DNA from: a virus
Length of the DNA: 37,317 bases
Direction: 5' to 3' (one strand)
Virus record (IMG/VR): IMGVR_UViG_3300042902_000028
Location: 1 to 37,317 of that record
In this document: positions 1-37,317 of the stretch, in pieces
How the letters are laid out: each line of letters opens with the position of its first letter
How positions within the stretch are numbered: position 1 is the first letter of the stretch
Program-made: the position numbers and the translations under genes
Notes under the pieces: model-generated
What the model was told of the DNA's origin: nothing
Database searches by the model: none
The model's input: the letters and a program-made list of their open reading frames with translations, nothing else

Positions 1-127
1 GCGCATTGAGGGAGATAGGAGATGATAAAGCTAAAGGCACTAATTGATTTAGATCCTATAGTGTATCGAATAGGGTTTGCTTGTCAGGCAAAAGATGAGG
101 ATGGAAATGTAAAAGCAGAACCAATCT
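1..127. repeat. Terminal overlap, copy 1 (identical to 37191-37317); marks closure of a circular or permuted genome
   Basis: Direct comparison: all 127 nt at 1-127 equal 37191-37317. The repeat cuts through the 5' part of the exonuclease ORF. Confidence 0.95.
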
Positions 128-834
128 CACACGCACTACGAAGTGTAAGAGTGTTTGTAGATGGAGTTATAAGAGACACTAAAGCCACTAGTTACGCTGG
201 ATATTTATCGGGTAAAGGTAACTTTAGGACTGTTATTGACCCAGAGTATAAAATGAATAGGGTTGGGTTTGATAAACCTATACACTTCCAAGCTATACGA
301 GAGTTCCTTATCAAGAGGTTTAAGGCGGTACTGGTGAATGGGCAAGAGCCAGATGACATTATATGCTATGAACAAAAGACAGATGGTTCAACTATTATAT
401 GTACAGTGGATAAAGATTTACTTATGAAAGAGGGTAAGCATTATAACTACGTTACTAAACTTTTCAAGGAGGTTACTAAAGAAGATGGAATTAAGTGGTT
501 CTATACACAACTTCTAATGGGGGATTCAACAGACAACATAGCAGGCATTAAGGGTATAGGCAAGGCTAAGGCTATTAAACTGCTTGACAGCGCACCAAGA
601 GAGGATTGGGACAGATTAATACTTGAGCAATATGAAAAGTTCAGGGAGAAGAGCCTAGCTGTGGTAGCAAAACTAACAGAGGATGAGAAACTTCTTAGTA
701 AGAACTATGATTATGTGGCATTTGCTAAGTATCCAGCTTTTCAAAGGATGGTTATGAACGAGCAATTATTATGGATGGTTCAATCTGATTTATTAGCCCC
801 TGTAGACTTCTGGGGAATGTGCAATGGAAACTAA
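22..834 (+). CDS. 5'-3' exonuclease / flap endonuclease (FEN family)
   Basis: 270-aa ORF with a GGAG just upstream of the ATG. Helix-3-turn-helix signature GDSTDNIAGIKGIGKAKAIKLL, typical of 5'-3' exonucleases. Lies in the replication/recombination gene block. Confidence 0.8.
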   Translation: MIKLKALIDLDPIVYRIGFACQAKDEDGNVKAEPISHALRSVRVFVDGVIRDTKATSYAGYLSGKGNFRTVIDPEYKMNRVGFDKPIHFQAIREFLIKRFKAVLVNGQEPDDIICYEQKTDGSTIICTVDKDLLMKEGKHYNYVTKLFKEVTKEDGIKWFYTQLLMGDSTDNIAGIKGIGKAKAIKLLDSAPREDWDRLILEQYEKFREKSLAVVAKLTEDEKLLSKNYDYVAFAKYPAFQRMVMNEQLLWMVQSDLLAPVDFWGMCNGN

Positions 835-1246
835 AGAGTGCGATAGATGTGGTAAACACAAAAGCATTGAAAACTACAGAGTACAGAAGTGCAAAAATAA
901 AGTAGGTGAAGGTTACTCTTATGTATATAAAACATGCAAGTACTGCCAAACAGAGAGGTTTAAAGGCTCATTAACTCAAGAGAGGCGGGATAAGTATGCG
1001 GCAACTAGTAGGGAGAAAAGAAGAGTAAACAAGTTTTGGGCTGTAGAGTATAAAGGCGGGGTATGCGAACACTGCGGTAATGTGTTCCACGTAGCCGCTT
1101 TTGACTTCCATCATATTGACCCTAGTGAAAAAGAAATGGATGTAGGTCTTATGATGACTAGACCTAGAGACTACTTAATAAGAGAGTTAGATAAGTGCAT
1201 ACTGTTATGTGCGAACTGCCATAGGATTCATCATTATGAAATTTAG
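824..1246 (+). CDS. HNH endonuclease (free-standing, homing-type)
   Basis: CxxC pairs (CDRCG, CKYCQ) plus HNH core CEHCG..FHHIDP..CANCHRIHH. Overlaps both neighbours by 11 nt. Confidence 0.8.
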   Translation: METKECDRCGKHKSIENYRVQKCKNKVGEGYSYVYKTCKYCQTERFKGSLTQERRDKYAATSREKRRVNKFWAVEYKGGVCEHCGNVFHVAAFDFHHIDPSEKEMDVGLMMTRPRDYLIRELDKCILLCANCHRIHHYEI

Positions 1247-1631
1247 GTCTAAGTTTGAAGCTAACATCTACCCTACCCTTCCAGAGGGAACAGAGTTTGA
1301 GGGTGATACCCTTATTTATGATAAACGAACAACTAGAAAGATGATATGCCAAGATTGTAGTAGTGTTAGAGTCCTGCAAAAAGCTAAGTACCTGACAGAC
1401 TTCAAGATGCCCAATGGTATATACCTCGAAGCGAAGGGCTATTTTCCACCCGCAGACCGTAGTAAGATGGAATCAGTTATTAAGTGCAATCCAGATTGTG
1501 ACATTAGAATGGTGTTCCAGAAGGATGGTTGGGTAGATAATAAAAAGAAACATCTTAAGTACAGCGAATGGTGTACTAGACGAAACATTAAGTGGTGCGT
1601 AGGTAAAGTGCCAGAGGAGTGGATGGTATGA
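1236..1631 (+). CDS. T7 gp3-like endonuclease I (Holliday junction resolvase)
   Basis: FRSKFE..YLTDFKMPNGIYLEAKGYF..DRSK..DIRMVF..EWM follows the remembered T7 endonuclease I pattern (FRSGLE..YTPDFLLPNGIFVETKG..DRKK..DIRIVF..EWI). I chose the internal ATG at 1236 rather than the 1209 ORF start. Confidence 0.8.
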   Translation: MKFRSKFEANIYPTLPEGTEFEGDTLIYDKRTTRKMICQDCSSVRVLQKAKYLTDFKMPNGIYLEAKGYFPPADRSKMESVIKCNPDCDIRMVFQKDGWVDNKKKHLKYSEWCTRRNIKWCVGKVPEEWMV

Positions 1632-1873
1632 GTGAGTGGATTAGTGTTAATATCAAGCCAGAAGGTAATGAAGAGAGAAAGGTCTTGGTTTGTATTAAGC
1701 AAGATAATTCTGGATGGTGTGGGATGCCGCTAACAGACGATGAGCGGGTATTTAAGGCATGGTGGATTCCTCAGAGAGATTGTTTTGCGTACAAAGATTT
1801 AGAGAACGCAAACCATAAAATAGAGGGATGGATGCCACTACCTGAGCCACCAAAGGATGAATTAAATGAATAA
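1628..1873 (+). CDS. Hypothetical protein (DUF551-like N-terminus, WISV..)
   Basis: ATGA start/stop overlap with the preceding gene. SEWISVNIKPEG resembles the DUF551 opening motif. Weak assignment. Confidence 0.5.
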   Translation: MSEWISVNIKPEGNEERKVLVCIKQDNSGWCGMPLTDDERVFKAWWIPQRDCFAYKDLENANHKIEGWMPLPEPPKDELNE

Positions 1874-2084
1874 GTACGAGTTAGTTAAATTTAAGAATGG
1901 TAAGTTTGGTGTAAGGTTAACTGTAAAGAATTATGTACTGCCTGATACTAAATTATTTATATCTAAAAGGGGCTGTGAATGTCAGGGGAAAGACGTTATG
2001 GATTATTGCACCATGAGTGAAGAAGAAGCTAAAGAGTTGTTAAGGTCTCTTGACCTATTCCCAGAGGAGGTAGTGAATGAATAA
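1866..2084 (+). CDS. Hypothetical protein
   Basis: 72-aa ORF that overlaps both neighbouring ORFs by 8 nt. No motif recognised. Confidence 0.5.
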   Translation: MNKYELVKFKNGKFGVRLTVKNYVLPDTKLFISKRGCECQGKDVMDYCTMSEEEAKELLRSLDLFPEEVVNE

Positions 2085-2379
2085 AGACATTATGTTTTGT
2101 TTCTCTTGTGGAGCAGAAGAACCAGAATACAAAGTAAGTGGCTACCTACGAGAGTGCCAAGAGTGTAAGGCACGTAGTGTAATGACTGTAATGGAAATGA
2201 TAGACCTTATTGGAGACTTAAAATTAAAAGGGCTATTACCTGATTCATATCTAACAGACTATAGTGATGAAGACTTTGGGGCTATGGAGTTAGACTTTGA
2301 TGATGATGCAGAGGATATTAGACAGGCTTTCAAGGATGCAGAGAAGGCGTACCTAGAGGGGTTTTATGATGACAATTAA
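2077..2379 (+). CDS. Hypothetical zinc-ribbon protein with acidic C-terminus
   Basis: CFSCG..CQEC four-Cys pattern, followed by the acidic tail DYSDEDFGAMELDFDDDAED. Confidence 0.5.
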   Translation: MNKDIMFCFSCGAEEPEYKVSGYLRECQECKARSVMTVMEMIDLIGDLKLKGLLPDSYLTDYSDEDFGAMELDFDDDAEDIRQAFKDAEKAYLEGFYDDN

Positions 2380-3139
2380 GATTGCAGTAATTCCAGATTG
2401 TCAAGTAAAAGAAGGTGTACCTATTGACCACCTACTACATATAGGTAAATTCTTAGCAGAGAAGAAACCAGATGTAATTGTATGTATAGGTGACTTTGCT
2501 GATATGCCTAGTCTATCCTTCTATGATAAAGGCAAGAAGTCTTTTGAGAATAGACGGTATAAAGCCGATATAGAAGCTACCAGTGTAGCAATGGCATTAC
2601 TACTAGAGCCTATTAAGAGGGAGGTTAAGAGGCTAAAGAACAACAAGAAGAAGCAATGGAAGCCTAGATTAGTAATGACACTTGGTAATCATGAGCAGCG
2701 TATTGAAAGAGCAGTGGAGAATGATGCTATACTAGAGGGTGTTATTAGCTTAGATGATTTACCTTACGATGATTGGGAAGTTATCCCGTTCTTAGAGGTT
2801 ATTGAGATTGGTGGAGTATCTTTCTCGCATTACTTTACCACAGGGGTTATGTCAAGACCAGCATCTAGTGCGAGGTCATTGATAATGAAGAAGATGACTA
2901 GTTGTGTCATGGGGCATGTCCAGACAATGGATATAGCTTATGCTTACAAGCCTAACGGGGATAGAGTTACAGGTCTTATGGTTGGTACGTGCTATCAACA
3001 CGAAGAGGCTTATATGACACCACAAGGCAATGTACATTGGCGGGGTATGCATATGTTATACGAGGTAGAGAATGGTTGTTTTAGTGACCATGCTATCAGT
3101 TTAGATTATCTTAAAGGGAAATACGGCAATGGGCTTTAA
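2366..3139 (+). CDS. Calcineurin-like metallophosphoesterase
   Basis: Metallophosphoesterase motifs VCIGDFAD (GDxxD) and TLGNHE (GNHE); 257 aa. Confidence 0.75.
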   Translation: MMTIKIAVIPDCQVKEGVPIDHLLHIGKFLAEKKPDVIVCIGDFADMPSLSFYDKGKKSFENRRYKADIEATSVAMALLLEPIKREVKRLKNNKKKQWKPRLVMTLGNHEQRIERAVENDAILEGVISLDDLPYDDWEVIPFLEVIEIGGVSFSHYFTTGVMSRPASSARSLIMKKMTSCVMGHVQTMDIAYAYKPNGDRVTGLMVGTCYQHEEAYMTPQGNVHWRGMHMLYEVENGCFSDHAISLDYLKGKYGNGL

Positions 3140-3443
3140 TCCAACAAAACAAGAAGTAGACGAGCTAAACTGGAATAACAATATGAAAGTACCTCGTGAG
3201 TTTGGAGAATCTAATCCTACCTTTGATTATGATGATTATGTTAAACCTTCAGAGAAACAGGTAGGGGGGAGTCACTACAAAGATTATGCTATACAACCTT
3301 GGGATATTATTGATTGTTACGGCTTAGACTTCTATGAGGGTAATGTCCTTAAGTATCTACTACGTACTAAAGGGGCTAGGGTGGAAGACCTACAGAAAGC
3401 TAAGCACTACTTAGATAAAATTATAGAGGGGTACGAAGCATGA
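3129..3443 (+). CDS. DUF3310-family phage protein
   Basis: GGSHYKDYAIQPWDIIDCYGL..GNVLKYLLRTKG..DLQKAKHYL matches my memory of the DUF3310 signature. Confidence 0.7.
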   Translation: MGFNPTKQEVDELNWNNNMKVPREFGESNPTFDYDDYVKPSEKQVGGSHYKDYAIQPWDIIDCYGLDFYEGNVLKYLLRTKGARVEDLQKAKHYLDKIIEGYEA

Positions 3444-3619
3444 TTGAACAAATAGTAACAAGACAAGAGGTATGGGAAATACAGATATGTGATAATGCTG
3501 TAAACTCATATAGGACTCACCTAACCTTTCATAATGAGGAACAGGCATTAGGTATCTATAAAGATGTTAAGTTTAGGTTGGTTCAGAAGGCTCTTATTGA
3601 AGTGGGAGAACCTAAATGA
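3440..3619 (+). CDS. Hypothetical small protein (59 aa)
   Basis: Hand-translated ORF just below the track cutoff. ATGA overlap with the upstream stop, and its own stop overlaps the next ATG. Confidence 0.45.
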   Translation: MIEQIVTRQEVWEIQICDNAVNSYRTHLTFHNEEQALGIYKDVKFRLVQKALIEVGEPK

Positions 3620-3783
3620 CACAAGACCAAGGCAATGTAATTCTAAAGTTGGATGACTTAAAGAGGTTTGTAGATAACTATGAACGATTCTACTCTGAAG
3701 TAACTAAGATACCAGTATCCTTTGCTAAGGAAAGGGCTGATATAGATAAGATTGTAGAGTATATACTAGAGGATAAAAAATGA
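3616..3783 (+). CDS. Hypothetical small protein (55 aa)
   Basis: Hand-translated. ATGA-type overlaps at both ends. Confidence 0.4.
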   Translation: MTQDQGNVILKLDDLKRFVDNYERFYSEVTKIPVSFAKERADIDKIVEYILEDKK

Positions 3784-3953
3784 ACATAGGATTTGTGGGA
3801 CTAATTCAGCTTTTATTTATAGGGTTAAAGATAACAGATAATATTGATTGGAGTTGGATTGTTGTTTTTACACCACTACTCTTTTCACTTACTGTGGGTT
3901 TAATAGTATTTACTATGTTCATCTACTATGCTAATTCTGGAAATAAAAAATAA
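3780..3953 (+). CDS. Small membrane protein (57 aa, two hydrophobic segments)
   Basis: Hand-translated as MNIGFVGLIQLLFIGLKITDNIDWSWIVVFTPLLFSLTVGLIVFTMFIYYANSGNKK. Start overlaps the upstream stop. Confidence 0.45.
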   Translation: MNIGFVGLIQLLFIGLKITDNIDWSWIVVFTPLLFSLTVGLIVFTMFIYYANSGNKK

Positions 3954-3968
3954 TAAAAAGGATAACTT

Positions 3969-4925
3969 GTGGAATTACCAAGACTATTACAACCAAAAGA
4001 AACCTATACAATTGATTATCCACAAGCTATCGCCTATGCTGAAGTACAGCAGGATATCTTTTGGACAGCAAATGAAATTGATATGGAGAAAGACCTACAC
4101 GGTTTAAAGACAGACCTTACCAAAGCAGAGTATCATGCAGTAACAGAGAGCTTGAAGTTATTTACACTATATGAACTTAAAGTAGGGGACTATTGGCTAG
4201 ACTATATATTTAAAACCTTTAAACGACCTGACATTCAGCGTATGGCTAGTGTGTTTGGGTTCTTTGAGTTAAATGTCCACGCTCCATTCTATAATAAAGT
4301 AAATGAGGTGTTAGGGCTCAACACAGACGAGTTCTACGAATCCTATAAAGAAAACAAAGTGTTGTCTAGTCGTATGGATTGGCTAGATAATGCCTTTGAT
4401 AAAGATACAGCTTGGAACGTAGCGTTAGCAAGTATAGTAGAGGGTGCGATTTTATACAGCAACTTTGCTTTCTTCAAGCACTTCCAAGCTACTGGTAAGA
4501 ATAAGTTGGTAAACTTGTGCGCAGGTATCAACTTTAGTGTACGTGATGAGAACCTCCACAGTGAGGCAGGAGCGTGGTTATTTAAGACACTGGTAGCTGA
4601 GCAAGGGGTAGATAGAAATATCTACTTAGAGAAGCTAACAGAGGCTTGTAACACTGTCTATGAGCATGAGTCTGGTATTATTGACCTACTCTTCAAAGAA
4701 GGTAACATAAAAGGTATTACACCTGAGCAGATGAAGCATTTTGTACAAGCTAGATTAGACTTGTGTATGAACCAATTAGGGTTTGACAAAGTATATAATC
4801 CAAGCTATGACCCTATTAGTAAGTGGTTCTATACCAATATCAATAGTGGTCAATTACATGACTTTTTTCATAAACAGGGTAATAATTATAATCGAAATTG
4901 GGTAGAAGGGAGGTTTAAGTGGTGA
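3969..4925 (+). CDS. nrdB: Ribonucleotide reductase class I beta (small) subunit
   Basis: R2-type motifs VEGAILYSNFAFF and RDENLHSE (ExxH iron ligands). GTG start 6 nt after AAAGGA. Immediately upstream of the alpha subunit. Confidence 0.85.
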   Translation: MELPRLLQPKETYTIDYPQAIAYAEVQQDIFWTANEIDMEKDLHGLKTDLTKAEYHAVTESLKLFTLYELKVGDYWLDYIFKTFKRPDIQRMASVFGFFELNVHAPFYNKVNEVLGLNTDEFYESYKENKVLSSRMDWLDNAFDKDTAWNVALASIVEGAILYSNFAFFKHFQATGKNKLVNLCAGINFSVRDENLHSEAGAWLFKTLVAEQGVDRNIYLEKLTEACNTVYEHESGIIDLLFKEGNIKGITPEQMKHFVQARLDLCMNQLGFDKVYNPSYDPISKWFYTNINSGQLHDFFHKQGNNYNRNWVEGRFKW

Positions 4926-6619
4926 GCAGTATTTATGATGAACTAAGTAAAGAACGTAAAGAGTTACAAACAATAGGTAAACTACCATCTTGGATGACGA
5001 CTCCAGCATGGCAGTTACTAAAGGAGAAATATACAACTGATGAATACCCAGACCTATACTCTATCTACAAACGAATCAGTAGTAGTGCCGCCAGACACAT
5101 GGGTGCGGATAAAGAACACTATGAACGAGTATTCTTCAATCTACTCTGGAGAGGGTGGCTTGCTTGTTCAACCCCCGTCATCGCAAACATGGGAACAACC
5201 AGAGGGTGTCCCGTATCATGTTCAGGTAACTTTGTAGGAGATAGTGTATATGAATTCTATGAGTCTCAAAAAGAGATTGCAGTACTTACAAAGAATGGCT
5301 TTGGAACTAGTTCTTACCTTGGAAACATTAGAGGACGAGGAAGACCTATCAGTAGTGGAGGGACAGCTTCAGGTGTGTTACCAGTCCTCAAAGATTTTAT
5401 CCAATTATCTAGGGACGTATCACAAGGCAATACACGGAGAGGTGCTTGGGCAGGTTATATCGAAATCGAGCATGAAGACTTCTGGGAAATCATTACCCAC
5501 CTCCAAAACAACCCAGACGACTTCAACCTCGGATGGATTATCTCTGACGAATACATCGCCAAGCTCAATTCGGGTGATGGAGAAGCTTTAGAACGATACC
5601 AAAGAGCCTTAAGGGTTAAGATGCTTACTGGTAAAGGTTACTTCTTCTTTACTGATAGAGTACATGAGCAACAACCGCAACTGTATAAAGACCAGAACCT
5701 ACGATGTACAGCTAGTCAGTTATGTACAGAGATTACATTACACAGTGATGAGTTCCATACCTATACGTGTGTATTAAGTAGTATGAACCTTAGCTTGTAT
5801 GATGAATGGAAGGATACAGATGCGGTACAGAATAGTATCATCTTCCTAGATTGTGTAGCTGAAGAGTTTATTCAGATGGGTAAGGGTATTAGAGGCTTAG
5901 AGAAAGCAGTACGCTTCACAGAGAAGTCAAGAGCATTAGGATTAGGTGCATTAGGTTATCATACCTATCTGCAATCTAAGTCTATTCCTTTTGAGTCTTT
6001 TGAGGCGCATCAGCTTAACAAGGATATATTCAAACATATCCGTAAAGAAGCTAACATAGCCACTAAGAAGTTAGCTAAGTTACTTGGTGAACCAGAATGG
6101 TGTAAAGGTTATGGGGTACGAAATACACATCTACTAGCAATAGCTCCAAATACATCAAGTGCCCTAGTGTGTGGTAGTGTATCACAAGGTATCGAACCAG
6201 TGTATAAGAATGCCTTTGTTCAAGGTAGTGCTGGTGGTGAGATTAACCGAGTTAATAGTGAACTGATTAAAGTATTGGAGGCTTATGGACAATATAATGA
6301 TGAGACTATTAGCAGTATCATTAATAATGGGGGTAGCGTTAGCCATTTGGGATATCTTACAGAGTTAGAGAAGGATGTATTTAAGACAGCCTTTGAGATT
6401 AATCAAGAGTCTATTATACGATTAGCGAGTGCAAGACAAAAGTATATCTGTCAAGCACAATCTATTAACCTATTCTTTCCAGCAGATGAGAGTGAAGAAG
6501 TAATTAGTGCTGTACACAAGTTAGCCTTTAATGATAAGTGGATTAAGTCACTGTACTACATTAGAAGCGAAGCAGGGGTTCAGGGTAGTACTGGTGAATG
6601 TGAGGCGTGTGCAGGTTAA
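4919..6619 (+). CDS. nrdA: Ribonucleotide reductase class I alpha (large) subunit, short form with no obvious ATP-cone
   Basis: Active-site LCTEITL (Cys-x-Glu), APNTSSALVCGSVSQGIEP, and a C-terminal CEAC pair. GTG start 7 nt after GGGAGG. At 566 aa, the N-terminus lacks a VxKRDG-like cone. Confidence 0.85.
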   Translation: MVSSIYDELSKERKELQTIGKLPSWMTTPAWQLLKEKYTTDEYPDLYSIYKRISSSAARHMGADKEHYERVFFNLLWRGWLACSTPVIANMGTTRGCPVSCSGNFVGDSVYEFYESQKEIAVLTKNGFGTSSYLGNIRGRGRPISSGGTASGVLPVLKDFIQLSRDVSQGNTRRGAWAGYIEIEHEDFWEIITHLQNNPDDFNLGWIISDEYIAKLNSGDGEALERYQRALRVKMLTGKGYFFFTDRVHEQQPQLYKDQNLRCTASQLCTEITLHSDEFHTYTCVLSSMNLSLYDEWKDTDAVQNSIIFLDCVAEEFIQMGKGIRGLEKAVRFTEKSRALGLGALGYHTYLQSKSIPFESFEAHQLNKDIFKHIRKEANIATKKLAKLLGEPEWCKGYGVRNTHLLAIAPNTSSALVCGSVSQGIEPVYKNAFVQGSAGGEINRVNSELIKVLEAYGQYNDETISSIINNGGSVSHLGYLTELEKDVFKTAFEINQESIIRLASARQKYICQAQSINLFFPADESEEVISAVHKLAFNDKWIKSLYYIRSEAGVQGSTGECEACAG

Positions 6620-6635
6620 AATTTAGACAAAAAGG

Positions 6636-6661
6636 AGCCCCTTCCATTTCTGGTTGGGGCT
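6636..6661. terminator. Bidirectional intrinsic terminator between convergent nrdA and endolysin genes
   Basis: Hairpin AGCCCC-tt-CCA-tttc-TGG-tt-GGGGCT. T-rich tracts follow it on both strands (TTTCTTG on +, CCTTTTTG on -). Confidence 0.65.
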
Positions 6662-6692
6662 TTCTTGTATCTGTTGTGCTAAAAAGACAACA

Positions 6693-7082
6693 CTACAACT
6701 TTCTGATTCTATCAGCTAACCTGTTAGCCCTCTCTGGGGTTTGAACAGCCCACCTACTATCTAGCATCTGTCTAGCCGCTTCTTGATAGTCCCTAGCTCT
6801 CAATGCTAGTATCATCTTCTTGAAGTTGAGAACCCCCCTTACACCCATTTGGTAAGTCATAGCATACAGTACATCCCATACCTCAGCTTGTGCCGAGAAG
6901 TCATGAAGGTTCTTAATCAACTCCTTCTGCATAGATGCTAGTCTATACTCTAAGATTAGAAGCGCCTCATGCTCTGATAGGGGTAGCTTAGTACCATAAC
7001 CAATAGTAGGGAATCCTAGTGTATCATCATAAGGATTACCCTCGAAACCCTCTTCTAACTTTATGTCTTCTATTAAGTTCAC
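6693..7082 (-). CDS. Endolysin, T4-lysozyme-like (GH24)
   Basis: EEGFEGNPYDDTLGFPTIGYGT reproduces the T4L catalytic Glu-x8-Asp-x5-Thr arrangement. 129 aa, directly downstream of the holin. Confidence 0.9.
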   Translation of the reverse strand: MNLIEDIKLEEGFEGNPYDDTLGFPTIGYGTKLPLSEHEALLILEYRLASMQKELIKNLHDFSAQAEVWDVLYAMTYQMGVRGVLNFKKMILALRARDYQEAARQMLDSRWAVQTPERANRLADRIRKL

Positions 7083-7471
7083 TTTGAACCTCCTTTATAT
7101 GCCCCTACAGTCTTCTCTAAGCTCCTTCCTACCACGTACCCTCCCAACCCTATCTTAATGAGTTCCCAGAGGTCTGGTGGAAGCTCTAAGACGGGTGCTG
7201 AGTGCCAGAATAAAGATAGGTAAGGATATATGATATAATTGTTAGCTACAATAGCCACAAATGTTAACATAGTAATAGGTCGCCAAGCGGCTACTATCCA
7301 GTGGTCACTCTTAGACTCTGCCACAATAACATTCATAGCTGACTCTAACTCCTTCAACCCACCCTCTTGTTGAAGTTGTATTAGCTTAAGATTAGCCTCC
7401 AGCTTAGCTTGTGGGTCTGGTATCAGCTTATCTATGATGCTTGTGATTGGTGCTATTAATGCTCCAAACAT
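7079..7471 (-). CDS. Holin (3-TM, GTA-holin-like family)
   Basis: N-terminus MFGALIAPITSIIDKLIPDPQAKLEANLKL resembles the Pfam holin-of-3TMs family. Hydrophobic segments follow. 4-nt overlap with the endolysin gene. Confidence 0.7.
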   Translation of the reverse strand: MFGALIAPITSIIDKLIPDPQAKLEANLKLIQLQQEGGLKELESAMNVIVAESKSDHWIVAAWRPITMLTFVAIVANNYIIYPYLSLFWHSAPVLELPPDLWELIKIGLGGYVVGRSLEKTVGAYKGGSK

Positions 7472-7486
7472 AATTATATTCTCCTA

Positions 7487-7515
7487 TTGACTTTTACTTA
7501 AAAGTATGATATAAT
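7487..7515 (+). promoter_or_regulatory. Near-consensus sigma70 promoter pointing antisense into the late operon
   Basis: TTGACT (7487-7492), a 17-nt spacer ending in TGa, then TATAAT (7510-7515). All flanking genes are on the - strand. Confidence 0.55.
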
Positions 7516-7528
7516 ATTAAAACTTTAG

Positions 7529-8047
7529 TTAGGAAGTAAAGAATAATAATAATAATAACCCTAACAAAACAACATCTTGAATTAAACCGTAATAATGTTC
7601 AGCTAATTCCCAAGCTCTACTATCTCCTAGCTTCTTAGTAGCTATTATCACAGACAAAGGAAACCCTATTGCCAATATTAGTATGCCAAAACATACATAA
7701 ATTGGGTTAATGTATAACATAAGAGACATTAGTGTTAAGAACCACCAATAGAAACCTCTAATCCCTAAGGCGAGTACATTGTACTTATACTCACCCTCGT
7801 TATAGAATTTAGATGTTATCCATCTGATACCATTAGTACTACCCTCACCTTCAATAATAACCTTTCTGGTCATTATCCCTCCTATCCACTGACCCCATCC
7901 CATAGACTCACCAGCTAAATAACCTACTGCTACTGCTATACCAATATAGTAGTCATTTGTGGCTAATCCAAAGATAATGCCCAATATAATGGCTATAATC
8001 TTAGCCCACCAAGAATGTGTTCCTCTTAATCTATTAAGCCAGTACAT
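7529..8047 (-). CDS. Multi-pass membrane protein, unknown function
   Basis: 172 aa with about five hydrophobic helices. Lies between the esterase and the holin. No motif recognised. Confidence 0.55.
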   Translation of the reverse strand: MYWLNRLRGTHSWWAKIIAIILGIIFGLATNDYYIGIAVAVGYLAGESMGWGQWIGGIMTRKVIIEGEGSTNGIRWITSKFYNEGEYKYNVLALGIRGFYWWFLTLMSLMLYINPIYVCFGILILAIGFPLSVIIATKKLGDSRAWELAEHYYGLIQDVVLLGLLLLLFFTS

Positions 8048-8988
8048 TAAAAAACCTTAATCATGGATGGTTGGATATGCTTCCCGTTTGCACAAATAAT
8101 AGACTTTGACAAATCAGAGTCAATACCAGTTAATTGACCCACACCAATACACAAATATTCAAGCTCTGGAAATTCGTTAAAAAATAACCTTACTTTAATG
8201 CTGGACAGTCTATTTATTGAGTAAGGGTTTTGAATTAAATTGCCATTTATATCTCTAAGGCTAAATAGGATATGTGAGTTTTCATCAATATAAGAGCCTA
8301 TATCATCATCAAAGGTAACATCCATTGCTCGCGAGTAGCCTTTTGCGTCTATGGCTTTTGCTCCCAAAGTGATAGTAGGTGCGGAACTTAAGTAGTTCTG
8401 AATATTCTCAGCTAAGTCGTGACATAGATTAACTTGTCCAGTTGAAGAGTAGTGAACAACGTCCTCTAGCTCCCGCATGTAACTATGAGCCATGACTTCA
8501 ACATTTCTCATTTCTTTTGCGGTATCTATAGATGCCATACGCACTAAGTGGAAGCCTTTATCTTTATTCTCTAAACGCCTACCTATAGTAGCCACAACAA
8601 CTAAATCGCAGTACCCTAAAAACTGGTCAAACAGGTACTTCAACCCATCTTTATACTCAGCCTTACCTTCTGCATTTATTATTCTAGTAGCATCCTGCTC
8701 ACCTTGTATCCAGATAATAACATCAGGCTTATTAACTTCCATTTGAGCCTTTGCGGATGATAGTAAGTTACCATCAACCACTCCACCAGTGCTGGTCTTA
8801 ATCAACCAGTAGTTGTCTGGTGTACTAGTAGACGCGTTAAAGTGGAGCAATGCAGACCCGCCTACAGCGGAAAAGGATACCTCACAGGGATTTCCTATCT
8901 CATCAAATGTATTTGTTAATTCAGCTATTGCTTGATTATTACCTTTAAGCCTTGCCGCGTTAGATTGCCCTGCTATTAATATTTTCAT
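8047..8988 (-). CDS. SGNH/SASA-type carbohydrate (O-acetyl) esterase, probable tail-associated receptor-modifying enzyme
   Basis: N-terminal ILIAGQSNA (the GQSN catalytic-Ser block of the sialate O-acetylesterase/DUF303 family) and VIIWIQGEQDA (WxQGE block). Directly downstream of the fibre gene. Confidence 0.6.
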   Translation of the reverse strand: MKILIAGQSNAARLKGNNQAIAELTNTFDEIGNPCEVSFSAVGGSALLHFNASTSTPDNYWLIKTSTGGVVDGNLLSSAKAQMEVNKPDVIIWIQGEQDATRIINAEGKAEYKDGLKYLFDQFLGYCDLVVVATIGRRLENKDKGFHLVRMASIDTAKEMRNVEVMAHSYMRELEDVVHYSSTGQVNLCHDLAENIQNYLSSAPTITLGAKAIDAKGYSRAMDVTFDDDIGSYIDENSHILFSLRDINGNLIQNPYSINRLSSIKVRLFFNEFPELEYLCIGVGQLTGIDSDLSKSIICANGKHIQPSMIKVF

Positions 8989-8996
8989 AACTACCT

Positions 8997-10064
8997 TTAT
9001 CTGCCCATTACTATGAAGTTGAAGTTTACGTTGGCATCTGAAGCACCGCTATAGCCTGCCACAGGAAAGTTTACAGTTGTAGCACCGCCATCTAACTGAA
9101 CAGACCTTTGTGCGCTTGATTGTGATGTGAGTATTACGATTGGGTCTGATATTTGTATTGGGTACGGTATGGTTGAACCTGTTGCGCCTGTTGCGCCACT
9201 ACCTCTAGCCACTATGTCACCGTTAGGGTAGACCGTAAAAGAGCCATTACTACTTGATCCAACTATAGATCCATCAGGATATATCGTAGCAACAGGTGTT
9301 GTACCGATAATGCCTACAGCCGTTAAAGCCGCGCCAGTAAGTGAAACACCAGACCAGTTTTGCCCTGCTGTTACCACGCCTGTTGTTGCCATTACCTTAT
9401 CAACATCAAGTTCATTAATAGCGGCTTGTACATTAGTTGCGGCTATATTGCCTGCTGGTGTGTTGGTTATATTAGATGCAATCAAGTCAGCATCAAGTAC
9501 AGTTGTAGCATCATATGCTTGAACAGAAACTCCTATATCCACATCTTTAAGGATAGTAGCATCTGCTGGTTCAGCCCCTATACCACTCAAAACTTGAGCA
9601 GGAGTCTGAAACTCCATAGCAGACTCGCCTGAAGCCAGTCTAACGAAGTTTAAAGCATTACCCGATAGGGTAGGGTAGGTAGGTATAGTTAAGGCGCTTG
9701 CTGCAGCTTCTGAGGCGCTTGTAGCAGCATTACCAGCTTGTGTTGTTGCTATGCCAGCTTGAGTAGTTGCTGTAGTAGCATTAGTACCACTACTGACCAC
9801 ATCTGCATTAGTTAAGACTACATCAGCATGAGTTAATACAACATCAGCGTGTGTAAGCACTACATCCGCATTAGTTAATACTACATCAGCCGCTGTATAA
9901 ATAGCATCAGCATCAGCTAGACCCTCGCTAACAAGAGCCTCAGCCGCACTAACTGCACTCGCAGTAGCAGAAGCCTCAGCCGCTAACCTAGCCGCTGTAA
10001 TCTCTTCTGGGGAGGCTACACTAACACCACCCCCAACTGTATCAGACCCTCTATATATAGTCAT
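8997..10064 (-). CDS. Tail fibre protein with heptapeptide repeats
   Basis: Ala/Ser-rich N-terminal region (AARLAAEASATASAVSAAEA), ADVVLT[NH] tandem repeats and a Gly/Thr-rich C-terminus. Lies in the tail module. Confidence 0.6.
   Translation of the reverse strand: MTIYRGSDTVGGGVSVASPEEITAARLAAEASATASAVSAAEALVSEGLADADAIYTAADVVLTNADVVLTHADVVLTHADVVLTNADVVSSGTNATTATTQAGIATTQAGNAATSASEAAASALTIPTYPTLSGNALNFVRLASGESAMEFQTPAQVLSGIGAEPADATILKDVDIGVSVQAYDATTVLDADLIASNITNTPAGNIAATNVQAAINELDVDKVMATTGVVTAGQNWSGVSLTGAALTAVGIIGTTPVATIYPDGSIVGSSSNGSFTVYPNGDIVARGSGATGATGSTIPYPIQISDPIVILTSQSSAQRSVQLDGGATTVNFPVAGYSGASDANVNFNFIVMGR
9799..9903. repeat. Five tandem 21-bp units inside the fibre gene
   Basis: Units read on the + strand are acatctgcattagttaagact, acatcagcatgagttaataca, acatcagcgtgtgtaagcact, acatccgcattagttaatact and acatcagccgctgtataaata. 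They encode ADVVLT[NH] repeats. Confidence 0.85.
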
Positions 10065-10080
10065 TATATACCTTTATGTT

Positions 10081-10386
10081 TTATTTTGTAAATATGAAGA
10101 AACTACCAACTATACCAGTTAACACAAGTGTTAGAATAGTTGCCATAGACTTTTTTAGTAGCCCAACACCCATATCATAAATAGGTATCTTACTGTCTAT
10201 GGCATCAATACGTCTATCTAACCCCTTAAGAAACTCTGATTGATTATTGAGTCTACTCTCTATAGTTTGAAGGACAATCTCAACACGGACAAGCTCAGTA
10301 ACAGCATCAATAAGTTTATCTATCTTAATTTCCATCCTATCAATTCTCTTATCCATAGCTCGTTTCTCTATTATATCTTCATCCAT
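10081..10386 (-). CDS. Coiled-coil protein with C-terminal transmembrane anchor
   Basis: 101 aa. Charged heptad-like N-terminal part and a hydrophobic tail ATILTLVLTGIVGSFFIF. ATG overlaps the upstream stop. Confidence 0.5.
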   Translation of the reverse strand: MDEDIIEKRAMDKRIDRMEIKIDKLIDAVTELVRVEIVLQTIESRLNNQSEFLKGLDRRIDAIDSKIPIYDMGVGLLKKSMATILTLVLTGIVGSFFIFTK

Positions 10387-12593
10387 TACCGTTGTTGCCC
10401 TTGTTGGTCTTTAAAAGGTATTCTTGTAGGTATGCTACTTTCATTAGAAAGAACACCAGAGGTATTAGCCCCTGCCTGTAGAGCAGTACCACCAACTTTA
10501 TTGCCGTAGTTATTCAATACTTTCTGCAATACAGATTGTCCAGCTACAACCCTTTGAACACCTTGACTAGAAAAACCACCACCTGCCGCCGCACCAGTAA
10601 AAAGATTACCAAGACCTAATGCTAGGGTAGCCGCTAATCTTGTAAAGGTAGTTGCGTTATCAGTTGCAGAAGCTGATTTGATAGAGTTAACTGCTCTTTC
10701 TAATTCTTCAATCTTCTGTTTTTTAGTAGCCAATTCATCAGCATTTCTAGCTCTACGCAGGGCGACTGTTTCACCAGTCTTACCTCGTATCTTAGAAGCT
10801 TCTTGCTCGAGAGCTTTAACCTCTAATTTAGTTCTATTTACAACACTAGTAAGAGATTTCATCTTCTGTTCTTCAGCTCTTGAAACAACTAGGTTAGCTG
10901 TATCTTGAATAGATTTATCCCTTTGAACGCCTAGTATTGCAACATTATCAGCTTCACTTCTTAAAACGCCAGAACCTTGTCTTGCATCTCTTGGGGACAT
11001 TTTACCTATAGCCTGAACCCAATCATCTGCTGAAAACTCACCTTGCTTGCCAGCCTGTCTTGAAGCGGAGTTAATAGCAAGCCTTAAGGTGGAATTAGCT
11101 TTCCATTGTCCTGTTTGGGCTTCAAAGGCTGAAAGAGCTTTGCCACTAAGTTGTGATTTAACCTTAGTGTTTAAAACATCTTGCATCTCTTTAAATATAG
11201 CTTGCTCAACAGCGGCTTGACCACCAGCGTCTGATTTTGCATTAGCTAACATACCTAACCTAGAGCGAATGGCAGATAAATCTTCTCCATCTATCCACCC
11301 CTTTTGGGTTCTCTCTTTCAAAAAGTTTGTAACGTCATCAGTTAGTTTCTGAAAAGATGCTTTATCCATAGCCGCAAAATCATTCTTAAGTCTAGTCTTT
11401 ATTTCTAAACCAACAGAATCAGCATTAATTTGAAACTTACGTTCCTTTAGCATTTTAAAACCATCTCTAGCCCAAACTTCATCAAGTTTTTGCATAGCAA
11501 TATTAGGTGTTTTAGAAGTTAGTATTTCATCAATTACGTCATCCCCCATACCTTCTGGGATACTCTTTAAAACAGCTTGCGCTCTAAAGGCTCTTTCCGC
11601 CTCACTAACTGAGTCATCAATTTGTTTTGTTGCGTTCATCAGGGCTTGGTCTTTAGTGCTTTTAAAAGACTCTTTAATTAAACTTTGCTCATCTAAAGCA
11701 TTAGCTCTAACGTCTACCTTTGCATCCCGTATAATACTTACTTTATCAGCCTTAACTCTAGCTATATTAGCTTTTACAGTTTTAACAGCATCTGTTGCGT
11801 TCTTACTAGCACTCTTAAAAGAGTCTTGAGCGTTAGATAACCTAAGAGCAATAGGGTTCATTAATCTAGCTTCTTGGGATTTTAGTCTAGCACCACCACC
11901 AAATGAAGTCCCAACAACGGTCTTATAGAAACTGCCAATAGTTGCCTCTGAGGTATTCGCAGGGTCAGCGGCTATGTGCATTGGGATAAACTTATCACCC
12001 ATACCTAATTCTTGAGTTATCCTGCGTTTAGTTCCAGCATCCCAAAGCCAACCACCACCTTTCATTAGTGAACCTGTACCTACACCAAATAGAGTACCTA
12101 CAGCCGCACCCTTGAGTGTGTCACCTTCTTTAGCTGTTCCAGCTCCAGCAACACCACCACCTATCCCGGCCTTTAGAATCTGATGCCCCACCGCCTTATT
12201 TGCACCAATACCACCAGTCATAAGCCCACCAGCAATATTTAAACCTATAGAAGCTACTGGATGCTCTTGTCTATACTTAGCTTCTTCAGCATCAAGACTG
12301 TTCTTCATGTCTCTATAGATTTCAGTATAAGGTTTTTCATCACCCATCATTTTAGCAACACCAGCGGCTACTCCAGCACCTGCCTCATCACCCCAACCAA
12401 GGGTAAGACCATCTATAACCATCCTAGAAGCCATTGTAGGGTCAGAATACCAAGAACCTGTTTCTATTTGTTTCTCTCTTGTATCCTTATCAGAATATTC
12501 ATCAAAAGAGTCAAAAGAATTAGCTTGTGGTGTGGCTTGTACTTCTGGCTGTTGTTGGTTTACAGAATCAAATTCATCAAAGATATTTGCCAT
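10386..12593 (-). CDS. Large internal virion / DNA-ejection protein (putative)
   Basis: 735 aa. Gly-rich hydrophobic stretches (GLNIAGGLMTGGIGANK.., GIGGGVAGAG) and long coiled-coil regions. Position matches podovirus core proteins. No catalytic motif seen. Confidence 0.45.
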   Translation of the reverse strand: MANIFDEFDSVNQQQPEVQATPQANSFDSFDEYSDKDTREKQIETGSWYSDPTMASRMVIDGLTLGWGDEAGAGVAAGVAKMMGDEKPYTEIYRDMKNSLDAEEAKYRQEHPVASIGLNIAGGLMTGGIGANKAVGHQILKAGIGGGVAGAGTAKEGDTLKGAAVGTLFGVGTGSLMKGGGWLWDAGTKRRITQELGMGDKFIPMHIAADPANTSEATIGSFYKTVVGTSFGGGARLKSQEARLMNPIALRLSNAQDSFKSASKNATDAVKTVKANIARVKADKVSIIRDAKVDVRANALDEQSLIKESFKSTKDQALMNATKQIDDSVSEAERAFRAQAVLKSIPEGMGDDVIDEILTSKTPNIAMQKLDEVWARDGFKMLKERKFQINADSVGLEIKTRLKNDFAAMDKASFQKLTDDVTNFLKERTQKGWIDGEDLSAIRSRLGMLANAKSDAGGQAAVEQAIFKEMQDVLNTKVKSQLSGKALSAFEAQTGQWKANSTLRLAINSASRQAGKQGEFSADDWVQAIGKMSPRDARQGSGVLRSEADNVAILGVQRDKSIQDTANLVVSRAEEQKMKSLTSVVNRTKLEVKALEQEASKIRGKTGETVALRRARNADELATKKQKIEELERAVNSIKSASATDNATTFTRLAATLALGLGNLFTGAAAGGGFSSQGVQRVVAGQSVLQKVLNNYGNKVGGTALQAGANTSGVLSNESSIPTRIPFKDQQGQQR

Positions 12594-12594
12594 T

Positions 12595-14034
12595 TTAAAG
12601 TCCTAAATTTGTTAAAGCAGATTGTAGCTCTGCCCTTCTGTCTGGGTCAAAGCCATACTTATCTATAAAATCTTTCTTAATCTTAGCTTTTTCTGGAGTG
12701 TTATTAGGAACAGCATTATAAATAGTTAATGGTGTTGTACCATCTCCTTTAGAAGGGAGGTTTAATATTGCCGTATCAATCCTCTTGGCTTCTTGTTGTT
12801 GCCCAAAACCTCTTAAATCACCATTATTACTTATAAAAGAATCTCTATCCCTATAGTAGTTAGCCTCTAATCTTGATAACTTCTGGATACCTTTTAAGTA
12901 ACCAAGCCATTCTGCTCTACTAGCACTCTCTGGCGGTTGTCCAGAAAGAGCTAATGCAACGTCTTTATCAGAAGCAGGTCCGGGCGGTAGATACCTCATA
13001 GCATTTTCTGCTCTAAAGCCCCTAGCCTCAGTCAATATAGCACTTTTAACGTCACGCCAGCCTGCATTATCTTTAATAACATCTTCAAAGGAAAGTGGCA
13101 AACCACCACCAAAGTCGGGCATACTTTCCAAGCCTGCAATAGTTTGAGACACCCTACGGTCAGTTGTTAGGGCTTCATTAGAGGCTGTAAGAGATGCCAT
13201 CTGGTCTTTTTCTAAAGCGGAGGACATGCCTCCTGAGTCTTTAGGTGCAAGGAACTCTGCTACAGTTGTACCATCCTCTCTAACTAGTCTTGTAACATTT
13301 TCACCTTTATCATTCAGCATCTTTATTGGAGTTGTATTAATATCAGCTTTGTTTTTAGGTGGGCTTAACCAAGTCTCGTTTTGTAAATCATATAGCGCAC
13401 CACCTACAGTCTTATATCTATCTTTAGCAGTAAGTACATCATTTTCTTTAGGTGTGTTCTGGGCAATAATGTTACCATCAGCATCATACTGTATTTCATC
13501 CTTTTTAAGGGAGAAACCTTCTTTAACATTTGATTCAAGAGCTTTAGCATAAGCTAGTGCTTGATTAGCACCTTCTACATCACCACTCTGGTAACGCTTA
13601 CGAGCCATTTCCATCATACCCTCTTGTGTAAAAGAAGCCTCTTGCATAGCTTGTTGATTGCTAGCTGCTGGTCTCATATCGGGAGACATATTAGCCATTA
13701 AACCTTGATTCTGTTGTGCAAGGTATCTGTCTACAGCTTGCGGATTCTCTTGAAGTGTTTGACCACCAACTGATTGACTTAAACCAAAAGCACCCCCACC
13801 TTGCTCTACATTAGCATTTCTTTCTTGTGCCGCTTGTCTAGCTGGTTGTGCTTGTTGAAACTCTTCATAAGCCTTAACGTCAGGGTCTGTAAAAGCTCCA
13901 GCCGCCGCACCTGCTAAACCAACTAGACCCCTACCAATCCTATCACCATAACCACCTTGAGACTGGAGCATACTACTTAGTTTTTGTTGATTTGCTAACT
14001 TGTTAGCCTTTAATACCTCTAATGGAGTAGCCAT
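12595..14034 (-). CDS. Internal virion protein (putative)
   Basis: 479 aa, Gln/Gly-rich N-terminus. Translationally coupled with both neighbours in the same block. Assigned by position only. Confidence 0.4.
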   Translation of the reverse strand: MATPLEVLKANKLANQQKLSSMLQSQGGYGDRIGRGLVGLAGAAAGAFTDPDVKAYEEFQQAQPARQAAQERNANVEQGGGAFGLSQSVGGQTLQENPQAVDRYLAQQNQGLMANMSPDMRPAASNQQAMQEASFTQEGMMEMARKRYQSGDVEGANQALAYAKALESNVKEGFSLKKDEIQYDADGNIIAQNTPKENDVLTAKDRYKTVGGALYDLQNETWLSPPKNKADINTTPIKMLNDKGENVTRLVREDGTTVAEFLAPKDSGGMSSALEKDQMASLTASNEALTTDRRVSQTIAGLESMPDFGGGLPLSFEDVIKDNAGWRDVKSAILTEARGFRAENAMRYLPPGPASDKDVALALSGQPPESASRAEWLGYLKGIQKLSRLEANYYRDRDSFISNNGDLRGFGQQQEAKRIDTAILNLPSKGDGTTPLTIYNAVPNNTPEKAKIKKDFIDKYGFDPDRRAELQSALTNLGL

Positions 14035-14951
14035 TAAATAACCTCACTATAATCTACTTTGTAAAAACCAGATTTATCCATAGAGACAGCACTAGGTATT
14101 AGTTTCATTACTTCTTGAGCAATGACGCCATATTCAGGAGAATCAATACCCATTGACTTAGCAATCTTATTCCAAGTCCAAGAGTAGATATTAATACCAG
14201 ATTTAGTTTTACCCTCTAGTTTGATATTATCTTTTAGTCTCTTATCTGAGAATAGACCACCAACCATATCAAAGATACCACCAGACTCATTTGCTTGCTG
14301 TGTAGTCTGAGTAGGGGCTAAAGCACCATAGGTCTGCATCTGTCTTTGTAATAACTCTTCAGGAGACATCGCAGAACTAAATAACCCTGTACCTAAGTTC
14401 CCTAGAAGCTGTTGTTGTGCATTTTGTTGTTGTGCTTGACCAAGTTGCTGTCCATATTGTTGTTGCTGTCCAGCTAAACCTTGATTATAAGCATTAAACA
14501 TATTCTGAGATTGTTGTTGTCCAAAAGCATCTTGCATGTTACGTTGCTCTTGCATACCAGAAGTACCACCTAATCTACCTTGAGCAAATAGACGTTCTTC
14601 TTGGGATAACATAGCTTGGTCACGCTGTGGTTGCTGTAGACCCTCAAGTAGATTGTACTGATTCTGTACAGTACCCTGCAAATCAAAAGGGCTAGCTTGG
14701 AAGGGAGAGTTATTAAAAGCCCCTAATTGTCCTATAGCCCTATTACTAGCACCAAGTTGTTGGTTCTGAGCTTGTTGCCATTGTGGGTTAAGAGATTGAG
14801 TAAATGCACCACCCTCTGCCATACCAGTAGTACCAAGACCAGATGAACCAGTAAAAGGCATTGTAGAGGCTTCAGATGTAGACCCTGCCTCAGCAGAGCT
14901 TTTATCCATTGCACCACCTAGTACAGCGGCACCAGCCGCCCACCAAGGCAC
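14034..14951 (-). CDS. Gln-rich virion protein with C-terminal peptidase S74 intramolecular-chaperone domain
   Basis: The last 71 aa start with SDKRLKDNIK and continue ..YGVIAQEVMKLIPSAV..YKVDYSEV, the hallmark of the S74 autoprocessing chaperone domain. The upstream part is Q/G low complexity. Confidence 0.6.
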   Translation of the reverse strand: MPWWAAGAAVLGGAMDKSSAEAGSTSEASTMPFTGSSGLGTTGMAEGGAFTQSLNPQWQQAQNQQLGASNRAIGQLGAFNNSPFQASPFDLQGTVQNQYNLLEGLQQPQRDQAMLSQEERLFAQGRLGGTSGMQEQRNMQDAFGQQQSQNMFNAYNQGLAGQQQQYGQQLGQAQQQNAQQQLLGNLGTGLFSSAMSPEELLQRQMQTYGALAPTQTTQQANESGGIFDMVGGLFSDKRLKDNIKLEGKTKSGINIYSWTWNKIAKSMGIDSPEYGVIAQEVMKLIPSAVSMDKSGFYKVDYSEVI

Positions 14952-15472
14952 TAGAAGCCTCCCATAGAAAGAGAATTGTCAATAGACTTATTAAAAGAGG
15001 CAATACTCTGTGTATCTATTGCATGGGGGTCTAGCATTTGTACATTTAATTCTATTAACATTTCTGTCCTCTTTTTATTATAAGGTTCATTATAGATATA
15101 ATTCCATATCTCCTCTAATGAACTATTAAGATTGTCTATGTGAACATGTAGTCCTTTCATAGAGTCTAGCTTCTTCTTATACTTAATTGTAAGCTCTGTT
15201 GAATCTGAGTTATAAACATCTTTGCCAAACTGTATAGACTTCTCAATACCCGAGTCAATAATAACTACCTTAGAGTCTGGGAAGTATTTCTCATAGTCAA
15301 ATGTACCTAAGTAAGTATTACTATCTCCACAACCCTCTACCTTACCAATGTATTCAGTAATAGACTTACACCCATTTAGAGCTTCATGGTAGCATAGATT
15401 ATTCCCATAAGTAAGGAAGTTAGCTAACCATGCTGTTCTACTTCTTGGAAGCCCTGTAACAAAGAATGTCAT
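14951..15472 (-). CDS. Hypothetical protein with sulfotransferase-like N-terminal phosphate-binding loop
   Basis: FFVTGLPRSRTAWLANFL resembles the 5'-PSB loop (GxPRSGTTxL) of bacterial sulfotransferases. The Gly-to-Arg deviation makes this weak. Confidence 0.3.
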   Translation of the reverse strand: MTFFVTGLPRSRTAWLANFLTYGNNLCYHEALNGCKSITEYIGKVEGCGDSNTYLGTFDYEKYFPDSKVVIIDSGIEKSIQFGKDVYNSDSTELTIKYKKKLDSMKGLHVHIDNLNSSLEEIWNYIYNEPYNKKRTEMLIELNVQMLDPHAIDTQSIASFNKSIDNSLSMGGF

Positions 15473-15729
15473 TTTAATAACACCAAATCATTAGCCTTCA
15501 CCATTTCATTTCTAAAAGACTCTGTAGCCGCTGTAGTGCTTCTACTAGCCTTAGATACTTCTGTCATGAGGATAGGTTGCCATGCAATAGCACACTTCCA
15601 TTCATCATGTTCCTCGCCAGAGGCATCTACACCCTTCATCTTTACGTGCCAAGCACAACGATGGGCTTTATTATCTTTAATCTCATAACAGGTTGACCCT
15701 AAAGGGCATGTTATAATCTCATTATTCAT
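15469..15729 (-). CDS. Hypothetical Cys-rich protein
   Basis: 86 aa with CPLGSTC..HRCAWH..WKCAIAW. 4-nt overlap with the downstream gene. Confidence 0.5.
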   Translation of the reverse strand: MNNEIITCPLGSTCYEIKDNKAHRCAWHVKMKGVDASGEEHDEWKCAIAWQPILMTEVSKASRSTTAATESFRNEMVKANDLVLLK

Positions 15730-15730
15730 G

Positions 15731-16348
15731 TTAATCCTTTGATGCTAAAATCATATCGAGATACTTAGGAGTAAATGCTCCAGCACTTCCTGTATTACCA
15801 TGTGTATGAGAACCACCTCCACCAGTACTACCAGTATCGGCATTTAATATCTCTTCATAAGACTGGTCGCCAGAACTCATATTCTGGTCATTACCATCAC
15901 CTTTTCTATAGGTATGTGTATGAGCAGGCATTTCAGCAATAGTTAGAACGTGTCCAGCAGTTGTATGTACGTGAGCGGCTAGACTTATTGGACTAACCGT
16001 ACCACCAGAACCACCACCAGCCGTTGAAACTACCCTAAGCATAGCATCATTATGCGTTGTTACTTGAGTCCAACCAGTTGGTGCGGCTGATTGAAAGAAC
16101 GACATTACAGTGCCAGATACAAAAGAGATATTAGCTGGAGTAAACCCACTAGACTCTAACTGACCACTAGAGGTAAACTTAGGAATCTCACCAGTCTCAC
16201 CAGCTACCTTATTAATCTTACTAGCTACTGCAATAGCGATAGGGTCAAACTCAGCATCAAACAAAGAACCGTTGATAATCTTATTAGGGTCGCCAGATGA
16301 TAATGAATCTTTAGCCGTGAAGTTTGTTACTTTACTGTAATCTGTCAA
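15731..16348 (-). CDS. Tail fibre protein with phage tail-collar domain
   Basis: The N-terminus (NFTAKDSLSSGDPNKIINGSLFDAEFDPIA) is typical of fibre N-termini. LTIAEMPAHTHTY and GGGGSHTHGN match the tail-collar (MPxHxH) domain. Confidence 0.7.
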   Translation of the reverse strand: MTDYSKVTNFTAKDSLSSGDPNKIINGSLFDAEFDPIAIAVASKINKVAGETGEIPKFTSSGQLESSGFTPANISFVSGTVMSFFQSAAPTGWTQVTTHNDAMLRVVSTAGGGSGGTVSPISLAAHVHTTAGHVLTIAEMPAHTHTYRKGDGNDQNMSSGDQSYEEILNADTGSTGGGGSHTHGNTGSAGAFTPKYLDMILASKD

Positions 16349-16369
16349 GGGTAAACCCTCCTTATGTTA

Positions 16370-17881
16370 TTATATTTGTAACTTACCAATCTTGGCTTGT
16401 ATATCTATACGCTGAAGACCAAACTCACCACCAGCAGTTGTTGTAGTAAGACCAAATTGAACCACCCTACCACTACCTCTCAGGGGTGTTGTAACTTCTC
16501 GGTTTGAACTACCAGTACCAAACTCTGCTACTGTATACTCACCTACACCAAATTCATCCCATTTACCTGATTCAGTTGATAATGTCTTATAGTATAACTT
16601 AGTCTCATAGTCAAATTTCCATCTTAATGTAACTAAATAACCAAGACCACCATAGATATGTACTGAGTTTCTCTTTAGCATCTTTTCCATGTTAGATACT
16701 TCTTGACCGAAGTCATTCCATAAACCATCATAATCTAGTGTATATCCTGCCCCTCCAGTACCACCTGAAGATACGTTATCGAAGTATCCTTGATAGTTCT
16801 GTAGGAAGCCTGTATCTAGTCCAAAATAGAGTGTATCATCTGTTGTAGAGCATAAGCTAGTAAATGTTCTTTGCCACTCTGTTACCCTAAATGAACCATC
16901 TGGTAGTGCGGCTCGCACATTGAATTGAAATACTTTATTACTACTTGGAAAAGATAAGAGGTAAAAACCCTCTTTCCTGTTGTATGTAGACTTAACATTA
17001 ACCCCATCTGGGTAGTTTACATAACCTAATAGGTAGTCTCTAATATTCTTTGATACATCCCTGTCAGGTAGTGACTTCTCTTGTACTACTCTACTTAGAG
17101 CTGTTAACCCTCTTGAAGATAGGAATAATAAATCATTACCTACTTGCTGTATTGAGTCTCTAGCTACACAACCTATACCTGTAATGTTCTCTGTCATAGC
17201 AGCAGTTGATAACACTGAATCATATATGATAATGTTATTCTTACCAAATACTGCTAAACCACCATTAAACTCCGATATAGCTACTACCTCATCCATACCA
17301 TCTTTCCAGTACGAAGCTAAATCAAAGAAACCAGCACTACCTCCAGTAAAGTTATTAATAAGTAAGTCAGAGTAGTATAAAACACTTGCTGTAGCAGTCC
17401 AAATACGTCCACCAGCGGCACAAACCATTGCACCATTGTATTGTGTACCACCAGAGTCTGTAAACGTCCCACCAGTCGTTGTAAGGCTTATAGGAGCATG
17501 CCCTCTTTGAAAGCCTACACACCAATCATTAAAGTTAGTGAACTGCCAGTTATCCCCAGTTGGAGTTGTTATAGTTCCTGATATATCCGTTACTGTAGAA
17601 CCTACTGATTTGAATATCTTATTATCAGCGGCAAAAATAAGTACCCTATTTGCATTAGCATCTGAATACTCATGAATGCTCTTAATAGTAGGTGTATTAG
17701 TAATAACCGTAGCATTAACATTTCGAGTACCCTTACGGGCGGCTAATCTGCCATTCTGGTCAAAGACAAAGTTTGTTGCAGTACCTGCCCACCTAGGGTC
17801 TAGCGAGTCATCTGACTGTTGTTTGTTTAACCCTAAAGACCCTGCATAATTTAACCCAAAGTGTACGAGTGGTTTAGCGAT
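16370..17881 (-). CDS. Tail tubular / nozzle-like protein; start codon unresolved
   Basis: The frame is open from 17893 to 16370. The first ATG is at 17428, and there is no ATG/GTG/TTG in the 155 codons upstream of it. AGGAGG (17895-17890) lies 8 nt before an in-frame ATC (17881). The N-terminal text GLNKQQSDDSLDPRWAGTATNFVFDQNGRLAARKG looks like real coding sequence. Confidence 0.5.
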   Translation of the reverse strand: MAKPLVHFGLNYAGSLGLNKQQSDDSLDPRWAGTATNFVFDQNGRLAARKGTRNVNATVITNTPTIKSIHEYSDANANRVLIFAADNKIFKSVGSTVTDISGTITTPTGDNWQFTNFNDWCVGFQRGHAPISLTTTGGTFTDSGGTQYNGAMVCAAGGRIWTATASVLYYSDLLINNFTGGSAGFFDLASYWKDGMDEVVAISEFNGGLAVFGKNNIIIYDSVLSTAAMTENITGIGCVARDSIQQVGNDLLFLSSRGLTALSRVVQEKSLPDRDVSKNIRDYLLGYVNYPDGVNVKSTYNRKEGFYLLSFPSSNKVFQFNVRAALPDGSFRVTEWQRTFTSLCSTTDDTLYFGLDTGFLQNYQGYFDNVSSGGTGGAGYTLDYDGLWNDFGQEVSNMEKMLKRNSVHIYGGLGYLVTLRWKFDYETKLYYKTLSTESGKWDEFGVGEYTVAEFGTGSSNREVTTPLRGSGRVVQFGLTTTTAGGEFGLQRIDIQAKIGKLQI

Positions 17882-18302
17882 GGGAATACCCTCCTAAATA
17901 CTTAATAGCATTTTCAAGATTTTGTGTATTATCCATGAAGTTACCTAAACCAAGGTTACACCGATAACATAAAAGACCCCTAACCACACTCGTTGTGTGG
18001 CAATGGTCTACATGCAATGCTCTCCCCTCCAAATCAACTTCCGATAGACCACAGATAAGGCACTTGTAGTCTTGGTCTTTAAGCATGTTAGAGTAGTCCT
18101 CTAAAGTAATACCATACTTCCTCTTTAGGTCATAGCCTTTTTGTTGTATAAATATATAACCCTTAGTCTTTTTGTATCGCACTTTAGCGGCTTCAGCGGC
18201 ACAAGACTTACAGTTTGGTCTACGACCTTTAGGAGATTGTGCATTTCTATGATATTCCTCTATGCCCTTTTCTTTCCCACACTTAGAGCAAGTCTTAGCC
18301 AT
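17874..18302 (-). CDS. Endonuclease VII-type HNH endonuclease
   Basis: LHVDHCHTTSVVRGLLCYRCNLGLGNF matches the T4 Endo VII family core (DHxH..RGLLC..CN..LG). N-terminal CSKCG..CKSC zinc motif. ATG at 18302 is 9 nt after GGGAGG. Confidence 0.8.
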   Translation of the reverse strand: MAKTCSKCGKEKGIEEYHRNAQSPKGRRPNCKSCAAEAAKVRYKKTKGYIFIQQKGYDLKRKYGITLEDYSNMLKDQDYKCLICGLSEVDLEGRALHVDHCHTTSVVRGLLCYRCNLGLGNFMDNTQNLENAIKYLGGYSHR

Positions 18303-18303
18303 A

Positions 18304-18945
18304 TCACACAACCTCCCAAACTAATTCACTAGGCACGTAAGATGAGTCATAGGCTATTGCATCACTTAAAGCCTTCTCAGCGTTAACCAGAGCATCCCTA
18401 TAGGCTATACCAGAATCTTCACCACGCTCTGAGATAGCTTTAGCGTAAGCGGCTAGTATAACTGGATATTCTGGAACTGTTAGTTCGTCATCAAGTGCCA
18501 CTAAGTCATCTTGAGGAATCTTCATATTAAAGTTAATAGCATAACCAGCATCAGGTACTGGAAATAAATCTACATTATAATCTCCACCTGCTGTACCATT
18601 TACATCATAGTAACTTGGTTGTCCATTTGTAGTGGTAGACGTTGTTAGTTGCATCGTCATCCACTTACCATTGGCTCTTTGTACTTCATAGTTATCTGTA
18701 TCATTAACTACGTATAAAATCTGTGAGCGTTTACCACTTCCTGTTAATGTATAACGGAGGGTACTTGCTACTGTTGTTACTTGAATCGTACTTCTTAGTT
18801 GAACCCAATTCCAAGCATCTTCTACTTCTCTTTTGGCTTCATTCACAAACTCACCAATTAGTTTAGTGTAGCCTGCTGTTAAATCTTGTTCTTCATCTTC
18901 ACGAAGTCTTATCATTACTTTATTAATAATTTGTAGGTAATTCAT
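18304..18945 (-). CDS. Head-tail adaptor / tail tubular protein A-like (putative)
   Basis: 213 aa, first gene after the capsid terminator and upstream of the nozzle-like gene. Assigned by position and size only. Confidence 0.4.
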   Translation of the reverse strand: MNYLQIINKVMIRLREDEEQDLTAGYTKLIGEFVNEAKREVEDAWNWVQLRSTIQVTTVASTLRYTLTGSGKRSQILYVVNDTDNYEVQRANGKWMTMQLTTSTTTNGQPSYYDVNGTAGGDYNVDLFPVPDAGYAINFNMKIPQDDLVALDDELTVPEYPVILAAYAKAISERGEDSGIAYRDALVNAEKALSDAIAYDSSYVPSELVWEVV

Positions 18946-18970
18946 ATTGAGGTTTATTCCTATGCTTGAT

Positions 18971-19003
18971 AAAAGAGGAAATGGAGGGCTTTTACACCCT
19001 CCA
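18971..19003 (-). terminator. Intrinsic terminator or attenuator after the major capsid gene
   Basis: On the - strand: TGGAGGG-tgtaaaag-CCCTCCA followed by TTTCCTCTTTT. It starts 17 nt after the capsid stop. Confidence 0.7.
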
Positions 19004-19019
19004 CCCCATTAACTACCTA

Positions 19020-20054
19020 CTATGCAGCTACTATGAAGGCAACCCCAGCAGTATCACGTAACTCACCCACCCCGTAGATTGTGTCAGCAGTGAACAAGTC
19101 ACCTAACCATTCTTGTTTGTATTGACTTTGAGTACGAACACCCATTTGCTCAATATGAACTAGTGCTGATTTGTGCATTGCAAGGCAAGCACGATATTTA
19201 GTATCTGTAGGAGAGGTTGTATTCCAATCTACAGTTACACCAAGTAAATCTACATAAGACGCACCAGTAGGAGCGGCAGAACTAGCTGTTACAGATTTAG
19301 TACCAGTAACACTGTTAACATGAACCCAAGGGCAATGAGTTGAAACATATACAGGAATACCGTATACTTCACCAATTTGACCATTACGGATTGTGTTGCC
19401 AGTACCAACTTCACCAGTAAATGCTTGTTCAGTGAAACGAGCAATACCCATAAGAGTGTTACGCTCTACAGGTGGAACAACAATAACACGCTCAGACTGA
19501 GGCACGTCATTATCATCCATTGTTTGAATCATATTACGAATACCAGCATCAGTTAATGTTGAACCATTACCTGTGTTAGTGCTTGCAGTAGCATCAAATA
19601 CTGTTGTACCGTCACCACCAATTACAGCAGTTGAGTAAGCAGTTGAACCGTTTAAGCCAGCACCTAATAGGTGGAGGTCTAAATCTACTTGCTCTGCTAG
19701 TGCATTACCAGCATCATCAGTGTAAAAGGCGCGCATTGAACTTAAGCCTTGCTTCTCAGCAATGTCTTCAATGATATAGCTATATTCATAATGCTTGTTA
19801 ATGTTTAATGCAATTTCTGATTCAGTGTTAGCAATCAATGTTACTTGAGTTGAAGCCGCTTTAGCTGAAGCTGAACCACGAGTAGGAGAAGGGATATGGA
19901 TTGTATCACCTTTCTTACCATTGTGGTTTAGTTTAGTTACAAGGTTAGATAAAACCAAGTTTTTCTTGTATGCCGCAACAACGTCATCACTCCAGATTTC
20001 TGGGATGAAGACTGCTTGAGTTGCGCCCGTTTTGTGTGAAGTTCCTAATGCCAT
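19020..20054 (-). CDS. Major capsid protein
   Basis: 344 aa, directly after the scaffold gene. The N-terminal pattern IPEIWSDDVVAAYKKNLVLSNLV..GDTIHIP is typical of podovirus HK97-fold capsid proteins. A terminator follows. Confidence 0.75.
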   Translation of the reverse strand: MALGTSHKTGATQAVFIPEIWSDDVVAAYKKNLVLSNLVTKLNHNGKKGDTIHIPSPTRGSASAKAASTQVTLIANTESEIALNINKHYEYSYIIEDIAEKQGLSSMRAFYTDDAGNALAEQVDLDLHLLGAGLNGSTAYSTAVIGGDGTTVFDATASTNTGNGSTLTDAGIRNMIQTMDDNDVPQSERVIVVPPVERNTLMGIARFTEQAFTGEVGTGNTIRNGQIGEVYGIPVYVSTHCPWVHVNSVTGTKSVTASSAAPTGASYVDLLGVTVDWNTTSPTDTKYRACLAMHKSALVHIEQMGVRTQSQYKQEWLGDLFTADTIYGVGELRDTAGVAFIVAA

Positions 20055-20082
20055 TTTATTTTCCTAAAGTTTAATTAAATTA

Positions 20083-20889
20083 TTATCGTACACGTCCGTC
20101 CGCATACGCTTTCATGATTTCTGGCTCCATCGCCGCATATTTGCTTGGATTGGAGATTTTCAAATTGATAAGGTCAGCACGTCTATAAACCTTCTTAGCC
20201 GTAGATTGACCAGAACCACGCTCCACAGAACCCTTCTTTAAAGCCTGTGTAGCTTTAGCCTGCTTCTCTACTTGAGCGTTAGAGTTAGCAACGCCCCGTA
20301 GTGCCTTATACGTTGAGAACAGCTCATCACCAGTTTCATAGTCATAGTTTTTATCAGCTTCCTTAAACATCTTGGTACGCACAGGGGATTCCTGTACCCA
20401 ATTTGCAAAGTCCTCGCTTGAAACTAAGTCTAAATAGTCAGGGTGCTTCTCTGTGAAAGTAGCTTTAGCCTTATTGATTGTAGCTGTCCTTTGAGCCTCT
20501 TCAAACTGCTTAAACTTGGGATGGTTCTCGACAGCTTTGGATATAGCTTCATTCGGATTGTCAAGTAGGTTATCAATATTGAGTTCATACTCGGGTTCTT
20601 GATTAGCCTTCTCTTTAGAAAGTTGTAGGTTGAGTAATTCATCAGTCAACTTACGGAGTTCTCCGACTTCGTTGTTACGCCTGCCAAATTCTCTCTCTAG
20701 CTCGGTATAACTCTTAACAACGTCATCTACGCTTTTACCTCTGAACTTACTAGGAAGTTGACTTTCGGAGTCTTGTTCCGGTTGGGACTCCTCAATATCA
20801 TCTGTGCTATATTCCTCTACGTTCATATCATCCAAAGAAGCATACTCTAAGTCGTCTTCTACTTGTTCCTGCGTTTCTACAATACTCAT
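20083..20889 (-). CDS. Scaffolding protein
   Basis: 268 aa. Very acidic N-terminus, predicted coiled coil. Position is between the portal region and the capsid gene. Confidence 0.55.
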   Translation of the reverse strand: MSIVETQEQVEDDLEYASLDDMNVEEYSTDDIEESQPEQDSESQLPSKFRGKSVDDVVKSYTELEREFGRRNNEVGELRKLTDELLNLQLSKEKANQEPEYELNIDNLLDNPNEAISKAVENHPKFKQFEEAQRTATINKAKATFTEKHPDYLDLVSSEDFANWVQESPVRTKMFKEADKNYDYETGDELFSTYKALRGVANSNAQVEKQAKATQALKKGSVERGSGQSTAKKVYRRADLINLKISNPSKYAAMEPEIMKAYADGRVR

Positions 20890-20917
20890 GTGTTACCCGC
20901 CTCATAAAAGGTTTTAG

Positions 20918-20956
20918 GGAAATAAAATAACGAGGGACAGATTGTCTTATCTCGTT
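20918..20956 (-). terminator. Weak hairpin plus T-tract upstream of the scaffold gene
   Basis: On the - strand: AACGAG-16 nt-CTCGTT followed by ATTTTATTT. It begins 3 nt after the stop of the 20959 ORF. Confidence 0.35.
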
Positions 20957-20958
20957 GG

Positions 20959-21207
20959 TTAATGCACATCTTTGGATAATTCCTCAGATGCGTTTGTCAT
21001 TAGAACTTCATAATTGTTTATGTAATTAAGAATTTCTAATTGTCCTCTCCGATACTGCCACAAGTCATTAGTCTCGCAAGCAGTAGGTGAGGATTCTAAC
21101 AAGGATTCATACATTAAAGATATATCCTCATTAAAAGTCTTCCATGCCTCACTGTTAAACATTTCTAACAGGTTGTCATAGTATTGTTCAGTTTCCTTGT
21201 CCATCAT
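20959..21207 (-). CDS. Hypothetical protein
   Basis: 82 aa counted from the ATG at 21207, which lies 9 nt after GGAGG. The longer ORF start at 21237 would overlap the upstream gene. Confidence 0.5.
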   Translation of the reverse strand: MMDKETEQYYDNLLEMFNSEAWKTFNEDISLMYESLLESSPTACETNDLWQYRRGQLEILNYINNYEVLMTNASEELSKDVH

Positions 21208-21209
21208 CT

Positions 21210-21728
21210 TTATGCACCTCCAGAAACTACTAGCCAATCTTCGGCTAGAGCATCACTACCTGAAGGAGCCCAAGTCGCAATATCGTTTTGTGCTGTTTTA
21301 AGTACCAAATACTCACGATACGGTACCATTTCACCAAACGTTTCTCTAGCAACATCTGTTTGTGCAGGATAACTATTAGCAGGAACTAGGTAAATGAACA
21401 TGCCACTACCATTCCAACCAGAACGAGCTACTTTTTTACCTTGCCTCATCAACCAAACGGCATGACCAAAAGACAACTTACCACTTGTTTGATACGCTAC
21501 CTCAAACTGCTCTTTAGGGCTCCAACTAACATAACCGCTGTACTCTCCGGTGTTAGGCTTTTCACCATCTATATACTCAACTAAGTATCCTTCATCAGAA
21601 CCATCCTCATCTTTAGGTAGAGTCCAACCTCTATAGTTGTTGTAGTCTTGACGATTCATTGATTTAGCGTTAATACTTTTTGTACCTATAAATTTACTCA
21701 TCATTTGTTGTATCTCCTGATTTTGCAC
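21210..21728 (-). CDS. DUF2829-domain protein (Tad2-family-like) with an extra N-terminal domain
   Basis: C-terminal half: FGHAVWLMRQGKKVARSGWNGSGMFIYL..YLVLKTAQNDIATWAPSGSDALAEDWLVV fits the DUF2829 pattern (GKKVAR.GWNG..M.I.L...KT....W.PS..D.LAEDW). Confidence 0.65.
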   Translation of the reverse strand: MQNQEIQQMMSKFIGTKSINAKSMNRQDYNNYRGWTLPKDEDGSDEGYLVEYIDGEKPNTGEYSGYVSWSPKEQFEVAYQTSGKLSFGHAVWLMRQGKKVARSGWNGSGMFIYLVPANSYPAQTDVARETFGEMVPYREYLVLKTAQNDIATWAPSGSDALAEDWLVVSGGA

Positions 21729-23676
21729 GAAGTGCGTCAGTTATGGTTTGATATTGGTCTAGTTGACTTCCTACTTCTTTAGCCTCAGCACTTGCTACGT
21801 CTAACATGGCTTTAGCTTCCATTGCCGCTTGTGAGTAAGGAAGTTTTTGTTGCTCTATCATTACCCTAGCTCGTTCAGTGTCTGCCCTACCTTTTTCAAT
21901 CTGAAGAGACATAGACTTATCTTGCTGTAGTAATTGTAACTCTTGTTGCTTGATAGCAATCATTGGGTCTGGCTCAGGATTGAGCGTTTTCTGCAATAAT
22001 TGGTCTACTAGTTGTAACATCTGGTCTTTATTGCTAATTGAACTATTCTCATAGATAGAACGTATTAACATCCAGTAAGCAGGACTATCAGGTGGTACTG
22101 TATTTAACAATGAACTTAATTGTTGTTGTTCTATCTCTCTAGCCATAATACCGAGTGAGCCATACACGGTAAACTTAACATCACTAACTGGATACCTAAG
22201 ACTATCAAACTGTATGCGCCTCCAAGCGGCTTTATGGATAAGTGGGCTTGTAAAGTGACGTTCAATATTAGCTAAGGTACGCTTTGAACGCTTTATAGCT
22301 CCTCCTTGTATCATACTCATACCAGAAGCTGTGGAGTTCCTAGCATTCATGCCAGTGGGTGTTCCAGCATCCATAGAGCCTGTGGCATTTTGTAACTGAC
22401 GCTCTAAATCTCCTGATTGTGAGAAGGTAGAAGCATCTGTTTGCCCAAAGCTAAATGGCATCAATATTGTACGTGGGTCGCCTTGTGTCAGGAGAGTCCT
22501 TCCTGGGCGCACTGTGAGGTCAAAACCTCTTGGTAGTCTAGTTGCATCAGCCGCCATCATTGGGTGGACTGTGAGTGCCATAGAGTCGATTCTAGCACGT
22601 AGTTCAGCATCTATAGCCTTCTGCATGTTATAACCTTTCTCTGCAATACCTCTACCCCAGAATCTATTAGGAATAGTATCGTACTGGAAAGCCACAAAGC
22701 ATCTATCTTTCATCATATAGGGACTAGCTACTGCTCTAAGCAATACACCGTCATTAGCAATGGTAACGATAGCTTCTACAAGGTCATCTTCCTCATACTC
22801 TTCATCTTCACCATCTTCCATTTCTAAATCAACTAGTTCTTCATCATCCTCTAGTTCAATAGGTAGGTATTTCTTAGGCACTAGACCATGATACTCTATA
22901 ATCCGTACTTTACCTTCAGTCTCAGTTGACTTATTTTCACCCTTTGAGTAAACATCTATGTCGTCTGGATAGCCTCCGAGGTCAACATCTTCGTATACTC
23001 CAGAGTCTTGTTTTGACATAACTGAGTGCTTAGGAACATCCATAATGTGTGCCATACCAAGAGCTTCTTTAATGTTCTTAGCGGCTGTATCAATTACAAA
23101 CTCCTCAGGGGGTACTGAGATAAGCTGAACAGAGATACGAGTGTTGGGTTCACCTACACCCTCTTGAACACTGCTAAAGTCATTAACCTGTTTAGATTTT
23201 ACACTGTAATTCTCTTCTTCTTCTACTACAATCTTACCTATACCAGTACCATAAAGGGCACTATTAAGGAATACTTCAGACATAGCGGCTGGAACACCAT
23301 CATTGTTAAGGTCTTCAAGTAGGAGTTGACGAAAGATAACCATATCTTGCTTATCTTGGTCTGCTACATCATCTGCAACATCAAACCACTTGCCTTTACC
23401 AAATGTAGCTTCCTCTAACTCCGCTACTGCCATCTCTACTGCTTGTTGTAGTGCTGGACTTATTAGTTTACTACGTTCACTTTCTCTAGTTTTGTCACCA
23501 GAGTCCCAGATGCCACGCCAAAGTCGATAATATTCAGCCCATTTATCCTTAAAGTTACTATCACGATAAGTTTCCCACTCATCTACATGGTCTACTACCC
23601 AAGATACTAAGGCTGATTCATTACTTTCTTCTTTTGGAGTTTCATCTTCATTATTATCTACAATTATAGATGCCAT
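21694..23676 (-). CDS. Portal protein
   Basis: 660 aa, immediately downstream of TerL. Acidic insertion EDDEELVDLEMEDGEDEEYEEDD. Assigned by size and synteny. Confidence 0.7.
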   Translation of the reverse strand: MASIIVDNNEDETPKEESNESALVSWVVDHVDEWETYRDSNFKDKWAEYYRLWRGIWDSGDKTRESERSKLISPALQQAVEMAVAELEEATFGKGKWFDVADDVADQDKQDMVIFRQLLLEDLNNDGVPAAMSEVFLNSALYGTGIGKIVVEEEENYSVKSKQVNDFSSVQEGVGEPNTRISVQLISVPPEEFVIDTAAKNIKEALGMAHIMDVPKHSVMSKQDSGVYEDVDLGGYPDDIDVYSKGENKSTETEGKVRIIEYHGLVPKKYLPIELEDDEELVDLEMEDGEDEEYEEDDLVEAIVTIANDGVLLRAVASPYMMKDRCFVAFQYDTIPNRFWGRGIAEKGYNMQKAIDAELRARIDSMALTVHPMMAADATRLPRGFDLTVRPGRTLLTQGDPRTILMPFSFGQTDASTFSQSGDLERQLQNATGSMDAGTPTGMNARNSTASGMSMIQGGAIKRSKRTLANIERHFTSPLIHKAAWRRIQFDSLRYPVSDVKFTVYGSLGIMAREIEQQQLSSLLNTVPPDSPAYWMLIRSIYENSSISNKDQMLQLVDQLLQKTLNPEPDPMIAIKQQELQLLQQDKSMSLQIEKGRADTERARVMIEQQKLPYSQAAMEAKAMLDVASAEAKEVGSQLDQYQTITDALRAKSGDTTNDE

Positions 23677-23698
23677 TTATTGCCCTTTGTATTTCATA

Positions 23699-24976
23699 TC
23701 AGTAACCACTTACGGAATCAAGAGGTTCATATTCATCATCATACTCTCCAGTGCCATAAATAGCTGTTGCTATCTGGTCAACGTATGCAAGAGAATCTAT
23801 AAGGTCATCGTGTGTTAGCTTATTAGGAAAGTCTAACAATTGGTCAGTAAGAGGTTTAATGTAGTCTGCACCCTCTTTAAAGTAAATACGACCATTCTCA
23901 AACCTACCTTGTAATGCCCATGTAATACGTTCTGTCTTTTTCTTACCACCATGAGTAAGGTCTACTACATTAGGGTATGTACCTAGTCTCCTCATCTGGT
24001 CTTGTAAGTAAGGCATAATAGCATTACGAAGAGAACCCTTCTCAATACCTAAAGCCGCTGGTTGATACTTTTTAGCCGCCTTTATAATCTGTAATGATGT
24101 TTCCCTTACGTCCCATCTACCGTGTATAATGTCATGGATGAACCAACCACTAGGGCTAACCTCTACTACCGAGATAGCTGTCTCATCAAGCCTATTAATC
24201 GCAGACTTAACCATGCCATTACCATCACCGAAGCCAGCAGGGTCAACAGTAATATATATCGTACCCGCCTCCGGAGACTTTTGAGCATATTTCCAATCCT
24301 TCTCCTTAAAGGCTAAACCACCAGCCGCTTGAAACGATGCTTCAAACTCCTGCCTAAATGCTTCCTTGCTCATACGCTGTCTAGCTTGTTCTACCTCTTT
24401 AGGGTCGATGATAGGGTTATCTGTAGAGTTAAACTGAAACTGTTCCCACTCATCTAACTTGTCTGCTTGTAGCCATAGGTCGTAAAAGTGATTCTTACTG
24501 TCTGGAGTACCAATGAATAAGGCACTTCCTTTTGTATCTGCAAGGGCAGGAGATATGATTAAATCCCATACCTCTGGCTTCATGCTAGCATATTCGTCTA
24601 GCACTACATAAGCTAATGATACGCCACGAAGCGTATCAGGTCTATCAGAGCCTTTAAGTTTAATAGTCCTACCATTGATTAGCCTTAAGGTAGCTGTGTT
24701 CTCTAAGGCACTCTCAATGATGTCTGAGCCTATGTCTTTAAGTAAGTTCCACATAATATCTTTAGCCTGCCCAAAGGTAGGGGCTACATACCATGTTTCT
24801 TTATTCTTTAAATTAATACCAAAATCATTAGTTTCTTTAAGAGCTTCAATAAGAAGCATCACAGCAGATAGATATGATTTACCACCACGCCTACCTGCCG
24901 CAACAACTTTAAATCTAGCTGGACTAAGGAATATCTCTTGCTGTTTCTTGTGTAACTTAAAATCTAAACTTGCCAT
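23699..24976 (-). CDS. Terminase large subunit
   Basis: Walker A VVAAGRRGGKS and Walker B VVLDEYAS, with a C-terminal nuclease-like region. ATG at 24976 is 7 nt after AAGGAA; a GTG at 25000 is the alternative start. Confidence 0.85.
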   Translation of the reverse strand: MASLDFKLHKKQQEIFLSPARFKVVAAGRRGGKSYLSAVMLLIEALKETNDFGINLKNKETWYVAPTFGQAKDIMWNLLKDIGSDIIESALENTATLRLINGRTIKLKGSDRPDTLRGVSLAYVVLDEYASMKPEVWDLIISPALADTKGSALFIGTPDSKNHFYDLWLQADKLDEWEQFQFNSTDNPIIDPKEVEQARQRMSKEAFRQEFEASFQAAGGLAFKEKDWKYAQKSPEAGTIYITVDPAGFGDGNGMVKSAINRLDETAISVVEVSPSGWFIHDIIHGRWDVRETSLQIIKAAKKYQPAALGIEKGSLRNAIMPYLQDQMRRLGTYPNVVDLTHGGKKKTERITWALQGRFENGRIYFKEGADYIKPLTDQLLDFPNKLTHDDLIDSLAYVDQIATAIYGTGEYDDEYEPLDSVSGY

Positions 24977-25024
24977 TCGATGTTCCTTTAAGTGCGCCAC
25001 TTGGGTTAAGCACTTTTAATATTA

Positions 25025-25156
25025 CTACTTAGTACCTTTACCACGTTTGTTAGACTCTGCTTTAACAGCACTGCCTAGAGAAGCAGCCTTACGAACATCT
25101 ACAGAGCCCAAAGTAGACTTAACCATTTTACCTTCTAATTGCATTTCTTTTTTCAT
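25025..25156 (-). CDS. Hypothetical Lys-rich micro-protein (43 aa)
   Basis: Hand-translated as MKKEMQLEGKMVKSTLGSVDVRKAASLGSAVKAESNKRGKGTK. ATGA overlap with the upstream stop. Confidence 0.35.
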   Translation of the reverse strand: MKKEMQLEGKMVKSTLGSVDVRKAASLGSAVKAESNKRGKGTK

Positions 25157-25335
25157 TTTGGAATACCTTTGTTTTTAGGAGTTGTGGATTTAACCAATTC
25201 TACTTCTTTTTTTAATTCAGAGATTAGACTTACTTCTTCTTCTACCTCTAACCAACCTTGCCGAGAAAGAACTTGGTCGTAATGGTCTTGGGATACTTCT
25301 ATTTCTATTTTACTAATTCTATTCTTTACTTTCAT
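25153..25335 (-). CDS. Hypothetical protein
   Basis: 60-aa ORF coupled to both neighbours. No motif recognised. Confidence 0.45.
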   Translation of the reverse strand: MKVKNRISKIEIEVSQDHYDQVLSRQGWLEVEEEVSLISELKKEVELVKSTTPKNKGIPK

Positions 25336-25792
25336 AATCTTCCTTCTTCACATCAATTACATTAGGGTCTGTTTTAGACAAGTGCTTAGGTAGTTCTAAG
25401 TTTCCTATATTAACACTAATAGAGAAACCCTTAGCGTTCTCAAGGTCATCAAGGTCTATAGCTTTTGTCGTAGGTAGTATACGGTCAAGTAATAACTTAG
25501 CCGCAGTCATATCCCCATCTAGGGCTTTCTTGATAACAGCTTCTACTACCTTCATACCATCCTTTAGTAGTTGCTTCTCAAAACCCTCTCGAATCACCTC
25601 CTTAAATATAGTAGTATTATTCTTAGCACCTTTAGGTCTACCTACAGGAAGCCTAGCAGTTGCCTCTTCACGAGATAAGTATTTACGGTTCTGTTTCTTA
25701 GGTTGAATAACATCTTTAATGGTAGGTTGTTTTAACTTAGGTTTGGTCTTAGAGTTTTCCACAAAGGGACTCCATAATAAAAAGGGGGTCAT
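25319..25792 (-). CDS. Putative terminase small subunit / DNA-binding protein
   Basis: First gene of the leftward operon, upstream of TerL. LPVGRPKGAKNN and DGDMTAAKLLLDRILP resemble small-terminase-like (DUF5681-type) proteins. Confidence 0.4.
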   Translation of the reverse strand: MTPFLLWSPFVENSKTKPKLKQPTIKDVIQPKKQNRKYLSREEATARLPVGRPKGAKNNTTIFKEVIREGFEKQLLKDGMKVVEAVIKKALDGDMTAAKLLLDRILPTTKAIDLDDLENAKGFSISVNIGNLELPKHLSKTDPNVIDVKKEDYESKE

Positions 25793-25831
25793 AAGAAAGA
25801 TTATGAATAGAGCTTGGCTCTCCTAAATACC

Positions 25832-25845
25832 TTAGGAATTCCTAA
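25832..25845. promoter_or_regulatory. Perfect 14-bp palindrome TTAGGAATTCCTAA in the leader of the leftward operon
   Basis: Read directly from the sequence. Related GAATTC-centred palindromes occur at 26015-26024 (AGGAATTCCT) and 26172-26179 (AGAATTCT). Confidence 0.6.
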
Positions 25846-25931
25846 TAAACTTATTAGAGATACTTAGTAATATATAATAATAATATAAATTATAACTACT
25901 AAGAACTTCTAATAATACTAAATAAGGAGGT

Positions 25932-25960
25932 ATTATAGCACGTATTTAACTTCTTGTCAA
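25932..25960 (-). promoter_or_regulatory. Consensus sigma70 promoter for the leftward (structural) operon
   Basis: The - strand reads TTGACA-agaagttaaatacgTGc-TATAAT: a 17-nt spacer with an extended -10 TG. It lies about 140 nt upstream of the 25792 start. Confidence 0.75.
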
Positions 25961-26051
25961 GCCTTATTTTATAACTTACTATTATATAAGGTTATTTAGT
26001 TTCTAGAAGTTCCTAGGAATTCCTTATCTGCGCATGTTAACTCTATTAGCC

Positions 26052-26071
26052 TGTGGATAACCTGTGGATAA
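26052..26071. promoter_or_regulatory. Two tandem perfect DnaA boxes (TGTGGATAA = complement of TTATCCACA)
   Basis: cTGTGGATAAccTGTGGATAAc: boxes at 26052-26060 and 26063-26071, head to tail with an 11-bp period. Confidence 0.8.
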
Positions 26072-26113
26072 CTTTATAATTAATTCTTTGGTAAATTATG
26101 TTCTCGATATCTT

Positions 26114-26160
26114 CTTAGTGGTTTCTTAGAATTTCCTTAGGGATTCCCTTAGGGGCTTCC
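26114..26160. repeat. Four helically phased direct repeats CTTAG-N3-5-TT(C)C (iteron-like)
   Basis: The units are CTTAGTGGTTT, CTTAGAATTTC, CTTAGGGATTCC and CTTAGGGGCTTCC. CTTAG starts at 26114, 26125, 26136 and 26148. Confidence 0.8.
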
Positions 26161-26293
26161 TTTTAAAACCTAGAATTCTCCTATTTTGTGGCTGGGGGTT
26201 ATACACAACTATAAGCCACACCACCTAGACCCCCTCCCCCCATGCAATTACTGTGCCAAACAAACTCTATGCAATTCTTATGCCATCCCTAGG

Positions 26294-26309
26294 TGGCATG
26301 GTACTTGCT
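26294..26309 (+). promoter_or_regulatory. Sigma54 (-24/-12)-like element
   Basis: TGGCATGgtacTTGCT against the consensus TGGCACG-N4-TTGCW: one mismatch, correct GG-to-GC spacing. Confidence 0.3.
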
Positions 26310-26384
26310 TAGAAGTTGAGAGGGAAGTGATGAGGTGGCACACCATTGGACTACCTTAGTATATCATTAGGATACTATTAGCAC

Positions 26385-26414
26385 TTGACAATGATACCTT
26401 GACTATGCTATTCG
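26385..26414 (+). promoter_or_regulatory. Possible early sigma70 promoter (weak -10)
   Basis: ACTTGACA..TGcTATTCG with an 18-nt spacer. Shares the ACTTGACA..TGCTATT layout with the next promoter but lacks the -7 T. Confidence 0.35.
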
Positions 26415-26478
26415 CGTGCATGCGCTTCTATATACTATGATACTGTTTAAACTAATTGTATTTAATTGTAATTAATAC

Positions 26479-26506
26479 TTGACACAATCTTTTATTATGC
26501 TATTAT
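26479..26506 (+). promoter_or_regulatory. Early sigma70 promoter (extended -10)
   Basis: TTGACA, a 16-nt spacer ending in TGc, then TATTAT. Confidence 0.7.
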
Positions 26507-26555
26507 GTATACAAGCTCGGCAATCAAGCCAAGGCAATCAAAAGGAAATAATAAC

Positions 26556-26834
26556 ATGTTAAAAGACACTTACAATCAATCAATGACTTCATTACTACGT
26601 GGCTTGATAGACTATAATTTTAAGCGAGTTATAGACAGACCTGCATACCTACATGTTACACTAACCAATAATATAATGGCTATTACCATCGAGATTGACA
26701 AAGCACGTAATAAAACTACGTTAGGCGCATACAATAAGCTTATTAACATGCCTCACAATGACAAAGTATTGTTTACTTCTTCAAGTACAACAAAGGCTAT
26801 GATTAATGCAGTTTATAACCATATTTATAAGTAA
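26556..26834 (+). CDS. Early hypothetical protein (92 aa, basic)
   Basis: The ATG at 26556 follows AAAGGAAA. The ATG at 26505 used by the ORF track lies inside the promoter -10, so I rejected it. Confidence 0.55.
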   Translation: MLKDTYNQSMTSLLRGLIDYNFKRVIDRPAYLHVTLTNNIMAITIEIDKARNKTTLGAYNKLINMPHNDKVLFTSSSTTKAMINAVYNHIYK

Positions 26835-26846
26835 AGTAATAAAAGC

Positions 26847-26874
26847 TTGACACAATAAAGAATAAGCGTATAAT
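26847..26874 (+). promoter_or_regulatory. Early sigma70 promoter
   Basis: TTGACA, 16-nt spacer, TATAAT. About 36 nt upstream of the 26911 ATG. Confidence 0.75.
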
Positions 26875-26910
26875 TAAACACACAAACAAACCAACAAAGG
26901 ATAATACCTA

Positions 26911-27207
26911 ATGAAACAATCAATCACACAATCTCAATTTATCGACGCCTTTCATAACATGGGACGTGGTGAACAATTCTCATACAACGGTCTTATAGCT
27001 CTTTATAACTACCTTGAAGATATGGAACAGGATACAGGTGAGGATATAGAGTTTGACGTCATAGCCCTATGTTGTGAGTGCACAGAGTACCAAGACCTCG
27101 AAGAGCTACAAGAAAACTATTCTAACATTGAGAGCATGGAAGAGCTTCAAGATAATACTATAGTTATTATGATAGATAGTGATAGCTTTATCATTCAAGA
27201 CTTTTAA
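26911..27207 (+). CDS. Strongly acidic early protein (98 aa)
   Basis: Runs such as EDMEQDTGEDIEFD and EYQDLEELQENYSNIESMEELQD. Has its own strong promoter and an AAAGGA RBS. Confidence 0.6.
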   Translation: MKQSITQSQFIDAFHNMGRGEQFSYNGLIALYNYLEDMEQDTGEDIEFDVIALCCECTEYQDLEELQENYSNIESMEELQDNTIVIMIDSDSFIIQDF

Positions 27208-27219
27208 GGGTAACATACA

Positions 27220-27399
27220 ATGAAGATATTATTAATATTAATACTAGCTTATGCCGTCGTCGATGTATTTGCTTCAAATATCAACATGGACGTTTATGCA
27301 GACCTAAAACAGGCTACACCATATCAGCACTGTGTCTATGCTTACAGCGGAACTCCTAACCTTGAGCAGTGTGCTTTATTACGACTAGATGGGGAATAA
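27220..27399 (+). CDS. Small protein with N-terminal signal-peptide-like segment (59 aa)
   Basis: Hand-translated as MKILLILILAYAVVDVFASNINMDVYADLKQATPYQHCVYAYSGTPNLEQCALLRLDGE. Confidence 0.4.
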   Translation: MKILLILILAYAVVDVFASNINMDVYADLKQATPYQHCVYAYSGTPNLEQCALLRLDGE

Positions 27400-27429
27400 A
27401 AATGAAAGTGCTTGGAGAGCTTAACTAAT

Positions 27430-27612
27430 ATGATAAAGTTAATAAACAATACTAACATGGTCAACGATACCACGTTGCATATCTTATATGGCCAGTTAAA
27501 TGCTACTGAGGGCATTAAATCTTGTCCACTTGGTAATGTACACTTTAGAGAGATTAAACCCGACACAATAGAAGCTACAGCTTCATTCAAAGACTTTGGA
27601 AGGCTGGACTGA
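27430..27612 (+). CDS. Hypothetical small protein (60 aa)
   Basis: The ATG at 27430 follows GGAGAG. The ORF track start at 27412 is a TTG. Confidence 0.4.
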   Translation: MIKLINNTNMVNDTTLHILYGQLNATEGIKSCPLGNVHFREIKPDTIEATASFKDFGRLD

Positions 27613-27713
27613 TGGTAGAATCTAAATACTGCACAACGTGCAACAAGAAAGCATACACCAACAAGCATATAATCTACTGTTTTACGTGTAGGCGTTTATC
27701 AGTCTTTAAATAA
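27612..27713 (+). CDS. Possible zinc-ribbon micro-protein (33 aa)
   Basis: Hand-translated as MVESKYCTTCNKKAYTNKHIIYCFTCRRLSVFK. TGATG overlap with the upstream stop. Confidence 0.3.
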   Translation: MVESKYCTTCNKKAYTNKHIIYCFTCRRLSVFK

Positions 27714-27806
27714 CATTACCCGCTACCCTTGCACACCTAATATGATTATAATGGCGTAGCGGGCTTGTGAGGTGGCTTAAAACTAACTTTATGAAGGTAA
27801 CACACT

Positions 27807-28034
27807 ATGAATATGCAACAGCACAATAAAAAGCTTAAACTCATAACCCAAATTGACAGCATGCTATCCATCATGGGAGAACCGCCAAGCCTTCTTAATC
27901 ACCTAGCGCATACATACAGCCTTGAGGCGATTAAGTATCAGCACGCGTTAATAGAGGAGCAATTACACTATTATAAAGAACCTAACATAAACTTTTATAT
28001 ACGTGATATACTAGAAGAGTTAAAAACAGCATGA
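27807..28034 (+). CDS. Hypothetical protein
   Basis: 75-aa ORF with GAAGG upstream. No motif recognised. Confidence 0.5.
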   Translation: MNMQQHNKKLKLITQIDSMLSIMGEPPSLLNHLAHTYSLEAIKYQHALIEEQLHYYKEPNINFYIRDILEELKTA

Positions 28035-28121
28035 AAACTATGCGCTTTAACTGTATTTGTGGTAACGTAGCGTATTACATTAATAACAGATGGTCGCATG
28101 ACACTAAAAGGAAGAATTAAA

Positions 28122-28403
28122 ATGATTATTACAAGCAAAGAAAAAACAAACAGCTTTAAACCTGTAGAGATTAATATTATTATAGAAAATATTGAAGAAG
28201 CTCAGGTTTGGTACTCTCTATTCGACAACCCAGTTATTAAGGAGATTATTGGATACGGAAATAGTGTGGATCTTAGAACAGGTTTAACAGAGTATTATTC
28301 ATGGGATGAGCATAAAAAGGTAGAGGCTGATTTTATTAAGGTGTTTTATGAAACATATAGAACAGTGTTATCAGGACTTATTGATAGTGAACTGGTAGGG
28401 TAG
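28122..28403 (+). CDS. Hypothetical protein
   Basis: 93 aa counted from the ATG at 28122, which is preceded by AAGGAAG. Confidence 0.5.
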   Translation: MIITSKEKTNSFKPVEINIIIENIEEAQVWYSLFDNPVIKEIIGYGNSVDLRTGLTEYYSWDEHKKVEADFIKVFYETYRTVLSGLIDSELVG

Positions 28404-28498
28404 CCTATCTTATACCATAATAATGGCTTAGAGAGCCTCTCAGGGGGCTTCTAGGGCATACAATAGCTTAAGCATCTCCCACAAAGGATATGACACAA

Positions 28499-28654
28499 AT
28501 GATTTTAATAGATGATATAGATGATAGTGAGTTTTATGACACACAATCTTATGATGAATATGACACAGGAATCGTCCTAGATGAAGACGACACGAACTGG
28601 AACTATAACGACGAAACAGAAGAAAGATTGATTATAATGCTTAGTGACATATAA
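28499..28654 (+). CDS. Highly acidic micro-protein (51 aa)
   Basis: Hand-translated as MILIDDIDDSEFYDTQSYDEYDTGIVLDEDDTNWNYNDETEERLIIMLSDI. AAAGGA lies about 10 nt upstream. An alternative ATG is at 28490. Confidence 0.45.
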   Translation: MILIDDIDDSEFYDTQSYDEYDTGIVLDEDDTNWNYNDETEERLIIMLSDI

Positions 28655-28656
28655 AT

Positions 28657-28685
28657 TTGACAAAGCCACAAAAATATGTTATTAT
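28657..28685 (+). promoter_or_regulatory. Sigma70 promoter (extended -10)
   Basis: TTGACA, a 17-nt spacer ending in TGt, then TATTAT. Confidence 0.65.
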
Positions 28686-28721
28686 ACTACCTTAGTAGGA
28701 ATTATTATAGGAGTTATTATT

Positions 28722-28856
28722 ATGAATTCTAAAATAAATAAAAATTTACAAGATTTAGTAATTAAACAAAAAGAGTTAAAAAAGAAACAAATAGAAGATG
28801 TAGGTTATTATTATCTTAATAGGGAACTGACCAAGGATTATCATTATGACTATTGA
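28722..28856 (+). CDS. Hypothetical small protein (44 aa)
   Basis: The ATG at 28722 is 8 nt after AGGAG. The longer GTG-initiated ORF (28644) would begin upstream of the promoter. Confidence 0.4.
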   Translation: MNSKINKNLQDLVIKQKELKKKQIEDVGYYYLNRELTKDYHYDY

Positions 28857-29184
28857 ACAGCAACTACTAGAAGTTAATGCACGAGTGGCTAGGCTTGAAC
28901 AGGCTATAAACACTCGTTACCCATCCGAAACTTGCAGCTGGGTTGGAGCATATCTAAATAATTTGAACAACGTACTCAATGAAAACCCTGCTCAATCCCT
29001 AGCACTACATGATGCTGATGTTAATAATAAATTATATGCCTTATTAGCAGATATTTCGGGTATGTGTATAGCTGAATTAGCTATGAACTACAAACTAGAT
29101 GCCCAATGTATAGGGCAAATGATTTATGAGGCTACTGGTATGACTGAGCCTGAACTACGCAACAGCGTTAAGGAAGGGAGGTGA
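28846..29184 (+). CDS. Hypothetical protein
   Basis: 112-aa ORF. No motif recognised. Confidence 0.55.
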   Translation: MTIEQQLLEVNARVARLEQAINTRYPSETCSWVGAYLNNLNNVLNENPAQSLALHDADVNNKLYALLADISGMCIAELAMNYKLDAQCIGQMIYEATGMTEPELRNSVKEGR

Positions 29185-29187
29185 GTG

Positions 29188-29460
29188 GTGGATAGCGTTA
29201 TTAGTTTAAATATAGAAGAACAGCCTTGCATAGCTTGTGGAGAGTCAACTGATACAGGGTGGGAATGTACAGTTTGCGGGCATGACTGCAAGGATTGGTA
29301 CTACCCAGAAGGAATCAAGCAACCACAACACACTGCAAAAGCAGAGTGCAAAGCTGGGAATCTTATTCCCGTAAACGGCACTTGTCCTTATTGCAATGCT
29401 GAGCCATTTAGTAAATGCGGTGGTAACCCTACAAGCAACCACCTTAAGGAAGGTGAGTAA
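29188..29460 (+). CDS. Cys-rich zinc-finger protein
   Basis: CIACG..CTVCGHDC and CPYCN..KCGG patterns. GTG starts at 29185 and 29188 follow GGGAGG. Confidence 0.5.
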   Translation: MDSVISLNIEEQPCIACGESTDTGWECTVCGHDCKDWYYPEGIKQPQHTAKAECKAGNLIPVNGTCPYCNAEPFSKCGGNPTSNHLKEGE

Positions 29461-29461
29461 G

Positions 29462-29854
29462 ATGACTAAAGAATATATGCCAGAAGTGGGTGAGGTTTGT
29501 GAATTTTATTTAGATGGTAAGTGGGAGGTTATAACAGTCCAGAGCATTACTTTTTTAATGGTAAATTTTACATTTGATGACAGTAAGCGGTGGGAGTTTT
29601 TAGCATTGTCAAGGTTCAGACCAATAAAAACCCAGCAAGACATTGAGCGTGAAGAAGCTATTCATTCTCTCGTTAAAATAATTAAAGATGACTATAAAAC
29701 CGATGCCGTTCTTGCAGCAAGAATTTTAAATTCAGGATATGTAAAGGTGGGTGATGAGGTTGGTAATAATTCTCTTTTCATGTTCAATATATCTAAACAC
29801 CATGCAGAGATACTTCTAAAGAACTTCAAAATCTACCCAAGAGGTGATGTATGA
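29462..29854 (+). CDS. Hypothetical protein
   Basis: 130 aa from the ATG at 29462, immediately after the upstream stop and an AAGGAAGGTGAG RBS. Confidence 0.55.
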   Translation: MTKEYMPEVGEVCEFYLDGKWEVITVQSITFLMVNFTFDDSKRWEFLALSRFRPIKTQQDIEREEAIHSLVKIIKDDYKTDAVLAARILNSGYVKVGDEVGNNSLFMFNISKHHAEILLKNFKIYPRGDV

Positions 29855-30201
29855 AACCAACACAAGAAGATCTACAGCTTAAATCAGATGATGAATTAGA
29901 CATTCTCTGTGCAGAAGCTCAGGGTTGGGAGTCATCAAAACAATACAATTGTTCGTGGATGGATGGGAGCAGCATAGCTTACTACAAAGATGAATATCAC
30001 CCAACCCAAAACACCACAGAAGGTAAAGCGCAGTGCTGGGATTTGGTGGTTAAGTACAAGCTGGATTTTGATGAGGAGCTTGGGGCATACTCTGTATGGA
30101 CAGAGAAAGAAAATGGAGACTTAATTGTGGATTATGTCGAGTATAAAAACCCACAGCGTGCAGTAGTCATGGCGGCAATATTGAGTTTGCAGGGAGAATA
30201 A
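29851..30201 (+). CDS. Hypothetical protein (possible phage ABA-sandwich domain)
   Basis: DELDILCAEAQGWES resembles the LDALVAE.VMGW opening of that domain. Weak assignment. Confidence 0.45.
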   Translation: MKPTQEDLQLKSDDELDILCAEAQGWESSKQYNCSWMDGSSIAYYKDEYHPTQNTTEGKAQCWDLVVKYKLDFDEELGAYSVWTEKENGDLIVDYVEYKNPQRAVVMAAILSLQGE

Positions 30202-30205
30202 CTAG

Positions 30206-30883
30206 ATGAAAGTAGAAGTAGTAGGAATTACACAATCACGTATCGAAGGTATTGATGATGCAATGGGTCTAGTAGCCTATTGCGCTCGGGTATCCAATCC
30301 TGATAACCAATTAAATAAGAATACAGCAGGGCTTCTTAAGTATTGTATTAAACACAAACATTTCTCTATCTTTGAAATGGTTAATGTGGTGATGAGCATT
30401 AAAACAACAAGGGATATTGGAAGACAGATATTAAGGCATAGGAGCTTCTCTTTTCAAGAGTTTAGCCAAAGGTACAGCACTACCTCACAAGTGATGGTAG
30501 AGCGCGAAGCAAGGCTACAGGATACGGTTAATAAACAGAATAGCTTGTTGTGTGAGGATGCTTTTGTAAAAAACCATTTTCTAGGATTACAGAGGCGCGT
30601 ATTTAATGATGCTTTAGAGGCTTACCAAGCCGCTTTAGCTGACGGAGTAGCAAAAGAACAAGCTAGAGCATTATTGCCAGAAGGTTTAACGCAAACCAAT
30701 ATGTATATGAATGGAACATTACGCTCTTGGCTAACATTTGTACAGGTACGTTGTGGGATAGAAACCCAGAAAGAGTGTAGAGATATAGCAAAAGAGGTTA
30801 CCCGATTATTAATAGTTGACTTCCCTTTTCTTTCTGACATACTAGCACCTTTATTAGAAGATAGTTATAGTGCAGAGGTTTAA
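30206..30883 (+). CDS. thyX: FAD-dependent thymidylate synthase
   Basis: The ThyX signature RHRSFSFQEFSQRY (RHRxxSxxxxSxR). 225 aa. Confidence 0.9.
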   Translation: MKVEVVGITQSRIEGIDDAMGLVAYCARVSNPDNQLNKNTAGLLKYCIKHKHFSIFEMVNVVMSIKTTRDIGRQILRHRSFSFQEFSQRYSTTSQVMVEREARLQDTVNKQNSLLCEDAFVKNHFLGLQRRVFNDALEAYQAALADGVAKEQARALLPEGLTQTNMYMNGTLRSWLTFVQVRCGIETQKECRDIAKEVTRLLIVDFPFLSDILAPLLEDSYSAEV

Positions 30884-31056
30884 TGAACAAACAAAACATT
30901 AGTAACGACAATGAAGCCAAGTTAAACTGGTATAAAAATGCTCTTAAAGCTGACCCAGATTTTAAGAACCTATCTGAGGATGACTTAGAAGAAGCGGCAC
31001 GAAGCATTATAGAAGCCTTTCAAATGTTAGAGGAAGACTTAAAAAAGAGGGTTTAA
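30883..31056 (+). CDS. Hypothetical small protein (57 aa)
   Basis: Hand-translated as MNKQNISNDNEAKLNWYKNALKADPDFKNLSEDDLEEAARSIIEAFQMLEEDLKKRV. TAATG overlap with the thyX stop. Confidence 0.4.
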   Translation: MNKQNISNDNEAKLNWYKNALKADPDFKNLSEDDLEEAARSIIEAFQMLEEDLKKRV

Positions 31057-31060
31057 GATT

Positions 31061-31300
31061 ATGAAAGAAATAAAAGAGCATTACCCACACATCCACAGGC
31101 ACTTGGGGCTACTGAATAAAGAGCCAGCAGTCCATACGGTAAACTATATCAGGTCTATTACAATATATGAGTTGACTGAGGATAGAAAAGATAGTAGAAT
31201 GGGGTTTAATTATGAAGCTTTCAAGGAGCTACTTCATAAACTTGAGGAAGTGATAGGTGATAATTATGAAATTGAAACAACAAAGCACCCAGAAAGGTAA
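31061..31300 (+). CDS. Hypothetical protein
   Basis: 79-aa ORF. No motif recognised. Confidence 0.5.
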   Translation: MKEIKEHYPHIHRHLGLLNKEPAVHTVNYIRSITIYELTEDRKDSRMGFNYEAFKELLHKLEEVIGDNYEIETTKHPER

Positions 31301-31304
31301 TAGC

Positions 31305-32036
31305 ATGATTAATTTAATGCAAGGTGACTGCCTTGAGCGTATGAAAGAAATTCCTGATGGTTCGGTTGATATGATTTTGGCAGACCCGCCATACGGCACG
31401 ACTGCGTGTAAGTGGGATTCAGTTATTCCACTAGAGCCAATGTGGGAGCAGTTGAAGCGGGTTATTAAGCCTAATGGCGCTATTGTTATGACTGCTAGCC
31501 AGCCTTTTACCAGTCTACTCATAACTTCAAACTTAAAAATGTTTAAGTATGATTGGACTTGGCAGAAACCTAAAGGGACGGGGCATTTGAACGCTAAAAA
31601 ACAACCTATGCGTGATAAAGAAGATATTGTAGTTTTCTACTCAAAGCAATGTATCTATAACCCGCAAATGACAAAAGGCGAGCCTTACAAGGATAAGGCA
31701 GGTAAAGACCACAGTAGCAGTACCAGTATGACTAATATCTATGGAGCATACACTAATAAAAGAGAGACTAATGATGGCTTTAGATACCCGAAACAGATTC
31801 AAAGTTTCCCAGTCGTTGAGAGGGGGACAGTCCATCCTACTCAAAAGCCTGTTGCCCTTATGGAATATATGGTTAGCACGTACACCAACGAAGGAGAGAC
31901 TGTTTTAGATTTTACAATGGGCAGTGGCACGACAGGTGTAGCTTGTGTAAACTTAAATCGTAAGTTTATTGGAATTGAATTAGATGAGACTTATTTTAAC
32001 ATAGCTAAAGAAAGGATTGAGCAAACAGAGGCTTAG
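31305..32036 (+). CDS. Beta-class DNA methyltransferase (probably N6-adenine), orphan
   Basis: Motif IV ILADPPYG near the N-terminus and motif I VLDFTMGSGTTGVAC near the C-terminus. No adjacent restriction endonuclease ORF. Confidence 0.85.
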   Translation: MINLMQGDCLERMKEIPDGSVDMILADPPYGTTACKWDSVIPLEPMWEQLKRVIKPNGAIVMTASQPFTSLLITSNLKMFKYDWTWQKPKGTGHLNAKKQPMRDKEDIVVFYSKQCIYNPQMTKGEPYKDKAGKDHSSSTSMTNIYGAYTNKRETNDGFRYPKQIQSFPVVERGTVHPTQKPVALMEYMVSTYTNEGETVLDFTMGSGTTGVACVNLNRKFIGIELDETYFNIAKERIEQTEA

Positions 32037-32041
32037 TAACT

Positions 32042-33694
32042 ATGGGATTAAAAGACAAAGGTACGCTACTATACAAGACAAACTGTACTGAGTGTGGCTC
32101 TAGTGATGCGAATCAGGTCTATGGTCACGAAGATGGTACAACAGATACTTATTGCTTTGCTTGCCAAGCGTATGGTTTTAGTGATACAATAGTAAAACAT
32201 AAACAGGAGGATGATAAAGTGGAAATGAAAGATATAGATAGCCTACCCAGCCTTGGTATCCGTGGTGTAAAAGATGCGGTAGCAGGTTTGTTCGGTGTTA
32301 AGGTGGGCTTTAGTCCTAATGATGGAAAGACAATCATTAAGCAATTTTACCCAAGCACTAAAGAAGGACAGGTTGTAGGTTATAACGAACGTAACGTGCT
32401 GAATAAGGGGTTTTTAGGGGTTGGGGATAGGAAAGGTAGCTTAGAGCTATTTGGGCAGGCTATAGCGAAGCGTAATGGGTATAAAAAGCTATTCATTACT
32501 GAGGGTGAGCTTGATGCAATGAGTTTATATCAAGTAATGGTGGAGAATACACCTGATAAGTATAAAGAGTATAAACCTAGTGTAGTATCTTTTACCAGAG
32601 GGGCAACAGCAGGTCTGAAAGACCTTATTAATAATAGGGCATTCATAGACAAGTATGAAGAAGTTACACTAGTATTAGATAATGATGAAGCAGGAAAGCA
32701 GGCGCAAAGTGAGATACTCAAAACCTTTCACCACTTCAAGGTGGCAGAGTTACCAATGAAAGATGCTAATGCTATGCTGGAGGCTGGTAAGGGTAAGGAG
32801 TTGTATAATGCTTGCATGTGGAACGCAAAGCATGTACGGCAGGGTGAGGTAGTACAGGTAGATGACATACTAATTGAGAAAGCACTAGAAAGACCGCAGT
32901 TTGGTATTAGTAGTCCTTGGGCTAGCTTAGATAAACTAACGTATGGCATCAGACCACATACAATAACAGTACTGGGTGCAGCACCAAAACAGGGAAAAAG
33001 TGAGTTTAAGAACCAGCTTATACACCATTTAGCGATAATACACGAAAGACCAGTTGGAATATTTGACTTAGAAGTACATCCCGTTAAAACATTGAAACAG
33101 GTCGCATCTAAAGAAGCTAAGTTAAACTTCCTTAGACCTGACGTGGAATATAAAGATGAGTTACTAAAAGAGACTTTAGGAAAGTTTAAAGGCAAGTTAC
33201 ATTTATATGACAGGTCTGGGAGTAGAGACTGGGCAGATATTAGGGTTGCTATAGAAGAAATGTACTTATTAGATGGTGTTAGAGAGTTCTTCCTTGACCC
33301 GCTAACAGCTTTAATTAGCCGATATAGTAGTAGTGAAGCCAATGACAAACTAAATGAGATAATGACTGATGTAGCTGACCTAGTAAATAAGTATCCTATC
33401 TCAATCTTCTGCTTCTCACATATTAATGGTAAACCAAAAGGAGCTAAACAACACGAGCAAGGCGCTAAGGTACTGTCTAGTGAGTTTACGGGCAGTCGTA
33501 GCTTAGAGAAGTGGTCAAATCTAGGGTTGGCAATAGAGCGGGATAGAAGTGATGACTGCCCTATTGAAGATAGAAATAAATCTAAGGTTGTGATACTCTA
33601 CGATAGAGATTGGGGCAACTATGGGAGTGTTGATATGTTTTATGACGTTAATACTACAGAATATTTAGAGCCAAGCAATAGGTGGGGCAGATGA
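32042..33694 (+). CDS. Bifunctional primase-helicase (T7 gp4-like)
   Basis: N-terminal Cys4 zinc finger (CTECG..CFACQ). TOPRIM residues ITEGELDAMS and VLDNDEAGKQA. Helicase Walker A GAAPKQGKSEF. Confidence 0.85.
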   Translation: MGLKDKGTLLYKTNCTECGSSDANQVYGHEDGTTDTYCFACQAYGFSDTIVKHKQEDDKVEMKDIDSLPSLGIRGVKDAVAGLFGVKVGFSPNDGKTIIKQFYPSTKEGQVVGYNERNVLNKGFLGVGDRKGSLELFGQAIAKRNGYKKLFITEGELDAMSLYQVMVENTPDKYKEYKPSVVSFTRGATAGLKDLINNRAFIDKYEEVTLVLDNDEAGKQAQSEILKTFHHFKVAELPMKDANAMLEAGKGKELYNACMWNAKHVRQGEVVQVDDILIEKALERPQFGISSPWASLDKLTYGIRPHTITVLGAAPKQGKSEFKNQLIHHLAIIHERPVGIFDLEVHPVKTLKQVASKEAKLNFLRPDVEYKDELLKETLGKFKGKLHLYDRSGSRDWADIRVAIEEMYLLDGVREFFLDPLTALISRYSSSEANDKLNEIMTDVADLVNKYPISIFCFSHINGKPKGAKQHEQGAKVLSSEFTGSRSLEKWSNLGLAIERDRSDDCPIEDRNKSKVVILYDRDWGNYGSVDMFYDVNTTEYLEPSNRWGR

Positions 33695-34164
33695 TTACAC
33701 AAGAAAGATTGAAAGAGCAACTTCATTATAACAAGGAAAGCGGAGTGTTTAGGTGGGATTGCTGTAAGTCTGGGGTAATTAAAGGCAAGGTTGCGGGAAG
33801 GCTTAATAATAAAGGTTATTCACAGATTATGATTGATGGTGTTAGATACATGTCTCATAGATTAGCTTGGCTATATGAGTTTGGAGAACACCCAAAAGAA
33901 TTTTTAGACCACCTTAATCACATTAGGACTGACAATAGGATTGTAAACCTAAGGGCAGTATCTCACAGGGAGAATATGAAGAACCAAGTAGTTAGAGCAA
34001 CTAATAAAACTGGAGTAACAGGTGTTAGAGTGAATAAAAAAGGTAGGTTTTTAGTTGATATACAAAACAACTATTATGGGACTTTTGATAACTTAGAGTT
34101 TGCAACTCTTGTGGCATCAGAGGTTTATGATAAGCTAAATTACCATTCTAATCACGGGAGTTAA
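33691..34164 (+). CDS. HNH (HNH_3) homing endonuclease with AP2-type DNA-binding domain
   Basis: LDHLNHIRTDNRIVNLRAVSHRENMKN (HNH_3 core) followed by GVTGVRVNKKGRFLV (AP2-like). ATGA overlap with the primase-helicase stop. Confidence 0.75.
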   Translation: MITQERLKEQLHYNKESGVFRWDCCKSGVIKGKVAGRLNNKGYSQIMIDGVRYMSHRLAWLYEFGEHPKEFLDHLNHIRTDNRIVNLRAVSHRENMKNQVVRATNKTGVTGVRVNKKGRFLVDIQNNYYGTFDNLEFATLVASEVYDKLNYHSNHGS

Positions 34165-34166
34165 TT

Positions 34167-36014
34167 ATGGAAGAGTTAATAGCGGACATCGAAACGGACG
34201 GAATAAATCCAACTAAAATACATTGTATTGTAGATAGTAATGGTTTTGAGTCTACAAGTTACACTGAAATGAGGGGTTGGGTTAGTGATAAAGATGAGAG
34301 CACGCTATTAATTGGACATAATTTTGTTGCTTATGATTCAGTTGTAATTAACAAGTTACTAGGGACTCCAGTAAAAGCAGAGTTAGTTGATACTTTATAC
34401 CTCAGCTGGTATCTCTTCCCACGGAGGGTTAAGCATAACTTAGAGTCTTGGGGAGAAGATTTTGGAGTACCAAAACCTAAAATAGAAGACTGGAACAACC
34501 TAACTCCTACTCAGTATTTACATCGCTGTAGGGAGGATGTTCGTATAAACAAGATGCTTTGGGAGTTACAAAAGAAATACTTAATAGATATTTATGGTAG
34601 TTTAGAAGAAGCACTTCCTCTTATCCGTTACCTAACATTTAAGGCAGATTGCGCTAGGCTACAAGAGGAAACAAAGTGGAAATTAGATGTACCTAAAGCG
34701 TCACAATTACACACTACTTTTTGTGACAAACAAGACCTTGCAAAAGATACGTTACAGTCAGTAATGCCTAAGGTTAAGAAGTACACAAAGAAGACTAGAC
34801 CTGCTAAGCCTTATAAGATTGATGGTACACTATCAGCTACAGGATTGAAGTGGCAAGCATTGACAATGGAAGGTAATTTATCATTTGATTATGAGGGAAC
34901 ACTAGAAGTATTTCATAGCTTACAAGAACCTAATGCAGGAAGTAGCAAACAGATTAAGGATTGGCTATACGATTTAGGGTGGCAACCAGCTACCTATAAA
35001 TTTATAAAAGAGGAGTTTAGTGAAAGAAAGATTCCACAGATTAAGACAGCAGATGGTGATTTGTGTCCCTCTATAGAGCGTATGGTAGCCAAGAATCCAG
35101 AGTTAGCTAGTCTAGCAGAGCTTGGGGTATTAGGACACCGTATAGGCATCGTTAAGGGCTTTCTAGATGCAGAAGTAGACGGTTATGTAGTAGCTGGTAT
35201 ACAAGGCTTAACTAATACCCTTAGATTTAAACATAGAACATGTGTTAATATACCTTCTAGCCGTAAGCCGTATGGTAGTGAGATTAGGGAGTTACTTACA
35301 GCAGAAGAAGGTTATGAGCTATGTGGTAGTGATATGTGTAGCTTAGAAGATAGAACAAAGCAACATTATATGTTTCCATATGACCCTGAGTATGTAGAGG
35401 AAATGAATGTAGAAGGTTGGGATGCCCATTTAGATATTGCAGTACAAGCTAGTATGATGACAGAGTTAAATGCTCTTAGTTACAAGCAAGGTAATAAGAC
35501 AGATGAGCTTAGTTTGATTAGATACAATGCAAAAACTGCAAATTATTCATGCACCTATGGCGCTTTTCCTAAGACAATAGCTAGACAGGCAGGTATGAGT
35601 TTAGAAGAAGCCACCAAGCTAAGAGAAACATATTGGGAGCGTAATTGGTCTATACTAGAGATAGCTAAGAATGTAGTCACTAAGGTTGTACAAGGGGTTA
35701 TGTGGTTATACAATCCAGTATCAGAGTTATGGTACTACCTTAAGACAGAGAAAGATAAGTTTAGTACCCTTAATCAAGGTACAGCATCATTTTTATTTGA
35801 CATGTGGGTAAAGGAGATTAGAACAAGACAACCTAAGATTAAGTTGGTAGCAAACTTCCATGATGAGGTTGTGTTAGCAGTTAAGGTGGGTTATAGAGAC
35901 AAAGTAACAAAGTTATTAAAAGACTCTGTTCAACAAGTAAATGCTACATATAAACTGAATAGAGATTTAGACGTAGATGTAGATTATGGGGAGAACTACA
36001 GTGAGGTGCATTAA
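34167..36014 (+). CDS. Family A DNA polymerase with 3'-5' exonuclease domain (T7 gp5-like)
   Basis: Exo I ADIETDG and Exo II GHNFVAYDSVV. Pol motif A GSDMCSLEDR, motif B RYNAKTANYSCTYG, motif C ANFHDEVV. Confidence 0.85.
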   Translation: MEELIADIETDGINPTKIHCIVDSNGFESTSYTEMRGWVSDKDESTLLIGHNFVAYDSVVINKLLGTPVKAELVDTLYLSWYLFPRRVKHNLESWGEDFGVPKPKIEDWNNLTPTQYLHRCREDVRINKMLWELQKKYLIDIYGSLEEALPLIRYLTFKADCARLQEETKWKLDVPKASQLHTTFCDKQDLAKDTLQSVMPKVKKYTKKTRPAKPYKIDGTLSATGLKWQALTMEGNLSFDYEGTLEVFHSLQEPNAGSSKQIKDWLYDLGWQPATYKFIKEEFSERKIPQIKTADGDLCPSIERMVAKNPELASLAELGVLGHRIGIVKGFLDAEVDGYVVAGIQGLTNTLRFKHRTCVNIPSSRKPYGSEIRELLTAEEGYELCGSDMCSLEDRTKQHYMFPYDPEYVEEMNVEGWDAHLDIAVQASMMTELNALSYKQGNKTDELSLIRYNAKTANYSCTYGAFPKTIARQAGMSLEEATKLRETYWERNWSILEIAKNVVTKVVQGVMWLYNPVSELWYYLKTEKDKFSTLNQGTASFLFDMWVKEIRTRQPKIKLVANFHDEVVLAVKVGYRDKVTKLLKDSVQQVNATYKLNRDLDVDVDYGENYSEVH

Positions 36015-36021
36015 TGAAGTA

Positions 36022-36465
36022 ATGTTAGAGTATTATAAATATGATAGTAAAACTGGTAAATGTGGGGGTTAAAATGGAAACAAGCAACATAAGCATAACC
36101 AAGGGTACTATAATCTATGGAAAGATGTACAAGGTGAGAGATATAGGATGTACGCACATAGGTTTGCATTCCTATACATGACTGGAAGTATTCCAGAAGA
36201 GATTGACCACATTGATGGTGATGGTGGTAACAACATTTGGTCTAATTTAAGGGTTGCAACTAAATCTCAGAATGTTATGAACAGACCAAACTGGGGTAAG
36301 TTTCCAAAGGGTATATCACAACGAAGGGTTAGTGATGGTTATAGAGTTAGGGTACAGGCACATGGTAATCAGGTTTTTGATGAGACGTTTGAGGAACTGG
36401 AGTTTGCAGAGCTAGTTTCTATAGAAGCTAGGGAGAAGTACCACAAAGAGTTTAAGCGCAATTAA
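36022..36465 (+). pseudogene. Second HNH_3/AP2 endonuclease, interrupted by an in-frame TAA at codon 17
   Basis: Hand translation gives MLEYYKYDSKTGKCGG*NGNKQHKHNQGYYNLWKDVQGERYRMYAHRFAFLYMTGSIPEEIDHIDGDGGNN..LRVATKSQNVMN..GYRVRV. It is collinear with the 33691 paralog. The TAA is at 36070-36072. An internal ATG at 36148 could yield a truncated product. Confidence 0.65.
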
Positions 36466-36473
36466 AATAAACC

Positions 36474-36502
36474 TTTACAAACATCCTAGAGTATGTTATA
36501 AT
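36474..36502 (+). promoter_or_regulatory. Sigma70 promoter (extended -10) with an overlapping inverted repeat
   Basis: TTTACA, a 17-nt spacer ending in TGt, then TATAAT. CTAGAGTAT..ACACTCTAG (36486-36509) brackets the -10. Confidence 0.7.
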
Positions 36503-36554
36503 ACACTCTAGTATTTATTACTAACAAACAATAAACAATATAGGAATTAACAAC

Positions 36555-37142
36555 ATGGCTATTAAACGACAAGCACCAGCACAAGAAAGCAACAACAACA
36601 ATGTATTACCTGTGGGTGAATACGAAGGTCGTCTGGCTTATGTAGCTGATTTAGGTTTACTTAAACGAGAGTACAATGGAGAAGTTAAACCACCAGCACA
36701 GCAGATTGCATTAGGTATTGAGATTCTAGGACATACACGTACTTTTGAGGAAGTAGAATCACCATTGATTTTATGGAACAATGGTTTTAATATCTTCTCT
36801 ACTCTAAACAACTTAGGTACAGAGTTAAAGTTATACAAGGTCTTTGCTCCAAACGCTAAGGAAGGTGAAGTAGCAGATTGGGATGCAGTATTAGGTATGC
36901 CTTGTAATGTTACAGTCATTCATAATGCAAGTGGAGAGTATGCTAACATTGATAACCTACAACCCATCCCAACTAAGTACCAGAAGGACGTAGAACCAAT
37001 GGCAACATCTGATGCATGTACAGGAGATATCGGTGATGAGAATAACCCTGCACAGAAAGCTCTATATGGCTTACCACGCTGGAAGATTGAGAACCTTGGT
37101 GTAGGTAGTGACACTACTAATGATGATGCTGATTACACATAA
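36555..37142 (+). CDS. Putative ssDNA-binding protein (gp2.5/DUF669-like)
   Basis: 195 aa. The N-terminal LPVGEYEGRLAYVADLG resembles the DUF669 opening. Acidic C-terminal tail TTNDDADYT. Lies between the polymerase and exonuclease genes on the circular map. Confidence 0.45.
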   Translation: MAIKRQAPAQESNNNNVLPVGEYEGRLAYVADLGLLKREYNGEVKPPAQQIALGIEILGHTRTFEEVESPLILWNNGFNIFSTLNNLGTELKLYKVFAPNAKEGEVADWDAVLGMPCNVTVIHNASGEYANIDNLQPIPTKYQKDVEPMATSDACTGDIGDENNPAQKALYGLPRWKIENLGVGSDTTNDDADYT

Positions 37143-37190
37143 TAGACTAGCGGTTGTATATCACGATAAACTAATAGAGAGCGCAGGGAA

Positions 37191-37317
37191 GCGCATTGAG
37201 GGAGATAGGAGATGATAAAGCTAAAGGCACTAATTGATTTAGATCCTATAGTGTATCGAATAGGGTTTGCTTGTCAGGCAAAAGATGAGGATGGAAATGT
37301 AAAAGCAGAACCAATCT
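37191..37317. repeat. Terminal overlap, copy 2 (identical to 1-127)
   Basis: Exact 127-nt identity. 37212-37317 simply duplicates the first 106 nt of the exonuclease gene. Confidence 0.95.

Follow-up and report, generated by a model that had tools for sequence, protein, structure and literature searches.

Organisation of the adaptor–HNH–nozzle locus

The DNA analysed here, hereafter the window, is the whole 37,317-nt viral record IMGVR_UViG_3300042902_000028 of IMG/VR. On its minus strand, an adaptor gene of the SU10 type (18304–18945, 213 aa; Pfam PF24175 SU10_adaptor, E 3e-11) is followed by a free-standing gene for a putative homing endonuclease of the HNH/Endonuclease VII type (17874–18302, 142 aa plus stop) and by a tail nozzle gene. 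The endonuclease ORF matches Pfam PF02945 Endonuclease_7 (HNH/beta-beta-alpha-Me, E 1.9e-23) and the PHROG endonuclease VII family (E 1e-41), placing it in a nuclease superfamily of free-standing homing endonuclease genes; its product carries an N-terminal CxxC...CxxC module and forms a singleton within the protein database, where its nearest relative is 44% identical. The nozzle frame is open from 17893, is closed on its upstream side by an in-frame TAG (17894–17896) with further stops upstream in the same frame, and ends in a TAA at 16372–16370. It shares 20 nt with the HNH ORF, which runs from an ATG at 18302 to a TAA at 17876–17874. An earlier note, made from the letters of the window, had pointed out that the nozzle frame holds no ATG, GTG or TTG before 17428; this is the case, all of its coordinates hold, and the upstream peptide it quoted is found in the translation of the frame. 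The first canonical start codon (ATG, 17426–17428) lies 155 codons past the opening of the frame and is codon 152 when counted from an in-frame ATC at 17881.

In the neighbouring structural genes 3.1% of sense codons are canonical starts, so that a run of 154 codons free of them has a probability of P ~0.008. The relative L001, too, has its first internal canonical start codon at position 152. The scarcity of ATG, GTG and TTG in codons 2–151 is common to relatives that start with ATG and gives no evidence of selection linked to the ATC. Since it is a trait of the whole nozzle family, the length of the gap is in itself uninformative; what carries information is that a canonical start is absent where Met1 should stand. 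A second seemingly start-less ORF, open from 33597 on the minus strand, proved to be a spurious antisense frame within the primase-helicase gene.

The nozzle gene encodes a conserved protein of about 503 residues

More than 100 homologues of ~503 aa share the N-terminus MAKPL[IV]HFGLNYAGSLGLNK, and their Met1 aligns exactly with the ATC at 17881 (I-A-K-P-L-V-H-F in the window, M-A-K-P-L-[IV]-H-F in the homologues). Counted from this codon, the full-length nozzle (tail hub) gene (16370–17881) comprises 503 codons plus the stop, contains no frameshift or stop, and is covered to 99% by homologues of 500–506 aa. The suggestion that the upstream 155 codons read like real protein is borne out by codons 2–155, which are under purifying selection (dN/dS 0.08–0.10).

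The designation of the gene as nozzle-like was likewise confirmed by the predicted fold of its product, a podophage-type tail nozzle/hub protein. The AF2 model (pLDDT 87.5, pTM 0.87) is a confident beta-propeller that includes the N-terminal region, and its top 30 Foldseek matches are podophage tail nozzle/hub chains, among them those of Pa223 (TM 0.75), VP1, P22 gp10, T7 gp12, the PhiM1 nozzle and SU10 (E 1e-21 to 1e-11, TM up to 0.75). The placement of the gene directly after an adaptor gene is also shared with podovirus nozzles, so that fold and gene position agree. In sequence, however, the window protein is only 8–14% identical to these known nozzles; neither a PDB search with the nozzle sequence profile nor Pfam returned a match, and only the fold comparison succeeded. 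Nozzle proteins of the T7 gp12/P22 gp10 class are hexamers, and about six copies per virion are expected. A product initiated at Met-152 would be without its first 151 residues, the N-terminal third of the predicted fold.

A 421-nt insertion carries the HNH gene

Comparison with relatives that have no HNH gene exposes the empty site. In L001 and L088 (92–93% aa identity) the adaptor gene is directly followed by ...GGGAGGttgtgtgatATGGCTAAAcc, and in these two as well as in L002–L004 and L089 (85%) the adaptor stop leads directly into ATGGCTAAA, giving an HNH-less junction of ...GTGTGATATGGCTAAACC... Against these alleles the window carries a precise insertion of 421 nt at the nozzle 5' end (17882–18302), in flanks that are collinear with L001 and L088 at 85–95% nt identity. 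It is flanked by two copies of an 8-nt repeat, ATGGCTAA (18295–18302) and ATCGCTAA (17874–17881), where the HNH-less allele reads gtgtgatATGGCTAAAcc and the window gtgtgatATGGCTAAGact; the distance between the copies equals the 421 nt, and the repeat leaves the borders ambiguous by up to 8 nt. The gene is thus present or absent at a precise site between conserved genes, being missing from all examined relatives of 85–93% identity (L001–L004, L088, L089), and the other five members of the 90% protein cluster of the window are full-length 503-aa proteins. The alignment with HNH-less relatives that the earlier note had proposed for finding the ancestral start therefore returns both the empty site and the position of Met1, at the ATC. 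No co-conversion tract around the insertion was obvious in the nucleotide-identity profile. Cultured relatives were unusable for such comparison because GenBank phages gave no close DNA match and, at the protein level, only structural proteins ~25% identical from pelagiphages, roseophages and Rhizobium phages.

Both ends of the HNH ORF are borrowed from the host gene. The 5' repeat copy spans the ancestral start codon of the nozzle gene with the 5 nt that follow, and now opens the HNH ORF (ATGGCTAAg...). Nine nucleotides upstream of its ATG, in the 3' end of the adaptor gene, stands the Shine-Dalgarno (SD) sequence GGGAGG (18312–18317), found with the same sequence and spacing before the nozzle ATG of L001, L002 and L088; in the window it now serves the HNH gene. 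The 3' repeat copy contains the HNH stop, a TAA that the nozzle codons 2–3 supply in the +1 frame. Between these points the HNH ORF fills the whole insertion in a frame that differs from that of the nozzle gene, and its 3' tail holds a new SD followed by the ATC (AGGAGGgtattcccATCGCTAAAcc). As judged from the alignment, a mobile HNH gene sits within the nozzle gene's first 8 nt and has taken over that gene's SD and ATG.

HNH genes often reside in phage group I introns, and the 8-nt repeat would permit an in-frame junction, so the HNH gene might be envisaged inside a self-splicing intron or another segment excised at the RNA level, with splicing joining ATG(GCTAA) to the nozzle ORF. We consider this extremely unlikely. 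An Rfam search up to E 10 returned no intron match. The 421 nt are wholly taken up by the ORF, with no room left for a ribozyme core, and no register of the repeat offers both the U that ends a 5' exon and the G that ends an intron. The RNA of the initiation region around the junction is no more stably folded than shuffled sequence (z = 0.35). Splicing would also make needless what the window has after the insertion, a second coding of the nozzle N-terminus and a new SD. By the ribozyme core and splice-site nucleotides a group I intron is not supported, and the HNH gene is judged to lie outside any intron or intein.

A related HNH gene occupies the same site in a diverged phage

The same architecture recurs in one further locus, L172, whose HNH protein is 42% and whose nozzle protein ~50% identical to those of the window, with the junction again CCCATC. 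The two HNH proteins share a VDHCH signature. In L172 the HNH ORF begins with the GTG CCT AAG CAG CT of its host gene (MPKQL) and ends in ...GGAGAAGGCCC ATC CCT AAA, where an ATC again precedes the nozzle codons 2–3 that provide the TAA; an intact 503-codon nozzle ORF follows. Related HNH genes are found elsewhere too, upstream of the adaptor gene (L174, L179) and downstream of the nozzle gene (L175), so that copies exist at other sites and in other genomes, as for a mobile gene. In L174 the HNH gene precedes the adaptor gene and opens with that gene's first four codons (MTYL). In all five of the related HNH genes the 3' tail has a purine run resembling an SD, 7–10 nt ahead of the downstream host start.

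Within the databases searched, the window and L172 are the only nozzle-site alleles that bear an HNH gene, and both HNH proteins are singletons. The exact 24-nt junction had no match in IMG/VR, and the degenerate pattern CCCATCSCTAAA-N39-GGNYTNAAY had L172 as its sole real match there; L248 and L249 also fitted the pattern and were rejected as chance matches in unrelated contexts. None of the closest 80 HNH loci in IMG/VR adjoined a recognisable nozzle gene, with only a weak partial match in L006, and a protein search with the L172 HNH returned no further nozzle-site alleles.

Nozzle translation most likely begins at an ATC codon

The HNH C-terminal tail (..YLGGYSHR, then the stop) encodes the replacement SD AGGAGGG (17889–17895). 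The earlier note had seen AGGAGG (17895–17890) 8 nt before the ATC (17879–17881) and 2 nt before an ATT (17887–17885), both in frame, and both spacings are correct; the spacer to the ATC is 8 nt, or 7 nt with the seventh SD base, a proper distance. Among the eleven module start sites examined, this SD and the near-identical one of the next gene (AGGAGGGTTTACCC TTG, start 16348) are the strongest, and ATG 17428 has no SD upstream.

To see which start codons occur at this position, a census was taken of ~105 distinct junctions from ~160 loci. The nozzle gene starts with ATG in 87, GTG in 10 and TTG in 4, and the remaining 4 have no canonical start: the window, L172 and L087 with ATC, and L215 with ATT. 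About 20 further loci, beyond the placement of the anchor script, all have a clear Met start. L087 carries its ATC without an HNH gene, the adaptor TAA lying 1 nt upstream, and in the soil relative L215 the ATT overlaps the adaptor TAG. A near-cognate codon has thus recurred as ATC with HNH (L172), as ATC without HNH (L087) and as ATT (L215/L135).

ATC 17881 rather than ATT 17887 is the supported start codon, favoured because it aligns with the homologues' Met1, has the proper SD spacing and recurs in L172 and L087. Initiation at the ATT would add two residues (Ile/Met-Pro). This codon stands 2 nt from the SD, a spacing that is too close; it is out of alignment with the homologues' Met1, and in L172 the ATC is present while an ATT is missing from the corresponding position. 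We therefore regard a start at the ATT as very unlikely, even though it lies within the open frame and ATT is a proven bacterial start codon in infC and pcnB (bioRxiv 10.1101/063800).

The nozzle frame is +1 relative to that of the HNH gene, with an SD-like element upstream, and at CCC UAA A in L172 tRNA-Pro could slip onto CCU. Programmed +1 frameshifting close to where the HNH ORF stops, stimulated by AGGAGG as in prfB, could in principle yield an HNH–nozzle fusion. Several features make this highly improbable. The P-site codon of the window, CGC, cannot re-pair on GCU, and with CCC UAA in L172 the site is not conserved; the SD is ~10 nt from the site, and in prfB it is 3 nt away, so neither the conserved slippery codon nor the SD ~3 nt upstream is found. 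An N-terminal extension of 140 aa would also be implausible on a hexameric nozzle whose N-terminus joins the predicted fold, and the route is unusable for HNH-less ATC/ATT alleles. Splicing or recoding, which the earlier note had ranked low, is accordingly unsupported, there being neither an Rfam intron match nor a shared +1 slippery site.

In E. coli, AUC initiates at ~1–2% (range 0.02–3%) of the AUG level, and mass spectrometry showed Met at the N-terminus (bioRxiv 10.1101/063800). From the sequence we infer nozzle initiation at AUC in the window, together with the efficiency at which AUC would be used.

The weakness of AUC as a start in E. coli raises the question of whether the allele is functional at all: the ATC might be deleterious or a sequencing error, or the HNH gene might silence or truncate the nozzle gene, the phage surviving by complementation from co-infecting phages. 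Of the 7 proteins in its 90% cluster, the window allele is indeed the only one called in truncated form. A separate, independent assembly (Logan SRR35182500_122180, 37,220 nt) agrees with the window at every base of an 8.4-kb stretch that takes in the ATC; the two assemblies probably share one read set, and a population-level ATG/ATC polymorphism may exist at the nozzle start. Such a defect is nevertheless improbable, since the deeply diverged and independently sampled L172 has this ATC junction too, with an intact ORF after it, and L087 also has ATC. The SD stands at ideal spacing before 503 codons free of frameshift or stop, and assembly closed the genome into a complete circle (127-nt terminal repeat). 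The Met-152 product, for its part, would lack 151 residues whose beta-strands join the confident beta-propeller model, and its ATG has no SD.

Against AUC as the nozzle start counts its poor performance as an initiator in E. coli, as expression could be too low.

A model for the insertion and for initiation at AUC

We propose, as the likely explanation, that a free-standing homing endonuclease gene has inserted and that the nozzle gene is initiated at AUC. The non-canonical start and the displacement of the start by a mobile HNH gene, listed by the earlier note as separate readings, become two halves of one explanation through the empty site and the ATC at the position of Met1. The HNH (Endonuclease VII-type) gene has entered the first 8 nt of the nozzle gene, its ORF bringing neither a start nor a stop codon. 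It is translated from the nozzle's ancestral SD (GGGAGG) and ATG, and terminates at the TAA that nozzle codons 2–3 (GCT AAA) provide in the +1 frame. In exchange, the 3' tail of the cassette carries a replacement initiation region made up of the SD AGGAGGG, an 8-nt spacer, the ATC and a re-encoded N-terminus (AKPLVHF...), from which the 503-aa nozzle protein most likely starts with fMet at the near-cognate AUC. Either 30S subunits might bind de novo to this strong SD, or ribosomes that end the HNH ORF 2 nt downstream might re-initiate at the codon (AUCGCUAA). A start at a few percent of AUG should be tolerable because only about six nozzle copies per virion are expected.

A bolder reading, which we hold to be doubtful, takes the ATC as no accident but as selected and borne by the element. 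Nozzle-site HNH genes would then form a lineage with a portable initiation region (SD plus CCCATC) that puts a near-cognate codon in place of the ATG or GTG of the host gene. One reason may be self-immunity, as a canonical ATG followed by [G/C]CTAAA would rebuild the recognition site of the endonuclease itself; another possible reason is that a near-cognate start throttles a protein needed at about six copies per virion. If the ATC were selected in this way, HNH-less ATC alleles (L087) and the unusual ATG/GTG/TTG/ATC variability of this start codon within clades would be traces left by an arms race, with phages evading the endonuclease through damage to their own nozzle start.

Comparison with known systems and consequences for annotation

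Taken together, the insertion and the AUC start are a neat variant of known phenomena. Free-standing endonuclease genes of T4 show overlapping stop/start arrangements suggestive of translational coupling, and the overlap of the HNH gene with its neighbours resembles them in this respect (PMC2988022). It also resembles the T4-like seg/mob genes (mobE between nrdA and nrdB; intronless homing) in its place among conserved phage genes, between two of them or at the edge of one, in being present or absent among close relatives, and in its nuclease superfamily (HNH). Unlike seg/mob, the window HNH ORF is fused in frame to the first 2–5 codons of the host gene, uses the host SD and start codon and, as its stop, codons 2–3 in the other frame, and as a putative homing enzyme would give the host gene a substitute SD and a near-cognate AUC start. 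With T4 endonuclease VII (gp49), the founding member of PF02945, the HNH protein shares the catalytic domain. T4 gp49 is a core Holliday-junction resolvase, whereas the window protein has a CxxC...CxxC module, is accessory and has related copies at different junctions. Because of these copies, and of its absence in relatives of 85–93% identity, it behaves like a homing endonuclease, and it may be an active homing enzyme.

The AUU starts of E. coli infC and pcnB offer the closest parallel for initiation, with an AUY codon after an SD, decoding by initiator tRNA and a low output that suits a scarce protein. In infC the AUU has an autoregulatory role through IF3. The window start differs in being AUC and in having apparently arrived with, or because of, a mobile element. 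For AUC, the study of E. coli start codons lists no confirmed natural gene (bioRxiv 10.1101/063800).

The locus would thus show a selfish endonuclease gene settling in the 5' edge of an essential gene of a marine phage at little apparent cost: it takes the ribosome-binding site and start codon of the nozzle gene, and a stop from its other frame, and returns a substitute initiation region. An AUC start in two deeply diverged HNH-bearing alleles and one HNH-free allele makes a phylogenetically replicated case for AUC initiation and coupling, and one that permits asking whether start-codon changes can give immunity to homing endonucleases.

Both public gene calls (IMG and Logan) place the nozzle start wrongly at Met-152 and give a truncated 352-aa product, the callers truncating the gene because its start is the rare ATC. 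Relatives with ATC or TTG starts are mis-called as well, P0007 as 467 aa and P0005 as 490 aa (19 member sequences); with the window, P0007 and P0005 all mis-called, near-cognate starts in phage structural genes are systematically missed.

Coding capacity upstream of the first canonical start codon

On the minus strand of the window, the capsid gene (19020-20054) is followed by the SU10-type adaptor gene (18304-18945), the HNH/Endonuclease VII gene (ATG 18302 to TAA 17874) and the long nozzle ORF ending at 16370. The nozzle frame is closed on its upstream side by a TAG (17896-17894) and open from 17893, the earliest ATG, GTG or TTG being ATG 17428, which has no Shine-Dalgarno sequence (SD). An AGGAGG(G) at 17895-17889 precedes two in-frame near-cognate codons, ATT 17887 and ATC 17881, located 2 nt and 8 nt 3' of AGGAGG, respectively. 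The coordinates in the earlier note were all correct on re-checking, and the start-less nozzle gene is a real observation. The window nozzle is the sole truncated call (352 aa) among the seven members of its 90% cluster.

Among ~5.8 billion protein clusters searched, 318 homologues were found; the best are 500-506 aa long and align to 99% of the open frame of 507 codons. At the N-terminus they read MAKPL[IV]HFGLNYAGSLGLNKQ... and the window translation at the same place reads ...E-G-I-P-I-A-K-P-L-V-H-F-G-L-N-Y..., so that the family Met1 corresponds exactly to ATC 17881-17879. Codons 2-155 show a dN/dS of 0.08-0.10 against three close relatives. In an AlphaFold2 model of the nozzle (83 sequences; pLDDT 87.5, pTM 0.87) the N-terminal strands belong to the fold, and a product started at Met-152 (ATG 17428) would lack about one third of this predicted fold. 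Full-length homologues, purifying dN/dS values and the predicted fold together confirm the suspicion that the upstream codons are protein-coding. Furthermore, the label "nozzle-like" is supported by the model, which Foldseek places among podophage tail nozzle/hub proteins of the PDB (Pa223, E 1e-21, TM 0.75; VP1, P22 gp10, PhiM1 nozzle, T7 gp12 and SU10).

Insertion of the HNH gene at the nozzle start

The proposed comparison with relatives lacking the HNH gene places the ancestral start at an ATG directly after the adaptor gene. In six such loci, encoding nozzle proteins 92-93% (L001, L088) or 85% (L002-L004, L089) identical to that of the window, the nozzle gene lies directly 3' of the adaptor gene (...TGGGAGGTTGTGTGAtATGGCTAAACC...). 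The window has a left junction at the HNH start (...TGGGAGGTTGTGTGAtATGGCTAAGACTTGC...) and a right junction (...TATTTAGGAGGGTATTCCCATCGCTAAACCACTC...), its flanks align collinearly with those of the HNH-less relatives (85-95% nucleotide identity), and the two copies of an 8-nt repeat, ATGGCTAA and ATCGCTAA, lie 421 nt apart. The empty site and the spaced repeat copies argue for a mobile HNH gene having displaced the original start, as had been suggested. Based on this junction comparison, the HNH ORF is translated from the ancestral nozzle SD (GGGAGG, 9 nt upstream) and ATG, and its stop is a TAA that arises when nozzle codons 2-3 (GCT AAA) are read one base off frame. The nozzle gene now has an ATC in the former ATG position, behind a new SD supplied by the C-terminal tail of the HNH (..AIKYLGGYSHR*). 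In related HNH proteins the natural end is ..AIKYLG(G), and no relative of the window HNH exceeds 44% identity.

If the HNH gene resided in an intron, splicing would remove it. However, no Rfam intron family was found in 17300-18700 at E up to 10, the HNH ORF takes up the whole insertion, no register of the repeat would place a U at the exon end together with a G at the intron end, and the nozzle N-terminus is encoded anew 3' of the insertion.

A tblastn search of the window HNH against ~160 nozzle loci from metagenomes and IMG/VR identified related HNH genes in four. L172 (IMGVR_UViG_3300033153_000989) carries one at the same adaptor/nozzle junction, a PF02945 member (E 1e-24) that is 42% identical to the window HNH and shares its VDHCH signature. 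This gene opens with GTG CCT AAG CAG CT.., the ancestral 5' end of the local nozzle gene, which encodes MPKQL (cf. L175, L178). Its 3' end reads ...TAT TTG GAG AAG GCC CAT CCC TAA, and the nozzle ORF, with 503 intact codons and without a canonical start, restarts as ATC CCT AAA CAA CTA CTC, (I/M)PKQLL... L172 is evidently a second, independent allele with the architecture of the window. As its 5' copy has GTG and its 3' copy ATC, and as CCCATC is common to both alleles despite a host-specific next codon (GCT versus CCT), the ATC appears to belong to the 3' end of the element and not to be a decayed host start. The last HNH codon, which varies between Arg and Pro, begins with the C of this ATC, so the endonuclease protein places no constraint on that base. 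A +1 frameshift yielding an HNH-nozzle fusion could use slippage at CCC UAA A in L172, but no slippage is possible at the CGC UAA A of the window and the SD lies ~10 nt from the site, not 3; recoding and splicing, already ranked low in the earlier note, are thus disfavoured.

Related HNH genes also occupy other junctions, in L174 and L179 5' of the adaptor gene and in L175 3' of the nozzle gene. The L174 HNH gene (L174 1243-1689) begins (TTG) ACG TAC CTA, copying the MTYL N-terminus of the following adaptor, whose own start is GTG ACA TAT CTA; by all indications it has the start-capture design of the window at a different site. A purine run resembling an SD is present in the 3' tail of all five HNH genes and precedes the start of the next host gene by 7-10 nt.

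The window HNH gene has the marks of a putative homing endonuclease gene, namely the domain, site polymorphism, distribution over several sites and no intron or intein. In behaviour it resembles the free-standing homing endonuclease genes seg and mob of T4-type phages ("intronless homing"), for which overlapping start/stop layouts and possible translational coupling have been described (PMC2988022). Unlike these, its ORF is fused in frame to the first codons of the host gene, takes both start and stop from host sequence and equips the host gene with a replacement initiation region that contains the near-cognate AUC.

Probable initiation of the nozzle gene at AUC

Of ~105 distinct junctions, 87 have ATG as the codon at or near Met1, 10 have GTG and 4 have TTG; ~20 further loci, left unplaced by the anchor script, all have a clear Met. 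Four junctions have no canonical start, namely the window, L172 and L087 (ATC) and L215 (ATT). In the HNH-less L087, called as 467 aa, the ATC (264-266) occupies the Met1 position and the adaptor TAA lies 1 nt upstream. The soil phage locus L215 (2476-2481; identical to L135) has an ATT overlapping the adaptor TAG (TATTAGC) with AAGGA 7-8 nt upstream; the sole canonical codon that could serve instead is a TTG within the adaptor gene, 41 codons 5' of the ATT, and this nozzle relative appears to start at ATT. The near-cognate codon lies a few nucleotides from the upstream stop codon in all four cases, which fits termination-reinitiation coupling.

That the ATC reflects a sequencing error or a defective genome is unlikely: the two identical assemblies of the window probably derive from one read set, but ATC recurs in L172 and L087, the nozzle ORF is intact and the SD is ideal. 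The non-canonical start anticipated earlier thus probably holds for ATC, given its Met1 alignment, SD spacing and these recurrences. ATT 17887, the other candidate, lies too near the SD, does not align with Met1 and has no equivalent in L172.

T7 and P22 nozzles are hexameric, so little of the protein would be needed. In E. coli, AUC initiation reaches ~1-2% of AUG (range 0.02-3%), with N-terminal Met found by mass spectrometry (bioRxiv 10.1101/063800). We consider it likely that a homing endonuclease gene inserted and that the nozzle gene is now initiated at AUC; this account has good comparative support and would make the two leading readings of the earlier note jointly correct. The finding has practical use in annotation and is of moderate specialist interest, and it would be more interesting if the ATC were a selected immunity or throttling device.

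The nozzle start codon is variable (ATG, GTG, TTG or ATC) even inside clades. L087 and L086 are HNH-less relatives mis-called by gene finders, the latter having a TTG start (138-140) and called as 490 aa (cluster P0005, 19 member sequences).

Other features of the window

The gene after the nozzle (205 aa, TTG 16348) has an initiation region, AGGAGGGTTTACCC-TTG (16349-16370, minus strand), nearly identical to the HNH-borne AGGAGGGTATTCCC-ATC (17882-17895, minus strand); this likeness may mean that both approach the same optimum, or that the HNH 3' end arose by recombination. An antisense frame to the primase-helicase gene (32728-33597, minus strand) with an 83-codon start-less leader was rejected as a second non-canonical start, its low-complexity Ser/Leu-rich translation being spurious. 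A second free-standing endonuclease-like gene (33682-34164, plus strand; 160-aa HNH_3, PF13392, E 1.8e-14) sits between the primase-helicase (32042-33694) and DNA polymerase (34167-36014) genes, with a GTG start and a 13-nt overlap with the helicase gene end. Between the portal and scaffold genes, a 164-aa protein (21210-21704, minus strand) has a Thoeris anti-defence Tad2-like domain (PF11195, E 1.3e-22); it looks like another accessory insertion, because the 85%-identical relative L002 has just an 82-aa ORF there. The window ends in an exact 127-nt terminal direct repeat (1-127 and 37191-37317) and is a complete genome of ~37.19 kb, circularly closed (or terminally redundant); a Logan contig of 37,220 nt is consistent with that circle if 30 nt overlap.

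Follow-up and report, generated by a model that had tools for sequence, protein, structure and literature searches.

Why should a phage that encodes its own primase-helicase and DNA polymerase carry, between two divergent sets of promoters, a pair of perfect binding sites for the bacterial initiator DnaA? To our knowledge, T7-type replisomes are considered independent of host initiators. The question was raised by an uncultured podovirus, IMG/VR record IMGVR_UViG_3300042902_000028, of which positions 1 to 37,317 were analysed (this whole stretch of 37,317 nucleotides is called the window below). An initial annotation, made from the letters alone, had proposed that the two boxes serve either the opening of an origin with the assistance of host DnaA, or the control of the divergent promoters by DnaA, and knew of no description of such an arrangement for T7-like replication modules. 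If true, a DnaA-assisted start site would show how relatives devoid of RNA polymerase begin replication.

Genome organisation

Bases 1-127 and 37191-37317 of the window are identical, which indicates a circularly closed assembly with an overlap, and a unique genome of 37,190 bp; the contig starts at the beginning of the exonuclease gene. The genes are arranged in two arms. The rightward arm, on the plus strand from 26505 through the window end to 6619, contains early, replication and nucleotide-metabolism genes: small early ORFs, thymidylate synthase, a DNA methyltransferase, HNH endonucleases, a gp6-like exonuclease, endonuclease I, ribonucleotide reductase, a T7 gp4-type primase-helicase (32042..33694, plus strand) and a family A DNA polymerase (34167..36014, plus strand). 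Any origin present here must serve the replisome to which this primase-helicase belongs. The leftward arm, on the minus strand from 25792 down to 6693, is headed by a TerS-like gene encoding a DUF5681 protein (25319..25792), next to which comes TerL (23699-25000); portal, major capsid and tail genes belong to the same arm. This two-arm architecture is that of Zobellviridae such as CW02. The DNA polymerase shares at most 48% identity with those of cultured phages (Pseudomonas GP100 and PA11, Salinivibrio CW02, vibriophages). For TerL, cultured relatives were all at or below 31% identity at a coverage of at least 80%, so that the packaging type is not inferable from this protein.

No RNA polymerase, initiator, Rep protein or helix-turn-helix regulator was found among the approximately 35 ORFs scanned against Pfam and PHROGs, scans which left many early ORFs without annotation. 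A six-frame phmmer search of the window with domain IV of E. coli DnaA yielded no homolog (best E-value 2), and the window ORFs gave no Pfam match to Bac_DnaA_C (PF08299). The initial annotation had recognised no initiator, and these scans agree with it.

The replication genes are interspersed with up to three ORFs for HNH-type endonucleases (33682-34164, 36148-36465 and 824-1246). The two that flank the DNA polymerase gene gave solid matches, and the third (824-1246) was under the Pfam cut-off; these ORFs are probably homing endonucleases. GATC is found only 5 times, and CCWGG once, in the 37.2 kb, as compared to about 130 and about 30 occurrences estimated from base composition. Strong avoidance of both sites is known for T7, and its presence here hints that the host may methylate or restrict DNA specifically at GATC and CCWGG. 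GC skew switches at the same place as the direction of transcription. As it is confounded with gene orientation, it provides no independent evidence for an origin, and we dropped it from the argument.

The tandem boxes and the control region

The largest non-coding gap of the genome is a divergent control region of 712 bp (25793..26504); the second largest, 445 bp long (17429-17873), lies in the structural arm between ORFs 16370-17428 and 17874-18311. The control region harbours two perfect DnaA boxes, TTATCCACA, both read on the minus strand (CCTGTGGATAAC on the plus strand), box 1 at 26052..26060 and box 2 at 26063..26071. They are placed head to tail, with their starts 11 bp apart and a 2-bp CC/GG spacer between them. 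The 12-mer of box 1 is identical to E. coli oriC R1, and that of box 2 is identical to R1 and also to R4, as CTGTGGATAACT. In the whole window, TTATCCACA has 3 matches where 0.39 are expected, the third one (4016-4024, plus strand) being located within the gene for the small subunit of ribonucleotide reductase (RNR), and the chance expectation for a co-oriented perfect pair within 30 bp is about 6×10−5. The two 9/9 matches reported in the initial annotation, head to tail and 11 bp apart, were therefore confirmed, and so was its opinion that an adjacent identical pair is beyond chance.

Two more sites in the neighbourhood fit the consensus TTWTNCACA. An R2-type box, TTATACACA, is found at 26199..26207 on the plus strand, in the orientation opposite to that of the tandem boxes, and sits in a weak hairpin (26188-26224). 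A consensus-class box, TTTTCCACA, is found at 25755..25763, also on the plus strand, inside the start of the TerS-like gene, where its presence is possibly fortuitous. In total, 4 of the 7 matches to TTWTNCACA in the window fall within 453 bp. Taken together with its flanks, the R2-type box (26195-26210, GGGGTTATACACAACT) matches E. coli oriC box R2 and the bases around it at all 16 nt. These flanks deviate from the general flank preference of DnaA boxes, and the 16-mer is absent in the relatives of the phage. A preference for C-T-T at the downstream positions +1 to +3 is common to viral and bacterial boxes. The R1/R4 12-mer flanks, the extended bacterial consensus and the lack of a phage DnaA-like protein make it very probable that the sites are meant for host DnaA, and, as far as can be judged from their sequence, the tandem boxes are likely to be genuine high-affinity docking sites for this protein.

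On one side of the boxes lies the late, structural promoter PL (25932..25960, minus strand), a 12/12 sigma-70 promoter made of TTGACA, a 17-bp spacer and TG-n-TATAAT, with its −35 at 25960-25955 and its extended −10 at 25937-25932. PL reads leftward into the TerS-like gene. The transcribed leader of this late operon is an AT-rich tract (25837..25936), toward which the tandem boxes point; no 60-bp duplex window of the genome is less stable than 25865-25924, and no 100-bp one less stable than 25837-25936, both being about 4.4 standard deviations above the mean. On the other side, early promoters occupy 26385..26506 on the plus strand, where 26385-26413 is a degenerate copy and 26479-26506 a strong one (11/12), and a third early promoter (12/12) follows at 26847-26874, on the same strand. 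A short AT-rich stretch (26072..26100) abuts box 2 on the early-gene side. Beyond it are four phased repeats (26111..26158, plus strand) with the core (C)CTTAG(G) and a period of 11-12 bp. Their CTTAG units are at 26114, 26125, 26136 and 26148 (spacings of 11, 11 and 12 bp), and the CTTAG motif is 6-fold enriched in the region, with a strand bias of 8 vs 1. A C-tract, CCCCCTCCCCCC, is found at 26230..26241 on the plus strand. The surroundings noted in the initial annotation, namely divergent early and late promoters on the two sides of the boxes, a very AT-rich tract and phased iteron-like repeats, are thus all real.

A palindrome, TAGGAATTCCTA, is present downstream of PL (25833..25844), and a second copy, TAGGAATTCCTT, lies between PL and the DnaA boxes (26014..26025), so that the two copies bracket PL at about +90 and −60. 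Both resemble operators of a putative dimeric regulator, and may possibly support looping. Rfam and tRNA scans of the control region came out empty, and an RNA structure envisaged at 26170-26320 was discarded, its fold z-score of −1.9 being not significant.

Comparison with bacterial origins

The control region was compared with the E. coli K-12 oriC record. As in the left half of an enteric oriC, an AT tract, an R1-type box, about 136 bp of DNA and an R2-type box follow each other, with the same relative orientations. However, the DNA between the boxes is unrelated (z = −1.5), and the window region contains neither an IHF consensus nor a GATC site. These differences rule out that the phage captured or copied the oriC of a host. 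The ensemble that characterises an enteric-type oriC (DUE, R1, IHF, low-affinity sites, R2 to R4, GATC clusters and overall conservation) is not found in the window.

A simpler pattern is the basal unwinding system (BUS), which consists of one or two DnaA boxes, in tandem and at most 3 bp apart, plus DnaA-trios. It is searched for as at least 3 consecutive trios (NAN, preferably 3′-GAT-5′) within 16 bp, on the side to which TTATCCACA points, and its boxes are orientation-dependent. The window has two perfect boxes with a 2-bp spacer. After box 1, the minus strand reads GG-CTA-ATA-GAG-TTA, which gives two consecutive trios (GAT and TAT), and no register gives three within 16 bp; the strand assignment of the trios follows our reading of the “5′-tail” statement on BUS and the E. 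coli layout. The arrangement is therefore box, 2 bp, box, 2 bp, GAT-TAT, where the first trio comes 13 bp after the upstream box; in BUS, the spacing between box and first trio peaks at 10-13 bp. Tandem co-oriented consensus boxes 2 bp apart and a box-proximal GAT trio at a typical spacing are thus shared with bacterial origins, but the element of the window resides on a phage endowed with its own helicase-primase, and its boxes are dispensable in relatives.

Relatives of the phage

Nucleotide searches with the control region against GenBank phages, in near and distant mode, gave no match. The TerS-like protein had no relative in IMG/VR, and its exact sequence was found on one Logan contig only (run SRR35182500). 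As a consequence, there is no close relative for a fine-scale comparison, and the relatives examined were 80 phages related by TerL (54-74% identity) and 71 related by the primase-helicase.

The initial annotation had put forward a comparison across related phages as a test of its proposal. Among the 80 TerL relatives, 3-4 sub-lineages have 1-3 perfect boxes in the equivalent divergent non-coding region, but most relatives are box-free, yet keep the promoter and the AT-rich leader. The boxes precede the −35 of the late promoter by about 50-110 bp in the window and in relatives L162, L193 and L177, and by about 285 bp in L359. In the box-bearing TerL relatives, a GGGGGGACCC-type tract is found 130-160 bp toward the early genes. 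Promoters equivalent to PL were detected in L129, L162 and L359. Of the 71 phages related by the primase-helicase, L359 carries five perfect boxes that immediately follow a CCCCCCCGGGGG tract and lie between the same two sets of promoters, and L349 has three boxes close to the contig start, about 4.7 kb upstream of the primase gene. Whereas the boxes point at the AT tract in the window, their orientation with respect to the same promoters is reversed in L359, L193 and L162. Contigs L185 and L183 are identical from the first DnaA box onward (nt 215 of L185, nt 98 of L183) and unrelated before it, which places the box array at a recombination joint between modules.

A leader element conserved in relatives both with and without DnaA boxes was observed between the late promoter and the TerS start (L129 5490-5530, L162 1462-1500). 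Its sequence is agattcacctaaaa(a)ggcttc..ttagaaa.aacctt, and it may serve as a pac site or act in the leader RNA.

In CW02 and Klyazma, two cultured phages that share the two-arm architecture, the equivalent region is free of boxes. The termini of Klyazma were verified by Sanger sequencing, and its 711-bp terminal repeats are placed exactly between the starts of the structural and the early arm. This makes the 712-bp region of the window a likely site for the termini and the concatemer junction; by analogy with Klyazma, region 25793..26504 probably contains both.

Distribution of the boxes among phages and bacteria

The exact 20-mer TGTGGATAACCTGTGGATAA was found in at least 120 viral contigs of IMG/VR, whereas a composition-matched scrambled tandem was found in 0. 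It is also present in at least 120 bacterial species. The viral contigs, among the matches listed, differ widely in G+C content and in flanking sequence. At 90 of the 117 distinct viral loci among these matches, the pair is outside any ORF of 100 aa or more, and a mean of 3.5 co-oriented boxes, vs 0.4 opposite ones, was counted within 300 bp at these 117 loci. Mis-binning of bacterial origins as viral contigs is ruled out, since among the matches listed dnaA or DnaA domain IV was detected in 47 of 120 bacterial 8-kb loci vs 0 of 120 viral ones.

Stretches of G or C accompany the phage boxes. A G/C run of at least 5 occurs within 200 bp for 66% of the pairs on phage contigs, vs 22% of control positions in the same loci, and a run of at least 6 for 26% of the phage pairs vs 4% of the controls. 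The contrast is weak in bacteria (41% vs 31%). These runs lie mostly 3′ of the TGTGGATAA reading (L001-L120; also 26230-26241 in the window, L401 in Tiff81, L203 in phiEap-1 and L399 in FBKp16). Two other candidate companions were rejected. The AT profile is flat across the 117 phage loci among the matches listed, with no AT-rich peak that would betray a DUE adjoining the arrays, and a composite “box + CTTNAGG” motif, prompted by phiEap-1, is not general (5 of 233 viral boxes).

BLAST with a three-unit array returned 151 GenBank phage records. Concerning the double-stranded DNA phages, by our own count 21 of 55 rows were within 600 bp of a record end, and belonged to about nine lineages, including Arthrobacter phages (right cos end), Siara, BD1, VCPH and T5-like phages. 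The T7-like phage phiEap-1 has 5 perfect co-oriented boxes, with C-tracts before them, in its exact 195-bp DTR, and the exact 177-bp DTR of another T7-like phage, Shigella phage A7, holds 4 perfect and about 5 degenerate co-oriented boxes. In Arthrobacter phage Tiff81, three boxes and a G/C tract are found within 95 nt of the right cos end, and in Vibrio phage BD1 three boxes lie within 60 nt of an end. The boxes of Siara are inside a PhageTerm-predicted repeat, and FBKp16 has seven boxes in a 1.3-kb non-coding region, beside a CCCCATAGGGG element. The first 900 bp of T7 contain no DnaA boxes; CCTAAAG arrays and a CCCCCATAGGGGG element are present instead. Tandem DnaA-box arrays were also observed in the non-coding DNA of small circular single-stranded DNA phages, the Microviridae or gokushoviruses H36, H39, H41, H42 and H54, where a role in replication, such as DnaA-dependent priming of the complementary strand, would be plausible.

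DnaA-box arrays have been described for T5, in a preprint. Its eight boxes are grouped in four pairs, each linked to the IRC/IRD inverted repeats and with a spacer of 3 bp, and lie ahead of the early genes, where the first-entering terminal repeat is non-coding and rich in repeats. The origin of T5 has been reported elsewhere than at its boxes, and the preprint offers, as a hypothesis, a role of bound DnaA in the injection stop signal (iss). T5 was the only case of described arrays in the literature searched, and no paper linking DnaA boxes with T7-like or Zobellviridae phages was found in it. The novelty claimed for T7-like modules thus persists as far as the publications searched go, but fails for the sequences themselves: perfect DnaA-box arrays are common in terminal or junction regions of phages, including the exact terminal repeats of cultured T7-like phages (those of phiEap-1 and A7 are filled with boxes), and we conclude that the element of the window belongs to a widespread, sparsely described class and is not unprecedented for T7-type phages.

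Possible roles of the tandem boxes

The reading that we favour, tentatively and as possible rather than probable, is that host DnaA docks at the boxes and helps to open an origin, composed of a promoter and an AT tract, for the T7-type replisome. Two DnaA molecules would bind cooperatively on the same face of the helix, aided by the R2-type box about 136 bp away, and the complex would extend toward the side to which the boxes point. PL would transcribe straight into the least stable DNA of the genome, and DnaA and transcription together would open the AT tract in the manner of the T7 primary origin, using host RNA polymerase and host DnaA. The gp4-type primase-helicase and the family A polymerase of the phage would then load. 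The promoter and its AT-rich leader would constitute the conserved core of such an origin, and the DnaA boxes an accessory booster present in some lineages only.

This preference stems from the fact that the boxes face the least stable DNA, from the R1/R2-like layout, from the BUS-like spacing with a proximal GAT trio, and from the lack of a phage initiator or RNA polymerase. We also count in its favour the fact that independent sub-lineages have boxes ahead of the −35 of the late promoter, the non-random pair within a group of four consensus-class boxes in 453 bp with R1, R4 and R2 flanks, and the occurrence of the 20-mer in at least 120 bacterial species, with dnaA in 47 of the 120 loci among the matches listed. 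Several observations count against it. Only two trios are present, vs a BUS minimum of three, and the AT tract begins some 40 bp away from the boxes. The boxes are missing in most relatives, in CW02 and in Klyazma, despite the same promoter and AT leader in most relatives, and their orientation flips in L193, L162 and L359 while BUS boxes depend on orientation. We know of no requirement for DnaA of a gp4-type helicase, from what is known of T7 replication. An AT-rich peak is absent beside the arrays of the 117 phage loci among the matches listed, the T5 origin is elsewhere, and the array-bearing T7-like phages have an RNA polymerase of their own. The part of the initial proposal that holds is therefore the presence of genuine-looking DnaA sites in a layout compatible with host-assisted opening of an origin; the number of trios and the frequent absence or inversion of the boxes in relatives speak against it, and the skew is uninformative.

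The main rival is a role at the end of the genome. The boxes would be part of the terminal-repeat or junction region, and DnaA bound there, partly associated with the membrane, would act on the end of the phage DNA. Before early transcription sets in, it could keep the first-entering DNA in place, pause it or ratchet it, along the lines proposed for T5, or shield the end, or else assist terminase. The evidence that speaks for this role concerns the class as a whole: the 21 of 55 double-stranded DNA phage rows close to a record end in about nine lineages, the co-oriented boxes that fill the exact DTRs of phiEap-1 and A7, the published arrays of T5, and the association with G/C runs, for the most part a trait of phage contigs. 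A presence that is sporadic and an orientation that is free also suit an accessory docking site. Closer to the window, Klyazma has its verified terminal repeats in the divergent early/late region of the same two-arm architecture, and the window itself, with its short repeats in phase, its C-tract and its early promoters in tandem, displays features of the T7 terminal region. On the other hand, the circular assembly, with its 127-bp overlap, provides no physical ends, and the enrichment may be partly trivial, since non-coding DNA is concentrated at termini anyway. The window has two tandem boxes vs 5-9 in the T7-like repeats, and the C-tract of the window, like that of L193, has the boxes on its late-promoter side, which departs from the T7-like order. 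The T5 model, moreover, is a hypothesis from a preprint and has no experimental support. For the present phage, we regard this role as doubtful, though a serious competitor.

Co-oriented CTGTGGATAAC arrays with a nearby G/C homopolymer tract may form a portable cis-module, located at or near the ends of unrelated virulent phages, an idea drawn from sequence patterns that we offer as a speculation, somewhat on the unlikely side. The carriers would be T7-like phages, T5-like phages, Zobellviridae-like podoviruses and actinobacterial cos siphoviruses. Such a module would exploit one DNA-binding protein whose site is almost invariant in all bacteria, and as the DnaA box is nearly universal, it could work in any host. 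In the present phage, it would provide a DnaA-dependent start for a T7-type replisome devoid of RNA polymerase, or tether the entering end. It could also act as a recombination joint between phage modules. The existence of cultured carriers (phiEap-1, A7 and Klebsiella przondoviruses) makes the function of the arrays directly testable.

Control of transcription, titration of DnaA and a function unrelated to DnaA are less likely than either assistance to an origin or a role at the genome end. Regarding transcription, DnaA would modulate PL or insulate it from the early promoters, so that late expression would be coupled to the DnaA-ATP status of the host. DnaA is an established transcription factor, which stimulates for instance lambda pR; in several sub-lineages, the boxes precede the late promoter by a comparable distance, and in the window they adjoin the pair of palindromic putative operators that brackets PL. 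However, with their centres at about −131 and −142 relative to the predicted start, the boxes are remote for a direct contact; in relatives the corresponding positions vary between about −84 and −150, with a larger distance in L359. PL is already a consensus promoter, and the T7-like DTR arrays have no sigma-70 promoter nearby in a comparable position. The second proposal of the initial annotation, control of the divergent promoters, is weakened by the 131-142 bp that separate the boxes from the late start site, and we now consider it unlikely.

Still less credible is a function that does not involve DnaA, in which a phage protein that has escaped recognition would use the boxes as its operator, or recombination between modules would have left them behind as a short conserved joint. 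Many early ORFs have no annotation, and the identity between L185 and L183 that begins at the first box has the aspect of a mosaic joint. Against this, the exact consensus with bacterial-type flanks recurs in phages of unrelated hosts while the scrambled tandem was found in 0 contigs, and no DnaA-domain-IV-like protein was detected in the window or near the 120 viral loci among the matches listed. Finally, a DnaA sink, by which replicating phage genomes would titrate DnaA like the chromosomal datA and block new rounds of host initiation, agrees with independence from orientation and position and with sporadic gain and loss, but is highly improbable, as 2-4 boxes per genome add little capacity until late infection, the IHF consensus is absent, and the association with G/C tracts and the enrichment at ends are left unexplained.

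Comparison with known phage and plasmid systems

The primary origin of T7 is composed of the phage promoters phi1.1A/B followed by an AT-rich region. In the window as in T7, a strong promoter reads into the most AT-rich and least stable DNA, for a gp4/gp5-type replisome. The differences are that the promoter of the window is of the host sigma-70 type and serves the structural operon as well, and that T7 has no DnaA boxes in its first 900 bp. The CTTAG repeats of the window can be compared with the CCTAAAG arrays of the T7 terminal region. A second resemblance is with iteron replicons that use DnaA as a host factor, such as P1 oriR, pSC101, F and RK2, where Rep binds the iterons and recruits the host DnaB. 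There too, DnaA boxes, sometimes in tandem, flank an AT-rich region and short direct repeats, but no Rep gene was found in the window, and its replisome is phage-encoded. Pelagiphages of the HTVC010P type provide a precedent for a phage-encoded DnaA domain IV, from which the window differs by having no Bac_DnaA_C gene.

T5 is, like the present phage, virulent and equipped with its own replisome, and has closely spaced pairs of perfect or near-perfect boxes in a repeat-rich non-coding region that precedes the early genes. The window differs from it by a single pair with a 2-bp spacer, accompanied by dispersed single boxes, and no comparable inverted-repeat framework was found there; the four pairs tied to IRC/IRD, by which a T5-type iss is recognised, are thus not seen. 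A location of the boxes of the window within a terminal repeat, as in T5, is nevertheless plausible by analogy with Klyazma.

The T7-like DTR arrays of phiEap-1, A7 and Klebsiella przondoviruses resemble the window in several respects. They are built of the CTGTGGATAAC unit, with a C/G tract close by and short repeats in phase; downstream come sigma-70 early promoters in tandem, and the replication module is of the T7 type. Theirs comprise 4-9 boxes inside an exact DTR, in phages that have their own RNA polymerase, whereas in the window two boxes stand in tandem, RNA polymerase is lacking, the structural genes are read from the other strand and the DTR is putative. The elements that accompany the arrays in these T7-like phages are all present around the boxes of the window: the C-tract at 26230-26241, the CTTAG repeats at 26111-26158, and the early promoters at 26385-26506 and 26847.
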